A DNA stretch of 64,000 bases. Source: Histomonas meleagridis 2922-C6/04-290x. Lineage: Eukaryota; Protista; Parabasalia. The DNA lies in the NCBI GenBank assembly GCA_020184695.1, contig JAANOX010000218.1:1-64000 (forward strand), read 5' to 3'. Below are positions 1 through 64,000 of the stretch, piece after piece; positions within the stretch are counted from its first letter, which is position 1; each line of letters starts with the position of its first letter. A program made the position numbers and the translations under genes. The notes beneath the pieces are model-generated. The model was not told the DNA's origin. It did no database searches and worked only from the letters and a program-made list of their open reading frames with translations.

Positions 1-101
1 ATTGTAATCGACACGAATTTAAATAAAAAGTGACTAAATTCAAAGGAAATTCTAAACAAATTATTATATCTTCATAAAAATTTATCTACTGTTCTTATAT
101 G

Positions 102-1395
102 TTAAAATTTGATATGTATTACATACATTACAAATAATTTTAAAATTATTCTATAAGAGGGAAAATTGGTTGACAGTGTCTTATTTTCAATTAATTTGAG
201 AATATAATAAACATAAATTTTAAATAAATTTTGCCAAAGTGAAATTAACATCAACTCTTTCCTTCTTGTTTGGGAGGAATTTAACAAGTTCATTATTTCC
301 TGATCTAGATGCTAAAGAAGAACATTATTTGGAAGTTCAATCTTTCCTAAAACATTTTGAATGAAGTAAAAATTTCCAATGCGGATTCATTAATAATATC
401 ATCATCAATATTCATTCCTTCCTTTAATAAAAAGGAAAAAATTTCATAATTTTGATATAAAACGCAAATTTTCCCTAATTTTTCTAAACTAAATGGTGAT
501 GATTCGGGATTATTCCAATCATTAAAATGATTATAATCGTAATCATCATCACCATAGCCCATATAAATATCATCACTATCGTCGTCACTATAACTATCAT
601 CACTATAACTATTAAAGTTTGGATTTTTTTCTAAATGACCTAATTCATTTTCAAATATATATATAAAGATGTCATTTCGATGAAACATAATTGTAACGCT
701 TCCATAAGCACCTTTAAATGATAAATGATTTTGTTCACATAAATGAATAATTTCTTCATTTCCACCACAACTGCATATTTACCTGTATTACTTATGTTAT
801 TACCATTTCTAATAATAAGTAGCATTTAAAAACATTTTAACTCGATGATGATGCATAATCCAATTAATGTAACATCATTAATAAATGAACACTTTTCATA
901 AAGTGACAATTTAATTTTTGATTATAATCAAAATTTACTAGTGATAACATTTCTTGAAGTTTTCTCATTTCATCATTTTCTGAATACTTTTGCAATTTCA
1001 CTTGGATTATGTCCCTCTTTAATTAATTGCCTATGAAGTTTAAAATCATCCTTCGATAAATCATCATAATTTCTCCTAGCTCCTTCACGAAGGTTTCGTA
1101 CGAAAATTTTATGAGATCTTTACATTGAATTCTCTCGAAAAGTTTGTTTATGGAGTGTATTTATAAATTGTAAAAGTAAACCTATGTTATAATCACGTGA
1201 TATATAAAACAGAAATGAAAGTCTACAAATCGTCATACAAAATGAATAAGAATTATTCTGATCAAAAAGTTTTAAAAGTTTTTCAACAGTTAATCAACAT
1301 TACCTTCTTTTAAACCAAATACAATGTTTTCAAGAGATAAGAGAATTTTCAAGCTTTCGTCTCCATTTACTTTCATTTACAGAATTTGAGTTCAT
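102..1395 (-). pseudogene. Degenerate DUF3447/ankyrin-associated family pseudogene
   Basis: Pieces in shifting frames read ...SLENIVFGL...GHNPSEIAKVFRK...GKYAVCGGNEEIIHLCEQN...MFHRNDIFIYIFEN, resembling the expanded parabasalid DUF3447 family; multiple stops and frameshifts; boundaries approximate. Confidence 0.6.
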
Positions 1396-2006
1396 CCAAT
1401 ATAAAAGTGACAAATTTGTCAAAAGAAATTTTGATCAATTGGCAATACACTGATGATTTCCAACTGCATATTTTATAGAATCTGGTTGCCCACGAATAAT
1501 TCTTTATTCCCACATAAAGTGCATATTGTTAAAGCAATATTCAAAGAGAAATTGGTCTCTGAGATCCACTAAAGCTCAAAGTACATCTGAATTCATTCAA
1601 AAAGATTTATAAAAATGATATTTTTTCCAATATCTGAGAACACCTCATAATTGTTATTTCGATCAAATAGAATATCTTTCGAAATAATTGATATTGCAGA
1701 AAATCGGAATCAAGAGACAGAATAGATGGAATAAAATAATAAATTTTTATCCGATACTATAAGAGAAAGGCATCCGAAGGTGTCCTTTTACAATTACACT
1801 TGAGCATAATTCGCATGAAAACGTCGTAAGACGCTTTATACTCAGTATCCGAAACGATAAATTAAAATGAATGGCAAATCATGGTCTTCATACTCAAAAA
1901 CGAATGAACGACCGTTAATTTATTTCTATATTTTATTTCAGCTTTTGTAAATACGAGGCTACAAGAGAGCTCTTATTTTATTAAAATATATTACTATACA
2001 TTTACA

Positions 2007-3309
2007 TTATAGTTGTGAATGTAATAGTGAGTGCAATTTCACGAATTTTGTTTTGCAATACAATTTCATTTTGCTTCCAGTCATCCGAACCGATTTCCAA
2101 TGCAGATTACAAACTACTGGGATACCTTGCCTGCTAGCAGGTGCGCTTAGCTTTAGCTTCTCTGGGATCCGCAACGAGAGGTACTGCGCGAGTGCGTTTT
2201 GCGTTAGGAGTCGTTCTCGTCCTGATCGCTCTCGGACTGAATCTTGCAAGAAGTCGGCGAGAACTCTTTCAGGCTTGATACTGTTTGGGAATGAAGCGCT
2301 CTTCGGTGGGGGACTTTTCTATCAAAGATGAGCTAATTTCTTTGCCGATTATCACAGATAAAAAATTTATCTGAATTTGACGATCAATGGCTTTCTCAAG
2401 TGCTTTCCGTATCCTCCTTGTGTTGCAATATAGTTTGCACCTGATTTGGGCTGATGTTAACTTTTCGCCGTTGATCGAATTTTCATATTCGATTTTGTGA
2501 ACATGAACAGTTTTACTAACAGCTAGAAGAGAAGCAGGATTGGCGGTCCCGAAAACACATGATTTAGACTTGGAAAGATTTGGAAATCGAGGATCTGTTA
2601 AAGACATAGTATAGGATACTATCACATGGATCTTCAGGATAACATAATGATGCAGCTGCAAATGAACCGTGTGTGTCACAAGGTTTGGTGTTTTGCCATA
2701 TATCATGACCGGTTGTTCAGTTATTATGTATTCCCATAATTTAGATATTTCATTGAAATTGGTGTTGAGAACATTTTTGATGTCGTGATCAATGAATCTA
2801 TCATTGGCACGATAAGCATTTTCATTTGATGTAAGTAAATTTTTGGTTGATGAATTTGGAATAATTGAAATTGAACCATTAAAGAGAGGGAGCTCAAAAT
2901 TAGAACTTGGCAATGAACAAAGGTGTGATTCCCATTTTCCAACAAAGTTTTCAATTAAAGAATAAATTGTTTTTGGATCCATTGATACTACAATTGTAAT
3001 TGATTCCATCAGATTCATAAACAATGGATAATAAGGGAAGGATGTAACTATCACAATTGAAAATTGTTGGAAGTTTCTTTTGAACGAAGAATTTGGAATT
3101 GAGACGAAGGCAGAATAGCAAAAATATTTTTCAAGCTTAAAACAGAATGAGGTTACGCCTTGCTTTAAAGGGGTTGTACTTTCTGGGAAACAATTTAGCT
3201 TTAGAATTTTAATTTGGCTTTCTGTAAGGATGCTGTCTTTTGGTTGTTTAATGAGAACAGGCCCTATTCGCTCATCGAACTCAAGCAAGTAAGTTCCTAT
3301 GATTGACAT
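2007..3309 (-). pseudogene. DENND6/AVL9-like DENN-domain gene, frameshift-disrupted
   Basis: ORF 2269-3309 with LLEFDERIGP, NCFPES and SLTDPRF motifs; apparent compensating frameshift pair near 2600-2680 and further frameshifts after about 2290 (coding-like frames continue to about 2007). Confidence 0.6.
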
Positions 3310-3709
3310 CGATGATTTTTGTGCGAAATCAGGTGGAAGATTTTGAATGTCAGCTGACTTTCAATTTGAACTGTTTTGCCTCCATTTAAAGTTTTTGAAT
3401 GGATTGAAAATCGACTTTACTGAAAATACAAAAACCTTCAACACCGGTTGTGTAACGATTAAAACCGTCGAAACAATCCAAAATGAATAACGACGTCCAA
3501 ATTAACGGTCTCCAGTCCTATGATGGAATTTTTGAATGCGTCTCTCAGAATTGATTCCAGGATGATGAGTTATGGGCATTCTCTCTGTTTTTTCGATACA
3601 TAGAATGCCTCATCTTGCGAAGGTATAATCAGATGATCTCGAAGAATTAGGGTATGTTAACGTTTTTTGGGGCGGTATATATATATATATACGTTTAATT
3701 TTAATAAAA

Positions 3710-4102
3710 ATGATTGAAATCTTCGTATTGTGCACATCTATATTAATTATTTGCCTGATTTATAAACATAGATCTGTTGGTAGCAATGATGCCCCATATA
3801 AAAATTTTAATAATTCAAAGTTTTTTGAAGGAAATTATGTTTTTCAACCTAATTCCAAAACAGAAAAAACAAATAAATCATCATCACAAACACCTACAAA
3901 TTACCGCTTTTCATCTATGTCACCGATGACAAAAATTCCAATGCGTTATCAAAAGCCTTCGATTTCACCAATACACAAAACATCGAGGAATAATTATTCA
4001 ACAAACAAAGAAAATATACCATTTAATGGAAGTCAACCAATTTATAAATCAACGCATTTACATCATCACAAAAGGAAGTCATCTACAATTCTTTTTCCAT
4101 GA
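3710..4102 (+). CDS. Small hypothetical protein with N-terminal hydrophobic anchor and S/T/N-rich tail
   Basis: 130-aa ORF, AAAATG start context, hydrophobic residues 2-18. Confidence 0.55.
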   Translation: MIEIFVLCTSILIICLIYKHRSVGSNDAPYKNFNNSKFFEGNYVFQPNSKTEKTNKSSSQTPTNYRFSSMSPMTKIPMRYQKPSISPIHKTSRNNYSTNKENIPFNGSQPIYKSTHLHHHKRKSSTILFP

Positions 4103-4140
4103 AACTTTTTTTTTATAAAATATGTTAATAAACCATTTCA

Positions 4141-5523
4141 TTAATCCAACAAAACCATTGTATTATCATATGATGCTGTAATTATTTGAGATGGGTTGTA
4201 AGGACTCCAATCTGCCTTAATTAATACCTGGTCATGTAATTCAAAAGTTTTTTTCAACTGTGCCGACTTCCATTCCCATATGAATAACGATCCTCTTGCA
4301 TCACCACTTGCAAGGAATGACCCATCAGGTGACATTGTCATCCGGCATGCAAACGATTCGGGGTGGTGCCCGACAAACGACCGTTTAGAGTAAACGTTAA
4401 AATTCGGTGATGTTCTAAAAACAACAATTTCGCCTCCCATCTGCCCCATAACATATGGTTCGGTAGGGTGTGCTACTAATGCAGTTATATGTTTCATCCA
4501 TGGTTCTTTAAGAACAGCTACTGGTCTTTCAATTCCATCTTCCCATAAAACTAATGCATTGTCTTCTCCGGAAGTTACAAAGTATTTGGATCCTGGAAGA
4601 TAAGTAATTGCAGACATAGGCGCTGAATGGAATCTATATTCACGGATTGGACGTTTTTCACCATTGATACGAAAATCATAATGAACAGCTCTACCATCTT
4701 GAAGTGCTACTATACACTCTTCTTCGCGCCCTTCATTGGTGTTCATAATAAGTTGTGATGGAACTGAATCAAGAACTGCTCCACAAATGAAACCTTTTTC
4801 GGTATCCCAAAGTTTAAGAGCTTTTCCATAGCAACAACTTGCAATCCTAAATCCATCACGTGAAAATCGACAGTCAGAAACGCCTTGTTTATGACCAATA
4901 TAAATTTGGATACATTGACGATCACCAGAAAGTGACCAAATACGAATGGTCGTATCAAGGGAGCATGAAAGAATCAAATGCCCATAAGTAGGAAACATTT
5001 CAACATTAGTAACTGAGGATGTATGATATGAGAATTTGTGAATTCGAGATTGAGGAAGAAAACACTCATGGCCTGGATTAGCTACATATGAGATTGGTTG
5101 CATAACCCATGAACGGCCAAGGTGATCTTTAATGTTAGTTGTATTGAGCCAAACTACTGTATTTGGTAATTCGTTATCACCGATACTTGGATACCATGTT
5201 CTGTTACGAATACGTTGAAGGTATGCTGTCTTTTCTGAGGTTGGAACTTGGGGTTTAGGTGCTTCATTTTCGTCCCATGGAATATCTCGATGTTTTTTAT
5301 GACATTTCTTATGCTTTTTCTTTCTGCTTGGGTAATGAGATGCTTGCCACATTGCATCAGTCATTGATACTTCTTCAATTTGATCTTTTTGATTTTCTAA
5401 AATTGCTTTCTGCTCATCAATTGGTAAGTTCGCATTTATCCTCGGTACGAGTTTTTCTTCATTTCCTTGTTTGTTTGTTAGTAATTGAGGAGTTGGGTCA
5501 ATAAATAAGGTACTTGTTTGCAT
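4141..5523 (-). CDS. CDC40: Pre-mRNA splicing factor Prp17/CDC40 (WD40)
   Basis: HLGRSW, CFLP..IH, FPTYGHLILSCSLD and multiple WD40 repeats match the Prp17 architecture. Confidence 0.9.
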   Translation of the reverse strand: MQTSTLFIDPTPQLLTNKQGNEEKLVPRINANLPIDEQKAILENQKDQIEEVSMTDAMWQASHYPSRKKKHKKCHKKHRDIPWDENEAPKPQVPTSEKTAYLQRIRNRTWYPSIGDNELPNTVVWLNTTNIKDHLGRSWVMQPISYVANPGHECFLPQSRIHKFSYHTSSVTNVEMFPTYGHLILSCSLDTTIRIWSLSGDRQCIQIYIGHKQGVSDCRFSRDGFRIASCCYGKALKLWDTEKGFICGAVLDSVPSQLIMNTNEGREEECIVALQDGRAVHYDFRINGEKRPIREYRFHSAPMSAITYLPGSKYFVTSGEDNALVLWEDGIERPVAVLKEPWMKHITALVAHPTEPYVMGQMGGEIVVFRTSPNFNVYSKRSFVGHHPESFACRMTMSPDGSFLASGDARGSLFIWEWKSAQLKKTFELHDQVLIKADWSPYNPSQIITASYDNTMVLLD

Positions 5524-5607
5524 TTAAAGTGCCTTTTTTTCGGGCGGCCCCTGTTGGGGCACCCCACGTTCTTTTTTCTGTGACATTAACGTCCCCTAAA
5601 CGTACAA

Positions 5608-7035
5608 ATGCAATGTAACTGGAAAAAAGTTTCTATTCACCACAAAAATATTAGACAGAAATTGGCTCAAAGAGAAGTGTTTGTAAATCCTATTTATGAA
5701 GGTTCTCGGTCTCAAAGTGAAATTGAAGAATTCATTCAATTACTTAATGAAGATTTTAATAATCAATCTTCAGAAAATTTTTCAGAACATCTAACAGAAA
5801 TTAATAAAACCATAAGTGGGTATGATTGTGCATCTCTAGATATGATTTCTACAACGTCATTTGCAAGCTTATTAATTAATGCAGACTTTGAGTTTGCTAC
5901 TGACCTCATGTGCCATGCTTCAATACTTTTTTGTATATCAAATCTTATTAAAACATCACATTTTTCCGAATATTTCTATTCAAATGGAATATTTGAAGCT
6001 GCTTTATCAGGAATTACAAGTGAAGAGAATATGGTTTCATTAGCCAGCCTTCGTATTCTTAGTACACTCATTTATGTTGCTCATTCATATCAGACGAATT
6101 TTAATATGAAAGCATTTCTTGATCAAATTACAGAATGCTCAAAATTATCAAATGCGCATGCTGACTCATGTGCCAGTATACTTTATTCATTCGTGTTGTT
6201 ATATAATTTTGAACCTTATATTGATCAAATCCTAGCAACGATTTGTTATATTTTCGAAGATTCCCAATATGATAGTACATGGGAAAACATTGCATTGTTA
6301 TGTCAATATCTTGTTCATACAGATATTCTTTATTTTAATTGTTTAGTACAAAGGTGGTGTTTACTTGGCGAAATTGTCGATCTTATAAATGATGTTACTA
6401 AATTTGCATCAAATATTTCAACTGTAGTACCAACATTAGATACTATATCCTATGTATTAGAAACAGTTGGACCAAAACAAATTTGTTTTGCAAGACGAAT
6501 ATCAATTTCTAAATATTATGAATTTATACAACATGCGAATTTAGAAATATCGAATTCTTCTTTAAAAATTTTGACTTTATTAATATTATATGGCGATATT
6601 GAAGTATTTCAATATTGCATGAATGAGAATCATAGTTTATTAGACCTTGTTTTTAGTGATATTTTTGATGAAGGTGCACCTTTTTATTATCAGATATCAA
6701 TTGTGGAATTATCTTACGCAATGATATTAAAGAAAGATCTTAATGTGTTTTATAAATTGTTTGATCTTGGTTTCGTTCAAAAATGTTCTTTTTGTTTGGA
6801 TAGTGATGATAATGATTTAATTTTGAAATACGTTGAAATTGTTTTTAATATGTTACAAGCAAGTCAACATACAAATGTAACTTCGTATTTAGTAAATGAT
6901 ATTATTCAAACAGATTTATCTCAAAGGTTCCAGGAATTGATTGATAATATTGATGATGAAGATAATGATATATTCAGATTTTGTGTGGATATTCGCGAGT
7001 TTTGTGAAACGGCAGCAAATGAATTTGAACAATGA
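5608..7035 (+). CDS. ARM/HEAT-repeat (importin-alpha-like) hypothetical protein
   Basis: 475-aa helical, Leu/Ile-rich ORF; N-terminal basic IBB-like stretch. Confidence 0.55.
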   Translation: MQCNWKKVSIHHKNIRQKLAQREVFVNPIYEGSRSQSEIEEFIQLLNEDFNNQSSENFSEHLTEINKTISGYDCASLDMISTTSFASLLINADFEFATDLMCHASILFCISNLIKTSHFSEYFYSNGIFEAALSGITSEENMVSLASLRILSTLIYVAHSYQTNFNMKAFLDQITECSKLSNAHADSCASILYSFVLLYNFEPYIDQILATICYIFEDSQYDSTWENIALLCQYLVHTDILYFNCLVQRWCLLGEIVDLINDVTKFASNISTVVPTLDTISYVLETVGPKQICFARRISISKYYEFIQHANLEISNSSLKILTLLILYGDIEVFQYCMNENHSLLDLVFSDIFDEGAPFYYQISIVELSYAMILKKDLNVFYKLFDLGFVQKCSFCLDSDDNDLILKYVEIVFNMLQASQHTNVTSYLVNDIIQTDLSQRFQELIDNIDDEDNDIFRFCVDIREFCETAANEFEQ

Positions 7036-7499
7036 AAAATAAAAATTTATTATGAATAAAGTTAATGTTGTTTTTATCTATAGTCAAAGATAAATAATTT
7101 AATGCTTGAAAAAAATAGACTAATATTCATTAAAAAAATTGTATTTTTATTTAAAATGAAATTGAATCTGACTGTGCATATGTATTTGATTTTGTAAATG
7201 AATGTGTTGGAAGTGGTGATATGTTTTCTCAAGGATGTTCAGATTTCAAATGCTTATTTCGATTACCGATGTTTTAGAATATATTAATAGAATTTATGTA
7301 ATAGATAAATAGAAATGCTTTTTAGTTAAAATCATTTTGAAATACATTGAAAGAGTGAGAAATATCTGCTTGACGCTTTAGAATTTATAAACAATTTATA
7401 GTTTTAAGAAAAAAACATTTTCTGTTAAAAGAATGATATTCGTCCATAAAATTAGAGATACATTTTAAAAAACATTAATAGTATTAACAAAAAACTCAT

Positions 7500-7990
7500 A
7501 AATCCGACACACCTTAACATATTTCTTTAAGGTATGAAAAGATATTTATTTAATTTCTCCCATCTTTAAAATCAAATCTGCATATAATATATTTTGGCAT
7601 AATAATACCTCTTAGATATAGATAAATTGATTTCATTTTTAATTTGGATGCATACATAAGTTCTGTATTAAATATTTGTAATATTAAATATAACATATAA
7701 ATATTGTCTTTAACATTAATATCAATTCCTTCTTGTTCAAGAAGTAATTTTATATTATGTTGGATAAGCTTTGAGAATTTTCAAACATGATTTATTTATC
7801 TTAAATATAATTTTAAAAGCTCTATTCTATTACATATGTTCAATTCATTATTAACTATAATTCATCCAAATAAAAATCGAAAATCAACATGCAAATCAGC
7901 TGATTTACTGAAAAATACCATTCCAGAAAATTGGCAAGTGTGATTTTGTCCAAGCCTTAATATGACATTTATGTCATTATAGATTGTTTA
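7500..7990 (-). pseudogene. Degenerate ankyrin-repeat remnant
   Basis: Minus-strand fragment reads KLLLEQEGIDINVKD (plus strand about 7705-7765), typical parabasalid ankyrin wording; surrounding frames closed. Confidence 0.3.
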
Positions 7991-8314
7991 TATTTTGAAT
8001 TTGGAGTATTAATGTAATAGAACCTCAAAATGCTTTCGCTTAAGCACTTCTTTAAATCAATTATTTTCTATGAATTAATTTATCCATACATCATGATGAT
8101 TATTTAAAATTTGATTGTATTATAACATTATTCGAAAATCTCTTTTATTTAAAAAAAAAATATTTCAAAATCATCTTGCACAAAAAATTCTTCTTTTCCT
8201 AACAATTAAATTAATACATAAAATCAATTTTCTTATTTTCTTTCCAAGAAGTCATTATCTTATCTAAATAGTAAAATAAATTTAAGTGCATAACATTTTA
8301 TTTAAAAAAAATTT

Positions 8315-11300
8315 TCATTTCGTCTTTTCGTCGTTCTTTACGTTTTTCTTGGCAAAACTTGGCAGTTTTTGGTCTGCCCCATTTTGCAGCAAAATTTTTG
8401 ATATATTTTGGTTTGCAATATGCAGTGGCAAATTCCCGTTTGTATACCATAAGTTTGGCTTGGCACCTGAATTAATCAGCATCAGGACAATTTTTTCTTT
8501 ACCCATTTCAACCGCATGATATAACGGAGTTACTCCATTTTCGTTTGGCATATTCACATAAGCTCCGTTGTCAATCAATGTCTTTATCAGCGCTTCGTTT
8601 TCCAAGTTTATTGCCAAAAACAAAGGCGACTCACCTTTTGAGTTATAAATATTCACATTACATCTTGGGTCGATTATAATTCTTTCAGCAAAGTCTATTA
8701 AATCGTTTTGCAACATCAAGTTCAAAGGCGTATTGCCATATTCATCGATTGGATTTATCGATAACAAAGGAATTGCCAACAAATCTTCGAGAATTTCCAT
8801 GTTCATTTCATGAACCAAAGTAACAAACAGATGTAGTGGATGTGGAGCTAACATTGACACTAAATTAGGATTATAATTCGGACATAACTTGATAATATCT
8901 TTGATCACTTTAGTGAATTTGTTCATTAATAAAAACTGTGTTACAAACAACCCATCAATGTTTGGTGTGTTAATGTCTTCTCCGCAATATGGTAATATTA
9001 ATTTAAGTGCTTCGTAATTCTTTTGTTCAATCAAGCTAAACAACAGAGATGAGTAATAGTACGTGCTCGAATTAGGTTTGTTTGTGCATGCTTCATTTTG
9101 CAATAAAAATTTCGATCGCTCAAAATCGTTAATTGTGATTAAGAACATTAAAGGCGATAACTTTTCATAATCACAAGAATCTAAATCAATTTTGCTATCG
9201 ATTAATGCTTGTGATATTGAAATATTTGGATTTCTTAATGAGTAAAAAAGAGCACTTTTCCCATCGGTGTTATCTTTGAGGTACACCGACGACCGTTTAG
9301 CGATAGCCTGAATGAAGACCGAATTGTTGGACGTTAAGCAAGCGTAATGTAATAACGGCAAGTTCGCAATTTTGAATTGAGAAATTGAAAGGTGGAACGT
9401 TTCCAATTGATATTGAAGCAAATCGAAATCGCTTAATGAAATCGAGTAAGCGAAGTTACTTATTTGGAATGGGAACAAAGAATGGAATAAAATAGTTTTG
9501 TTGTTTGACGTAAACATATCCATTAAAGAACAACGAACAATATGACGTAACAATATGTTATCAATTATTTCGTCATCGACTTCTTGTATGAATTTATAAG
9601 GCGAAATGTTACGAATCGAATTAATAATTTGTTTTGGCTCGATCGAATTATTACCAATAGTAATCCGTGTCATGCCAATATATTTTTCGGGGATTCTCGA
9701 CATATCTATCGAAGGATAAATTAACATTTTGTTTTGTCGTTGAACTAAGTCAATTATATCCATAATTTCATCCATTGAAATTTGCACATCCCAAAAACGT
9801 TCTAACAATGTAATCGAAGCAGCCAAACGAAAGTTATCAATAATAAAAGGAAAAGATAAATTAATTATCGGATTACTTATATTCGATATAGCCAATTTAG
9901 TCGTCTCATTATTTAATCGTAATTTACATAACACAAAATGTATCCAAAATAATAAAACAGTGTTATGTGAGTCATAAACAAATTGTACCCTAAAAATATT
10001 CGGACCTATGAATAATCCGCCACATATATTATCTTTATGATTATGTAATGGTATAAATTCCCATTGACTTATCGGCAAGAAAAATATCACAGAAAAGTTC
10101 TTAGGATCAATTACAAGGTATTGTGGTAACACTTGTAATTGTTCATTATTTGTCATTTTATAATCACAAAAATACACAAATCCACTCGTTAATATGATAA
10201 CATACTCATTTCCCTCAATTTTAATTGGCGTTTCCAAGATAACTGTACCTAAAACACAATCAGATTGTGGAAACATATGTTCATGTGAAAAATATAATTG
10301 GAATTCATATGAATAATCAACAAGTTTCTCAACTAAATCACTATGTGAGATTGTGGCTAATAAGATTAATGTCGTGATTGACTTCTCCGAATCGTTTTCG
10401 AAGTCCAATTTGATTTTATAGTTTGCTGTGTTTTGGATGTTTTTGATCCACGTAACCAAAACATTCCACGAATTGACCTTAAAATCAAAGCGCCCGATGA
10501 TAGTAGAAACATATGGCATCATTACGGAAACTAATGTTTGTGATAACGCATGCTTTAATGCTGATAACATCGATTTGTCAGCAGTGATTACAGAAAATTG
10601 GTCACATAAAAGTTGAAGTACTTCTGGTAAGAAACATGTTATTCCATTTGATCCTAAATATGAAAAAACATTTTTTTGTAATGTGGAGATTTGTTCAATA
10701 ACTGACTCGGAAACTCCTTTGAAAAAGGCTAAGCGGGAGACATAATCATCAACAAAGGATGAGCGTGCTAATGCGACATTTCGTTTACTCGCTCGTATTT
10801 TTTCTGATACAACTTGATATAATAATTTATGGGTACCAATAAAAACACCAGTGGAATAATCAAAAACATCACCAAAACCTTCAATGATTGGTTGGAATGG
10901 GAATAAGACATGTGATTCAGTATTGATTTCTATGCGAATTATTAATTGGTTGGGTTGAATTTTTAGAAATTCTGAGGCTTGACTATATATGGCATTCCAA
11001 TTACATTCGGATAAAGATGATTTAAATGAAGATGGAAGATCTTTATTGTTGAAATTTAATGGGATTCGTATCGGAATGTCTGGAAAAGAATTATTAATAT
11101 GATGAAGCGTAAACATAATTTTGTTGGTGTATTCAACTGATATGGGATACATAGTAAAATGTGGAATATCTTTCCAATTTAATGTATCTGATGCAGCTGA
11201 TTGAACATGATAAATAACTTGTGGGAAAATATCAAATGGATGACATGGGTCAGGAATACTAATCCCAAATTCGGCATTTGAAAAAAAGAGTGTGTATTCT

Positions 11301-11443
11301 GTTTTAGAATTAAAAATTGGTAAGGATTTCAAATAATCAGATAATTCACGAGATGTGTTATTTTCGAGTTGTTTACAAGGACGTCGAGCTCGTTCCCCAT
11401 TTTGATTTGCAACTAAGAAAATTGTTGGTTCCTCTTTCTTCAT
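8315..11443 (-). CDS. Large ankyrin-repeat protein, possibly with degenerate DH-PH module
   Basis: 1042 aa; C-terminal ankyrin repeats (GNTPLNL, GESPLFLA, GVTPLYHA, GNLPLHIA); central helical then beta-rich region. Confidence 0.8.
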   Translation of the reverse strand: MKKEEPTIFLVANQNGERARRPCKQLENNTSRELSDYLKSLPIFNSKTEYTLFFSNAEFGISIPDPCHPFDIFPQVIYHVQSAASDTLNWKDIPHFTMYPISVEYTNKIMFTLHHINNSFPDIPIRIPLNFNNKDLPSSFKSSLSECNWNAIYSQASEFLKIQPNQLIIRIEINTESHVLFPFQPIIEGFGDVFDYSTGVFIGTHKLLYQVVSEKIRASKRNVALARSSFVDDYVSRLAFFKGVSESVIEQISTLQKNVFSYLGSNGITCFLPEVLQLLCDQFSVITADKSMLSALKHALSQTLVSVMMPYVSTIIGRFDFKVNSWNVLVTWIKNIQNTANYKIKLDFENDSEKSITTLILLATISHSDLVEKLVDYSYEFQLYFSHEHMFPQSDCVLGTVILETPIKIEGNEYVIILTSGFVYFCDYKMTNNEQLQVLPQYLVIDPKNFSVIFFLPISQWEFIPLHNHKDNICGGLFIGPNIFRVQFVYDSHNTVLLFWIHFVLCKLRLNNETTKLAISNISNPIINLSFPFIIDNFRLAASITLLERFWDVQISMDEIMDIIDLVQRQNKMLIYPSIDMSRIPEKYIGMTRITIGNNSIEPKQIINSIRNISPYKFIQEVDDEIIDNILLRHIVRCSLMDMFTSNNKTILFHSLFPFQISNFAYSISLSDFDLLQYQLETFHLSISQFKIANLPLLHYACLTSNNSVFIQAIAKRSSVYLKDNTDGKSALFYSLRNPNISISQALIDSKIDLDSCDYEKLSPLMFLITINDFERSKFLLQNEACTNKPNSSTYYYSSLLFSLIEQKNYEALKLILPYCGEDINTPNIDGLFVTQFLLMNKFTKVIKDIIKLCPNYNPNLVSMLAPHPLHLFVTLVHEMNMEILEDLLAIPLLSINPIDEYGNTPLNLMLQNDLIDFAERIIIDPRCNVNIYNSKGESPLFLAINLENEALIKTLIDNGAYVNMPNENGVTPLYHAVEMGKEKIVLMLINSGAKPNLWYTNGNLPLHIANQNISKILLQNGADQKLPSFAKKNVKNDEKTK

Positions 11444-11630
11444 TAATTTTTTTGAAAGGAAATAAACGGTTTTTAAAAAATATTTTTTTACATAAACTCA
11501 AAAAAATCTTTAGAAAAAAGAAATATGACTTAATGAAACATAATTTAACTATGTTACTTGCTTTAGTTTGAAATTACATTCAAAAATGATATGCGGAAAA
11601 TCATTAATTTGCGAGATCAAAGAAAATGGT

Positions 11631-12206
11631 TTATTTCTTGTGCTTCGCAGCTTCTTTGGCCTTGATGGATGCCCTCCATGCCTTATGTGCTTGTTGCTTG
11701 GTCTTGAAAAGTTCAGCTTTCTTTTCTTCATCTTTGATTACTCTCCATGTAACCTTTTGGTCAACCTTTGGAAGAGCGAAAAGAGATGGGATGGATTCTC
11801 CAGCTGGAAGCTTCTCAGTCTTTGTATGAACACGAACCATCTTTGCCTTATAGGCCTTAAGACGTTCAATGTTAGCTTGCTTGATTTCATCCTTTGTATG
11901 AACACGGAATTTATCCATAGCAATGCCCATGAATCTGGCACGTGATGGTTCAAATCCGGCAGCTTTAACTTCTTCAACAGTGAAGCCACGTCCAAGCCTT
12001 ACTTTACGATTGTAGCGAACTGTTGGGCAATGAACAAGTGGGCGAAGTGGGCCTTCAACTGGTCTTGGAGCGATCTTTTTAGCACGGATTGCTCTGGCAA
12101 TTTGACGCCTCTTCTTACGGGCTGGATCATCAAAATAGAACTTAATACGACGGAACCAATCCTTGCGAAGGTGATCGTTTGGTACTCTGTTGTTTTTGCA
12201 AACCAT
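11631..12206 (-). CDS. RPL13: 60S ribosomal protein eL13
   Basis: HLRKDW, LRPLVHCPTVRYNRKVRLGRGFT; true start MVCKNN at 12206 inferred from homology and an upstream CCTTT element (ORF track extends to 12269). Confidence 0.97.
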   Translation of the reverse strand: MVCKNNRVPNDHLRKDWFRRIKFYFDDPARKKRRQIARAIRAKKIAPRPVEGPLRPLVHCPTVRYNRKVRLGRGFTVEEVKAAGFEPSRARFMGIAMDKFRVHTKDEIKQANIERLKAYKAKMVRVHTKTEKLPAGESIPSLFALPKVDQKVTWRVIKDEEKKAELFKTKQQAHKAWRASIKAKEAAKHKK

Positions 12207-12233
12207 TCTGTTGAAAGGAAGGACCAAACCGTT
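12207..12233 (-). promoter_or_regulatory. M3 (AACGGTT) plus M5 (CCTTT) core promoter of RPL13
   Basis: Minus strand AACGGTTTGGTCCTTCCTTTCAACAGA-ATG; CCTTT starts 12 nt upstream of ATG. Confidence 0.75.
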
Positions 12234-12997
12234 ACGATAGCATTCAAATTTGTTTACAACCATTCTCATGTTCCAATTTCTTGGTATTCTTTATAGAGAG
12301 CATAGATAAAATTAATTAAAAAAGTTATTTTTATTCAACATCAAAATGCAGTGTCTAGTCGGAAAATATTTGCGATTATTTTAATATCTAAAATGGATTT
12401 ATATTCGAAATCAAAAGGATCAAAACAAGAGAGTTGTATTGCTTTATATTCAAAATGCAATCGAAATTCGTTTTTAATGTAAATTTACAGGATTTTCCAA
12501 TACTATATTGATTTTTGATGATATCACATTAAAAAAATTACAATTCAACAAAAAGGTAGTTGCCAAATGAATGTCATTCATGTTTTCATGATTTTGCATT
12601 TGATAAATCATATTTTAAAGGGAATTACTTTTGCAAATGGATTGATCAAAAAATTGTTTTTACCTATTCTTTGAATTCTTGGGTTGGAAAATTTTGCGAT
12701 TGGTAAAAACGTTTTGGCAAATTTTAGTTTAACACGCATGATTATCCATTTCTTTACATACTTCTATTTTCAACAGTTTTGACCTAACTTTCCATTGAAA
12801 AAATAGTCACGGAACATGCTTAACGTTCGAGTTATGTGATATGAAGTTGACGGACCATTTTTTTTTGTATAGTTTACGATTATCTGGTGACGTTTAAATT
12901 GGTGATAATTGAATACACAGATTTTATTTCAATTTAGCCAAGATTTCGTTTTCGGGCAAAACGACGCTTTTTCAATTTTTTCAATTTAAAGTATTTA

Positions 12998-14329
12998 ATG
13001 AATTCAGAACCACTTATGATGATCAAGGGTTGGCTTATGGAGAAGGCAAGCAAACTTTTATCATGTAAGCAATGGTATTGTACCTTATTCAAAAACAAAC
13101 TCTCATTTTTTGCAAATGAGCAAAGTTTATATCCAAACGAAATCATTAGACTCGATCAAATAAAACACGTTCATAAGATAAAATGTGAACCAAACCCAGG
13201 GTTTACTTTAGAACTTAAGGATAATAAGGAGAAATTTCTTTTTTGCAATTCTCAACAAGAAATAGAAAGATGGATTGGAGCACTGAAGCCTAAACACAAA
13301 GAACATCCAATGGGTGTTGATGATTTTGAGATCCTTCGTTTAATTGGCGAAGGATATAGTGGGAAAGTATATCTTTCTCGTTGTAAAATTAATCAGAAAT
13401 TATACGCTATTAAGGCCATTGACAAATACAAGCTTAACTCGCAGGCAAAAGCGTCACAAGTTCTTTCTGAACTTAACATTTTGATGAAAGCTAAACATCA
13501 GTTTATTACACATCTTTATTATGCATTTCAAGACTGCGAGAAATGTTATCTAGTTCTAGAGTATGTTGCTGGTGGCGATCTTCGCTTTCATCTTGAAAAT
13601 AATGATACATTTTCTCAAAAACAGATAAAATTATGGCTCGCTGAAATAGTAATAGCTCTTAAAACTCTACACAAAATCGGCGTTATTTATAGAGACCTTA
13701 AACCCGAAAACATTTTAATCGATGTTAAAGGTCATATAAAACTTGCTGATTTTGGGTTATCTAAGCAACAAGATGCAAATGATTCATCTTTTTGCGGAAC
13801 TGTTGAATATCTTTCACCTGAAATGTTAAATGGTGAAGAACAAACTTTTTCTATTGATTGGTGGGGACTTGGAATCCTCGCTCATAGGCTCATAACTGGA
13901 AGGCTTCCATTTTCCTGCTTTAATCGTCGTAAATTGTTCGAAAAAATTCGTTACGAAAAACCGAACATCCCAAAAACCGTCGATGAAGTCACCGCTTCGT
14001 TTATAAACGGTCTCCTTGAAAAGGATCCGAAAAAGAGATTAGGACCGAACATAACAGAGCATCCATACTTTGCTGGAATTGATTGGAAGAAGGTTGCAAA
14101 GATGCAAACAACACCGGAATTTTCTCCTTATGTTCCAAATGATGATAGTGTTATCAACTTTAGTGAAAATTATACAAGCGAAACTGTGCCATCATCACTA
14201 AGTTCAAACTCTGATGAATCAGTTTTGGATATTCAATCTTTTTCTTATGTTGATTGTTCAATTCCAAGAGTTATATCATTTGAAAATTATTCTGAAGCAC
14301 AAACTAAAGAAGGACTTTGTGCTAATTAG
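12998..14329 (+). CDS. PH-domain AGC kinase (Akt/PKB-like)
   Basis: N-terminal PH (IKGWLMEK...ERWIGAL), kinase motifs IGEGYSGKV, YRDLKPEN, DFG, CGTVEY, AGC C-terminal tail. Confidence 0.92.
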   Translation: MNSEPLMMIKGWLMEKASKLLSCKQWYCTLFKNKLSFFANEQSLYPNEIIRLDQIKHVHKIKCEPNPGFTLELKDNKEKFLFCNSQQEIERWIGALKPKHKEHPMGVDDFEILRLIGEGYSGKVYLSRCKINQKLYAIKAIDKYKLNSQAKASQVLSELNILMKAKHQFITHLYYAFQDCEKCYLVLEYVAGGDLRFHLENNDTFSQKQIKLWLAEIVIALKTLHKIGVIYRDLKPENILIDVKGHIKLADFGLSKQQDANDSSFCGTVEYLSPEMLNGEEQTFSIDWWGLGILAHRLITGRLPFSCFNRRKLFEKIRYEKPNIPKTVDEVTASFINGLLEKDPKKRLGPNITEHPYFAGIDWKKVAKMQTTPEFSPYVPNDDSVINFSENYTSETVPSSLSSNSDESVLDIQSFSYVDCSIPRVISFENYSEAQTKEGLCAN

Positions 14330-14442
14330 TTTTTGTGCTTCATATGTGTATTTTTAGTAAAGATTTCATGAAAACAATTTTAAAGTTTTTTGGGTGCCCT
14401 TTAAAATCATTTCATATCACATGTCTTTTGGTCATACATTAG

Positions 14443-15009
14443 ATGAGTAAAGTCAAAAGGAAAATCCCAAAGGTGATTAAACCAAATGACCAAAGAGTGG
14501 AACTTAATGCTCCAAAGAAGCCAGAAGAAAAAGCACCGGATAATGATGAAAATTTTGTCCCATCAAATTTATTCTTTAGCTATAATCCAGACCTTGGACC
14601 ACCATTTCGTGTTATTGTTGATACAAACATGCTTTGGCAAACGTGTGCAGATAAAATAGATTTGATTGATGGGTTACAGAAATGTTTAGTTGCAAAAGTG
14701 ATTCCTGTTGTTACAGATTGCGTCATTGCAGAATTAGAAAAACTTGGTCGTAAATTCCATTTAGCATTAAAATTAGCAAAGGATCCACGAATACGAAAAA
14801 TTAAATGCGGATGTAGAGGAAATTATGCAGACGATTGCATTGTAGCAATGGTTCAACAAAACAGATGCTACCTTGTTGCAACAAACGACAAGGATCTCAA
14901 GCGAAGAATCCGTAAGATTCCAGGTGTTCCAATTATGTATTTGCATAATAATAAATTCCAAGTTGAACGACTTCCGGATAGTGATTTTGGCGGATCGCGA
15001 AACTTTTAA
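14443..15009 (+). CDS. FCF1: rRNA-processing PIN-domain protein FCF1/UTP24
   Basis: FFSYNPDLGPPFRVIVDTN, YADDCIV, VATNDKDLKRRIRKIPGVPIMY. Confidence 0.95.
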   Translation: MSKVKRKIPKVIKPNDQRVELNAPKKPEEKAPDNDENFVPSNLFFSYNPDLGPPFRVIVDTNMLWQTCADKIDLIDGLQKCLVAKVIPVVTDCVIAELEKLGRKFHLALKLAKDPRIRKIKCGCRGNYADDCIVAMVQQNRCYLVATNDKDLKRRIRKIPGVPIMYLHNNKFQVERLPDSDFGGSRNF

Positions 15010-15044
15010 ATGTCATAAATAAATTTAATATTAATTAATTTTGT

Positions 15045-15438
15045 TTATTGATATACAAATTCATTGAATTTCTGTACAGCAAAATTATATGCAGAAACAT
15101 CTACACCATCCATTACTTGAAATATCAGAGTCGTGATGATAGGTTGTGGTGCAATCTTGAATTAGAAATAAAATATACTGGATGAAGAATACCATAAACT
15201 TGAACTTGTTGTTTTTCTGTAAGATTAAAATTAAAAACATCTGGGATGGAGCATTCAATTTGTGCTTCCCCATTAGTTATGATCATTTTATTCGTGACTA
15301 AATCAATTCTAAGAATCAGAAATAATAAAAAAACTTTCCAAAAACTCTAACTTTTTTCCCACCAAACGCGCCCTTTAGAGCATCGTTGATGGTGACATAG
15401 TGAGCATAATCCTGTGGGTCTGGATTTTCAAGGCTCAT
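15045..15438 (-). CDS. TEN1-like OB-fold protein (CST complex), 114 aa, three exons
   Basis: Exons 15438-15335, 15308-15179, 15155-15045; spliced product MSLENPDPQDYAHYVTINDALKGAFGGKKVRVFGKIDLVTNKMIITNGEAQIECSIPDVFNFNLTEKQQVQVYGILHPIAPQPIITTLIFQVMDGVDVSAYNFAVQKFNEFVYQ; ends TAAA. Confidence 0.7.
15156..15178 (-). other. 23-nt spliceosomal intron (intron 2 of TEN1-like gene)
   Basis: GTATATTTTATTTCTAATTCAAG; TCTAAT branch-like motif next to the 3' AG; removal restores the frame to the MDGVD..AY C-terminus. Confidence 0.75.
15309..15334 (-). other. 26-nt spliceosomal intron (intron 1 of TEN1-like gene)
   Basis: GTTTTTTTATTATTTCTGATTCTTAG; contains an in-frame TGA; removal restores the frame. 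Confidence 0.7.
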
Positions 15439-15849
15439 GAAACAAATTAAACAGGAACTTCATAACGGTTTTATTCAAAAGACAATTTTTTAAATTGATT
15501 TTAATCGTAATTTCTGTCCATCAATCCTTTTAATAAAGGATGCTATTATAGGTAAAGATCCTGAATGTACCAAAAAATCAAAAATTATTTATTATTTCAT
15601 TTTCATTTTCTTCTGATCTTGAATTTTATCTTTATGATTTTGAGCATTATTTCTTTGATAATTATTTCTTTAACATAGACACAATAGTGATATCACTATG
15701 TAACGAAGTTGTATATGTATTTGATTCAGAATACATATTATATTAATGAATTCGCGTGTTGGCATTGGCGTTAATATACTTCAACTGTTTCTATTCCCAA
15801 GCTTAAATTTCCAATTTCTTCATCTTAATTTCCTATTACTAATAAGCGA

Positions 15850-16135
15850 TTAGCACCACAAAATTTTTTGCTGAATCTTTATTGAAATCACTATCAGCAC
15901 ACTAATTGATTTTATTAATGAATATACATTTTAATTTTATGCAAAAAGAAAATGCGCTACCAGAAATAGTTTTAATATTCTTCTTAAGCATAACAATTTT
16001 CAAGTTACTATATTGGGAAAAGGTTGAAAATCAAATTGTGTTTTTTGACAGTCTCAACTCACGACTCCAATCTTAACATTTTCTCCAATTATTACAGTTT
16101 CTAAGTTACTACATTGAGAAAAACACAAGTTCCAT
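15850..16135 (-). pseudogene. BspA-like leucine-rich repeat remnant
   Basis: Fragments CFSQCSNLETVIIGENVK and MLKKNIKTISGSAF fit the TpLRR/BspA consensus; frames broken. Confidence 0.45.
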
Positions 16136-16181
16136 GGAAATAAAAATTTTTTTATTAAAAACACAAACTTACGAGTTATTC

Positions 16182-16736
16182 CTATTCATCTCCATACGTC
16201 TTCGGCTTACCTTTGAATAAATCATTCTTTCGAAGATCTTCAACTGTTAGTCGAACACCATCCGGATAATCCTTTTTGAACTCAAGAGGGAAGAAGCCAT
16301 CATAAATATCTTGAAAGAAGTCAGATGAGTGTGGAATGTTGTAAGGGCGCAATTCGCCATTGTTTAATGTAAACCCATCATCCAAAAGTGTTATCTTGAT
16401 GGGCTTTTTGTGGCCAACTTTGGTAACCCCGCTTTCGTTTTTGAAATCCAGCTCTGATTCAACAAGATCATTAAGATCATGAATCTTTTGCATAAATAAA
16501 TTCATATCTGTTGGTCCTCGTGGAAATGCCAAATTTTTTGGACCAGGGCCACCTACCCATTGTAAATCATAATCTGCTAAAAAATCTGTTATTTCTTGAA
16601 TTTCTTGTTTGTGTTTTTCTCCCTTTTCTTGTTCCTCTTGAAGAACCTGTTCAAGTCTTTTTATTTCGGCCAGTTTTTCTTCGGCAATTCTTTCCAAATG
16701 AGCAATTTGCTTTTTATAATTTATTTCTTCACCCAT
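16182..16736 (-). CDS. UBXN11-like SEP-domain protein
   Basis: Coiled coil, FLADYDLQWVG, and DGFFPLEFKKDYPDGVRLTVEDLR as in UBXN11/SOC. Confidence 0.8.
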   Translation of the reverse strand: MGEEINYKKQIAHLERIAEEKLAEIKRLEQVLQEEQEKGEKHKQEIQEITDFLADYDLQWVGGPGPKNLAFPRGPTDMNLFMQKIHDLNDLVESELDFKNESGVTKVGHKKPIKITLLDDGFTLNNGELRPYNIPHSSDFFQDIYDGFFPLEFKKDYPDGVRLTVEDLRKNDLFKGKPKTYGDE

Positions 16737-16950
16737 TTGTAAAAAGTGCTATTTAAACGTACGTTATTTACTTTGTTTCTATTTTAGGCGAAATACACCA
16801 AAAAAACATATTTACTTGCGTTTGAAGCACCAAGTAATGTTTTGTTTAATAATTTCAAACATTTGATTTCATAAACTTAATTTTCTTAAATAATCAATGT
16901 GAATCTGTAAAGAAATTATAAAAACTAATCTATTTATTTACATAAAAACA

Positions 16951-17997
16951 CTAACATAATACACAACAGCAGTTTGGAGTATTTTGACTCGATTTGTTTA
17001 TCAATGGATCATCATATTTATATCTCTTAGGTGCTTCAATTTCATCCGGTATAGTTGTATCTGACGTAAATGAACTCCAATTTTTCTTTAAATCTTCGAT
17101 TTGTTTGGTATCATCTTCACAATTACCCATAAACAAAATTTGTGGATGCCAATCCCATTTATCTGTGTCTTTTACACCATGCTCTTCCTTTGCTTCGCGA
17201 AGGAGCTCTTTAATTTTGTCATAATCTGGACAATCCTCATAGTTAAGTATTGATATCATTGACCAGATCGTAGAAAATTGTGGAGCAATTTGAGATCCAA
17301 TTTCTCCTACTTGAAGTCGACGCTTCATGTGTAATATTTCTGCGCGGCTTTCGGCACGTTTCCATGGAAGTCCGATCATTAAATCAATGGTAAGATAGTA
17401 CCAAGAAATCAAATCATCCCTACGCGAGAGCTCCTGATGAATGTGAGCATTTGGAGATGCATAAATTGCAGTACCACGGAACCCTGGATGTTCTCTTGGA
17501 GGAAGATGTTTTTTATTTTTGTCTATGTAAAAACGCGATAAACCAAAATCAATAAGAGCAATAGGCATTTCATTAGAGCGCCTTAGTAAAACATTTGAAG
17601 GTTTAATATCTCTATGAATAATTCCAAATTCATGTATTTTTTGAATTGCTTCAAAAATAAATGTAACAACTCTGATTCCTGTAGAAAAGGAAAGGTGATG
17701 ACTTTCGATTCGTTTAACAACGGATGATAATGATGGCCCAAGAAGTTCCATTGCTAACCATGTTGAATCATCTGTCTTTCCAGAAGAGTAATAAAGCGGA
17801 AAATAAAGGTTAGGTGAAATTAATTTAAAAATCGAAATTTCGAAATCAAGAATTTTTCGTTGGGATGTTTTTGGTTCAACTTTAAGTGCACACATTTTAT
17901 TATCTGTCGAATCTCTAGCGACGTAAATCTCGCCAAATGATCCTTGCCCAATTTTGGTTCCGACCACCAGATTTCCAATTGTTTTCCCCTCGAGCAT
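16951..17997 (-). CDS. Casein kinase 1 family (CK1/TTBK-like) kinase
   Basis: IGQGSFGEIY, HRDIKPSN, DFGLS, GTAIYAS, SRRDDL; C-terminus CCCVLC. Confidence 0.95.
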   Translation of the reverse strand: MLEGKTIGNLVVGTKIGQGSFGEIYVARDSTDNKMCALKVEPKTSQRKILDFEISIFKLISPNLYFPLYYSSGKTDDSTWLAMELLGPSLSSVVKRIESHHLSFSTGIRVVTFIFEAIQKIHEFGIIHRDIKPSNVLLRRSNEMPIALIDFGLSRFYIDKNKKHLPPREHPGFRGTAIYASPNAHIHQELSRRDDLISWYYLTIDLMIGLPWKRAESRAEILHMKRRLQVGEIGSQIAPQFSTIWSMISILNYEDCPDYDKIKELLREAKEEHGVKDTDKWDWHPQILFMGNCEDDTKQIEDLKKNWSSFTSDTTIPDEIEAPKRYKYDDPLINKSSQNTPNCCCVLC

Positions 17998-18006
17998 TGG
18001 AAACCG

Positions 18007-18053
18007 GCGGTTATAACGGTTAAAGCGGTTGAAACGGTTTTGGTCTAACCTTT
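18007..18053 (+). promoter_or_regulatory. Bidirectional CK1/RPL36 promoter: four RCGGTT (M3) copies plus CCTTT (M5)
   Basis: RCGGTT at 18007, 18016, 18025 and 18034 (9-bp period); CCTTT at 18049, 12 nt before ATG. Confidence 0.75.
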
Positions 18054-18060
18054 TTGGAGA

Positions 18061-18327
18061 ATGTCTGGAGCCGAGAAAGAAGCTGTTAAAGTCGCAAAGA
18101 GGAAGGGATCAAGCGGAAAGCGCGCTAAGTTTGTCCGTGAGGTTATTCATGAACTCGCTGGTTGGTCTCCTTATGAACGTCGTGCTATGGATCTTATCAA
18201 ATTAGAAAAGAGGAAGTCAGCTCGTACCTTCCTTAAGAAGCGCCTCGGTACACACAAGCGCGCAATGCATAAGCTCGTATATCTTGAAAACATTATTCAA
18301 GAAGAAAATATGCAACACCATCACTAA
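18061..18327 (+). CDS. RPL36: 60S ribosomal protein eL36
   Basis: KFVREVIHELAGWSPYERRAMDL...KKRLGTHKRA. Confidence 0.97.
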   Translation: MSGAEKEAVKVAKRKGSSGKRAKFVREVIHELAGWSPYERRAMDLIKLEKRKSARTFLKKRLGTHKRAMHKLVYLENIIQEENMQHHH

Positions 18328-18749
18328 ACAGATAAGGTCAACTGAATTGTTTTTTCTATTTAATTACAAACGCTTCTTGACAAGTAATTATTTTAATGAA
18401 ATTTGATTAATGTAATTATAAGCAAATGAAATTTTCTTTTCAATGAATGTCATTTAATGAAAAACTTAAAAACATTGGCCTTAAAGTGTATATTCATAGC
18501 AAGACGTAGCGGTGATATCATTCTTTCACGAAATGCTTGCACATAGTTTTGAAAAAAAAGTGCACAAACAAAAAACACTTTTTGAAATGAAATTCAATCG
18601 ATAACGATCGAATTTATCGGAAGAAAAATCATATGAGCAATTGAACACAAGTAAGTTCAAGAGCAATTGTTATTCAGAGCAGATTCGACTTGAATCATCA
18701 AAAAGCGTAAACAAAAAATTTATTTAAACATCTCAAACTTCACTACAAC

Positions 18750-19018
18750 AAACTTATTTCATTCCATATTTAATTATGTTTCAAAACAATATTTATTTCA
18801 TTCCATATTTATTATGTTTCAAAACAATATTTATTTCATTCCATATTTATTATGTTTTAAAACAATAACTTATTTCATTCCATATTTATTATGTTCCTAA
18901 ACAATATTTATTTCATTCCATATTTATTATGTTTACTAAACAATAACTTATTTCATATTTATTATGTTCCTAAACAATATTTATTTCATTCCATATTTAT
19001 TATATTTACTAAACAATA
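18750..19018. repeat. AT-rich minisatellite, left part (34-39 bp units)
   Basis: About 7 tandem copies of AAACAATA(AC/T)TTATTTCA(TTCCA)TATTTATTATGTT(CCT/TC). Confidence 0.9.
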
Positions 19019-20296
19019 TAGGGTGGCCGATAAGTAACCGGAATTTTGATGTGTGTTGAATTTCGAAAAAAGTATATAAATAAAAAATTATTGTTTATTG
19101 AATGTAGTTTCCATTATTAGCGACACAGGCTTCAAGTCGACGTATCCATTCAAAAAACAAAGATTTATAAAAATCTTCACTTTTTGAGGCGAAAAATTCT
19201 TTAATGGCTTCTGTTAGATCATCTTCTGTTTCAAATTCATTTCCAGCAAAAGAATTCTTCATAGTTCCGAACAGGCCAAAATCGCATATAGCTAGATCGG
19301 GTGAATATGGGGGATGAGACAGAATAATGAGGCCCGAATGTCTGAGATGCTTATCAACGGTTACCGCCGAATGACAGGGTGCATTATCGTAGTGCACCAG
19401 GAGCTTGTGTTTCATATTTCTTGATTTCTTCATAAGTTCAGAACCTTCGATATTCATTAAAATGTTATTTATATAATAATTGGCGTCAATTTTAACGTGT
19501 GTTGGTTTGACGTCAATTAATTGTACCCCCTTTCCATTGACAAAAATTGTAAACATCGTCTTTTTTTAGAAATGGATTTCTTCAACTCTTTCTTCTAGAT
19601 CATCTACATCAACTACCCACTTACTTTTATATTGGTAGCGATATATAAACCATGGCTCATCCCATGTTAATAAGAATTCGAAGCCTGTTGCTTTTTCTTG
19701 TTTAATAATTGGGATAAGAATCTTCGCCAATTTTACTCTGCAACTTTTTCGTTCGGGGGTTAAAAAGTGCGGAACCCATCGAAGATTCATACATTTATAT
19801 ACCAATGTTTGAGTAAGATGCCTTAATATTGTATCATGTGATACATGTAACTCAAGTGCAATCTTACGAGATGAGGAGAATGGCTCCTTTTTGAGATGAT
19901 CCTGGATTGAGACGATTAATTGTTCGTCTATCGGTCTTCCTTCCTTAGGCAGATTATTTAAATCTTTTCTGCCCATCTTTATTTCTTTAACTCAAAAATA
20001 CACTTGGGTTTTTGAGAGGGCTTCGTCCCCATATACATCTTTGAGTTCCTTGACTATATCAAGAATCCTCATGTTTTTGCGTAGAAGATACATGATGACG
20101 TACCTTTGTTCCATCTGCTTATCGTACAATTTTTAACGTACAGTGGCCGTTTTTCGATTTTTCTCTATGATCTAAAGGAATTAAATTCTCAAACTCATAA
20201 CTATAAATATAATTTATACAAGCTATTTATATATATATTTATTTTGTTGATAAGTATTATGTGGGGGGAAATTCCGGTTACTTATCGGCCACCCTA
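19019..20296 (-). mobile_element. Mariner (DD34D) DNA transposon, 1278 bp, non-autonomous copy
   Basis: Perfect 28-bp TIRs TAGGGTGGCCGATAAGTAACCGGAATTT (19019-19046 and 20269-20296); TA target duplication at 19017-19018 and 20297-20298. Confidence 0.97.
19095..20114 (-). pseudogene. Mariner transposase, inactivated
   Basis: MEQRYVI...HTH, WVPH, TWDEPW, HYDNAPCH, YSPDLAICD with 34 residues between D2 and D3; TGA at 19992-19994 and a frameshift near 19585. Confidence 0.95.
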
Positions 20297-20575
20297 TAAC
20301 TTATTTCATATTTATTATGTTCCTAAACAATAACTTATTTCATATTTATTATGTTCCTAAACAATAACTTATTTCATATTTATTATGTTCCTAAACAATA
20401 ACTTATTTCATATTTATTATGTTCCTAAACAATAACTTATTTCATATTTATTATGTTCCTAAACAATATTTATTTCATTCCATATTTATTATATTTACTA
20501 AACAATAACTTATTTCATATTTATTATGTTCCTAAACAATAACTTATTTCATATTTAATTATGTTTTCACTTAAA
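20297..20575. repeat. AT-rich minisatellite, right part
   Basis: About 8 copies, mostly exact 34-bp AAACAATAACTTATTTCATATTTATTATGTTCCT (e.g. starts at 20325, 20359, 20393). Confidence 0.92.
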
Positions 20576-20638
20576 CAAATATTTATTTAAAATCGATTTT
20601 ACCAAATTTGATTTTATTGAAGACAATTAAAACTTCAC

Positions 20639-22384
20639 TCAGTGGTCCAAGTCTGCCAGTTTTGCCAGTATTTGCTCCTCGGACATTGTTGGTCCCTTTA
20701 TAATAATTTTTTGTATTTGCGATATTGGGTAAAAGTTGTAAAACTTGTTCTGGAATCTATAGAGCACCGCAATCTTGTCTGCGAACGGCTTCATCTTATC
20801 GATGTTCAGCAATCCATCGATGAACATTGACGAATCGTCTGTCTTGAACGAGAGCATTTCCGTCTGTATGTTCGGAATTGACGAGTCCCATTTGTCGAAT
20901 CGTGTCATTACTTGTTCGAAGTATTGCGCCGTATTATTAATGTGTACGCCGGCAGATGTATCAAGTTTTAAGATCAAATTCGCTATCTTTGGATCTGTCA
21001 TTAATGGTAATCGTGTGAAAACATCTCGTTCAAGTGCTTTGATAATCCATGACAATGCATCAAAGTTTCCGAGCTCTTCAAGCTTTTGTGCAATGTCTAA
21101 GATCTTGTTGATGGCTGCGATTTTGTCTTTAGCTAATGCAATGATCTCGAGAATTTGTCGTTCAAGTTTTCGGCCAATATCTTGGAACTCAGTAAGGGTT
21201 GGAGTTTGTGGTGAGATCGATTGGTTACTTAATGCGACAAAGAACTCATGTGAATGGACTGCTTTAAATGATGCATGAAATATTAATGTGATTTGTCGAG
21301 CAACCTCAGTGGAATTAGGCTCAATCAAGCTTAACGATGGCTTGAATAAGACTTGTGGGTTCTCAATGATTGGTTGATCTGTAGGTTTCATTAATGTACC
21401 AGTTCGTGTACCATATGTAAGTGTGGGCAATAAGTCAAGATTAGACTTCGCAAACTTTTGGAGATCTGGATAGTTAACTTGATCACTTAATATCTTCTGG
21501 AGAAAGTGCCCAATGGACTTGATGGTGCGCCGGCCGATAAACAAACCGTGGAGGTTAGTCCACTTTTTGAGAAGATTAATAACCGCTTTTTGATTGTTCT
21601 TTTCAATGGCTTTGATGCGCTGATAATCTTCATCCGACATGTCCGCTTGCGCTGCGTCGAAAATGGCGCACAAGTGCTGGAAGAAATGATGTGAGCTTGT
21701 GAAAGAATGAATGATTAAAAGGAATTTGGTTAAATCATCATCTGAAAGTTGATCTGATGGTGATAATGTAAGAAAAACTACAAAACGACGAAGTGAGGCC
21801 GCTTTCATCGTTTTAATACTTTGGACATTACCACTAAACTTGACATCAATGGTCGGATCGAGAATTTCTTTGTATATGGATGAATAATCTTCGGTATATG
21901 GCGTGGCAAAAAAGTCTTCTTCTAGTGATTCAAGCATGAAATGATGATGGGGTTCATCTGCTACTTGCCATGGATCTTCACGTGGAAGTACACCTGTAGA
22001 TACAAGAAGATGAAGATCTGTCCTATCCCATGGTTGAAGAATGTTTTGGAATTTATGGCCAGATTCTCTTTCAAGTATTTCAGCCGTTTGATGCATACCA
22101 ATTGCATTTAAATGTTGAAATATTAATTCGAGAGTTGTAAAACGATTAATATGGTTTGACGTTGTCATTGTATCTGAATGTATAACATTTGCAAAAGAAT
22201 ACCCACCAGTCCATGGCAAAACTCGTTCTCTGAGTGAAAGTAATTGTGGATTTTCTATTAATGTTTCTGTAAGCCAAACACCAAATTGTTCTGCTTGTTC
22301 TTCTGTCATATTATTGGTCCCATCTGAAAACGAAAATGTGAAAAATGGTGAGGATTGCGAGTTAGAATTGGTGTTTGATGCCAT
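20639..22384 (-). CDS. LisH + RasGEF_N + CDC25-type RasGEF
   Basis: LisH-like LIFQHLNAIGMHQTAEILERE; REM-like VINLLKKW; VARQITLI...LEELGNFDAL; first ATG at 22384 (ORF track starts at TTG 22405). Confidence 0.85.
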   Translation of the reverse strand: MASNTNSNSQSSPFFTFSFSDGTNNMTEEQAEQFGVWLTETLIENPQLLSLRERVLPWTGGYSFANVIHSDTMTTSNHINRFTTLELIFQHLNAIGMHQTAEILERESGHKFQNILQPWDRTDLHLLVSTGVLPREDPWQVADEPHHHFMLESLEEDFFATPYTEDYSSIYKEILDPTIDVKFSGNVQSIKTMKAASLRRFVVFLTLSPSDQLSDDDLTKFLLIIHSFTSSHHFFQHLCAIFDAAQADMSDEDYQRIKAIEKNNQKAVINLLKKWTNLHGLFIGRRTIKSIGHFLQKILSDQVNYPDLQKFAKSNLDLLPTLTYGTRTGTLMKPTDQPIIENPQVLFKPSLSLIEPNSTEVARQITLIFHASFKAVHSHEFFVALSNQSISPQTPTLTEFQDIGRKLERQILEIIALAKDKIAAINKILDIAQKLEELGNFDALSWIIKALERDVFTRLPLMTDPKIANLILKLDTSAGVHINNTAQYFEQVMTRFDKWDSSIPNIQTEMLSFKTDDSSMFIDGLLNIDKMKPFADKIAVLYRFQNKFYNFYPISQIQKIIIKGPTMSEEQILAKLADLDH

Positions 22385-22981
22385 CGCTGTGACACTTTTT
22401 GACAAGCTTTGTCAACGGTTTTTTAAAATCAGTAAACGACATGTTATGTGACATTTGGTTCAACAAAATTTCAATAATGAATAGCAGTTATATTCGTCCC
22501 CCCTATTATTGTTTTCAAAAAGTTAACAGTTTTTTCTCGGCCAATTATCAAGTCAAAAAATCTCTACGAACTCATGATTAAATTTAATTAAAATAAAAAA
22601 ATAATATCAGCATTACTAAGTAATTTATAAAACCTTGAAAATATTTCTAAGTAAAAATATTCATATTGAATGTTTGAATCAAATTTACAAAAATAGAAAT
22701 TTAAATTAAAGCAGACTTTTATGGCTTCAAAAACATATCTTTGTGTGAAATTTCAAAATAATTTCTATCGCAATGTTTTGATATAGGATATGCTACAAAG
22801 TAAATTACAGTTTTTTTGTAACAATTTTTCGGTTTGTTGCAACAATCCTTAGTCAAAAAGGATTCGTGAAAATAACTTTTTCATATAAAATTGAGAGCGC
22901 TCTCAAAATTGTATTGAATGAAGGAGAAATTGCTGTAACGATAGTCCGATACAAATTTCTGTTACACAAAAATTCTTCCAA

Positions 22982-24106
22982 ATGTTTCTTGGCTTCTTGC
23001 TGCTTTGCAGAGCTAAATGCGAAGAAAACCGTACCGATCCTCTTTTCGAGGATTTCGATATTGATGGTAAGACCTCGAAAGATTTTATATTTTATGGTGA
23101 TGATGATGGAAATTATTTCACATTTGGTGAAACTGATGATGACGGAAGTTCTGTCGTTAAAATGACATGGAATGGTAAAACAAAACTTCCTGATGGAGCG
23201 CTTTATGTTGAATCAAATGATCGATATTCATATGGACATCTTTCTTGTCGCATAAAAAATCCTGACTCAAATTCACAACCCAATGCAGGTATTGTTACAT
23301 CTCTTTTCATGGTTTTCAATTCAAAAGAATTTGTTGATATTGATGGTGATGGAATCAAAGATACAAATGAACTTGATATTGAATTTTTAGCCGCTGCACC
23401 AAACGAGGTTCACTTTACTGTTCATAATAATTACGATGATAATGGTGATGGTGAACGAATATCTCGTAATGTAAATATTGCAACAGGCGAATCTCTTTTC
23501 TTCCGCCACATCAAGACCAAAGATGGCGAAACAACGATCACGGATCTTGAAGCCGAACCTTTTCAAGCAATTCCAGATTATTCCAATACAAATTGGAATG
23601 TATATGGAATTGATTATTTCAAGAAGAAGATTGTCATGTGGCTTGAACATGATGGCAAAAAAGTTACTCTTTTTGAGATAACGAGCGGAATTCCACAAGC
23701 ACCCATGTACATTCTTGGAAACATCTGGTGGACTGATTCTTGGTATCCTGGTGATCAAAAAGAGGCCGTGGAAAGGCCAACTTTCAGTCCCACTCTTGAG
23801 TTTGATTGGATCAAATGGGAACCATGCACACCAGAAGAAGACGAACTTTATAATAAAGACACCACACCAACTCATGTGGTCACAGAGACAGCTGCTGCTC
23901 CAACTTCTGGGCAAAAAACTCAAAGTTCTCAATCTGATACAAATCCCGAAACTATCGATCAACAATCGCCAGATGAGCCTTCAAACTGGTCACCTGGTAC
24001 TACAGCTGCTATTGTAGTTGTTATAGTTGTAGTAATTGTTGTTGCAGTTGCAATTGCGATCGTAATCACAAGAAGGAAAGCAACGAAAAGCAGTGATGGT
24101 GCTTAA
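22982..24106 (+). CDS. Type I membrane glycoside hydrolase family 16 protein
   Basis: Signal peptide, GIVTSLF, catalytic E-x-D-x-E (NELDIEF), T/S/P/Q-rich stalk, C-terminal TM helix and short basic tail. Confidence 0.8.
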   Translation: MFLGFLLLCRAKCEENRTDPLFEDFDIDGKTSKDFIFYGDDDGNYFTFGETDDDGSSVVKMTWNGKTKLPDGALYVESNDRYSYGHLSCRIKNPDSNSQPNAGIVTSLFMVFNSKEFVDIDGDGIKDTNELDIEFLAAAPNEVHFTVHNNYDDNGDGERISRNVNIATGESLFFRHIKTKDGETTITDLEAEPFQAIPDYSNTNWNVYGIDYFKKKIVMWLEHDGKKVTLFEITSGIPQAPMYILGNIWWTDSWYPGDQKEAVERPTFSPTLEFDWIKWEPCTPEEDELYNKDTTPTHVVTETAAAPTSGQKTQSSQSDTNPETIDQQSPDEPSNWSPGTTAAIVVVIVVVIVVAVAIAIVITRRKATKSSDGA

Positions 24107-24298
24107 GTATTAATAGTGTTGTTTGCGTTAAATTATGAGATATTTTTGAAATAATTTTATTGACTTTGTTTTGAGATCGAAAATAGTAAACGTGCATTAA
24201 GCGAACTCAAAAAGTTATTTCGTTAACTCGTTCAATTTTGTATGAAACCTCCGATGGTGATTCAAATAAAATGAAGTGATGAGAAATCACTATTTTTT

Positions 24299-26007
24299 AT
24301 GGAAGAGTCACAAAACGAACCATTACTTCCTTCTAAAGAAATAGAAGAACATAAAGAAAGAAATCCAATCCTTAGGTAAGCTATTCTAGGAATTTGTCAT
24401 GCAATTGGTATTGTATACGGTGTTTTAATATATTATTTATCATTCGTAAATACACCGAGTGAAACAACAACTGTATATCAAATTACAACATCTAATATTG
24501 GAAGTTATAAATTAAATGCATCAAATAGTGATTGTTCAACATTAGAAGATCCTTCATTCAGAAGCAGCTCTGGTGAAATGGATAGCAAATGGGCTACACA
24601 CCTTTGGAACACACCAAAACGTGGAACAGAAGGTTGGAAGAAAGGTTATCAAGATATGAGCACACTTGTTGGTTATGCACAACTTCAATATAATGCTGAT
24701 CGTACTCTTTGCACAGTAACAATTTACACAAAAACACATCATGATCACTCTCACAATAATATTATTTCGATGACGTTTCCCAATCTGATCCTTCTAAGAC
24801 ATAAGATTCTTCATATACAGGACTTCTCCATGTTAAATTTGTCGCTGCAACAGGTGAAACAGTTGAACTTGATGAAATTGATTTCATTTGGAATGTTAAA
24901 CCGCTTAAAGAAAGAACTGGTGATTATCGTAATGGACAAAAAGGTGCAATTGTAGAAATGTTTGGTTGGCCAGATGATGATATTGCTGAAGAATGTAAAG
25001 TTATTGCTGAAGCAAGTTATCTTGGTGTAAAACTTTTCCCACATCAAGAACAAGTAATGTATACACAACCGATGGAAAATGAACTTAACGCTTGGTATTT
25101 CATGTATCAACCTGTATCATATCGTTTACAAGGCGGTATGGGTACACGTACACAACTTCGTAATATGATTAAGAAATTTCGTTCATATGGATTATGTGTT
25201 TATGCAGATGCAGTTGTTAATCATATGTCAGGATCAGGTAATGATGCACAAGATCATCGTAATCCAAGTGCTGGTTGCACATATTAACCAGAAAAACAAT
25301 CATCTGATGAAGAAAATCAATCTCCATATTATACACCTGGTTATAATTATACATATAATTCATGGGGTGAATTATCTAATGTACTTGAATATTCAGCAGT
25401 ACCATATGGACCAATGGACTTCCATTGTGAGAAATCACTTAATTCATGGACTGATGGAAATATCTTAAATACAGGTTGGCTTACAGGTTTAACTGATCTT
25501 GATACAAGCAAAGAATTTGTACGTACAAGAATTGCTGATTACTTAAAAGATCTTTTATCAATTGGATTCTCTGGATTTAGAGTTGATGCAATATTATCAA
25601 GAATTAGAAAAGTTATTCAAAACGATGATCATGATCAACAAAATGATGGATCATCATTACGTGATATGCATGATAATGGCTGTGTTCTTGTTAAAGGTTG
25701 TGATGCTAATACACATTGGAACTTTGAAATTAGATTATTTACTGATCCTTATGGTGGCGCTGATAATGATAATGATTATCCAATTAGAATGTTATTATCA
25801 TCATTTTATTTCCAAGATGGTGTTCAAGTTATTCCTGATGGTAAATCTGATTGAAGCAAATGTGTAACTACATGTGACTCATGTAGATCTAGATCTTATG
25901 CAAAGGCTTATGTTGAAGACGCTCAGGCTTATGCTGGAAGTGATTACACAAGAGTTCATAGAGATGCACAAATCATTGCAGCAATGAGAAGCTGGATGCA
26001 TAACTAA
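24299..26007 (+). pseudogene. Alpha-amylase (GH13) pseudogene, originally type II membrane-anchored
   Basis: GAIVEMFGW, YQPVSYRL..RMGT, DAVVNHM, GFSGFRVDA; in-frame TAA at 24377, further stops, frameshifts and an internal deletion after RVDA. Confidence 0.9.
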
Positions 26008-26719
26008 AAAATAAAAACTCATTTTCTTTAATCATTGAATTAACTTAGAAGCTTTTAGTTTATCTAAAAAATAATGTAGCCAAAGTAATAATTTAATCTT
26101 TAATTTTTAAATTTTAACATTTATGATGTCACAAAACACACTGTGTTGCTTGGTAGTGTTATTTAAGGAACGAAATAACACAAAATAATATTCACAGAGC
26201 ATAGGTGGTTGGGGTGCCCTATAATGGCGAAGTTTCTAACGTTAGAAATGTGTCAAAAATCAGATCACCTCACAAACCTCTATTTTTTTGCCCTTTTTTA
26301 CTCAAACTGTACAAACGGCATTTTTTGCGAGAAGAAAAAACAGGTCTTGTCGAATCACTGTTTGAAATATTTGTATGATTTCATGGTAATAATGGATGCG
26401 TATTTTAAGGTGAGAATATCTTTCATTTTTCCTTTGGAAATTAAATAGCAATCTCTAGAAATATGCAATTTTGGCCCTTATTTATCATGAAAAATACTGA
26501 TTCATAATTGTATATTTCGCATTATATTTTTATTTGCTATATATATAATTGTTTTGAAGAAAGAAATAAACGAATTTGCATTCAAATTTTTTTTTTTTAT
26601 CAATAAAATTTTTTTATGGTCAATAAAAAAATTGATCACAATATGTTTCAATATCTGAAATGCTTATTTTATTTTTTGAAAATGATGAATACAGATGAGG
26701 AAAAATCGAAAAATAATTT

Positions 26720-27092
26720 AAGGGTGGACGTTTAGTTCTGAGTTTGAAAAGTATTCAATGGAATACAAAAAAACAAATCACATAAATGCGATCAAAGGAG
26801 AGAGGAATCAAAACAGGGCGACCAAGGTTTCATATTAATGCTGATTTTATCGTGTACGAAGGGCCAGTATGGATGGAATGGTATAAGCTAGATTCAGTTG
26901 GAAACTCCTTAAACTAGATCATCAGACGAAATATATGAACTTCCGGAGGTGGAATATCAAGAACCTCAACCAGAAAATAAACCAGATGAATCACCAAAAA
27001 CAAATCGCAAGCCAAAAACAGAAGGAGAATCAAATCCGCTAGGTACAGAACAATTTTTCGCCATTGAATTCAAGACTCCAAGGCGGGTCTAA
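26720..27092 (+). pseudogene. Unidentified coding-like remnant
   Basis: Higher-GC stretch with joinable frames GRPRFHINADFIVYEGPVWMEWYKLD...SSDEIYELPEVEYQEP...FKTPRRV*, broken by a stop and a frameshift. Confidence 0.3.
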
Positions 27093-27561
27093 TAATATGT
27101 GTATATTGTTGCAATTTTAAGTAAAATTTGATGATATCTTCACTTTGTTTCTGTATGATTTCACAATTTATCTATCGTCCAATTCAATGCACTTTGTAGT
27201 GAAAATTTCAAATAACGTGTTTTTAACGTACAACATTTTTAGCTTTACTATTTATCTATCAAAATACACAACAACAATATTTAGGAAATGTATTTTATAT
27301 AAATTAAACAAGTCGAAAACAAAATTTCATGAAAAATTAAAATTATCATAATTATTCAAAATTTTAGATCTCAAGAATCAATAATTATTCAATATGTTAT
27401 ATAAAAATATTATAATTATATAATTATTTAAATTTATTAAAAAAAAAAATAACTTTCATATAAAATTTCATGAAAAAATTATCATTATCTTCATTTTGCT
27501 TCATCTTTAAATCCTTAAAAACAACTTTAGGTATATTTTTATAAATTAAATTTTATTTATT

Positions 27562-27830
27562 CTAGAACTTAATAACGCCTGACTTATCGCCAAACACGAG
27601 CAGCCATGTCTGCGGATTAATCGCTATGCAAAACGCTGGTGCCGTATGACCCTTCATTGAACTTTTCAACGAGAAATCCTCCAAATCAGAATCATATGTT
27701 TTACCGTATGTGCTTCCGCATATAGCCGAGTTCTCGTACAAGCACATTTGCATCTTCTCGGACAGCAACCATGACTTTTCGATGCTCACTCTTCCCACCA
27801 CTGCCCAATGACACCAACTTCATCGAGCCT
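27562..27830 (-). pseudogene. Isolated WD40 gene fragment
   Basis: MKGHTAPAFCIAINPQTWLLVFGDKSGVIKF*, with TAG where the WD Trp is expected; GC-rich island with abrupt AT-rich flanks. Confidence 0.55.
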
Positions 27831-29566
27831 CTTGTTATTTACAGTAAAATTATCAATTTGATTTTCGTTTTCTATAAATGAAAGAATATCATAATTTTCA
27901 CATTTAACACAAATATCAATTAGTTTATTATAATTTTTTTTTTGCCCAAATTCATTTGAAAAATGCTAAATTCATTAACTGTGATTGATGTTCATTATGA
28001 GAATTTTCATCATATATATATTTAAAAAATATCATTTCGATGAAATTTAATTGTGATTTCAAATAAATTGTAAAATGATGCATGATTTTGTACACTTAAA
28101 TTAATATTCTTTATACATATATCCAAATTAAATTTTTCATTTAATTCGAATATTTCATAAAGCTTTTCCCATTCAAATAAAATCATTCGAACTTAAAAAT
28201 ATTCTCTAAGTTTCCACCTGCATATTTTCCGATATCATGTTCATTAGCACCATTAATAAGTAAATAACAATTATTTATATTTAACAACTATGCATCAAAA
28301 AATACCGCAATACCAATATATGAAACATTTTCTTGATTAATATAAACAAATGAAAATTAACATATTTTTTATGAAGTTGGAAATTATTTTTCGAAAGTTG
28401 AGAACCATGGTTGTACCCATATTCTTTCATTGGATAAGAAAATACTGCATGTGATAATAAACAAATAACAATATTAAATGAAAATGCAAAATTAGAATCA
28501 AATGAATTCATCGCTTAAAATATTAAAATTTTTCATTTAAGATAAAAATTATTTGTTCAAGTTCAATTAAAAATTGCATAAAAATGTATTCGCCTTTAGG
28601 GCTCTCTGCTTTACTTTCTAAAAAATTTTCTTTCTGTGATTTACCAAATTTTGTTTCCACAGAACTTGTGACACGTGTCACTTTTTCATTGGAAAGTGAC
28701 AAATACGTTTTTTACACTTTTTGTAAGCTATACAAATCGATCTGACAACTGTTTGCTGGTTTTAAAAAAAGCATCAAATGAAATCAAAAACAATAGATAT
28801 TTATTTTGATTAACTTTCTGATATATCACATGCAATATTAGTCCATTGTGAAAGAGCTATATTTTCATATGTTGGTCAAAAATATAAAAATTCAACTATT
28901 GCATTTGTTCAATCTTTACAGGAAATTCGAGTTATTATGTCTCGTTTTTAATAACAATACGAAGCTCACCTCAACCAGTTTTGTTCGATAATGCGTAAGT
29001 GAAAGCTCAAAGATAATTTAACATAAAAATGTTCAATGACGATTAAATTTCAGTGAATACCAAATTTATTCAACGGTTATTGAATTTTGTTTTTCAATCA
29101 AAGTTTGTTTGATGGAAGTTCCATACGCCGATTATAAAAAAACTTAATAATAAAATCAAACAAAGGTTATCTCACAATAATCATTTTGTAAGTTCATGAT
29201 GTATCTTTAATTTTAATGGTTGAATTTCAAATTTGTTTAAAGTCTATATTTCATAATGTTTACATTCATTATATAAAATGTGAAAATTTATGGGTAAAAA
29301 AATATTCTGATTAAAACTAAGATTAAGTTCGTTACTCTGAACTTTAGATAAATAAAAATTATCGAAATAAAAACTTGACGGAACACAGGAGGTTATGAAC
29401 TGAAATCGGAATTGAATTAATTGCAATTTTGAAAGTTTTTTACACAACTTTTTGTGTTATGAATTTACTTTTTGGAAAGTTGTTTTTGGATGCGCCAGAG
29501 AAACAAAAAAAAATTAAAAACATATATAGTGTTTACTAAAAAATAAATGAATAATTCATTAACAAA

Positions 29567-30328
29567 TCAATAGTAAAAGTCAGTGTCCTCATCACTATTA
29601 TCCGTTTCAAAATTATTTGTATCAATTTCCAAAATCAATGAATTATTTATTTTTTTAATCTGTTCATCTTCTTCTGTTTTAGCTTTATTTGATTGTTCAG
29701 CAATAATAATTTTTTTAAAAGGTGTTGTTTGTTTCTTTGGTTCATTCATTTGAGGGATTGGTAAAGGAGTACCTTTAGGTTTAACAATATTTCTTTTTTC
29801 TCCATGCTGAGGAAATTGTCTGTTTTCTCGTTTTTTCGGGGATTGTTGCATAATTTGATTAATTGGAACTTCGAAATATGGGGTATTCTGTTGAGCATAA
29901 TTGAAGTTTTGATAATTTACAATATTTGGTTGATATGGTTGTTGTTGTCCGTATTGAGGACTATTAAAATTTGGATTAATTTGATTGTATGGAAATGGAG
30001 ATAAATTGTAATTTTGTTGGTATTGATTAGATGCTTGAATCAGATCGTTACTTTGAACATATAATTGTGGATTTGGTACAAAATTGGAATTGAGTATGAG
30101 GTATTGAGGATTCATTTGAAAATAGTTGTTTTGCATATTTGGGGTGTTCATTTGCTGCCATTGTTGTAATGGTTCCATAGGAATTTTATTGTAAAAGATG
30201 TTTTGATCTGAATTTATTAATTGCAAATTGGGTTGGTTTGGATAAATATTGTTTGCTTGAACAAAGGAACTTGGACTTGTTTGATTCATTGTCCTAGTTA
30301 CACGTTGGTACCAAGGCTGTTGATTCAT
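29567..30328 (-). CDS. Q/N/P-rich low-complexity protein
   Basis: 253-aa open frame, AAAATG start, compositionally biased. Confidence 0.6.
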   Translation of the reverse strand: MNQQPWYQRVTRTMNQTSPSSFVQANNIYPNQPNLQLINSDQNIFYNKIPMEPLQQWQQMNTPNMQNNYFQMNPQYLILNSNFVPNPQLYVQSNDLIQASNQYQQNYNLSPFPYNQINPNFNSPQYGQQQPYQPNIVNYQNFNYAQQNTPYFEVPINQIMQQSPKKRENRQFPQHGEKRNIVKPKGTPLPIPQMNEPKKQTTPFKKIIIAEQSNKAKTEEDEQIKKINNSLILEIDTNNFETDNSDEDTDFYY

Positions 30329-31312
30329 TTTGTTCCTTGAATTTAATATTTCAATTCAATGTTTTTAAAAAACCTGATTTTTTTCTTGATTTTCTAATGA
30401 ACCAAAAGCAGAAATAAAAAATGAATAATTCCATAATAAAATAAATCAGGAGTACACAATAAATATCCCGAAGAAATTAAAAAAAAATTTAATATGTTAA
30501 AAATTAATTGATTAATCTGAAAAAATGTTTTATTAGTTTTATACCATCAAAATTATAAAAGAATTTTATGTAGGTAAAATATGTTTTTTAAGTGAAAAAA
30601 ATTAATATTCGTTTCTTATTGCAATTTCGTTTTTGCCCAAGTGTTAAACATCCACTGTTTTAAATTTTACATTCTCTCAATTTTTGAATTAAACTTTTGT
30701 TCCTATTGAAATTTTCTTCACAATTTCGGCAAAACCACAGTGAAGATCTTCACTTTTTCTTTGAAATTGTTTAAAATTAAATGCAAGTGCATAAGCTTAT
30801 GCATTGAAAAAGTATGGGAAATTTGTTTGGCCATAATGGTTCTATTTCATCAATATTTTTAAATAAAACAAATACAACAAAGTCATTGTAGTACCAAAAA
30901 TGTAGTTTTGAAACTACACTAGATTTTAATATCTAAAATTTTCGAGTGAATCAATTCCAATTTATTTGTCTATTAAAAATTCAAATTCTCCATTTAATAT
31001 GTTTATTTCAAAGAGTGAAATATCTTTGTTACAGCTTACATAAGCTAACTTATAAGATCCATGAAAAATTTCTTCTAATGCAATTTACCAAAAAATATGA
31101 GTTTTCAATAAAATTCAATTGGATTTACATCTTTTGCATGTTTAAATTAGTCGAATCAGTTATAAAGAAAACAAAATCTATCATGAGGAATGTAAAGTTT
31201 AAAATAATTTTTTTTATATCATAAATATTTTGGTTAATCATTATGAAAATTTAAAAAAAAAAAGAAATTCAACTAAAATTTATTATTTACTCCCTTTATT
31301 TACTACTAACCA

Positions 31313-31888
31313 TTAAAAGGAATCAACAATTTTGAATAATTCATCATCTATTGATTGATCATTTCTTTCAGCATTTCTATTCCTTTGTGCTGAACCGAAT
31401 AAATCATCAAAATGATATTCTATATTATTATTATTACCATTATTAAAATTTTGATTGTTTTCTGTAATCTGTTGTTGATTTCCTGTACAAACATTTGTTT
31501 GAACTGGTTGTAACATACTATTTACACTCATATGATTTCTTCCATTAAAATTTTTGAGATAAAAAAATTTTTTTTGCCATCGAGACTTTATCTGTATGTC
31601 TGATCTTTCATTAAAGAACCGCGAAATTTTTGTCCATTTCGGACCAAATTCACAATATTTCTCAAACAATAAACGATCTTCTTCTTCTGTCCAAGGTGAT
31701 TTTGCTCTGTTACAAGAAAGATAATGTTTCCATCTTTCTCTGCACTGTCTAATGTTCCGCCCTGGCATATTGCTTGCAATCTGTACCCATGAAGTATCAC
31801 CATATAATGCTACAAGTCGTTTTAAATTCGCATCTTCTTCAGGAAGAAATTTCATTCGTCTTCGTTGCTTTTTTTCCCCTTCTTGCAT
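31313..31888 (-). CDS. R2R3-Myb transcription factor
   Basis: KFLPEEDANL...W..IA..MPGRNIRQCRERWKHYL; PWTEEED...FGPKWTKIS...RSDIQIKSRW. Confidence 0.95.
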   Translation of the reverse strand: MQEGEKKQRRRMKFLPEEDANLKRLVALYGDTSWVQIASNMPGRNIRQCRERWKHYLSCNRAKSPWTEEEDRLLFEKYCEFGPKWTKISRFFNERSDIQIKSRWQKKFFYLKNFNGRNHMSVNSMLQPVQTNVCTGNQQQITENNQNFNNGNNNNIEYHFDDLFGSAQRNRNAERNDQSIDDELFKIVDSF

Positions 31889-33408
31889 TTAAAATTTTGT
31901 AAATTTTATGTTAGCAAACTTAGTGAATTCCACAAATATCGATTGATTTTTGATAAAACAAATAAAAATTGAGTTTTATGGATTCTGAGAAAATGCGGAA
32001 TTTGATTAATTTATGAAGTGACATTGATGATTTCAAGTAGTTGATTAGTATCATCTAATAATTACAAGAGAGAACAAATTTTTATTGATTAACAAATATT
32101 CATTTTTCTTCTAACCAAGATATTTCGAAAGATAGATATCTGTTTGCTTGCAAGAATGATTTGGTGCCGTGTTTATCTTTATTTGCAATATTCATTTATG
32201 GTGAGAAAAAAACCACTTTTATGATAGGCATATTTCACATGAATTGTTTAATTGTTTTATATCAAATTGAAAAAACAGTTTTTGATGTGAGAAAGCATTC
32301 AAGGACTTAGTTTTCCTTGGTATTTTGATTTATGGTTTATTAATAAATAAATATTTAAATTATATCAAAAATTTGGTTTATATTCATCAAGAAAATTCCA
32401 ATTTCATACATATAAAAACTAAGATATCTTGTATTTGGTTGATAAAAAACAATTCAATATCGAAAAGAGTAACAACAATTGATGAAGACGTGGTTCACAT
32501 CAAAAACTGTTTTTCAATTTGATATAAAACATTTAAACAATTCATGATGTGATTGATTTATTCTGTTTGAATCTTCTTTATAGAAACGTCATATAAAGAA
32601 ATTTATCATATAATAGATGTGTGCTAAATTAAATAAAATTTTTCTTTTAATTTTTTCCTAGTGAGAATAAAAATGGAATTGTTTGGTAAATCATTTTTGT
32701 CTTTGAAAGTAAGTTTCAAAATCATTCTGAAACGAAAGTTTTATTAAAAATTAATACATGAGTTGCAATTTTTAAAAAATAATAAACGGTTTTTGATCGG
32801 TAAAGATTGAATGAGTGACGATCAAAAAATCTTTTACAATGTGAAATCTAGGTTGTTATGATGAAAAATCGCCCAAAAAGAGGATATATCATATGATATA
32901 ACCGTAGAATCACCCCACACCCATTCCCAGCATGTAAACAACAAAAACATTTTCACTTTTTTTGTATTTTGTTTTTAATGTATTTTTATAAAAGAAAACA
33001 GAACAACTTTCGATAAGTGTAAATGAATAAAACGCTTTTTGTTAATGAACAATCTAATTTTAATAGAGTGTATAAAAATGAAGCTGAACATATTTTTATA
33101 TATTGTAATGCCACAGAAATTCCATCATATGCACTTGAATTAATTCGTAAATTCACTATAATACTCGCAAGTTGTTCAAATTATTTTGTACAGCACTTCA
33201 TTTTGCATTGATATTGTTAAATTAATTCTTGAACAAAAAGGAATTAAAAAAAAATCAAAGTGATAAAGTCATTATCATGCACAAGCATTTCTATATATCA
33301 CGAAAATATTTCAACTGTACACTAAATGAAAAGAAAAATGACGAAATTACATATTACAAAAAACAAAAATAAATATAATTTTGAAGCAAAACCAAAAATC
33401 ATTTGCAT

Positions 33409-34224
33409 TTATAGATATTTCAATAGTTCATCACAACTTCTTTGCCTTTTATCATTGAGCTTCTGTTCATTTCTGCACATCTTTTGAAGCCTCTCTATGT
33501 ATAATGTGTCTGCTCGCGCTCTTAGCTCGTCCAGCAAGCTCTGGTTGAGTCTTACGCGTCTGAGATATTCCTTTGGCACTGCAAATCTTAATTCGTATTT
33601 CTTACTTCTGAACTCGCGATATGAATACTCATCGTAACTATCAAGATCGCGGAATCGGATTTGTTTGTCAATGTTTGAGTGGCCGAACAAAGAATTTTTG
33701 GTGAAAAATGAAAATAATATCATGAGAATAGATGGAACAGCAAATAGAAGTGCCATGAGCAATTCATTGTGACGCTGATTTTGTTGGCGATGTTGCCTTC
33801 TTTGATACGTATGATGATTTCCGAAACCCATGTTAGTGAACATTTGAAATAATTCTTCTGGTGTTATATCATCGCTAAATGTAAAGAATGGATCATTTCT
33901 ACGGAAGGCATTATAATGGAAACCATTATAAGGATTAGGTTGAGGGATTTCGGGCTTTGCATCACCAAAACGATCATACTGTGCTCTCTTATCTTGTTTA
34001 GAAAGAGTTTCATAAGCAATTGATATTTTTTGGAATGCCTCAGTCGCTTTTGGATGTTTATTTCGATCTGGATGAACCTTCAAAGCTATTCTTTTGTAGC
34101 TTCTTCTTACCTCTTCTGTTGTACAAGTTTTTTCGAGTTGAAGTACTTCATAATGAGTACGTGCTCTCAGAATTCTTTCACATTCTTCTTGCTGTTCAGC
34201 GCACATTGAAAACTGCCCGAACAA
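33409..34224 (-). CDS. DnaJ protein, DNAJB12/14-like
   Basis: J domain with HPD motif, G/F-like region, TM segment, luminal C-terminus ending SC..L. Confidence 0.9.
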   Translation of the reverse strand: MFGQFSMCAEQQEECERILRARTHYEVLQLEKTCTTEEVRRSYKRIALKVHPDRNKHPKATEAFQKISIAYETLSKQDKRAQYDRFGDAKPEIPQPNPYNGFHYNAFRRNDPFFTFSDDITPEELFQMFTNMGFGNHHTYQRRQHRQQNQRHNELLMALLFAVPSILMILFSFFTKNSLFGHSNIDKQIRFRDLDSYDEYSYREFRSKKYELRFAVPKEYLRRVRLNQSLLDELRARADTLYIERLQKMCRNEQKLNDKRQRSCDELLKYL

Positions 34225-34322
34225 ACAAAAAATTTTGCGCTATCGTAAAGCATTCAAAAAGAAATAAATAATTGAAATATTTGAGTTGCTACTGATCGTT
34301 TATTTTTAATCTTGGTAAAATA

Positions 34323-34919
34323 TTATTGTTTTGGTGAAAGTAAAAGTTTCAAATCAATACTTGCAAAGTTAAGCAAGAATGGATAATTTGAAACAGATTC
34401 TTTCCATTGTTTGAAATCAACAACGCCTTTTCCTTCTGGGTCGATTGTGCGGATAGTTGAATCGACTAAAATACTTACTTGTTCATCAGGAACATATGTT
34501 GATCTTTCTTTAACCACGACAGCCATGATCTCTTTGAATTTGTCAATTTTGATTAATCCATCCTTATCCATATCAAAAACATGGAACAAGAATTCAACCT
34601 TTTCTGATGCATCTGCTCTATCGCAGAGAGGGGATAAACCATGGATATATTCGGGAAAGTCAATTGTCTTATCTCCATTACGGTCAAATGCAGCAAAGAT
34701 ATATTCAGTCAGTTGTACACTTGACATACCTAGAATATCCATAAAGTCAGCTACGTTGATTCCTCCTTTGTGCTTATGCTCTTTAACAAGAACTTGAAAT
34801 CTGTCGTACAAAATTTTGATTTCTGCTTCAGAGAAGTGTGATGATGACGCCAATTCTGTTATCAGCTTGCGTGTAAGTTTAACCTTTTTAAGCTTGATTT
34901 GGCTTCCTTGTCCTCCCAT
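34323..34919 (-). CDS. Calcineurin B-like EF-hand protein
   Basis: MGGQGS myristoylation motif; EF hands DRNGDKTIDFPE, DMDKDGLI. Confidence 0.9.
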   Translation of the reverse strand: MGGQGSQIKLKKVKLTRKLITELASSSHFSEAEIKILYDRFQVLVKEHKHKGGINVADFMDILGMSSVQLTEYIFAAFDRNGDKTIDFPEYIHGLSPLCDRADASEKVEFLFHVFDMDKDGLIKIDKFKEIMAVVVKERSTYVPDEQVSILVDSTIRTIDPEGKGVVDFKQWKESVSNYPFLLNFASIDLKLLLSPKQ

Positions 34920-35398
34920 TAATAATTTGCGAGGCTTGTTCGGTTAATTTCGTGTTCCCAAAAATTCAGCTCCTATCAAAGAAATTGAAAAAATTGAATG
35001 TAAAAATTGCTTTTGTTTGTTTCATATTTCTATGTAATCTTCTGAAATAATTGTCAAATGACGAAGTAAAGTTGTGCACAGCAACTAAAAAGGGCGCCCT
35101 AAAATTCCGTTTCTTTTCTCAATTTTTTTTACACACGGTTTACGATGCATTGAAAAACAAAATAACCGATGAAATTGGTGGGATTCACATTCAAAATTGA
35201 CTTGATTCAATCGTTTACACTTTTGAAAATATTTCAAACTTCGCCCAATATTGTGAATAAATCCGATTAATAATTTCTCAAATTTGGCGGATGAAAACAA
35301 TCCACTTTTCAAAAACTGCCACTATATTCAATAGTTTATCTGATTTTTCGGGTTGTAAAACTTTTACAAAAAAAGATTTAGTTTTCATAATTCAGGGT

Positions 35399-35989
35399 TT
35401 AACAAAATAAATACTGTATATCAACATTGACACAATTTAAGATTGCAGGATTTTTAATTGCAGCGTTTTCAAATTCCTGAAAATCAATTACTCCATTTCC
35501 ATCTGTATCAATTTGTTGATATGTTTTGTCAACTAAAGATGATAACTTGTCTTCTGAAAGAGAAACAGAACTATTTTCTTTCAAGCTTAACGATAAAACA
35601 ATCATTAATTCATCTCTTTCAATCAACCCATCTTTGCTAATGTCAAACACATTAAAACAGAATCTTGCTTTTTCTGAAATGTTAGCTCTGCTACAAATTG
35701 CCGATAATCCATTTACAAACTCTATAAAATCAATTGTTGAATTTCCGTCACTATCAAAAGCTGCAAAAATCCGTTCAGCAAATTCCATATTTGAAAGTCC
35801 GAGAGCATTTTGGAAATCAAGGATATCTATTCCACCTTTTCTTTTACCTATTTTTGATAGTTCTTTAAATCTTCCATGCAAAACTTTTATTTCATCCACA
35901 GTAAAATGAGTTGAAGCTTCTAGCTCTAACATCAATTTTTTTGTGACATTAATTTTTTTAATTTTTATTTTGCTTCCTTTGTTTCCCAT
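35399..35989 (-). CDS. Calcineurin B-like EF-hand protein (tandem paralog)
   Basis: True start MGNKGS at 35989; EF hands DSDGNSTIDFIE, DISKDGLIERDE, DTDGNGVIDFQE. Confidence 0.92.
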   Translation of the reverse strand: MGNKGSKIKIKKINVTKKLMLELEASTHFTVDEIKVLHGRFKELSKIGKRKGGIDILDFQNALGLSNMEFAERIFAAFDSDGNSTIDFIEFVNGLSAICSRANISEKARFCFNVFDISKDGLIERDELMIVLSLSLKENSSVSLSEDKLSSLVDKTYQQIDTDGNGVIDFQEFENAAIKNPAILNCVNVDIQYLFC

Positions 35990-36631
35990 ATTTTGATGTG
36001 AAATCATTCTGCAGTACAAATCAAAACCGTTAAGCTGGACTCAATTAACGGTGTTTTGATTCAAAATTAACGTTATTTTGGGTTACTGACTTTCGGAGGT
36101 TCGCCATTTTTTCTGAGAAGTTTCCATTGAAATAGCGGTTTTTTGATTTCATAAAATCTTGCCGACAAGAAAAAGATAATTGTGTGATCATCGATTTGTT
36201 CGAAACTTCTAAGAAATTTTCTATGTTTTTTATTATGAATGATTAAAAATTGGATTACTTTCGAATAATTTTTTATAATAAAATGTTTATCTTCTCATTA
36301 AATAAATTTTTTTATCTGTAAAATATCATCTTCAAAATTTGATATTTCTAAAATAACTCATTTATTTATGAAACTTTGTAAATGAATGAATTATGAATAC
36401 AACTTTTATATGTGATTATTTTATTCTATATTGAAGTCATATGATTTCTATTGCATGTTTCTATCCACAAAAACTTGAAACCTAGATTTAAAAGATGATA
36501 TGTTTCATCCTCTTTTTTGTCAACTTTCTTTTAATTTTTAATTGAACTCAAATATTTTTCTCAAATTATTTGTTTAATTTTGTTAAAGGTGTTGAACATA
36601 AATTAATTTGTAATTTATTTGTTATATTAAT

Positions 36632-37054
36632 ATGTTCATATTAAGCTTAGTGATTGTTTCATATTGGATTGTACCCACATTAAGTAAAACACTAAATGAA
36701 ACATTTTCTGTTGCTCAGGGTAATTTTTCTGAAGCATCATCATCAAACAATAATCATGAAACAGGAGATGGAAGGATGAAAAGATTTGTAAAAACACTTT
36801 TTACAATGCCTTTGATTGGAAGAAAGGAAGAAACGAAGATCAAAATTGATTTGTTGTTTTATTTAGCTGTTTTAGCCTGTATAATGTCAGGCTTATGCCT
36901 TGCATTTGTCTTAGCATGGGTTATTTATATCTTCACTCGATCACGAAAGTCTTCATATCGCACACCGAAAGAAGATCAAAACGTGCATATAGAAACGCCA
37001 CAAATAAACAATCTATATGAATATTATAGAGAAGAGAAAGACAAATGGATTTAA
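36632..37054 (+). CDS. Small membrane protein
   Basis: N-terminal hydrophobic segment and a second TM stretch (LLFYLAVLACIMSGLCLAFVLAWVIYIF) followed by basic residues. Confidence 0.6.
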   Translation: MFILSLVIVSYWIVPTLSKTLNETFSVAQGNFSEASSSNNNHETGDGRMKRFVKTLFTMPLIGRKEETKIKIDLLFYLAVLACIMSGLCLAFVLAWVIYIFTRSRKSSYRTPKEDQNVHIETPQINNLYEYYREEKDKWI

Positions 37055-37219
37055 ATAAGTAAATCATTTTAATTTTAATATTTTATTATGAATTCCATAT
37101 TTTTAATATTTAAAATCATTTCTTTGGTTCCAAGAACATTTTTAATGAATTAATTCATACGAATGCTGCACAAGTTATATTATTACATTTAAAAGATTAT
37201 TTTCATTAGAAATATTTAT

Positions 37220-38635
37220 TTATTTTTTGTTATATACGAATCTAATTGACTTCACATTCTTCCACTCCTCATTATCCTCGCTCACCAGCTCTGCATCCTC
37301 AAACCTTTTAATGGTGTCCATTGCCTCCATCATTGTCTTATTGATTTCCTCCAATGGTTCCTCCAACATCATTTGCGCCTCGTTCGCAACTTCATCATTT
37401 TGGGAGAACACCAAACTATCCATCTTATCCATTGCGTCTATTCTTTGCATTAACTCGTAGAAGATATCCGATCGATTTTGGATTTCTAACGTATATTTCA
37501 TCGAATGCAAATTTTTCAAAACCAAATATTGGAGTGTATCATTATCATCAATTTTAGAAAAGATGAAAGAAAGAATTTGCTCAAGTGGTAATTGCATAAG
37601 AAACTCAAATGAAGAAGAAGCTAAAATTTGTGAAAAGATCCACACAATTAAGAACAATACACGAAAAGTGGAATGCTCAGAAAGCTCAATAAAACTCAAA
37701 ATATTACATTGGTATATTATTTCAGGATTGATGACGGCGGCTGCACGGATGAACTGAAGCGCAGAGTATTGGATAATTTGATTGGTAGAATGACATAATT
37801 CAATGAAACTTGGTATCGGTAATATGCCAATATCAATTTGTGAAAGTTGGATACAATGGGTGAGAATGGATATACTGGCTTCAATGTGCTCAGGAACTGT
37901 CCCATGAATGATATAGTTGAGCAAAAAATCAAGATAATTTTCCAAGATAAGACCACTGGCACCACAGCCTCGATACCGGCAATAAGATGAGATAACCCAT
38001 AGCGAGAGGCGCGTGATCTCATCATTGGGTTGCTTGACAAGGAAAAAAAGATAATCAATAAATTCTTTTTTGGGCACAACATGACGTGATAAATGATGAA
38101 TAAGAATAACATATGATACGGTGATGGGACGCTGACCATATGAATTGATGATTTCATATATTTTATCTGAATAAATTGATAAATCTGAAATTTCGGAACA
38201 AAAATTGCAAAGAAGATCTACAAGGTATGTGATATCAGTACCTGGAGGTGAATTCATCAGAAGAGTAAATAAATGTTGAAGAAGATCTACTGGAAATTCT
38301 TTTACAAATCCATCAGTTAAATATATAATACGCGCAAGGAGTTTTGAGACAAGCAAAACTAATTCAACATTATTTAAACATAAAATAGATACAAGATTCT
38401 TAATAAAATTAACTTCATTAAATTGATCTACTGAAAGCTTAACATGTGGCACGAGGATCTCACAAAGTTGTTGAGATGCATTGGAAATATTTGCAGGATT
38501 TTGTGAAATTACAGCTTGGTTGAAATTATTAATATTATTACTTATTAAAGTATGGTATTCAGCAAGTTCTTCTGTGGAGAGACTTGAAAAATTTGAGTTA
38601 CTTCTTAGTTCTTTCCTTGTGGATATACCATCCAT
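37220..38635 (-). CDS. ARM/HEAT-repeat (importin-alpha-like) hypothetical protein
   Basis: About 470-aa helical repeat ORF; start MDGIS at 38635 preferred; C-terminal N.EVANEA as in importin-alpha-like proteins. Confidence 0.6.
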   Translation of the reverse strand: MDGISTRKELRSNSNFSSLSTEELAEYHTLISNNINNFNQAVISQNPANISNASQQLCEILVPHVKLSVDQFNEVNFIKNLVSILCLNNVELVLLVSKLLARIIYLTDGFVKEFPVDLLQHLFTLLMNSPPGTDITYLVDLLCNFCSEISDLSIYSDKIYEIINSYGQRPITVSYVILIHHLSRHVVPKKEFIDYLFFLVKQPNDEITRLSLWVISSYCRYRGCGASGLILENYLDFLLNYIIHGTVPEHIEASISILTHCIQLSQIDIGILPIPSFIELCHSTNQIIQYSALQFIRAAAVINPEIIYQCNILSFIELSEHSTFRVLFLIVWIFSQILASSSFEFLMQLPLEQILSFIFSKIDDNDTLQYLVLKNLHSMKYTLEIQNRSDIFYELMQRIDAMDKMDSLVFSQNDEVANEAQMMLEEPLEEINKTMMEAMDTIKRFEDAELVSEDNEEWKNVKSIRFVYNKK

Positions 38636-38962
38636 AATTTGGATGGCTTTTATATCACATGTCAGTCCGAACACTGATTTTTCTTTGTTCGTATAAATCT
38701 CAATTTATAAGATCTAGTAGTAAGAAGGAAGCATTCTTGTAGATACCCAAATAAATTATTTTGGTTTATGTATAAATTTTTGATAATAACATTATTTTTC
38801 AATATAATTAATAAGTAATTTCATGAAATATTTAACCTCATCTCATGGTGTAATCATTTGTAGCTGATAAAGAGTCTTTATTTGTTGGGAAAAAACAAAC
38901 TCTGGATACAATTTGAAATGAAAATGCACAAATAAAGATGATATGGGAAACCGTTTAACCAA

Positions 38963-39430
38963 ATGGAAGAAGTAACTGCATTTATTGAAAGCTTGGAATT
39001 AAAAAAAGTACAATATAAAGATGTTTGCGAAGCTTATGCATACATTGTTGGTTATTCTTGGAGAAACATACGGGAACATAAAAAAATTGAAAATCAAGAA
39101 TCCATATCCACTCGACAAACAAAAGAAAATAAAAAAGGTGAACCTAAAGCAAGTAAAACTACAGCAAAATCAAAACAAATTTTATCACCAAATCGTGATT
39201 TTATTGATGGAAAAAGAGTTCCTCTTATTTGGGATGACGAGGAAATATCGTATTTGAAAAAAGGCATTGAAGAATTCGGATATGGAGCCTGGGCTAAGAT
39301 ACGCGATGAGTACGAAATATTTCAAACTAATGGAAGGACAGCAAAAGACATTTGTGACAAAGCCCGTAGTTACAGAAGATCAAATGAAAGTTTCCGCAAA
39401 CATTGTGAAAAATATCCAAAAATAATATAA
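38963..39430 (+). CDS. Single-Myb protein, TRF/telobox-like
   Basis: C-terminal WDDEEISYLKKGIEEFGYGAWAKIRDEYEIFQTNGRTAKDICDKAR. Confidence 0.7.
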   Translation: MEEVTAFIESLELKKVQYKDVCEAYAYIVGYSWRNIREHKKIENQESISTRQTKENKKGEPKASKTTAKSKQILSPNRDFIDGKRVPLIWDDEEISYLKKGIEEFGYGAWAKIRDEYEIFQTNGRTAKDICDKARSYRRSNESFRKHCEKYPKII

Positions 39431-39597
39431 ATTCAAAAATAATTTATATTATTAAATTTGGTTTTTTTAAAGTTTCATTGCCTAATAAAGGCAAACAACA
39501 GGAAAAATAACAACAACCAAATTTTAAATAAAAATCACATTTTCATTTTTGCTTAAGATAATGCTAACAAACATTGTCAATTTAAATTTGGATCCAA

Positions 39598-40161
39598 ATG
39601 CGTGAAAATAGTGGGTTACATTATTGCAAAATGCAAACATTAATTCCTATTAGCTTACGCGATGAAAAGCTCCAGCTTATAGAAAGTTGCTATGGAAATG
39701 GTAAACAAATCTCTCAAGAATATACAGTTTATCAACAAGCAAATATTATTATACGAATTGATGAAGATCTTACCACCAACACTGATGACCACACTATAGT
39801 CACTCTTGGTGAACTCAAGCGCGCGCCTCAAGAAGGAATTACAACTCAACATGCATTGATTTCACATGTTTCAGGCGATGCACACAAATTTATTAGATCT
39901 ATGGGACATCAGCCAACACATACATGGATTGAACGTGGATATAGTTTTGAGTATGAATCTATCACTATCAAAATTTTTGAAATTTTATCATGGCAAGAAG
40001 TCTCAATTGATCCAGACAACGTTGCTATTTCAATTGAGGGCTTTTCTCCGATTCAGGAGACAGCAACTAAGAGCCTTTGCAATCAAATCCAAAGCATCTA
40101 CATGAACTTACTGTATGGTATTCAACCATTCACACCAGGAAATCAATTCATACGTTCTTAA
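39598..40161 (+). CDS. Hypothetical protein, MED18-like (CYTH-fold) candidate
   Basis: ISHVSGDAHKFIRSMGHQPTHTWIERGYSFEYESITIKIFEI resembles the Med18 core; start may be MQTL at 39631. Confidence 0.5.
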   Translation: MRENSGLHYCKMQTLIPISLRDEKLQLIESCYGNGKQISQEYTVYQQANIIIRIDEDLTTNTDDHTIVTLGELKRAPQEGITTQHALISHVSGDAHKFIRSMGHQPTHTWIERGYSFEYESITIKIFEILSWQEVSIDPDNVAISIEGFSPIQETATKSLCNQIQSIYMNLLYGIQPFTPGNQFIRS

Positions 40162-40439
40162 TATGGTATAATGTACTTTTTTCTTATGAAATAGGAGTCA
40201 AAAATATCTGAATAAAATAAATTATTTTATTACTTTTCTTATTCCAGAAACTTCTAAAGCCTAAGTGATCATTTTTAAATAATGTTACTTCCATCATTAT
40301 ATATTTATTTTTTTATTTCTTAACAACATTTAGCAAGCATCAATTTAAATGATTTATAAAAAAGTGCTCTTTTGAATTCGTTTACAACGAATTTCTGTTT
40401 CAAGAAAAAATTGTTAGTGATTTAGACAAATTTGTTATT

Positions 40440-42500
40440 TTACTCAATATAAGCTAAATGTGTATCACCTTTTCTTTCCAAATATCCATCTTCTACAAGT
40501 ACATCTATCGATCTTTTAACTTCATCTGTCGAAGTCGGGAATAAGCACGCAATATCATTGATTGTTTTGTCTATCAGTTGCCTAATGTTCATCATTCGAT
40601 TTGCTTTCATTATCCTTACGACTGCTGCTTTGACACATATGAACCTAGAAACGTCATTATTCTTAGGCTTGACTGCTTTAGGGCTCCAGTTGTCAGCGAT
40701 CATGGCTTTCTTTTGTTGAAAGTTCATGTTAAATGAAATAATTTGATCACCATTTTCTTTCTTAGTTAATAAGAGGATCTTAGATGAAACAAGCGTTTTC
40801 AAAACAGACTCGAGATGTGATTTTGTGATGCCAATGGTATCGATTAATGAGTTAATTGGAATTTGTAAATTTCCATTTTCTTCAAAAAGATGCAATATAT
40901 CATATTGTGGTATGGATGTAATGAGATCAGAGACACCAGCAGTGGTTTTAAGACGCATTTCAGTTGTGGCGAAGTAATGTGACCATTCAATTTTCTTACT
41001 TGGAAATCGCTTGGAAATAAGATTAGTGGCACTGCCCACTAAAGAATTGTATTCGCGAGGAAGTAAGAATTTGTTGGAAAAGTTCTTATTAGGCTTGAAA
41101 GATAAACATGTAAATATGTAAGAAAAGTTGGGAAGAGTTGGCTCAGTACATATACGAGTCTCATCTATGATTTGTCTAGCTTCTTTAAGATTTTCATCGA
41201 GAACAACGGCAGCTATTGAATCCAAAAATTTGGCTTCGTAGGAAATACCAATGGTAGACCGTGTAACAATACGGTAGAAAAGGTTACATGTATGAACTGA
41301 TACAAATAAATCTCGTTCATAAACTAATGAAAGAAGACGAGATATATTTGATTGTGTGACCTTAGATTTGAATGCATTGCCACGTTTAAGATAGGTATCA
41401 ACAATGTATGAAAGAGCAATAGGATACTTTTCTCCAAATTTAGCCGAGAATTTAGCTTTGTTTAATAGCTCCGATAGAACTTTATTTGTCACTTTTCTAA
41501 AAGTGACATCGTTTAAAAGATTTAAGAAATTTTCTTGAATTTGGAGTAATTGGAGCATCTTAAGAGCAAGGTTGCGAATAATAAGCTCTTTTTCGAGAGG
41601 AACAATGAAAGATTTTATGGTATTATTGAATATTTCAATAATTATTTTCTTTGTAGAATCAGTAGGATAAAAAGAAAGAGCAGAAAGGAGTAAAGCTTCT
41701 GATGGTGGTGGAGTTTTTAGAAATAGATCATTTCCATGGTAACTAAATATAATAGATTTGATCTTATCAAGATTAGGCTGAATTCCAATTTCATAAAAAG
41801 ACTTACAAACAAATTCTTTGGCAGACGTACTTTCAAGAGAATTAACAATATGTGAGAGAACTGGAATTATTTTTGGATATAAATTTATGTCAAGCGATTT
41901 ATATTTAGTAAAGACAGCTTGTATTTTGGGATATATTTGGTTTGTCATTATTTCGTAAAAATTTTTGGATCTGTCAGCAGTTGACGCATAATAAATTAAT
42001 GAAATAAGAGAATGGAAAGATGTAAGATCAGCTGTCTGGTAGTTTTCGAAAAGAGATTCTAGGCTGGAAATTCCGCTGTCGATTACTTCGTTGATTTTTT
42101 GTGAAAATATATTATCAAAAAATAATTTGCAAAATATTGCTTGGATTGAACAAGTACTTGAAAGCTTTAAAAAACAGAATTTTCTCTTTTCAATGGTATT
42201 ACAAATATGGGTAAAAACTGTTGATTTCTTTTGGATCAGCTTGAGGTATAACTCATATTGTGGAATTATATCTTTTGCTGATGATTTTATTTCATTATCT
42301 AGAAAATTACAAATAAACTCAAATAAATTCTCAAATGGTGAATCATAAGGATTTGAATTGGGTTGAATAATTTGAGGTTCGATTGTTGATAAATAATATA
42401 CTGAATAAGAGACTGAAACATATTCATTTGGGGTTATTATGAAGTTAGGCAATGAAACTATATTGTGAATAAAGCTTTTCAGCCTTTCCAAGTGCTGCAT
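40440..42500 (-). CDS. Divergent cullin-family protein
   Basis: KKIEWSHY; C-terminal neddylation winged helix VKAAVVRIMKANR...VKRSIDVLVEDGYLER. Confidence 0.88.
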   Translation of the reverse strand: MQHLERLKSFIHNIVSLPNFIITPNEYVSVSYSVYYLSTIEPQIIQPNSNPYDSPFENLFEFICNFLDNEIKSSAKDIIPQYELYLKLIQKKSTVFTHICNTIEKRKFCFLKLSSTCSIQAIFCKLFFDNIFSQKINEVIDSGISSLESLFENYQTADLTSFHSLISLIYYASTADRSKNFYEIMTNQIYPKIQAVFTKYKSLDINLYPKIIPVLSHIVNSLESTSAKEFVCKSFYEIGIQPNLDKIKSIIFSYHGNDLFLKTPPPSEALLLSALSFYPTDSTKKIIIEIFNNTIKSFIVPLEKELIIRNLALKMLQLLQIQENFLNLLNDVTFRKVTNKVLSELLNKAKFSAKFGEKYPIALSYIVDTYLKRGNAFKSKVTQSNISRLLSLVYERDLFVSVHTCNLFYRIVTRSTIGISYEAKFLDSIAAVVLDENLKEARQIIDETRICTEPTLPNFSYIFTCLSFKPNKNFSNKFLLPREYNSLVGSATNLISKRFPSKKIEWSHYFATTEMRLKTTAGVSDLITSIPQYDILHLFEENGNLQIPINSLIDTIGITKSHLESVLKTLVSSKILLLTKKENGDQIISFNMNFQQKKAMIADNWSPKAVKPKNNDVSRFICVKAAVVRIMKANRMMNIRQLIDKTINDIACLFPTSTDEVKRSIDVLVEDGYLERKGDTHLAYIE

Positions 42501-43417
42501 TGACTTTTGAGATTCAAATTGCCAGTTTTATTGGGGTGGTCCGAAAATTGTAATTTTTTGGAAATGAGAAAGGCTTTATATATCTTAGATATAGAAAAGA
42601 ATGCAAAGGGTGTGTAAAAACAACACGTACATGAGTAAGACATTCAAAAAATCTTGATTAAGAGAGATAATCGACTTCGCATTAAAATAACTTGAAGTAA
42701 ATCTCTTTTTCTCACGAAAGAATCAAATGTACTACTTTACCATTCTAAATGTTGTTGGTTATTATTATTACGATACTTGTTTACTTGCAACAGTTTTCGA
42801 TTTAGAATTTAAAAAAAAAAAACTTATAATCTTAACATTACACTCCAATTTTTCCTTATTAGTCTGACGTTTATGTCCATTTTTAATTTTAATTATATTT
42901 AGTAGATTCTCTTACATATTTGTAATAACATAATAACTTCAATAAAATATCATATTTATCGAATCAAACGATGTAATTGATACAGCACCATCCTTTAAAT
43001 TTGTTATTATGATTTATCCTTACTTAGAAAAGTTGAAAAAAAACTCATTTGTTATTGTTGTTTTATCATTATTTTCGTAAACATCAGAAATTTTTGCTTT
43101 TGTTAGAAAATGTATTGAATTGTGAACTGTTCCACCGTTATCTGAAAATATCTATCAACGGCTGGTGATATTTCATTTTTTTCTGGCATGATTTCAAAAA
43201 TTAACGTTTTTAAAAACTTTTCGAGTGGAAGAAGATTTTGACTCCACTTTTTGTTAAATATAAAAGGTGTTAATTCAATTATCATTTTACAACAAATACA
43301 AAATTGAATCGATTTCGGACACCAAAGCTGTTGGAACGTTGGTCTTAACTTGGCGTAAAGCAATGAAATGTCGGACAGATAAGTCGTAAAATAAACAAAA
43401 AGTATCGAGGAGACAAG

Positions 43418-43960
43418 ATGACGAGTGGAGAATCTAAATGTACCTGCGGAAATATTCGTTTCATAGGAAAACAAGTTCCACCTGGTTGTACACCTCGAAT
43501 TAATGCATATGAACGAAACTTGATCAGGGGTTATGGCGACGTATATTATGAAGTTAAACCAAATTCGATAACAATCAAATCTTTACCAAAAGCAGGCATA
43601 AGAACGAGATCTGAAACATGCTTCGATCTTATTTGTTTGAAATGCAGCTGTGAGTTCCTTTGCTGTTTTTCAAGATCTTTTATATTTATTGCTCCACATG
43701 AATCTTCTCGTCAAGAAGAAAGAAAAACAACCCTCATAAGGCCACTTTCTGCTTTTTCACCTGCCAAATTTGTACCTTATCTTCGGACACCAGCATCAAC
43801 AATGAATCCAAAACCGAAAACACAAAATCCACCAGAAAAACGCGCTACACAAATTCCAGACGACTCAGATTTTGATATAATGTTTGGAAGGACAAGAGGA
43901 GCAATTGTTGGATCTTTTACTCCTCAATTAGCTGAGCTTCCAGAAGATCTTTTCACTTAG
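43418..43960 (+). CDS. Hypothetical protein with CxC and CxxC pairs
   Basis: 180-aa ORF with CTCG and CLKC; possible zinc ribbon. Confidence 0.6.
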   Translation: MTSGESKCTCGNIRFIGKQVPPGCTPRINAYERNLIRGYGDVYYEVKPNSITIKSLPKAGIRTRSETCFDLICLKCSCEFLCCFSRSFIFIAPHESSRQEERKTTLIRPLSAFSPAKFVPYLRTPASTMNPKPKTQNPPEKRATQIPDDSDFDIMFGRTRGAIVGSFTPQLAELPEDLFT

Positions 43961-44242
43961 GACTCTTAAAAATAGAGTTGTTTCCGAAAAAAACAAAACA
44001 AACATTTAGAAAATAAATAGAAAAAATTATTTTAAAAAATTTTCGATCATCAACAACCACATGTAAAAACCGTTCGTTTGATTCAATTTACGAAGACATA
44101 ACCGTAAAATCACTTGTTGTAATTTTACAACGAGGCATTTTTTGTCTGAAAAATGATCGAAGTAATAGAGTGCATTACAAAAAAGTGCCCAATCGTTTCT
44201 TTTTTTAAAATCGCGCCATAGAGAATACAAACCTGGAGGCAC

Positions 44243-45088
44243 ATGACAAATAGAGGAAAAATCATTTCAGAAACTGCTTCTCTTTTGTCACAGGTTAAAA
44301 GCTTAGAATTAAAGAGAGACACCATTCGCGAGCAAATTCAAAGATGTAAAGAAATTATTGAAAAACAAAAACATGAAGCATCAACACTCTCGTTATTAAT
44401 TTCATCAACATCTGTTCCTCCATTAAAAGAAACCACAGAAAAAATTTCTTTTCTTAAACAACAGATTTCAAAACATCAAAAACTGCATGAAACATTACAA
44501 AATCAACTAAACGAACTTAGAAGAGCTACAGATGAAGCTATTTATTTACGAGACCAAAAAAAGGAATATGATAAATTATTAGCAGAATATAAAAATTTAT
44601 CAAAGGAATATGACAAAGAAAAACAAAGAGAAAATGAGTTAAAAATTCAAAGCTCCAGACTATCTTCAGCAATTCTCAAGTTAGAACTCTCGAAAAAACA
44701 AATTGAAGCCAAATGCATTGAATATGAATCTTCCGAAAAAATTGACTTAAATTCTCTTCACAAAAAGAACCATTCACTGAGCGAACAAGCTAGACTTCTT
44801 AAAGCCAAACGTGAGCTATTCGAACAAGAAATTGAATTATCAAAACAAAATCTTCTGGTTTCCCGTGAAAAACGGCAAAAAGTCGAAGCTCTTATTGAAA
44901 AATCCAATTCCATTGATATTGATAGCCTTCGCGAACAGCTTTTAGATATGGCGTCAATAAATCTTGAATTGCATAAAATCGAACCGCTTGATAATAAAAC
45001 ATCCCAAAAAATGAAAGAAATCAAAAGCCTTGTTGATTCATGTGAATCTTTGATAAACTTTGCAGGATCTGTTGTTGATGTAATTTAA
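44243..45088 (+). CDS. Coiled-coil hypothetical protein
   Basis: 281 aa, E/K/Q/L heptad-rich. Confidence 0.7.
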   Translation: MTNRGKIISETASLLSQVKSLELKRDTIREQIQRCKEIIEKQKHEASTLSLLISSTSVPPLKETTEKISFLKQQISKHQKLHETLQNQLNELRRATDEAIYLRDQKKEYDKLLAEYKNLSKEYDKEKQRENELKIQSSRLSSAILKLELSKKQIEAKCIEYESSEKIDLNSLHKKNHSLSEQARLLKAKRELFEQEIELSKQNLLVSREKRQKVEALIEKSNSIDIDSLREQLLDMASINLELHKIEPLDNKTSQKMKEIKSLVDSCESLINFAGSVVDVI

Positions 45089-45400
45089 CATATATACGTG
45101 TATTCCCTATTTTAATAAATGTTCTGTATTTACCCAATCAAATATAAAAAACTTTTTCTGAAATTAAGAAAGAAAATGTTTCCAAATTGAATCATCAAAT
45201 TTTTTTTGATGAAATTGGAAACAAAATAAATCGAAATTATTTTAAAATACATCATACATTATTGTATTAAAATGTTTAAAATCGAAAGCTAAAACAAATT
45301 CTTAATGTTAATGCATGAATATCTTTTTTCAATTCAAAATCATTTTTTTCAATTGAATTTAATCGTCGTTCACAATTTCAAGTCGGGTCTTCCAGTGGCC

Positions 45401-45850
45401 ATGGAAACTGATGGAGAAATCGAAGATTTCTGCAAAAACTGTGGAACATTTGGAAATATTTGTGAAGGTGGCCTCTGTAAACTATGTTATGATGAACAAA
45501 TAGATGATTTATATAGAACATCAGATGATGATTCTATGTGCGAATTTGAAGATACACAGAATTATATAGATGAAGATTACAACCAAAAAGATGGTGATAT
45601 TCAAAAAGAACTTCAAAAATCAAGACATCTTGTACAAGATATTGTAATTCCTTTCATTTACAATTCGTCAGACAGTATAATTTGTGCTGTTTGCATGGAA
45701 AATATAACAAAAGGCTCTAAAGCTGTAAGCCTTCCATGCGCACACATTTTTCATTCGGAATGCCTTGATCCGTGGCTACAAAAAAACAGTCACTGTCCAA
45801 TTTGCAGGACTAATATTCTTGGCCACATCAATCCAGCATTCTGCACATAA
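45401..45850 (+). CDS. RING-H2 E3 ligase with N-terminal C4 zinc finger
   Basis: CAVCMENI...LPCAHIFHSECLDPWL...CPICR; N-terminal CKNCGTFGNICEGGLCKLCY; start METD at 45401 preferred. Confidence 0.88.
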   Translation: METDGEIEDFCKNCGTFGNICEGGLCKLCYDEQIDDLYRTSDDDSMCEFEDTQNYIDEDYNQKDGDIQKELQKSRHLVQDIVIPFIYNSSDSIICAVCMENITKGSKAVSLPCAHIFHSECLDPWLQKNSHCPICRTNILGHINPAFCT

Positions 45851-46142
45851 AGATAGAACTTTTTTTATATAAAAATTCCTGTATTTTTCCTTCTTCTCAA
45901 TTCCTTTTTTTAATTGTTTTAATCCAGAAACATGTTACTAACAAGGAAAATATTCAAATTATTTTTAGCATTCCTAATAAGTATCATTTTTTAACAAAAA
46001 AAAACTTTTTCATTTATATCAATTGCATCTTATCTTACGTTATTATTTTATATAAAATAATGCTTGCAATGTTATGTGTGAATGCGTATTTATATTAATT
46101 TAAGGTGAGTGATTTTTCATATGGTGTGTCGATATTTTATAT

Positions 46143-46640
46143 CTAGTTGAGGTGTTCCTCATTATGTATTTGTTCTAATGCGAAAATTGAAATTTTATTA
46201 ACTATAGTTAATTTATTAACAATACTATTTTGCAAAATACTCACTAGATAACAAAGGGTTATTGAAATATTTTTATTATAAAGAATTCCATCATTATTAT
46301 AATTAGAATATTTTTTATCAGGAGACATATTAATGAATAGCTACCTCATACATCATGAATGCGCATTATCTAATTGATGTAATATCTTTTGATATATTAA
46401 AATTAATATTTAACAATGAATTACAAATTTGAAATGTGCTATATCAAATAGATTTCACAGAAATTGGTATATAAATATATTTCAATTTGGAACATTCAGC
46501 AAATGTAGAATCACCATTATTAACAGAAATAATTTTTAGCCTACCAAAAAAAGCATTTCTCATGTCGGTAAAGCATCATATTTATAATCATAGTTAAAAT
46601 CAGTTGAATAGCTTATTGTGAGAATTTTAGTTGTATCATC
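46143..46640 (-). pseudogene. BspA-like LRR pseudogene
   Basis: STFAECSKLKYIYIPISVKSI*YSTFQICNSL...DGILYNKN; in-frame stops. Confidence 0.6.
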
Positions 46641-47081
46641 AAATATTTGAAATGAATTCATAAATAACAATACAGTTAAAAAGGAAACAACTTGATTACA
46701 ATTTTTGTGAGCTGCAAATGTTTTGTGATTAAATACTTAAATATAAAAACTTTTCATGAAAAATATTCTCTAAACTTAGAAAATTATGGCTCCAAGAGAG
46801 CTCTCTCAAACGTTTGGAATCTTAATCATTATAAAAATTTGACCATCGTTCATGAATTTTTTGAAAAAAAATAGGAAAAGAATTAAAAATATTCAAGAGA
46901 TATGAACTATAATTCCTTGGTGAAACAATAGAACTATCAAATTGTTGAATTAAAGTTTTAAAATCAGAATTGAATAAATAAAATAAGAAGAAAAACAAGG
47001 CATCGAAAAAATGAGTGAATTTATAAAATATAAAACACTCTCTTGATCAACTTACAAAAAAGTGACACTCACTGCTATGAA

Positions 47082-47099
47082 ACGGTTTGGCCGACCTTT
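47082..47099 (+). promoter_or_regulatory. M3 + M5 core promoter of RPL18A
   Basis: ACGGTT at 47082; CCTTT at 47095, 12 nt before ATG; AAAGTGAC further upstream (about 47059). Confidence 0.75.
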
Positions 47100-47106
47100 G
47101 CTGTGA

Positions 47107-47634
47107 ATGCTGAAAAACTACGAAGTTATTGCTCGCCCTCTCCCAACTGAAGCTGTTCCAAACCCAGCTGCCATCCGCGTTCAAGTTTTTGCTGCTGATG
47201 AAGTTATTGCAAAGTCAAAATTCTGGGGTGTTGCTCGTCGTATTGCCCGCCTCAAAAAATCACATGGCGAAATCCTTGCAGTTAAGCATGTCATTGAACC
47301 AGAACCAGAGCGTGTCAAGAATTATGGAATTTGGTTGACATATCGCTCAACAAATTCAATCAATAACATTTACAAAGAATTTCGTGACACAACAACAGAA
47401 GGTGCTGTCCTCCGTCTTTACCAAGAAATGGCCGGAACGCACAATGTTCAATCTAAAAACATCTCAATCATTCGTGTTAGCGAAATCAAAGATGAGGATG
47501 TTGTTCATCATAACCTTCGTATGTTCCTTAATAATAATGTTAAATTCCCAATCCTTAAGAAATCAATCCGTCCAGCTCATCCATCACAAAAGAAGATTCT
47601 TTCCAGCAAGCGCCCAACTGTTTGCGGCTTTTAA
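47107..47634 (+). CDS. RPL18A: 60S ribosomal protein eL20 (L18a)
   Basis: AKSKFW, VKNYGIWLTYRS..NNIYKEFRD, YQEMAGTH. Confidence 0.96.
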   Translation: MLKNYEVIARPLPTEAVPNPAAIRVQVFAADEVIAKSKFWGVARRIARLKKSHGEILAVKHVIEPEPERVKNYGIWLTYRSTNSINNIYKEFRDTTTEGAVLRLYQEMAGTHNVQSKNISIIRVSEIKDEDVVHHNLRMFLNNNVKFPILKKSIRPAHPSQKKILSSKRPTVCGF

Positions 47635-47871
47635 AATTTCTAAAATACCCAATAATTTATTATTATAAATTGCTTTATTTTTTTTAATGAATTTTGCAAA
47701 TTTGATAATTTCATCATATTTTTTTGTTGTGATTTTTATCTTTTGGGAACAAGTTTTACTAAAGAACAACCCTAATTTCTTTTAAAACTTATCAGATTTC
47801 AACTAAAAATAAAATTTTTATAATCGTACGTTTACTTAACGTCTGCCTTTGCAGTTCTTCATTATAATAAA

Positions 47872-48297
47872 ATGGAAAATATCGACTCTGAACAAATTCA
47901 GCAAATTCTTGATGAAAATTCAAATCTAATTAAATTGATACTTAAATGTCAGAACGAAAATCGTATAATGGATTCGATGCTATTTCAAGCACGCCTCAAA
48001 AATAATCTTCTTATTTTGGCTCCTTTTGCTAAAGCGCTAGAAGACAGTTCAGTTTCTCAAGGAATAGAACCTAGCAATTCAAGTGCAAAAACGTTATTAT
48101 CCAAATTTGTTCAAGCTGTTAAAGAATCCGGCTTAAAAGATTTAAAACTTATTTCTACACTTACAGACATTCCAATAGAAAAAATAGTTCCATTAGCTCA
48201 AGCATACATAGCATTCTTAAAAAGGCAAAATTCATTTACTGAGGCACAACGACTTGAATATGAATTAACACTAAATGGCGCCGAACCTGCTGTTTAA
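47872..48297 (+). CDS. SSXT/SS18-domain protein
   Basis: IQQILDENSNLIKLILKCQNENR....FQARLKNNLLILA. Confidence 0.8.
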   Translation: MENIDSEQIQQILDENSNLIKLILKCQNENRIMDSMLFQARLKNNLLILAPFAKALEDSSVSQGIEPSNSSAKTLLSKFVQAVKESGLKDLKLISTLTDIPIEKIVPLAQAYIAFLKRQNSFTEAQRLEYELTLNGAEPAV

Positions 48298-48569
48298 AAT
48301 AAAACATTTTATAAAGGAAGTACTATTATTATTTTATTTTTCGTTAATTTAAAATTTCGATCATATCAATGAGATCATACTTAAAATATTTAAAATACAA
48401 TTACATTTAAAGATATTTTCTTTCCTTTGATAATATTCTAATTTATTTGATTTCTACAATGAGAAAAAACATTTTTCGAAATGTGTAATAATTCAATTTT
48501 GAAAGGTGAATTTGTAAATCATTGAATATTCTAATCAACGGGTTGCAACAAATCAAAGCAACTCAACAC

Positions 48570-51500
48570 ATGGAATCATGTCTTTCTCAATCATTTTTAT
48601 CAACAGAATTTGATGGATATCGCTTGGTAGAAGGAGTTAGACATTTACTTCTTGGGAATCAAATCGAATCGTTAATGATTTTTTCAACATTAAATCCAGA
48701 TTTTTTTGGTCCAATATTACATTCTCTTACAATTTCAAAAGCACCTGATTCTTTTGTGCCTGTTGAAAAAATGAAAAGTCCTGTTTTATTTCGATGGGTA
48801 TGTGCATGCATTTTATCATATTTTGGTGTTAAACCAGACGTTGATATATTTTTTCTTGTGCAACCCAAATTTTATTCATCAAAATTAAGTTGTGCTATCA
48901 AACTTAAAGAAGCCATGAAAAATCCAAATCTAATGAAGAAAGAATTATTGAAACTAAAATGTGCGTCAAGTTTTTTAGAATTAAAAGAAAAATGTAATTC
49001 ACTTTCCCAATGGATTTTACCATATATTCAATCAATATTTTTAAATTTAGGATTTAATCTTTTATTTTCACATTTTCGATTTAAAACATTTGATTTACTT
49101 TTAGATATTAGCCAAATCCCCATCAAAGATATTGAATCTGCAGATTTTGATTTTGTAGATGTTTATGAAATGCAAGATTTTTGTGGACAAGAATTTGGTT
49201 ATAAATTTCCAATTATTTTCAGATACATACAGAGTTCCGTATATAGTCAATATTTATATCCAACTATTTCTAATTATCCAGAAAGAAGTTTCGGTTTAAC
49301 ATTGGTTCATACAACGTATTTTTTAAACGTTCACTTTCTCGATTCCACTTTTCAGTACTTTACAGAACTTTACGATAACGGTCAATATGAGGAAGCACTT
49401 AAATCATGTCCATTCCCAGATTTTCGACCATGGTTATTAGCTACTATATTAAAAGGGGAATATCCAACCATTCCATCTGATATTGAACAAATCAAATATA
49501 TCAATCATTCTATCTGTAGTGATTTTATAGATAGTTTATTAAATGATCGAGATTTATTTTCGATTGTACATCAATCTACAGGTTATTTACCATCTCCCAA
49601 AGATTTCAAAGAACATTCATTACCATATATGTTTGAAAGTATCTTAAATTTTGAAACAGATGATATAGATTTAAAATATTCACCATTTAACTTAGTCAGT
49701 AGTAAAACGTATTATTCCATTCCTAATGATCAAAAAGTCATTGATTTTGATTTTATTCATTGTTATTTTTCAATTACATTATGTTTAAATTCATTAAGTT
49801 CGAGCTCACAAAAAGAGTTAGACACAATGCAAGAGCATTTAGAATGGTTTTTAGCGCATATCAAAGATCAAAAAATAATTGAAAAATTGATAATTGATTT
49901 ATTTTCATTAATGTTTCTTCAACGTGATAACTCGTTCATTTGTACCATTGAATTTGCTTCCACTTTATTAAAAGTCATATTATGTTGTTGTAATGACGAT
50001 AACCTTATGAAGTATTTACAATATGGACAAAAGAACATCAATTTAATCAATGCCACATGTGAAAACGGGACATTTAATGACTTAATGAAGTCTAAAGATT
50101 TCTCAGCAATAGTCACATCAGAGAGTGCTGAGATTGCGCTTTATATTGCAGGCTTATCATCTAATAACAAAATGTTTTATGACATATATCAAACAATCCA
50201 AAACTTTAAATTCAACAAAAACGAATTTAATTACAAAAATCAAAATCCGAAAATAACATTAGAAATATCATCTTCATTTTCAGGGCAAGAGAACTCATTA
50301 AAATATTTATTAAAACATACTGAAGATAAAACAATAAAAAAATTCATCAAAAATCGAATTCAAACTTATGATAATCCAATGTTAATAATTCCTAAAATTA
50401 ATATTTCGAACGTAATCATCAAATTAAATTATTTACAAGGTAAAACTTGGAATGTTCCAACGTATCATAATGATATTAATTCGAAGAACTTGAAACGCTT
50501 TTGTAATTATCTTGATTCATTTATACCACATTCATTAACATCAGGGATTGGTCAAACGATAAAAGAAATCTTATTAAAAAACCCGATCAAAACAATTGAG
50601 TCATTACTTTATTCAAGTAACATAAAACAAGCGAAAATTATATCAAAGAATCTTCAAATTGATATCAACGAAATTATCTTTAAAAACAATAATTTTCCAG
50701 ATGAAGTTATATTACATTTCTCGAAGAATTATCCACAAATTGCTTTAGCTTCATTATTTACTAAAACAACTTCATATGAAGGAGAAGAATTTATTCGAAG
50801 TTCATTATTTGAATTATTACGAGAAAGTGATTCATTTTTCATTAATAAGAAACGTGAAATTCAAAAGAATATATTATTAGGTAATCAAAAACAAATTATA
50901 AATTATACATTACCAACAATTAATAATGAAAATGGAGAAGAAATTATTGAGTTTAATGATTCTATTAAACAAGATGGAATACCTAAAAATGAGTTAATTA
51001 AACATATAAAAATATTAATGAAAATGAATCCATTAAATATTAATTTATTAAGTGATTTAAGTTTTCGATTTAATATTAAAGAATTCCAAAAAATCATTTT
51101 AGAAAATTTGAATAATATAAACATTATCCAAATCAAAGAACTATTTGATAAATGTTTAATATGTAATAAGAAAATTAATTTCTTATGTAAATTAATTAAA
51201 ATTAATATACAGCCATTACCATTAGAAAACTCTTTTATGATATTAATTACAAAAAAGAATTATAAAATGACAAATAAATTTTATGAAATATTTGGTAAAG
51301 TTATACATTTAGAAGATATTATTAAAAAACATATTAATGATTTGACGAATAAAAATGAAAGTATTGAACCATTAATTGAACAATTTCCACATTTATTCTC
51401 AAGTATAATGAACACGATACCATCACAAAACAAAATACAAAAAGAAAACGAGAAAATTTTAAATGTAATTCCTGAAAATTGGATAACGATTCAATGTAAA

Positions 51501-53543
51501 AATGATAAAATTTATACATATATTAATTATATAACGAAAATTCAATCATTATTAAATAAGTTCCAATTCATTAATTGTGATCAATCAATATTAAATCATA
51601 TTGAGAAAGTTATAATTAATTCGAATGATTTAACAGAATATCAAAAAATTTTAAGTTTAACAAAAGTTTGTTTTAAAGTATTCACATTATTTCGAGATCA
51701 AAATTTTTTAATTCATTTCTTATTCGATAATATTATTAATATAATAAAGAATACAAACATTGGCCAAAATGATGAATTTAAGTTTTATAATTATTTAAAT
51801 TCATCGTTAAACATTTTAACCTTTTTTTATCAATATTTAACACAAAATGATTGTATAATGTTTCAAAAGATTGATTGGATATGTGATTTTTTATCTAATC
51901 AAATCTATTTAAAGTTTAACATATCATATTCATTTAATGAATTTGAGACTATAAAATTTGCAAAAAGATTTTCATTAATATGTATTCGACTTGATTTAAT
52001 AAATCAATTTAGTTCATTAGTTGAGATATGGAATATAAACATTAATAAATATTTAGAGTTATATATATTAACACAATATGAATTATCTATTTTCGAAGAT
52101 AATTCTGATTATATTCCGAATTATCTTGAGTTAACAAATGAAAAAGATATTAAACGACGAACTAAATTCTCTAAAAATGTAATAAATGTTTTATCGAAAC
52201 AATTATTTTTCGATCCACAATTCATTACACAATTCATCGAAAAGTTTCCACCTACAAATGAAATGATTGGAAACACAAACAATAAAATAACAAACAAAAA
52301 CAAAAATATGAATTATTATAAAAGTATGAGCTTATCATTACGTAATGATTTCTCACTTGATTATGAATTGTCAATAACATCTCCATCACCGATGGAGATT
52401 GCGCATAATTTATCGAAGTATCATCAATCGAATGTTAGTTCATTATATTCACGTGTTATCTTTTTATCAGAACAAAATTATGATTTCCCAATGTTACAAA
52501 AGAATTGTTTGACCGAATTCTTAAAGAATAAATCATCGCCTTCAATATCGATATCATATTATACTTCATTAAGTAAATTCGATATAGCGTTACAAATATT
52601 ATTAAATAATAACTTCGAAATGCAAGAAACACTTTTCGAAAATGCATTGTTCCCTACTGCAATCGAATTCGATTGTTTAGTACGTCTTGAAAGACAATTC
52701 GAAACGCCGCCAAATTATAGTATAAAATATTTAAATAATTTGTTCGATTATACAAAAAAAAATGAAATGTATCATCTAAAGTTTCAAATAGCAAAGTTCT
52801 TTGGCCAAAATGATACTATTGCTGAAACTGCAATTCAACTTTATTCGAAACATTATTCAAACAAAAATAGTTTATCAATATTAGATACTGCTGAAGTTCA
52901 TATTGTAAATGAATTAAATGACCGAAAAAATAAGAAAAAAAATACACCAGAAATATTATCAACTGATAAATTAAAGAAATATTTGGATGGAATTACTCAT
53001 CAAAGAAAATTTTGCATGTTTTTGTTAGAAAAAAATATTGAAGGAATTTCGGACCTTTCTGTGTTTAAAGGAAAATCTTCAATAGAATCAATGATAGTTC
53101 TAATGTTCAAAGAAAAAGCTTTCGATATAGCAATTCAATTCATGCACGACTATCAAATGAACCCGAAAAGAATCGCTGGCAAAGTTTGCGATAATTTAAT
53201 TTGTGAACAAAATGATTTCAAAGTGACGTATTTGAAAGGTTTAGCAAAAAAGTGCGATAAGGAGACGTTTGAAATAATGTTTAATGCTATAATTAATAGA
53301 TTAATTTGGAATTTTAAGGATATTAATACAGCTTACTTCTTGGTGAAAAATTTAGATATGGATTTGAGCTTTCAATGTAAGCTTTACTTACAATTGGGTT
53401 ATTATAATGAGGCAGCTCAATTAGCTTTCACAAATAATTTCGTGGATTTGGTGCCTTTGATTGGAAATTGTTCAAAGGTTACATTAAACCATTCATTATG
53501 TTCAAAATGTGAAAAATTTATGGAAAATTTACAAACAAAATAA
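48570..53543 (+). CDS. Large helical protein, spastizin (ZFYVE26/SPG15)-like C-terminus
   Basis: About 1660-aa open frame; C-terminal FDIAIQFMHDY...CKLYLQLG...AAQLA pattern recalls the ZFYVE26 C-terminus; first ATG at 48570. Confidence 0.55.
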   Translation: MESCLSQSFLSTEFDGYRLVEGVRHLLLGNQIESLMIFSTLNPDFFGPILHSLTISKAPDSFVPVEKMKSPVLFRWVCACILSYFGVKPDVDIFFLVQPKFYSSKLSCAIKLKEAMKNPNLMKKELLKLKCASSFLELKEKCNSLSQWILPYIQSIFLNLGFNLLFSHFRFKTFDLLLDISQIPIKDIESADFDFVDVYEMQDFCGQEFGYKFPIIFRYIQSSVYSQYLYPTISNYPERSFGLTLVHTTYFLNVHFLDSTFQYFTELYDNGQYEEALKSCPFPDFRPWLLATILKGEYPTIPSDIEQIKYINHSICSDFIDSLLNDRDLFSIVHQSTGYLPSPKDFKEHSLPYMFESILNFETDDIDLKYSPFNLVSSKTYYSIPNDQKVIDFDFIHCYFSITLCLNSLSSSSQKELDTMQEHLEWFLAHIKDQKIIEKLIIDLFSLMFLQRDNSFICTIEFASTLLKVILCCCNDDNLMKYLQYGQKNINLINATCENGTFNDLMKSKDFSAIVTSESAEIALYIAGLSSNNKMFYDIYQTIQNFKFNKNEFNYKNQNPKITLEISSSFSGQENSLKYLLKHTEDKTIKKFIKNRIQTYDNPMLIIPKINISNVIIKLNYLQGKTWNVPTYHNDINSKNLKRFCNYLDSFIPHSLTSGIGQTIKEILLKNPIKTIESLLYSSNIKQAKIISKNLQIDINEIIFKNNNFPDEVILHFSKNYPQIALASLFTKTTSYEGEEFIRSSLFELLRESDSFFINKKREIQKNILLGNQKQIINYTLPTINNENGEEIIEFNDSIKQDGIPKNELIKHIKILMKMNPLNINLLSDLSFRFNIKEFQKIILENLNNINIIQIKELFDKCLICNKKINFLCKLIKINIQPLPLENSFMILITKKNYKMTNKFYEIFGKVIHLEDIIKKHINDLTNKNESIEPLIEQFPHLFSSIMNTIPSQNKIQKENEKILNVIPENWITIQCKNDKIYTYINYITKIQSLLNKFQFINCDQSILNHIEKVIINSNDLTEYQKILSLTKVCFKVFTLFRDQNFLIHFLFDNIINIIKNTNIGQNDEFKFYNYLNSSLNILTFFYQYLTQNDCIMFQKIDWICDFLSNQIYLKFNISYSFNEFETIKFAKRFSLICIRLDLINQFSSLVEIWNININKYLELYILTQYELSIFEDNSDYIPNYLELTNEKDIKRRTKFSKNVINVLSKQLFFDPQFITQFIEKFPPTNEMIGNTNNKITNKNKNMNYYKSMSLSLRNDFSLDYELSITSPSPMEIAHNLSKYHQSNVSSLYSRVIFLSEQNYDFPMLQKNCLTEFLKNKSSPSISISYYTSLSKFDIALQILLNNNFEMQETLFENALFPTAIEFDCLVRLERQFETPPNYSIKYLNNLFDYTKKNEMYHLKFQIAKFFGQNDTIAETAIQLYSKHYSNKNSLSILDTAEVHIVNELNDRKNKKKNTPEILSTDKLKKYLDGITHQRKFCMFLLEKNIEGISDLSVFKGKSSIESMIVLMFKEKAFDIAIQFMHDYQMNPKRIAGKVCDNLICEQNDFKVTYLKGLAKKCDKETFEIMFNAIINRLIWNFKDINTAYFLVKNLDMDLSFQCKLYLQLGYYNEAAQLAFTNNFVDLVPLIGNCSKVTLNHSLCSKCEKFMENLQTK

Positions 53544-53754
53544 TAATAAAAAATATATTTTATGTTTTTTTAAATTAATTTTTATTATCAAAAAACATTT
53601 TTTTTTTAATGAAATAATTATTTTCAGATGCATAAATGAATTGTTTTGTATGTTCTTCATAATTCAGTCAAATATTTGACTGTTTTACAAAAAATGTCAA
53701 AAATATAATGTCACTTTTTATGGAGGGGTGGCCCTGTTTTAACGTTCGTCATCA

Positions 53755-53778
53755 GCGGTTAGACGTGGCTCGACCTTT
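53755..53778 (+). promoter_or_regulatory. M3 + M5 core promoter of RPS26
   Basis: GCGGTT at 53755; CCTTT at 53774, 11 nt before ATG. Confidence 0.7.
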
Positions 53779-53784
53779 CTGCAA

Positions 53785-54132
53785 ATGCCTCAAAAGAGAA
53801 GGAACTGTGGACGTTCTAAGATGAATGCTGGCCGTAAGAAGATTGTTAACTGCATGAACTGCGGCCGTATGGTACCACGTGATAAGGCTATCAAACGTTT
53901 CTTGGTCAAGAATATGGTTGATAGCTCATCTGCTAAAGATGTTATGGATGCTTCTATCTATAAGGAATATGAATTCCCAAAGACATACCAAAAGTGCTTC
54001 TACTGTGTTTCATGCGCTTGCCATCGTCGTATTGTTCGTGTTCGTAATGCCAACCTTCGTCATGTTCGTGTTCCATTATTCTTGAAGCAACAACGTGAAC
54101 GCGCTGAAGCTCGTCAACAAAAACAAGAATAA
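53785..54132 (+). CDS. RPS26: 40S ribosomal protein eS26
   Basis: MPQKRRNCGR, CMNCGRMVPRDKAIKRF, YCVSCACHRRIVRVR. Confidence 0.98.
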   Translation: MPQKRRNCGRSKMNAGRKKIVNCMNCGRMVPRDKAIKRFLVKNMVDSSSAKDVMDASIYKEYEFPKTYQKCFYCVSCACHRRIVRVRNANLRHVRVPLFLKQQRERAEARQQKQE

Positions 54133-54526
54133 ACCATTTGATTTTTCTATTCATAATTTTGGATTCAAAAAATTTAATTACTAACAACATTTTTTCTTTT
54201 AAAATCAGCATTCTTTAACTTTAGTCTAATTTTTAATAATGCTTAATCTATTATGAAATAGATTAAATTTCATTATATACACAAATGTATTTGAAAGGAA
54301 TTTTGTCAATCAAACAATTTACTTAATTTAAGTGAGAAGTTTTTGGATTACTAGGCTAATATGAAAAATTTATGTATGGGATGAATTTCTTGTGAAAAAT
54401 GTTTTGGCGATGGCGCCATATTGAGAACGTTTATTCGCTTTATACACAAAAAGTTTTCGGAGTAGCCACGGTTTTCCAAAAAATCCTATTCAATTATCTC
54501 GCTTTTTGAATATAGCAAAATTTTAG

Positions 54527-55222
54527 ATGGAAGAAAAAGAGAAAAAGGAACGGCTTATCCAACAAATCAAACAAATGAGAGCAGAACAAGCCGAAATATA
54601 TGAAACAATATCTCTTCTTAGACAAAAAAAGCAAACATTATTGTCTGAAAAAGAAATTTTTACCCAAGCAATTAAATCAAAAAAAGTAAAAATACCAAAT
54701 GACACAGCGTGTAAGCAACTACTTTTGTTGAAAAAAAATTATGATGAAGAAAAAGAATTATCAGCATCATTGATAAAAGAATTCCAAGAATTAGGTAAAA
54801 TGCAATCAAACCGTGAGCATGAAATCGAAACTGAATCAAGAGAGATATCACAAAATTTAAGAGCGCGCCTTGAATCATACTTATCTACAGAATCTGAACT
54901 TAAGATGAAATTCAGACAAAGAGCAGCACAGCTAATGACAAAACTTATAACTCTTTCTGGGAACGTTGAAACGTGCAGTTCTATACAGAATTACTTATCT
55001 CAATGTTCAAAGATCTCTCTTGAAATCGCTAAATGCCAAAAAGACATTAGGGGACTTATCTCAAGGTCAGAGAAGCTTCAAACAGCAATTAAATATCCAG
55101 ATGTAACACTTATGCCCAAATTTTCAACATATTTTCCTCTTGCTCCAAATGGACCAAAGGTTGCTGTTCAAAGGAGGATTTCATATACTGCAAAAGCAAG
55201 ACTAAGTTTTATGAGCAATTAA
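54527..55222 (+). CDS. Coiled-coil hypothetical protein
   Basis: 231-aa heptad-rich ORF. Confidence 0.65.
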   Translation: MEEKEKKERLIQQIKQMRAEQAEIYETISLLRQKKQTLLSEKEIFTQAIKSKKVKIPNDTACKQLLLLKKNYDEEKELSASLIKEFQELGKMQSNREHEIETESREISQNLRARLESYLSTESELKMKFRQRAAQLMTKLITLSGNVETCSSIQNYLSQCSKISLEIAKCQKDIRGLISRSEKLQTAIKYPDVTLMPKFSTYFPLAPNGPKVAVQRRISYTAKARLSFMSN

Positions 55223-55392
55223 AATAAAATAATAAATGTGATGAATTCAATAAATTTTTTTAAAACTTTTGTTTCCAAATAAATCCACATTTGGTTTTTT
55301 TCTTGCCAATAAATTATGAAAAATATAAAAGAGCAGAAAAAATTTTAATTTTAAACATTAATTTCACATAACATTTCGCTGATTAAAGCAAT

Positions 55393-56442
55393 ATGATAAA
55401 TCCACAAAAACCGAATACAGAAACAAAACCTGATGCTCGTCCTACCAGAATTCGTCCTCCTTATTCCTTTCGCATCTATGAATCATACGATTCAAAAGAA
55501 CGGATCGCAAAAAAATTTGAATTACAATCACATAATAATTTCAAAATACAATTTCCACAAGATTTCCCACGGGACAACGGTCGTCTTCAATTTCAGCAAG
55601 CTAAATTCCAATTTTCAATTCCAAGAACACTTGTTCCAAAAAACGATTTCACATCTAATCAAAGACATCATGTCTCACCTAATATCTTCTCATCATACTT
55701 AGAGAAGGCTGTCTCTGCCAATTTTAATCTTAGTGAGTTTGATAACGATGCCATCAAACTTATTTTTGATTTTGTTGAATATTGGATTAAACTTGTAATT
55801 CAAAAAGCTACTCAAAATGCACGATATCGCATCAACTACTACTCCCCACCATATCCATCACAAAGCGGCCCATGTCGTTCATTACGAAATTCTCCGAAAG
55901 CATCACATCGATTTCTGGAATTTGAGAAACGCCATACAAACGCAGAGGCCATAAAGCTATTAAGTCGAAATGAAGATCCTAACAATCCTATTGTGAGGTC
56001 TCATAAGATCAATGATAATTCGAATTATGATAAATCATTTCATGAATTTTACAACCAATGTAAAATGTTTCCTCAAATCAAAAGTAAACTGCAAGACATA
56101 TTCAATGCGCGTATTCACATGCTTGGACTTGAACATAAGGAAAACAAATTTAATCAGGAGGTTGTACTACCTACTGAACCACCACTACAATATCTCGCCG
56201 GAATTGATGAAAACGAAAAAATAAGAAGGGAAAGAATTGTAATACAGTATAGAGATATCGTAACGGCATTCGAATCGGTTTTCAAGAATTATAGACTCGA
56301 AATTTACACCCAAATGGAAATATTTGTGAAGTCTGCTGACTTTTGCGTAAAATCACAAAAACAAAGGCAACAACAGCAACAGCAACAAATGAATGCTGGT
56401 TCACCAAATATGCAAAATGAACAAATGCAGAGAATGATGTGA
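55393..56442 (+). CDS. TAF4-like histone-fold protein
   Basis: LEKAVSANFNLSEFDNDAIKLIFDFVEYWIKLVIQKATQNARYR (histone-fold-like) plus distal RIVIQYRDIVTAFE; polyQ tail. Confidence 0.55.
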   Translation: MINPQKPNTETKPDARPTRIRPPYSFRIYESYDSKERIAKKFELQSHNNFKIQFPQDFPRDNGRLQFQQAKFQFSIPRTLVPKNDFTSNQRHHVSPNIFSSYLEKAVSANFNLSEFDNDAIKLIFDFVEYWIKLVIQKATQNARYRINYYSPPYPSQSGPCRSLRNSPKASHRFLEFEKRHTNAEAIKLLSRNEDPNNPIVRSHKINDNSNYDKSFHEFYNQCKMFPQIKSKLQDIFNARIHMLGLEHKENKFNQEVVLPTEPPLQYLAGIDENEKIRRERIVIQYRDIVTAFESVFKNYRLEIYTQMEIFVKSADFCVKSQKQRQQQQQQQMNAGSPNMQNEQMQRMM

Positions 56443-56892
56443 TTTATTAATAAAATTTCAACTAATGGAACGATAGGATTTTGAATGCTTTTTGTTGCGA
56501 AATGCTCAGAAATGTTTATCGTTTTGTAATTTTTGATGTGAACTTTTATATATTTATAGGATATTATGGACATAATTGTGATTTAAAAAGCTTTTTATAT
56601 GATCAAGATAATGTTTTCATACATTATTTAATAAATGGTAATAAATAGATAACATTGAAAAACAAAAATCTCGTTATATATATAAACTTATTTATAATAT
56701 ATTATATCTATAAGATAAGCATGTGCTGAAAATAAAATAATCATGTTTTTTCATAATGATAATTACTCTTGGGAAGAAAGACAAAAAAAGGTTCCCTAGG
56801 ATTTGAAAGTGCAATTTAAAATTGAATGAAATAGTATTATAAACTATTTAATAATTTATCGTTTTATACAAGCAAAAAGTGGTAAAAAGACA

Positions 56893-57489
56893 ATGCTTGT
56901 TGAAGATGATAAAATTACATTTAGAGTTGTAACAATTGGAGATTCATCCGTCGGCAAAACATGCATCATAAATCGCTTCATTAATAATAAGTTCCAAGCT
57001 GATCAGCAGAATACTGTTGGCGCTGCAATGGAATCTTTTAATGAAGAAAGAAATGGAAAGAAAATAGAAATCCAAATATGGGATACTGCTGGACAAGAGC
57101 AGTATAAAAGCCTTGGTGCTGTTTATTATAGAGGTGCTGCTGCTGTTATATTTGTTTTTGACTTGTCAAACTACCAAAGCTTTAAAAACCTTGATGAATG
57201 GTTAAACTCTTTCCAACAAGCAGGGAGTGACAAAGCAAGTTTCTTTTTGGTAGGAAATAAATCTGATCTTGATATCGAAGTTCCAGAGAAAGATATTAAC
57301 GATTGGGCAAATGAGCACAACTGTCATTACTTTTCCACATCTGCCAAGACTGGAGAAAATATCAATAAGTTATATGAAAAAATTGTTGATGTATTATTTG
57401 AATCAAGTATCCAAGAGCTTCCTGAAGTTCAGAACATACTTCGTACCGAAACTACAACTGAACACAAAGAAAAAAAGTCTTGCTGTTAA
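56893..57489 (+). CDS. Rab family GTPase
   Basis: GDSSVGKT, WDTAGQE, GNKSD, SAKTG; C-terminal SCC. Confidence 0.95.
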   Translation: MLVEDDKITFRVVTIGDSSVGKTCIINRFINNKFQADQQNTVGAAMESFNEERNGKKIEIQIWDTAGQEQYKSLGAVYYRGAAAVIFVFDLSNYQSFKNLDEWLNSFQQAGSDKASFFLVGNKSDLDIEVPEKDINDWANEHNCHYFSTSAKTGENINKLYEKIVDVLFESSIQELPEVQNILRTETTTEHKEKKSCC

Positions 57490-57889
57490 ACAAGATTCTT
57501 TTTTTAAACAATAGGAACATAATTAACCAATTATTTTTTAATTCACTTCTACTGTGAATATCTCTTCATTTTTTTCTTCGCTTTCATTTTTATGATTTTA
57601 AAATGAACTCCTATAATTTCATATTACTAGCTTCAAAATTACAGCGAAATATATATAAGTTATATCATAGCTCATTAAATACTAAAATAATATTTATTGT
57701 TATGATGCTTTAATATAAGCAGACGACCTTTTTTTTTGAAGACCGTTTGTACAACACCTAAAAATTTTCCAAAATTTTGTTCCAGAAACGATAAATGCAT
57801 TTAAATGGACAACGATCAATTTATTTTCCCCAAAATTTTGACTAGCCACCGTTTTTTGTGACAGTAACCGTCCGGATAAAGAAAACAAA

Positions 57890-59392
57890 ATGTCGCGAGC
57901 TTCAATTCTCAACATCGTTCATCAGACAATAAATGGAAATAGAGACGAAATCGATTTCGCTGCCGGCTTTATGTTAGTGGATCATCTAAACCAAGCTAAC
58001 AACCAACAAGATTTTTCCATTTTTCAAGAAATTATTAAGATCGCTAGAGAAGGAAATAGACAAAAGAAGATTAACTGCATTGCTCTTATAGACATGTTAT
58101 TTAAGAACGGAAACCGTAATTTAATTCAGATACTTCAAACTCCAAATGCAATTTTTGGACTTTCAGATGAACAAATCGTTAATGATCCCGAAGTACATAC
58201 CTTACTTTGTCGTGACGTACAGTCGTGGGTTGATATTTGCAAACAACAAGGAGGAGTTCGCCCAGAATTTATTGATTGGCAAACTAGGCTCTATTCCTTT
58301 AAATATACCTATGTAATGACACAAGAAATCGCCAACAAGTTTGGGCAAGACTTTGCCATTTCCTTTGAGCTTCTTAATGCTTTTACAGATTCCATCATTT
58401 CAGCATCACATCAAGATCTTGGACCTAACTTTCATACCATCCAAGAGATTCTTCCCAACGTCAATGAAATCCATCAACGTCTCAAAGAATTAAAGCCGTC
58501 TATGAAAGATGAATATGCACGAGAAGTTATAGATTTCCTTATCGAATATTGTCTTCTTTGTAAGCAATCTTATAATGACTATCGCCAAATAGGTGAATTT
58601 GATGAGAGTCTTCTTCGTGGAATGGAACATCGTGGAATTCCAAGGCGTCACTCACCACCGCCACAACAACAAATGCCACAGCAGTACCCAGGAATGCAAT
58701 CATATCAACCACCCGGCTCAGGAAGCGCATCATACCCACAGTACCCCGCAGCCCCACCAGTGTACCCGCCGGGGTCAGGAACTTCACCCGGGTACCCCAA
58801 TGGGTCAGGAAGTCACCAAGCGCCACAGCCTCAGCCTCAGCCGCAGCCGGTCGATCCGCAAGCTCCAATGTATCCTCCTCCTATGTACCCACCACCACAG
58901 TTCCCGCAATTCATGCAATCGGGTGCGCAATCACAGCCACCTCAACAGCAACAGCCGCAGCAGCCACCACAGCCTAAGGCTTATGTGGGCGCACAGCCAA
59001 TGAAACAAGCAGAGCCAAAGCCGCAGCCTCAGCCTCCACAACATCAAGCACAACAGCCACAATACCCTGGAATGGGCCAGCAGCAGCCACAACAATATGG
59101 CAATTATCAACCACAACAATCGCAGCCAGCATATAATGGTTATCAGTCACAACAAGCTCCAAAGCCACAGCCACAACAACCACAACAACCATCATACAAT
59201 AGTTACCAGCCGCAGCAACCACAGCCTCCAAAGCCACAGCCACAGCCGCAGCCATCATACAACAACTACCAACCACAGCCACAACAGCCAGCATATAATA
59301 ATTATCAGCCACAGCAGCCACAGCAGCAACAGCAACAAGCTTATGCGCAGTACCTCGGAACAAATCAGTATACCGCGAATCAGTACTTTTAG
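57890..59392 (+). CDS. VHS-GAT domain protein (TOM1/GGA-like) with Q/P/Y-rich tail
   Basis: N-terminal VHS-like (CIALIDMLFKNG), helical GAT-like region, about 250-aa low-complexity tail. Confidence 0.75.
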   Translation: MSRASILNIVHQTINGNRDEIDFAAGFMLVDHLNQANNQQDFSIFQEIIKIAREGNRQKKINCIALIDMLFKNGNRNLIQILQTPNAIFGLSDEQIVNDPEVHTLLCRDVQSWVDICKQQGGVRPEFIDWQTRLYSFKYTYVMTQEIANKFGQDFAISFELLNAFTDSIISASHQDLGPNFHTIQEILPNVNEIHQRLKELKPSMKDEYAREVIDFLIEYCLLCKQSYNDYRQIGEFDESLLRGMEHRGIPRRHSPPPQQQMPQQYPGMQSYQPPGSGSASYPQYPAAPPVYPPGSGTSPGYPNGSGSHQAPQPQPQPQPVDPQAPMYPPPMYPPPQFPQFMQSGAQSQPPQQQQPQQPPQPKAYVGAQPMKQAEPKPQPQPPQHQAQQPQYPGMGQQQPQQYGNYQPQQSQPAYNGYQSQQAPKPQPQQPQQPSYNSYQPQQPQPPKPQPQPQPSYNNYQPQPQQPAYNNYQPQQPQQQQQQAYAQYLGTNQYTANQYF

Positions 59393-59454
59393 TGAGTGAA
59401 TAAACCTCAAAATTGAATTCATTTCGCTCTGTTTGTAATACATTTATTCACAAG

Positions 59455-60615
59455 TTACGTGTTATCGAACGCAATTTTCTTTTTGAAGACTTCGATGTCG
59501 AATTTGCAGTCGCGATGCAAATCAGGAACGTGCCCCCTGACAAACTTTTCGAACTCTTCGAAAGGAACTAACTTCTGGTGGCCAAACCTTGGCGACAAGA
59601 TGATTTTCCCATTAAATCGAAAGACGACAAAAAAAGAATTATCTTTTTTCAAAACTTCGATGACTAAGTAAGAGCCAAATGGCGGCCACATACCATTGAT
59701 ATACCCTAAATACCCTAATGCAGCATTCAAATTACCATCGTGCGCTGACCAATGGATGAATCTCACCGTTGAGTTGCCGTTTATCCGATTCAAAATGTGG
59801 TTCAAAATCTCTGACATTGAAAATCCAAACGATAGAGGATAAACGGTTTCATCGGCGTTGGCTTGTTGCGCTTCTTGAGCCTTAACTCGCTGGATGTCAA
59901 TGATATAATCCCTGTTAATAGGACGAGGTAATTTCATGTCCTCACAAAAAACAGGAACTGTAGCATCTAAATTAAATCGCCATGTCGACCCAAGAATTTT
60001 TGATGCTTGCGACATCATTGCTTTATCTTCATCGGAAAAGTTGACTTTGGACTTAGCTTTTGACATCTTTTCACCAAGGTTGGGACATAAATTCTCAGGA
60101 TTTCGCCATTGATCAAAATCATGATCTGCTGTTTCAATGTAAACTTTTTTGTGGTTTGGATAAAGGCCATCAATAAAATTCATCTGTGAGTTCAAAGTCC
60201 TATGAGTCCATGTGGTACGAAAAAGAATAACAGGTCTTTTATATGTGGAAGGAATGAATTTGAGCTGATTAACATATATTGATCGAAAATAGGAGCCAAG
60301 CTTACGCAATCCTTCGGCACCAGTTTCAATAAGCTGACCAATAATGCAATTTCCAAGTGAAACTGATTTTCCATAACCAATATTAATTTTAATTGGAAAA
60401 TCATGTAAATAACTGTAAGATCGGAGGTTTTTGTTATAACATTTCCATACGTTTGATACATTTTTTGGTATGTGAAGAGAAGTCCTTGCTCCATGACGCG
60501 TGATAACATGAACTTGTATCAAATTAGTGCTTTCAATTTCTTCATATGGTGGATAAGGGGGCTCACATAATGGGTCAACAATTTTCATTGTTATACCCAT
60601 GAGCAAAAAAAGCAT
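59455..60615 (-). CDS. Histidine acid phosphatase (branch 2), secreted or lysosomal
   Basis: VITRHGART, HWSAHDGN, N-terminal hydrophobic signal. Confidence 0.93.
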   Translation of the reverse strand: MLFLLMGITMKIVDPLCEPPYPPYEEIESTNLIQVHVITRHGARTSLHIPKNVSNVWKCYNKNLRSYSYLHDFPIKINIGYGKSVSLGNCIIGQLIETGAEGLRKLGSYFRSIYVNQLKFIPSTYKRPVILFRTTWTHRTLNSQMNFIDGLYPNHKKVYIETADHDFDQWRNPENLCPNLGEKMSKAKSKVNFSDEDKAMMSQASKILGSTWRFNLDATVPVFCEDMKLPRPINRDYIIDIQRVKAQEAQQANADETVYPLSFGFSMSEILNHILNRINGNSTVRFIHWSAHDGNLNAALGYLGYINGMWPPFGSYLVIEVLKKDNSFFVVFRFNGKIILSPRFGHQKLVPFEEFEKFVRGHVPDLHRDCKFDIEVFKKKIAFDNT

Positions 60616-60800
60616 GTTGTATTTTTAGTATTACAATGAGAAGCTTTCCTTCATTTTAACGGCCGCCTATCAACACATTTTTTGAATCTGTTTTGATCAT
60701 ATTAAATATAAAGTTCACAAAAACTGGCAATTTGATTCATAATGATTGGTTTATTGTTAAATTTAACAATAAAAATTTTCGATTTCACACGATTACTTAA

Positions 60801-61381
60801 TTAAGCAACAAAACATACTTCTTTGTGATCCGATTTCTTATTGTTGTTCTCTTGTTTACAATTTGTTTTTGATTTTTTAATTACCATCCGAATAATTGTT
60901 TCAAAAATTTCTTGAACATTTATATAATATTTTGCTGAGATTTCAAAGAACTTGGCACCGAGTTTTTTGGCAAGTTCTTCCCCTTGAGATTTGCTAACTT
61001 GTCGATCTTGAAGATCAATTTTATTGCCGCATAAAAGAATCGGCACATCCGGAGATCCTTTTGCTTCAGTTATTGTTTTGTAATACATTTCTATTTCTTC
61101 AAAAGAAGAAAAGTCATTTATTGAGTACATTAATATAAAACCATCTCCATCTTTGATATAGGGATTCCTCGAAGAATGCGTGAGTTCTGATTGGCCTGGT
61201 AATACAATAGCTTCAAAAAATATTTCTTCATTATCAATTTTAATTTTACAGTATATGGAAGTTTCAATATATGGATCGTAATCATCAACAAAAGTTCTTT
61301 ATAGAACATTAAAGTTGTTGACATTTTACCAACGCCTCCATTTCCAAGTAAAACAATTTTAATTTTGTTGTTTGTTTCCAT
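60801..61381 (-). pseudogene. Ras/Rap-like GTPase with a single frameshift
   Basis: GNGGVGK, then after a frameshift near 61295 FVDDYDPYIE...GDGFILMYS...CGNKIDL...EISAK, CaaX CFVA; G3 degenerate (VLPGQ). Confidence 0.75.
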
Positions 61382-61493
61382 GTAACAATTTCAAAAGACG
61401 ATGAATAAACTATTGAAAAAACTTTGAAAAAGTTGTATGACAAACCCTCCCAGAATCACTTTTTCATGGACTAACGGTTGGACCACTTAACAA

Positions 61494-62003
61494 ATGGATT
61501 TCTTGGTGGTAGGAGCAATCCTCACAACAATGATTCCATACCTATTTTATGCATGGGCGTTTAAGTACACTGAAACGTTACCAAAATTTTTGAATCAAAA
61601 AAGGTTTATCAGGATATCCCAATTTTTTAAGCTTCTCGATGTTGCATTTTCACTACCAATAATGTATAGGTCTGGCATAAATAGTGCAGGCGCTTGCATT
61701 GGCTTGCCAATGATATTTATTGGACAATACTTAAATGAACTCGTTTACACAGTTTTGGGAGACGCCGGTGTTTACTATGGACTTGAAATGAAGGTTGTGA
61801 AACCTCGTTGGATTGGTGGGTTCCCATTCACAATTGGTGATCCACAATATAAAGGATCAATAATGACTGTTATTGGCATTTACTTCTGTGTTCAATCTAC
61901 AAAAGATGTATTAGAAATTACTATTGCTTGGATAGTTTCTTACTTCTTTATAGTATGTGTTGAAAACTCACCGAGTTCTTTACAAAGGAAAAAGACAAAA
62001 TAA
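61494..62003 (+). CDS. Phospholipid N-methyltransferase (PEMT/PLMT family)
   Basis: GQYLNELVYTVLGDAGVYYG...WIGGFPFTIGDPQYKGS matches plant-type PLMT; multi-TM. Confidence 0.85.
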   Translation: MDFLVVGAILTTMIPYLFYAWAFKYTETLPKFLNQKRFIRISQFFKLLDVAFSLPIMYRSGINSAGACIGLPMIFIGQYLNELVYTVLGDAGVYYGLEMKVVKPRWIGGFPFTIGDPQYKGSIMTVIGIYFCVQSTKDVLEITIAWIVSYFFIVCVENSPSSLQRKKTK

Positions 62004-62334
62004 ACATCTCATCACAGTTTTTTTAAACACAGTCTGTCAATTTTAACTAAAAGTACAGTTATCTTTCACAGAATTTCAATCCATTTTTTAGTGAAAAAAT
62101 TACAGTATTACTGGTTTAAAAAAATTATTATGTATATGTTCCTTTGTTTCCAATCTTTATTGTTCTAAATCTTTTCCTTTTTTTACAAAAGCCAATTCGG
62201 ATGAAATTATTGTTATTTGTCTATAAAGAAATTTTAATGTTTTTTACATTTTTAATCATTACAAGGTCAAATGAGTTTCTTTTCTAAAGATTACATATGA
62301 ATAAAAATTATTATTACTATCTATTTATAACAAT

Positions 62335-64000
62335 TTATTTCTGTTTAGGATTTTCCAACTGTATTAAACCAATTGGAGTTATCCTACATGTTTGTATTAA
62401 GAACTCTCTTACCATACAAGCGAACATTTTTTCATCTTCTTTATGAACTTTAAGTTGCTTGATGAAATCCAAGTAAACCAGCGAATTCTGTTCATTCAAA
62501 ATTGAGCAAAGCGATTCAAAGATTTCAAGGTCAATTCTTAAGTCCGATACCGAATTCAACATCAATACATTTAACAACTTTACCAGTGAATTGAAAGAAC
62601 TTGAATGCAGCATATCAAAAAGTGAGTTCAAAACCGCCAATACGAAACTTCTTCTATACGAACAATTAAATTCATCGATTTGTTGCTTATCGAATTTTCT
62701 TATCATACACATTATACATGAAATTGCAGCTTCATTATTATCGCTTTTCAAACTTTCAATTCCGCCTAAAATTGATTTACAAATTTGTTGTATGCAAATT
62801 ATTCCAACATTAAATTTCGAGATCATTTCAAAGTAATCAGTTTCCAAGTCATTGTTATTACTGATATAAGGCAATATAATATCACTAACAATGTTTGGGA
62901 GGAATTCTTCGAATTTTTGATGAGCATTTCTTAAAGCAGCGATTAAAAAAAATGATTTCGTAAACAAATGCGGACATTCTTTAATCATTTCAAGGATTCT
63001 TTTTATTATGATTTGTATCATTTCATATTGCGACTCACAAAAACCAATCGAAAGAATCAGAAATAAATAATTCACAAACTCTTCATTATGAAATAAAGGA
63101 TCGAATACGATTAATGATATATCAAGAATTTGTTGCCATAAATATTTAAATATTTCACCAGAACATTTCGTTTCTGATGATTTAAACATTAAACACTCAA
63201 ATGCAATTTGGATTTGTTTCCAATCGGAATTAGGAAACATCGAAAGGAAATTATAAAATCGTTGTTGAATTGGATATGAAACTAATTGATAAAACGAATT
63301 TTGATTTTCCATAAATGATATTTGCCGACATATAATTTTAAAGATTCGTGAGCCACAACTTAAACCTAAAAAATTCTCAAGGTTTTGTAACAAATGAAAA
63401 AATAAAAAATTGTTGTTAACATAATATATGTTTTGATTCTTTTTCGATAGATAATTAAGTGCATGTGATGATGAATCTTGAATGCCTTCACATTGACATT
63501 CTAAACATCGAATCAGAAAATATATAAATCGTTCAATTAATGAATTTTCGGAATTTATACATTTGGAACATCGACTTAACGCAAATAATCCAGATGCAAC
63601 CATTGGCGCTGTTTGAACACTTAATTCAAGTGTTGAAATTTCATGAAAAACATTAGAAAATGCTTGAACATAAAAACTCGATTCAATTTCATCCGAAATC
63701 GATGCAATAAGAATACCAAATGCATAGTTCGTTTGTATTGTAATTTGTTCTTGAAAAATTAATGCACTAGCACTTTGTGAATTACATTTATAAAAATAGG
63801 AAAAGCATTTAAATACAATTTTGTCTTTGATAACGCCTTCGTTAATGGTATATGTTAAAATGTTTAAAAAAGGTTTGCTGAGAACGGTGTAAATATCTGA
63901 AAATAGAAAAAGTGTCGTCGATTCACCACTTTCCGTTATTTGTGTGAACGCTCGCTCAAAAACAGAAAACCAAAGCTTCCAAACTAAATGAACGCGTGAA
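62335..64000 (-). CDS. Exportin (CRM1-like) C-terminal part; gene runs off the window
   Basis: Frame is open from the window edge to the stop at 62335; HEAT-like; SLFDMLHSSSF resembles the CRM1_C motif. Confidence 0.6.
   Translation of the reverse strand, partial: SRVHLVWKLWFSVFERAFTQITESGESTTLFLFSDIYTVLSKPFLNILTYTINEGVIKDKIVFKCFSYFYKCNSQSASALIFQEQITIQTNYAFGILIASISDEIESSFYVQAFSNVFHEISTLELSVQTAPMVASGLFALSRCSKCINSENSLIERFIYFLIRCLECQCEGIQDSSSHALNYLSKKNQNIYYVNNNFLFFHLLQNLENFLGLSCGSRIFKIICRQISFMENQNSFYQLVSYPIQQRFYNFLSMFPNSDWKQIQIAFECLMFKSSETKCSGEIFKYLWQQILDISLIVFDPLFHNEEFVNYLFLILSIGFCESQYEMIQIIIKRILEMIKECPHLFTKSFFLIAALRNAHQKFEEFLPNIVSDIILPYISNNNDLETDYFEMISKFNVGIICIQQICKSILGGIESLKSDNNEAAISCIMCMIRKFDKQQIDEFNCSYRRSFVLAVLNSLFDMLHSSSFNSLVKLLNVLMLNSVSDLRIDLEIFESLCSILNEQNSLVYLDFIKQLKVHKEDEKMFACMVREFLIQTCRITPIGLIQLENPKQK

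Follow-up and report, generated by a model that had tools for sequence, protein, structure and literature searches.

A predicted three-exon gene with two tiny introns in Histomonas meleagridis and its candidate TEN1-like OB-fold product

Gene model and surroundings

The window, i.e. the whole 64-kb stretch of Histomonas meleagridis DNA analysed here, very probably holds a real, spliced, three-exon gene with two introns on its minus strand, as judged from the sequence of the locus and of its relatives. When the minus strand was read from 14700 to 15800 and the proposed exons were translated, the earlier gene model was reproduced exactly. The predicted features are as follows, from 5' to 3' on the coding strand:

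15464..15469, minus strand: promoter-like element ACCGTT (M3/Myb-type), 31 nt upstream of the ATG
15335..15438, minus strand: exon 1, 104 nt; ATG at 15438; 34 codons and two bases of a split Lys codon
15309..15334, minus strand: intron 1, 26 nt, phase 2, GTTTTTTTATTATTTCTGATTCTTAG; GTTTTT...TCTGAT TCTT AG
15179..15308, minus strand: exon 2, 130 nt; last base of the Lys codon and 43 codons
15156..15178, minus strand: intron 2, 23 nt, phase 0, GTATATTTTATTTCTAATTCAAG; GTATAT...TCTAAT TCA AG
15045..15155, minus strand: exon 3, 111 nt; 36 codons and TAA, the next base being A (TAAA)

The translation of exon 1 ends in ...GGKKVRVFG, followed by the two Lys-codon bases. Its frame is closed by an in-frame TGA within intron 1, giving a 40-aa ORF (15316..15438), and the frame of exon 2 continues through intron 2 into out-of-frame sequence. 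The intron lengths of 26 nt and 23 nt are not divisible by three. After removal of both GT-AG segments the exon lengths add up to 104 + 130 + 111 = 345 nt, equal to 114 codons and TAA. The first-pass annotation had claimed that a hidden 114-codon ORF appears when two GT-AG segments are taken out, that neither segment is a multiple of three and that the first contains an in-frame stop; the reading of the strand, the exon translations and the 345-nt arithmetic bear out all three points.

The coding signal was scored as a codon-usage log-likelihood trained on the 29 long ORFs of the window. In the predicted frame exons 1, 2 and 3 score +0.20, +0.34 and +0.25 bits per codon, respectively, and the other five frames of every exon are negative. 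For reference, 40-codon pieces of true genes score 0.23 ± 0.11 and wrong frames -0.79, with no wrong-frame piece at 0.25. Since each exon is positive only in its predicted frame, the coding signal changes frame twice, exactly at the two segments. The GC content is 43, 30 and 32% in the exons, 19 and 17% in the introns, and 23 and 9% in the flanks. A scan of the gene against Rfam gave no match. The TAAA stop context also occurs at 10 of the 29 long ORFs and, by analogy with Trichomonas, may be a motif related to poly(A) addition.

The ACCGTT element upstream of the ATG looks like an M3-type core promoter element at work in Histomonas, a putative assignment by analogy with the M3/Myb-type core element of Trichomonas. 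At a distance of 23-45 nt upstream of the ATG, six same-strand copies are found at five of the 29 long ORFs; from the total of 28 copies in the window one would expect about 0.4. The upstream density at these five ORFs is about 15 times the expectation, and the hidden gene carries one further copy. The upstream copies lie at the following positions:

11470, 15469, 18020, 18038, 22419 and 36052, minus strand: upstream ACCGTT copies
57848, plus strand: upstream ACCGTT copy

The adjacent Fcf1 gene matches WSYJ01000164.1 of assembly GCA_020186115.1 by exact sequence, WSYJ being the Histomonas meleagridis genome project (PMC8529796). The genes called at this locus in GCA_020186115.1 are a kinase, Fcf1, a SEP-domain protein and a CK1-like kinase, and the listing has no gene between Fcf1 and the SEP gene.

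Tiny introns and their conservation in relatives

The type B introns of Trichomonas are described as 23-28 nt long, with a 5' GTWYWD followed by T's and a TCTAAC-type branch fused to the 3' splice site; the branch A lies 6-8 nt from the AG (6 nt in the shortest), and genes of T. stableri contain at most two such introns (PMC6260720, PMC12316389). Both predicted introns of the Histomonas gene run from GT to AG within this length range and begin with GTWYWD, as GTTTTT in intron 1 (26 nt) and GTATAT in intron 2 (23 nt). The branch region is likewise of this type: intron 1 ends in TCTGAT-TCTTAG and intron 2 in TCTAAT-TCAAG, with the branch A, the penultimate base of the box, 7 nt and 6 nt from the end, respectively. 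The resemblance to the type B introns of Trichomonas vaginalis and T. stableri thus extends to length, the GTWYWD donor with its T's, the fusion of branch and 3' splice site, and a GC content below that of the exons. However, the Histomonas box is TCTGAT or TCTAAT rather than TCTAAC, with T instead of C at its last position, the tail reads TCTTAG or TCAAG in place of (H)AACAG, and the host belongs to another parabasalid order. Type B introns outside Trichomonas are not described in the literature searched. The published annotation of Histomonas meleagridis gives 'at maximum one intron' per gene (PMC8529796).

A strict pattern (GTWYWD..TCTRAY N3-5 AG, 20-32 nt), sought on both strands of the window, occurs 8 times, compared with 1.8 ± 1.3 times in Markov simulations. 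Two of the 8 occurrences are introns 1 and 2, which lie 131 nt apart on the same strand at the frame changes and are the sole such pair. The matches at 2893, 14202 and 30034 lie inside open frames and were rejected as introns. The match at 44675-44699 (minus strand) was rejected as well; it has a perfect TCTAAC box but is antisense to the ORF starting at 44243. Two further matches, 6450-6478 and 26914-26940 (both minus strand), are situated in AT-rich stretches with no obvious frame on either side.

Relatives of the gene were sought exon by exon. An exhaustive protein search with exon 3 returned three proteins, namely an uninterrupted protein of 110 aa (P0001), a 31-aa fragment (P0003) and one unrelated repeat protein. 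By BLASTP, residues 7-34 of exon 1 align with residues 4-31 of P0001 (E 3e-6), residues 7-42 of exon 2 with residues 39-74 (E 2e-5), and residues 1-34 of exon 3 with residues 76-109, at 59% identity over the last 34 residues of P0001 (E 2e-14). In the numbering of the spliced protein the three alignments share a constant offset of -3, and the uninterrupted P0001 therefore fits the spliced reading without gaps at both junctions. A 1.6-kb Logan contig (L002) codes for P0001 in one uninterrupted frame. In a DNA alignment L002 has gaps of 26 and 24 columns at introns 1 and 2, so that 26 nt and 23-24 nt are lacking at the two intron sites. L002 is either a genomic contig with an intronless gene or an RNA assembly of a spliced message; the product is supported in both cases.

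A metagenome contig (L003) has three small ORFs in tandem, the last of them being the fragment P0003; the contig can be read as the same gene in three exons, here from a GC-rich genome. In both L002 and L003 the start is kept to within a few residues. In L003 a GTTCTT donor for intron 1 is found at the same split Lys codon, after V-R-V-I-G. With this conserved donor the intron spans 2608-2642 (35 nt), with the acceptor 9 nt further on and no clear TCTRAY box. With a weaker alternative donor at 2617, 9 nt downstream, the intron would shorten to 26 nt and the protein would not have the 3-residue deletion. At the codon boundary of the window's intron 2, L003 has an intron of 24 nt, GTACGAATTTGCTTCTAATGCCAG (..TCTAATGCCAG), which contains an in-frame TAA despite a length divisible by three. 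A further contig (L004), in which the locus is cut by the contig end, has an intron of 23 nt at the same boundary, before the last exon, GTTTTTTTGTTGTCTAATTCCAG (..TCTAATTCCAG). Both differ in sequence from intron 2 of the window, and both end in TCTAAT-NNN-AG. Over exon 3 the four orthologues vary at 16, 8 and 31 of 35 first, second and third codon positions, and exons 1 and 2 behave alike. Third positions being the most variable, the protein is under purifying selection in the predicted frames.

The sources of L002, L003 and L004 are one SRA run (SRR26879376) and two JGI metagenomes (3300042618, 3300042615). The GC content of L002 and L003 is 47-55%, far from that of Histomonas, and uncultured parabasalids are the probable hosts of the three contigs. 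A DM10/EF-hand protein of flagellar type is encoded on L004 as well. The family is small in public data, with four loci among 1.84 billion representatives and 5.8 billion clusters. A word search of the 5.8-billion-protein collection with a 73-aa frame that is free of stops and contains exon 2, the score being taken over exon 2 only, gave no candidates in the length range tested. The same search with P0001 returned only P0001 itself, and with alignment A3 it added exon-sized fragments only; metagenome locus scans with the exon 2 frame and with the exon 3 alignment found no relatives. The MAFFT alignments A1, A2 and A7 (exon fragments with P0001) misplaced fragments and were left out. Alignment A4 was used; it slips by 3 residues where exon 2 ends.

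That the locus has no functional spliced gene, and is instead a decaying pseudogene with intron-like frame breaks or a chance concatenation of ORFs, would agree with the lack of a called gene here in the public assembly. This explanation is very improbable, as the frame breaks coincide with complete intron signals and two other organisms have an intron at the codon boundary of intron 2, of another sequence and, in the 24-nt case, with an in-frame stop. The codon-position-specific conservation and the gene-like codon usage in all exons argue against it too, as does the gapless agreement of the start, the stop and both junctions with the uninterrupted P0001. The claim that a twice-spliced gene had been overlooked by gene calling is strongly supported by these relatives, together with the uncalled interval in GCA_020186115.1.

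Family of the predicted product

Family membership was examined with the orthologue P0001 and with exons taken one by one. In Pfam the gathering scores are 27 bits for Ten1_2 (PF15490) and 23.5 bits for Rep_fac-A_3 (PF08661). The only Pfam match of P0001 is Ten1_2, at 22.9 bits (E 7e-5, below the gathering score), with residues 58-109 aligned to profile positions 62-114; it covers only the C-terminal half of the profile. When residues 40-110 of P0001 were used, Ten1_2 scored 23.1 bits and Rep_fac-A_3 13.6 bits (E 0.086, profile positions 54-101 of 105), both below their gathering scores, so that the latter is about 9.5 bits behind on the same residues. Exon 3 of the window likewise has Ten1_2 as its only Pfam match, at a weak E of 0.18 and 11.9 bits, to profile positions 85-114 of 117, which is the colinear C-terminal end. 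The Pfam scans gave no Rep_fac-A_3 match for full-length P0001, for any window exon or for any L003 exon, and the second TEN1 family, PF12658 Ten1, was not reported for the exons or P0001. Matches of exons 1 and 2 to AGRB_N and p6 were rejected as noise. L003 exon 2 showed a weak OB-fold match to tRNA_anti-codon (E 0.078). Sequence searches of the PDB with the exons, P0001 and two profiles found no relevant match, including no solved Ten1.

An AF2 model of P0001 built from the small alignment A4 is poor, with a mean pLDDT of 50.4. It has a helix at residues 5-18, strands at 25-36, 39-43, 48-51 and 66-73, a poorly formed fifth strand, and a helix at 95-109. A Foldseek (3Di+AA) search of this model against the PDB gave no match at E <= 0.001. 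Ranks 1-4 were taken by S. pombe and human Ten1 at E 2.9e-3 to 6.5e-3. Chains of human and archaeal RPA14 hold ranks 6, 8 and 14 (E 7.8e-3 to 1.6e-2), their E-values differing from those of Ten1 by less than a factor of 4. The entries behind Ten1, namely human STN1, RPA14, YgiW and RMI2 (3mxn_B), all lie within a factor of about 5. In a structure-only VIA search of 48,161 chains with the same poor model, all neighbours were generic OB folds (Z 5.0-6.2). The best small-subunit structure there was Pyrococcus abyssi RPA14 (Z 6.1, rmsd 2.6), and S. pombe Ten1 reached Z 5.0. In the ESM Atlas the search by features placed a plant-dominated TEN1-like cluster second (0.96), as the best eukaryotic neighbour; archaeal RPA3-like clusters stood next to it and formed the largest set, 11 of the 30 neighbours listed. 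By shape, a Ten1_2 cluster was the only eukaryotic entry among the matches listed (TM 0.53). A search of the Atlas with exon 3 alone gave no usable match.

All structural neighbours of P0001 are OB folds, and within the limits of a model of this quality the fold class is supported, but not the finer assignment. The preference of the first-pass annotation for TEN1 over RPA14 held in part. Ten1_2 does outscore Rep_fac-A_3 on P0001 and is the sole Pfam match of exon 3, and the comparison of Ten1 with RPA3 by Foldseek, which it had suggested and which was made on the P0001 model, does place Ten1 first. On the other side, the profile scores stay below their thresholds, RPA14 is close behind in Foldseek, and the structure-only search ranks RPA14 above Ten1, the model being too poor for structure to decide between the two.

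Of the families considered, TEN1, which supplies the small subunit of CST (CTC1/Cdc13-STN1-TEN1), has the best support, and the assignment is made with middling confidence. The predicted product is like TEN1 proteins (PF15490, PF12658) in its size, 114 aa against roughly 100-160, and in its modelled single OB fold with a C-terminal helix; it is unlike them in its sub-threshold score and in matching only the C-terminal half of the profile. As all TEN1 matches are sub-threshold, and as TEN1 and RPA14 are homologous and share the same architecture, family membership falls short of proof. Every test able to separate the two sister families leans towards TEN1, none of them at a curated threshold. 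Several of these tests draw on one and the same signal, which is how similar the C-terminal strand and helix are in amino acids.

A serious contender, though a less probable one than TEN1, is that the same spliced gene encodes the parabasalid RPA3 (RPA14), the small subunit of RPA (PF08661). RPA3 holds the RPA70-RPA32-RPA14 trimer together via its C-terminal helix, and has the same size and the same single OB fold with a C-terminal helix. Small divergent RPA3 proteins are often missed by annotation. To our knowledge RPA3 is universal in eukaryotes, every one of which needs it, and CST is patchy and was lost in many lineages. With RPA3 universal and often too divergent to annotate and CST often lost, the prior counts against TEN1. 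The colinear Rep_fac-A_3 match of P0001 residues 40-110, weak as it is, agrees with RPA3, as do the RPA14 chains close to Ten1 in Foldseek, the place of P. abyssi RPA14 above S. pombe Ten1 in the structure-only search, and the share of archaeal RPA3-like clusters in the Atlas. However, the Rep_fac-A_3 match is weaker than that of Ten1_2 and disappears when full-length P0001 or exon 3 of the window is scanned, and the Atlas matches listed contain two TEN1 sets against no eukaryotic RPA3 cluster. The product may instead be a small OB-fold protein peculiar to the lineage and distinct from both TEN1 and RPA3, for instance RMI2-like, of the SOSS/SSB type, or a shared subunit comparable to Teb3 of Tetrahymena, the one small subunit shared by RPA-like complexes there. 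This would fit the sub-threshold scores in all family matches, the four loci in public data, the presence of RMI2 and other OB proteins among the weak Foldseek matches, and the generic nature of the structure-only matches; but the only colinear profile matches are those to the TEN1/RPA3 pair, whose size and helix-OB-helix layout the protein shares, and such an origin is considered unlikely.

Proposed role and further observations

The gene would be transcribed from the putative M3-like promoter. A reduced parabasalid spliceosome would then remove the two type B introns, which have a TCTRAT branch 6-7 nt from the 3' AG. Translation would yield the 114-aa protein, in which a helix at either end flanks a single OB fold, as in the smallest subunit of RPA-like trimers. 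The steps up to translation are supported by the sequence and by comparison. To judge from the families, the barrel and the C-terminal helix would pair with an OB subunit of STN1 type or, if the protein is RPA3, of RPA32 type. As TEN1, the protein would be predicted to stabilise STN1 and to support recruitment of polymerase alpha-primase for C-strand fill-in and fork restart at telomeres. As RPA3, it would be expected to nucleate the trimerisation core of RPA.

A wider reading, drawn from this one candidate subunit, is that parabasalids keep a CST-type complex whose TEN1 is unannotated because two introns of 23-26 nt, kept in several parabasalid-like lineages, break its frame; in a variant, one subunit would be shared by RPA and an STN1-containing complex as in the case of Teb3, with no separate RPA3. 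This is regarded as improbable. The literature searched contains no paper that links Trichomonas or other parabasalids with Stn1, Ten1 or CST, and in the supplements of PMC12316389 Ten1, OB-fold and replication factor genes are unmentioned among the intron-containing genes. Should the protein prove to be TEN1, then, to judge from the literature searched, no component of CST would have been pointed out in Parabasalia before it. CST-type maintenance of the telomere C-strand would then extend to a deep-branching group of medical and veterinary importance whose telomere biology is almost unknown, and a handle would be available for finding STN1- and CTC1-like partners.

Whatever the family, introns of 23-26 nt of the Trichomonas type appear to be present in Histomonas, a poultry parasite, and a single Histomonas gene can apparently hold two introns, compared with the published maximum of one (PMC8529796). 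Intron positions are kept between distant relatives, while one relative is without both introns. The locus may be of use for an intron-aware re-annotation of parabasalid genomes, in which small essential genes are being missed.

Two other features of the window were noted. At 15900-16170, in a gap of 740 nt that lies upstream of the hidden gene and otherwise has no called gene, both strands carry short ORFs (e.g. ...NIKTISGSAFSFCIKLKCIF..., ...FSQCSNLETVIIGENVKIG...) that resemble fragments of BspA-type leucine-rich-repeat genes and may represent a decayed gene copy. The stretch 58001-60000 has a GC content of 43.6% and a strong negative GC skew, compared with 21-36% GC elsewhere, and overlaps a 500-codon ORF starting at 57890.
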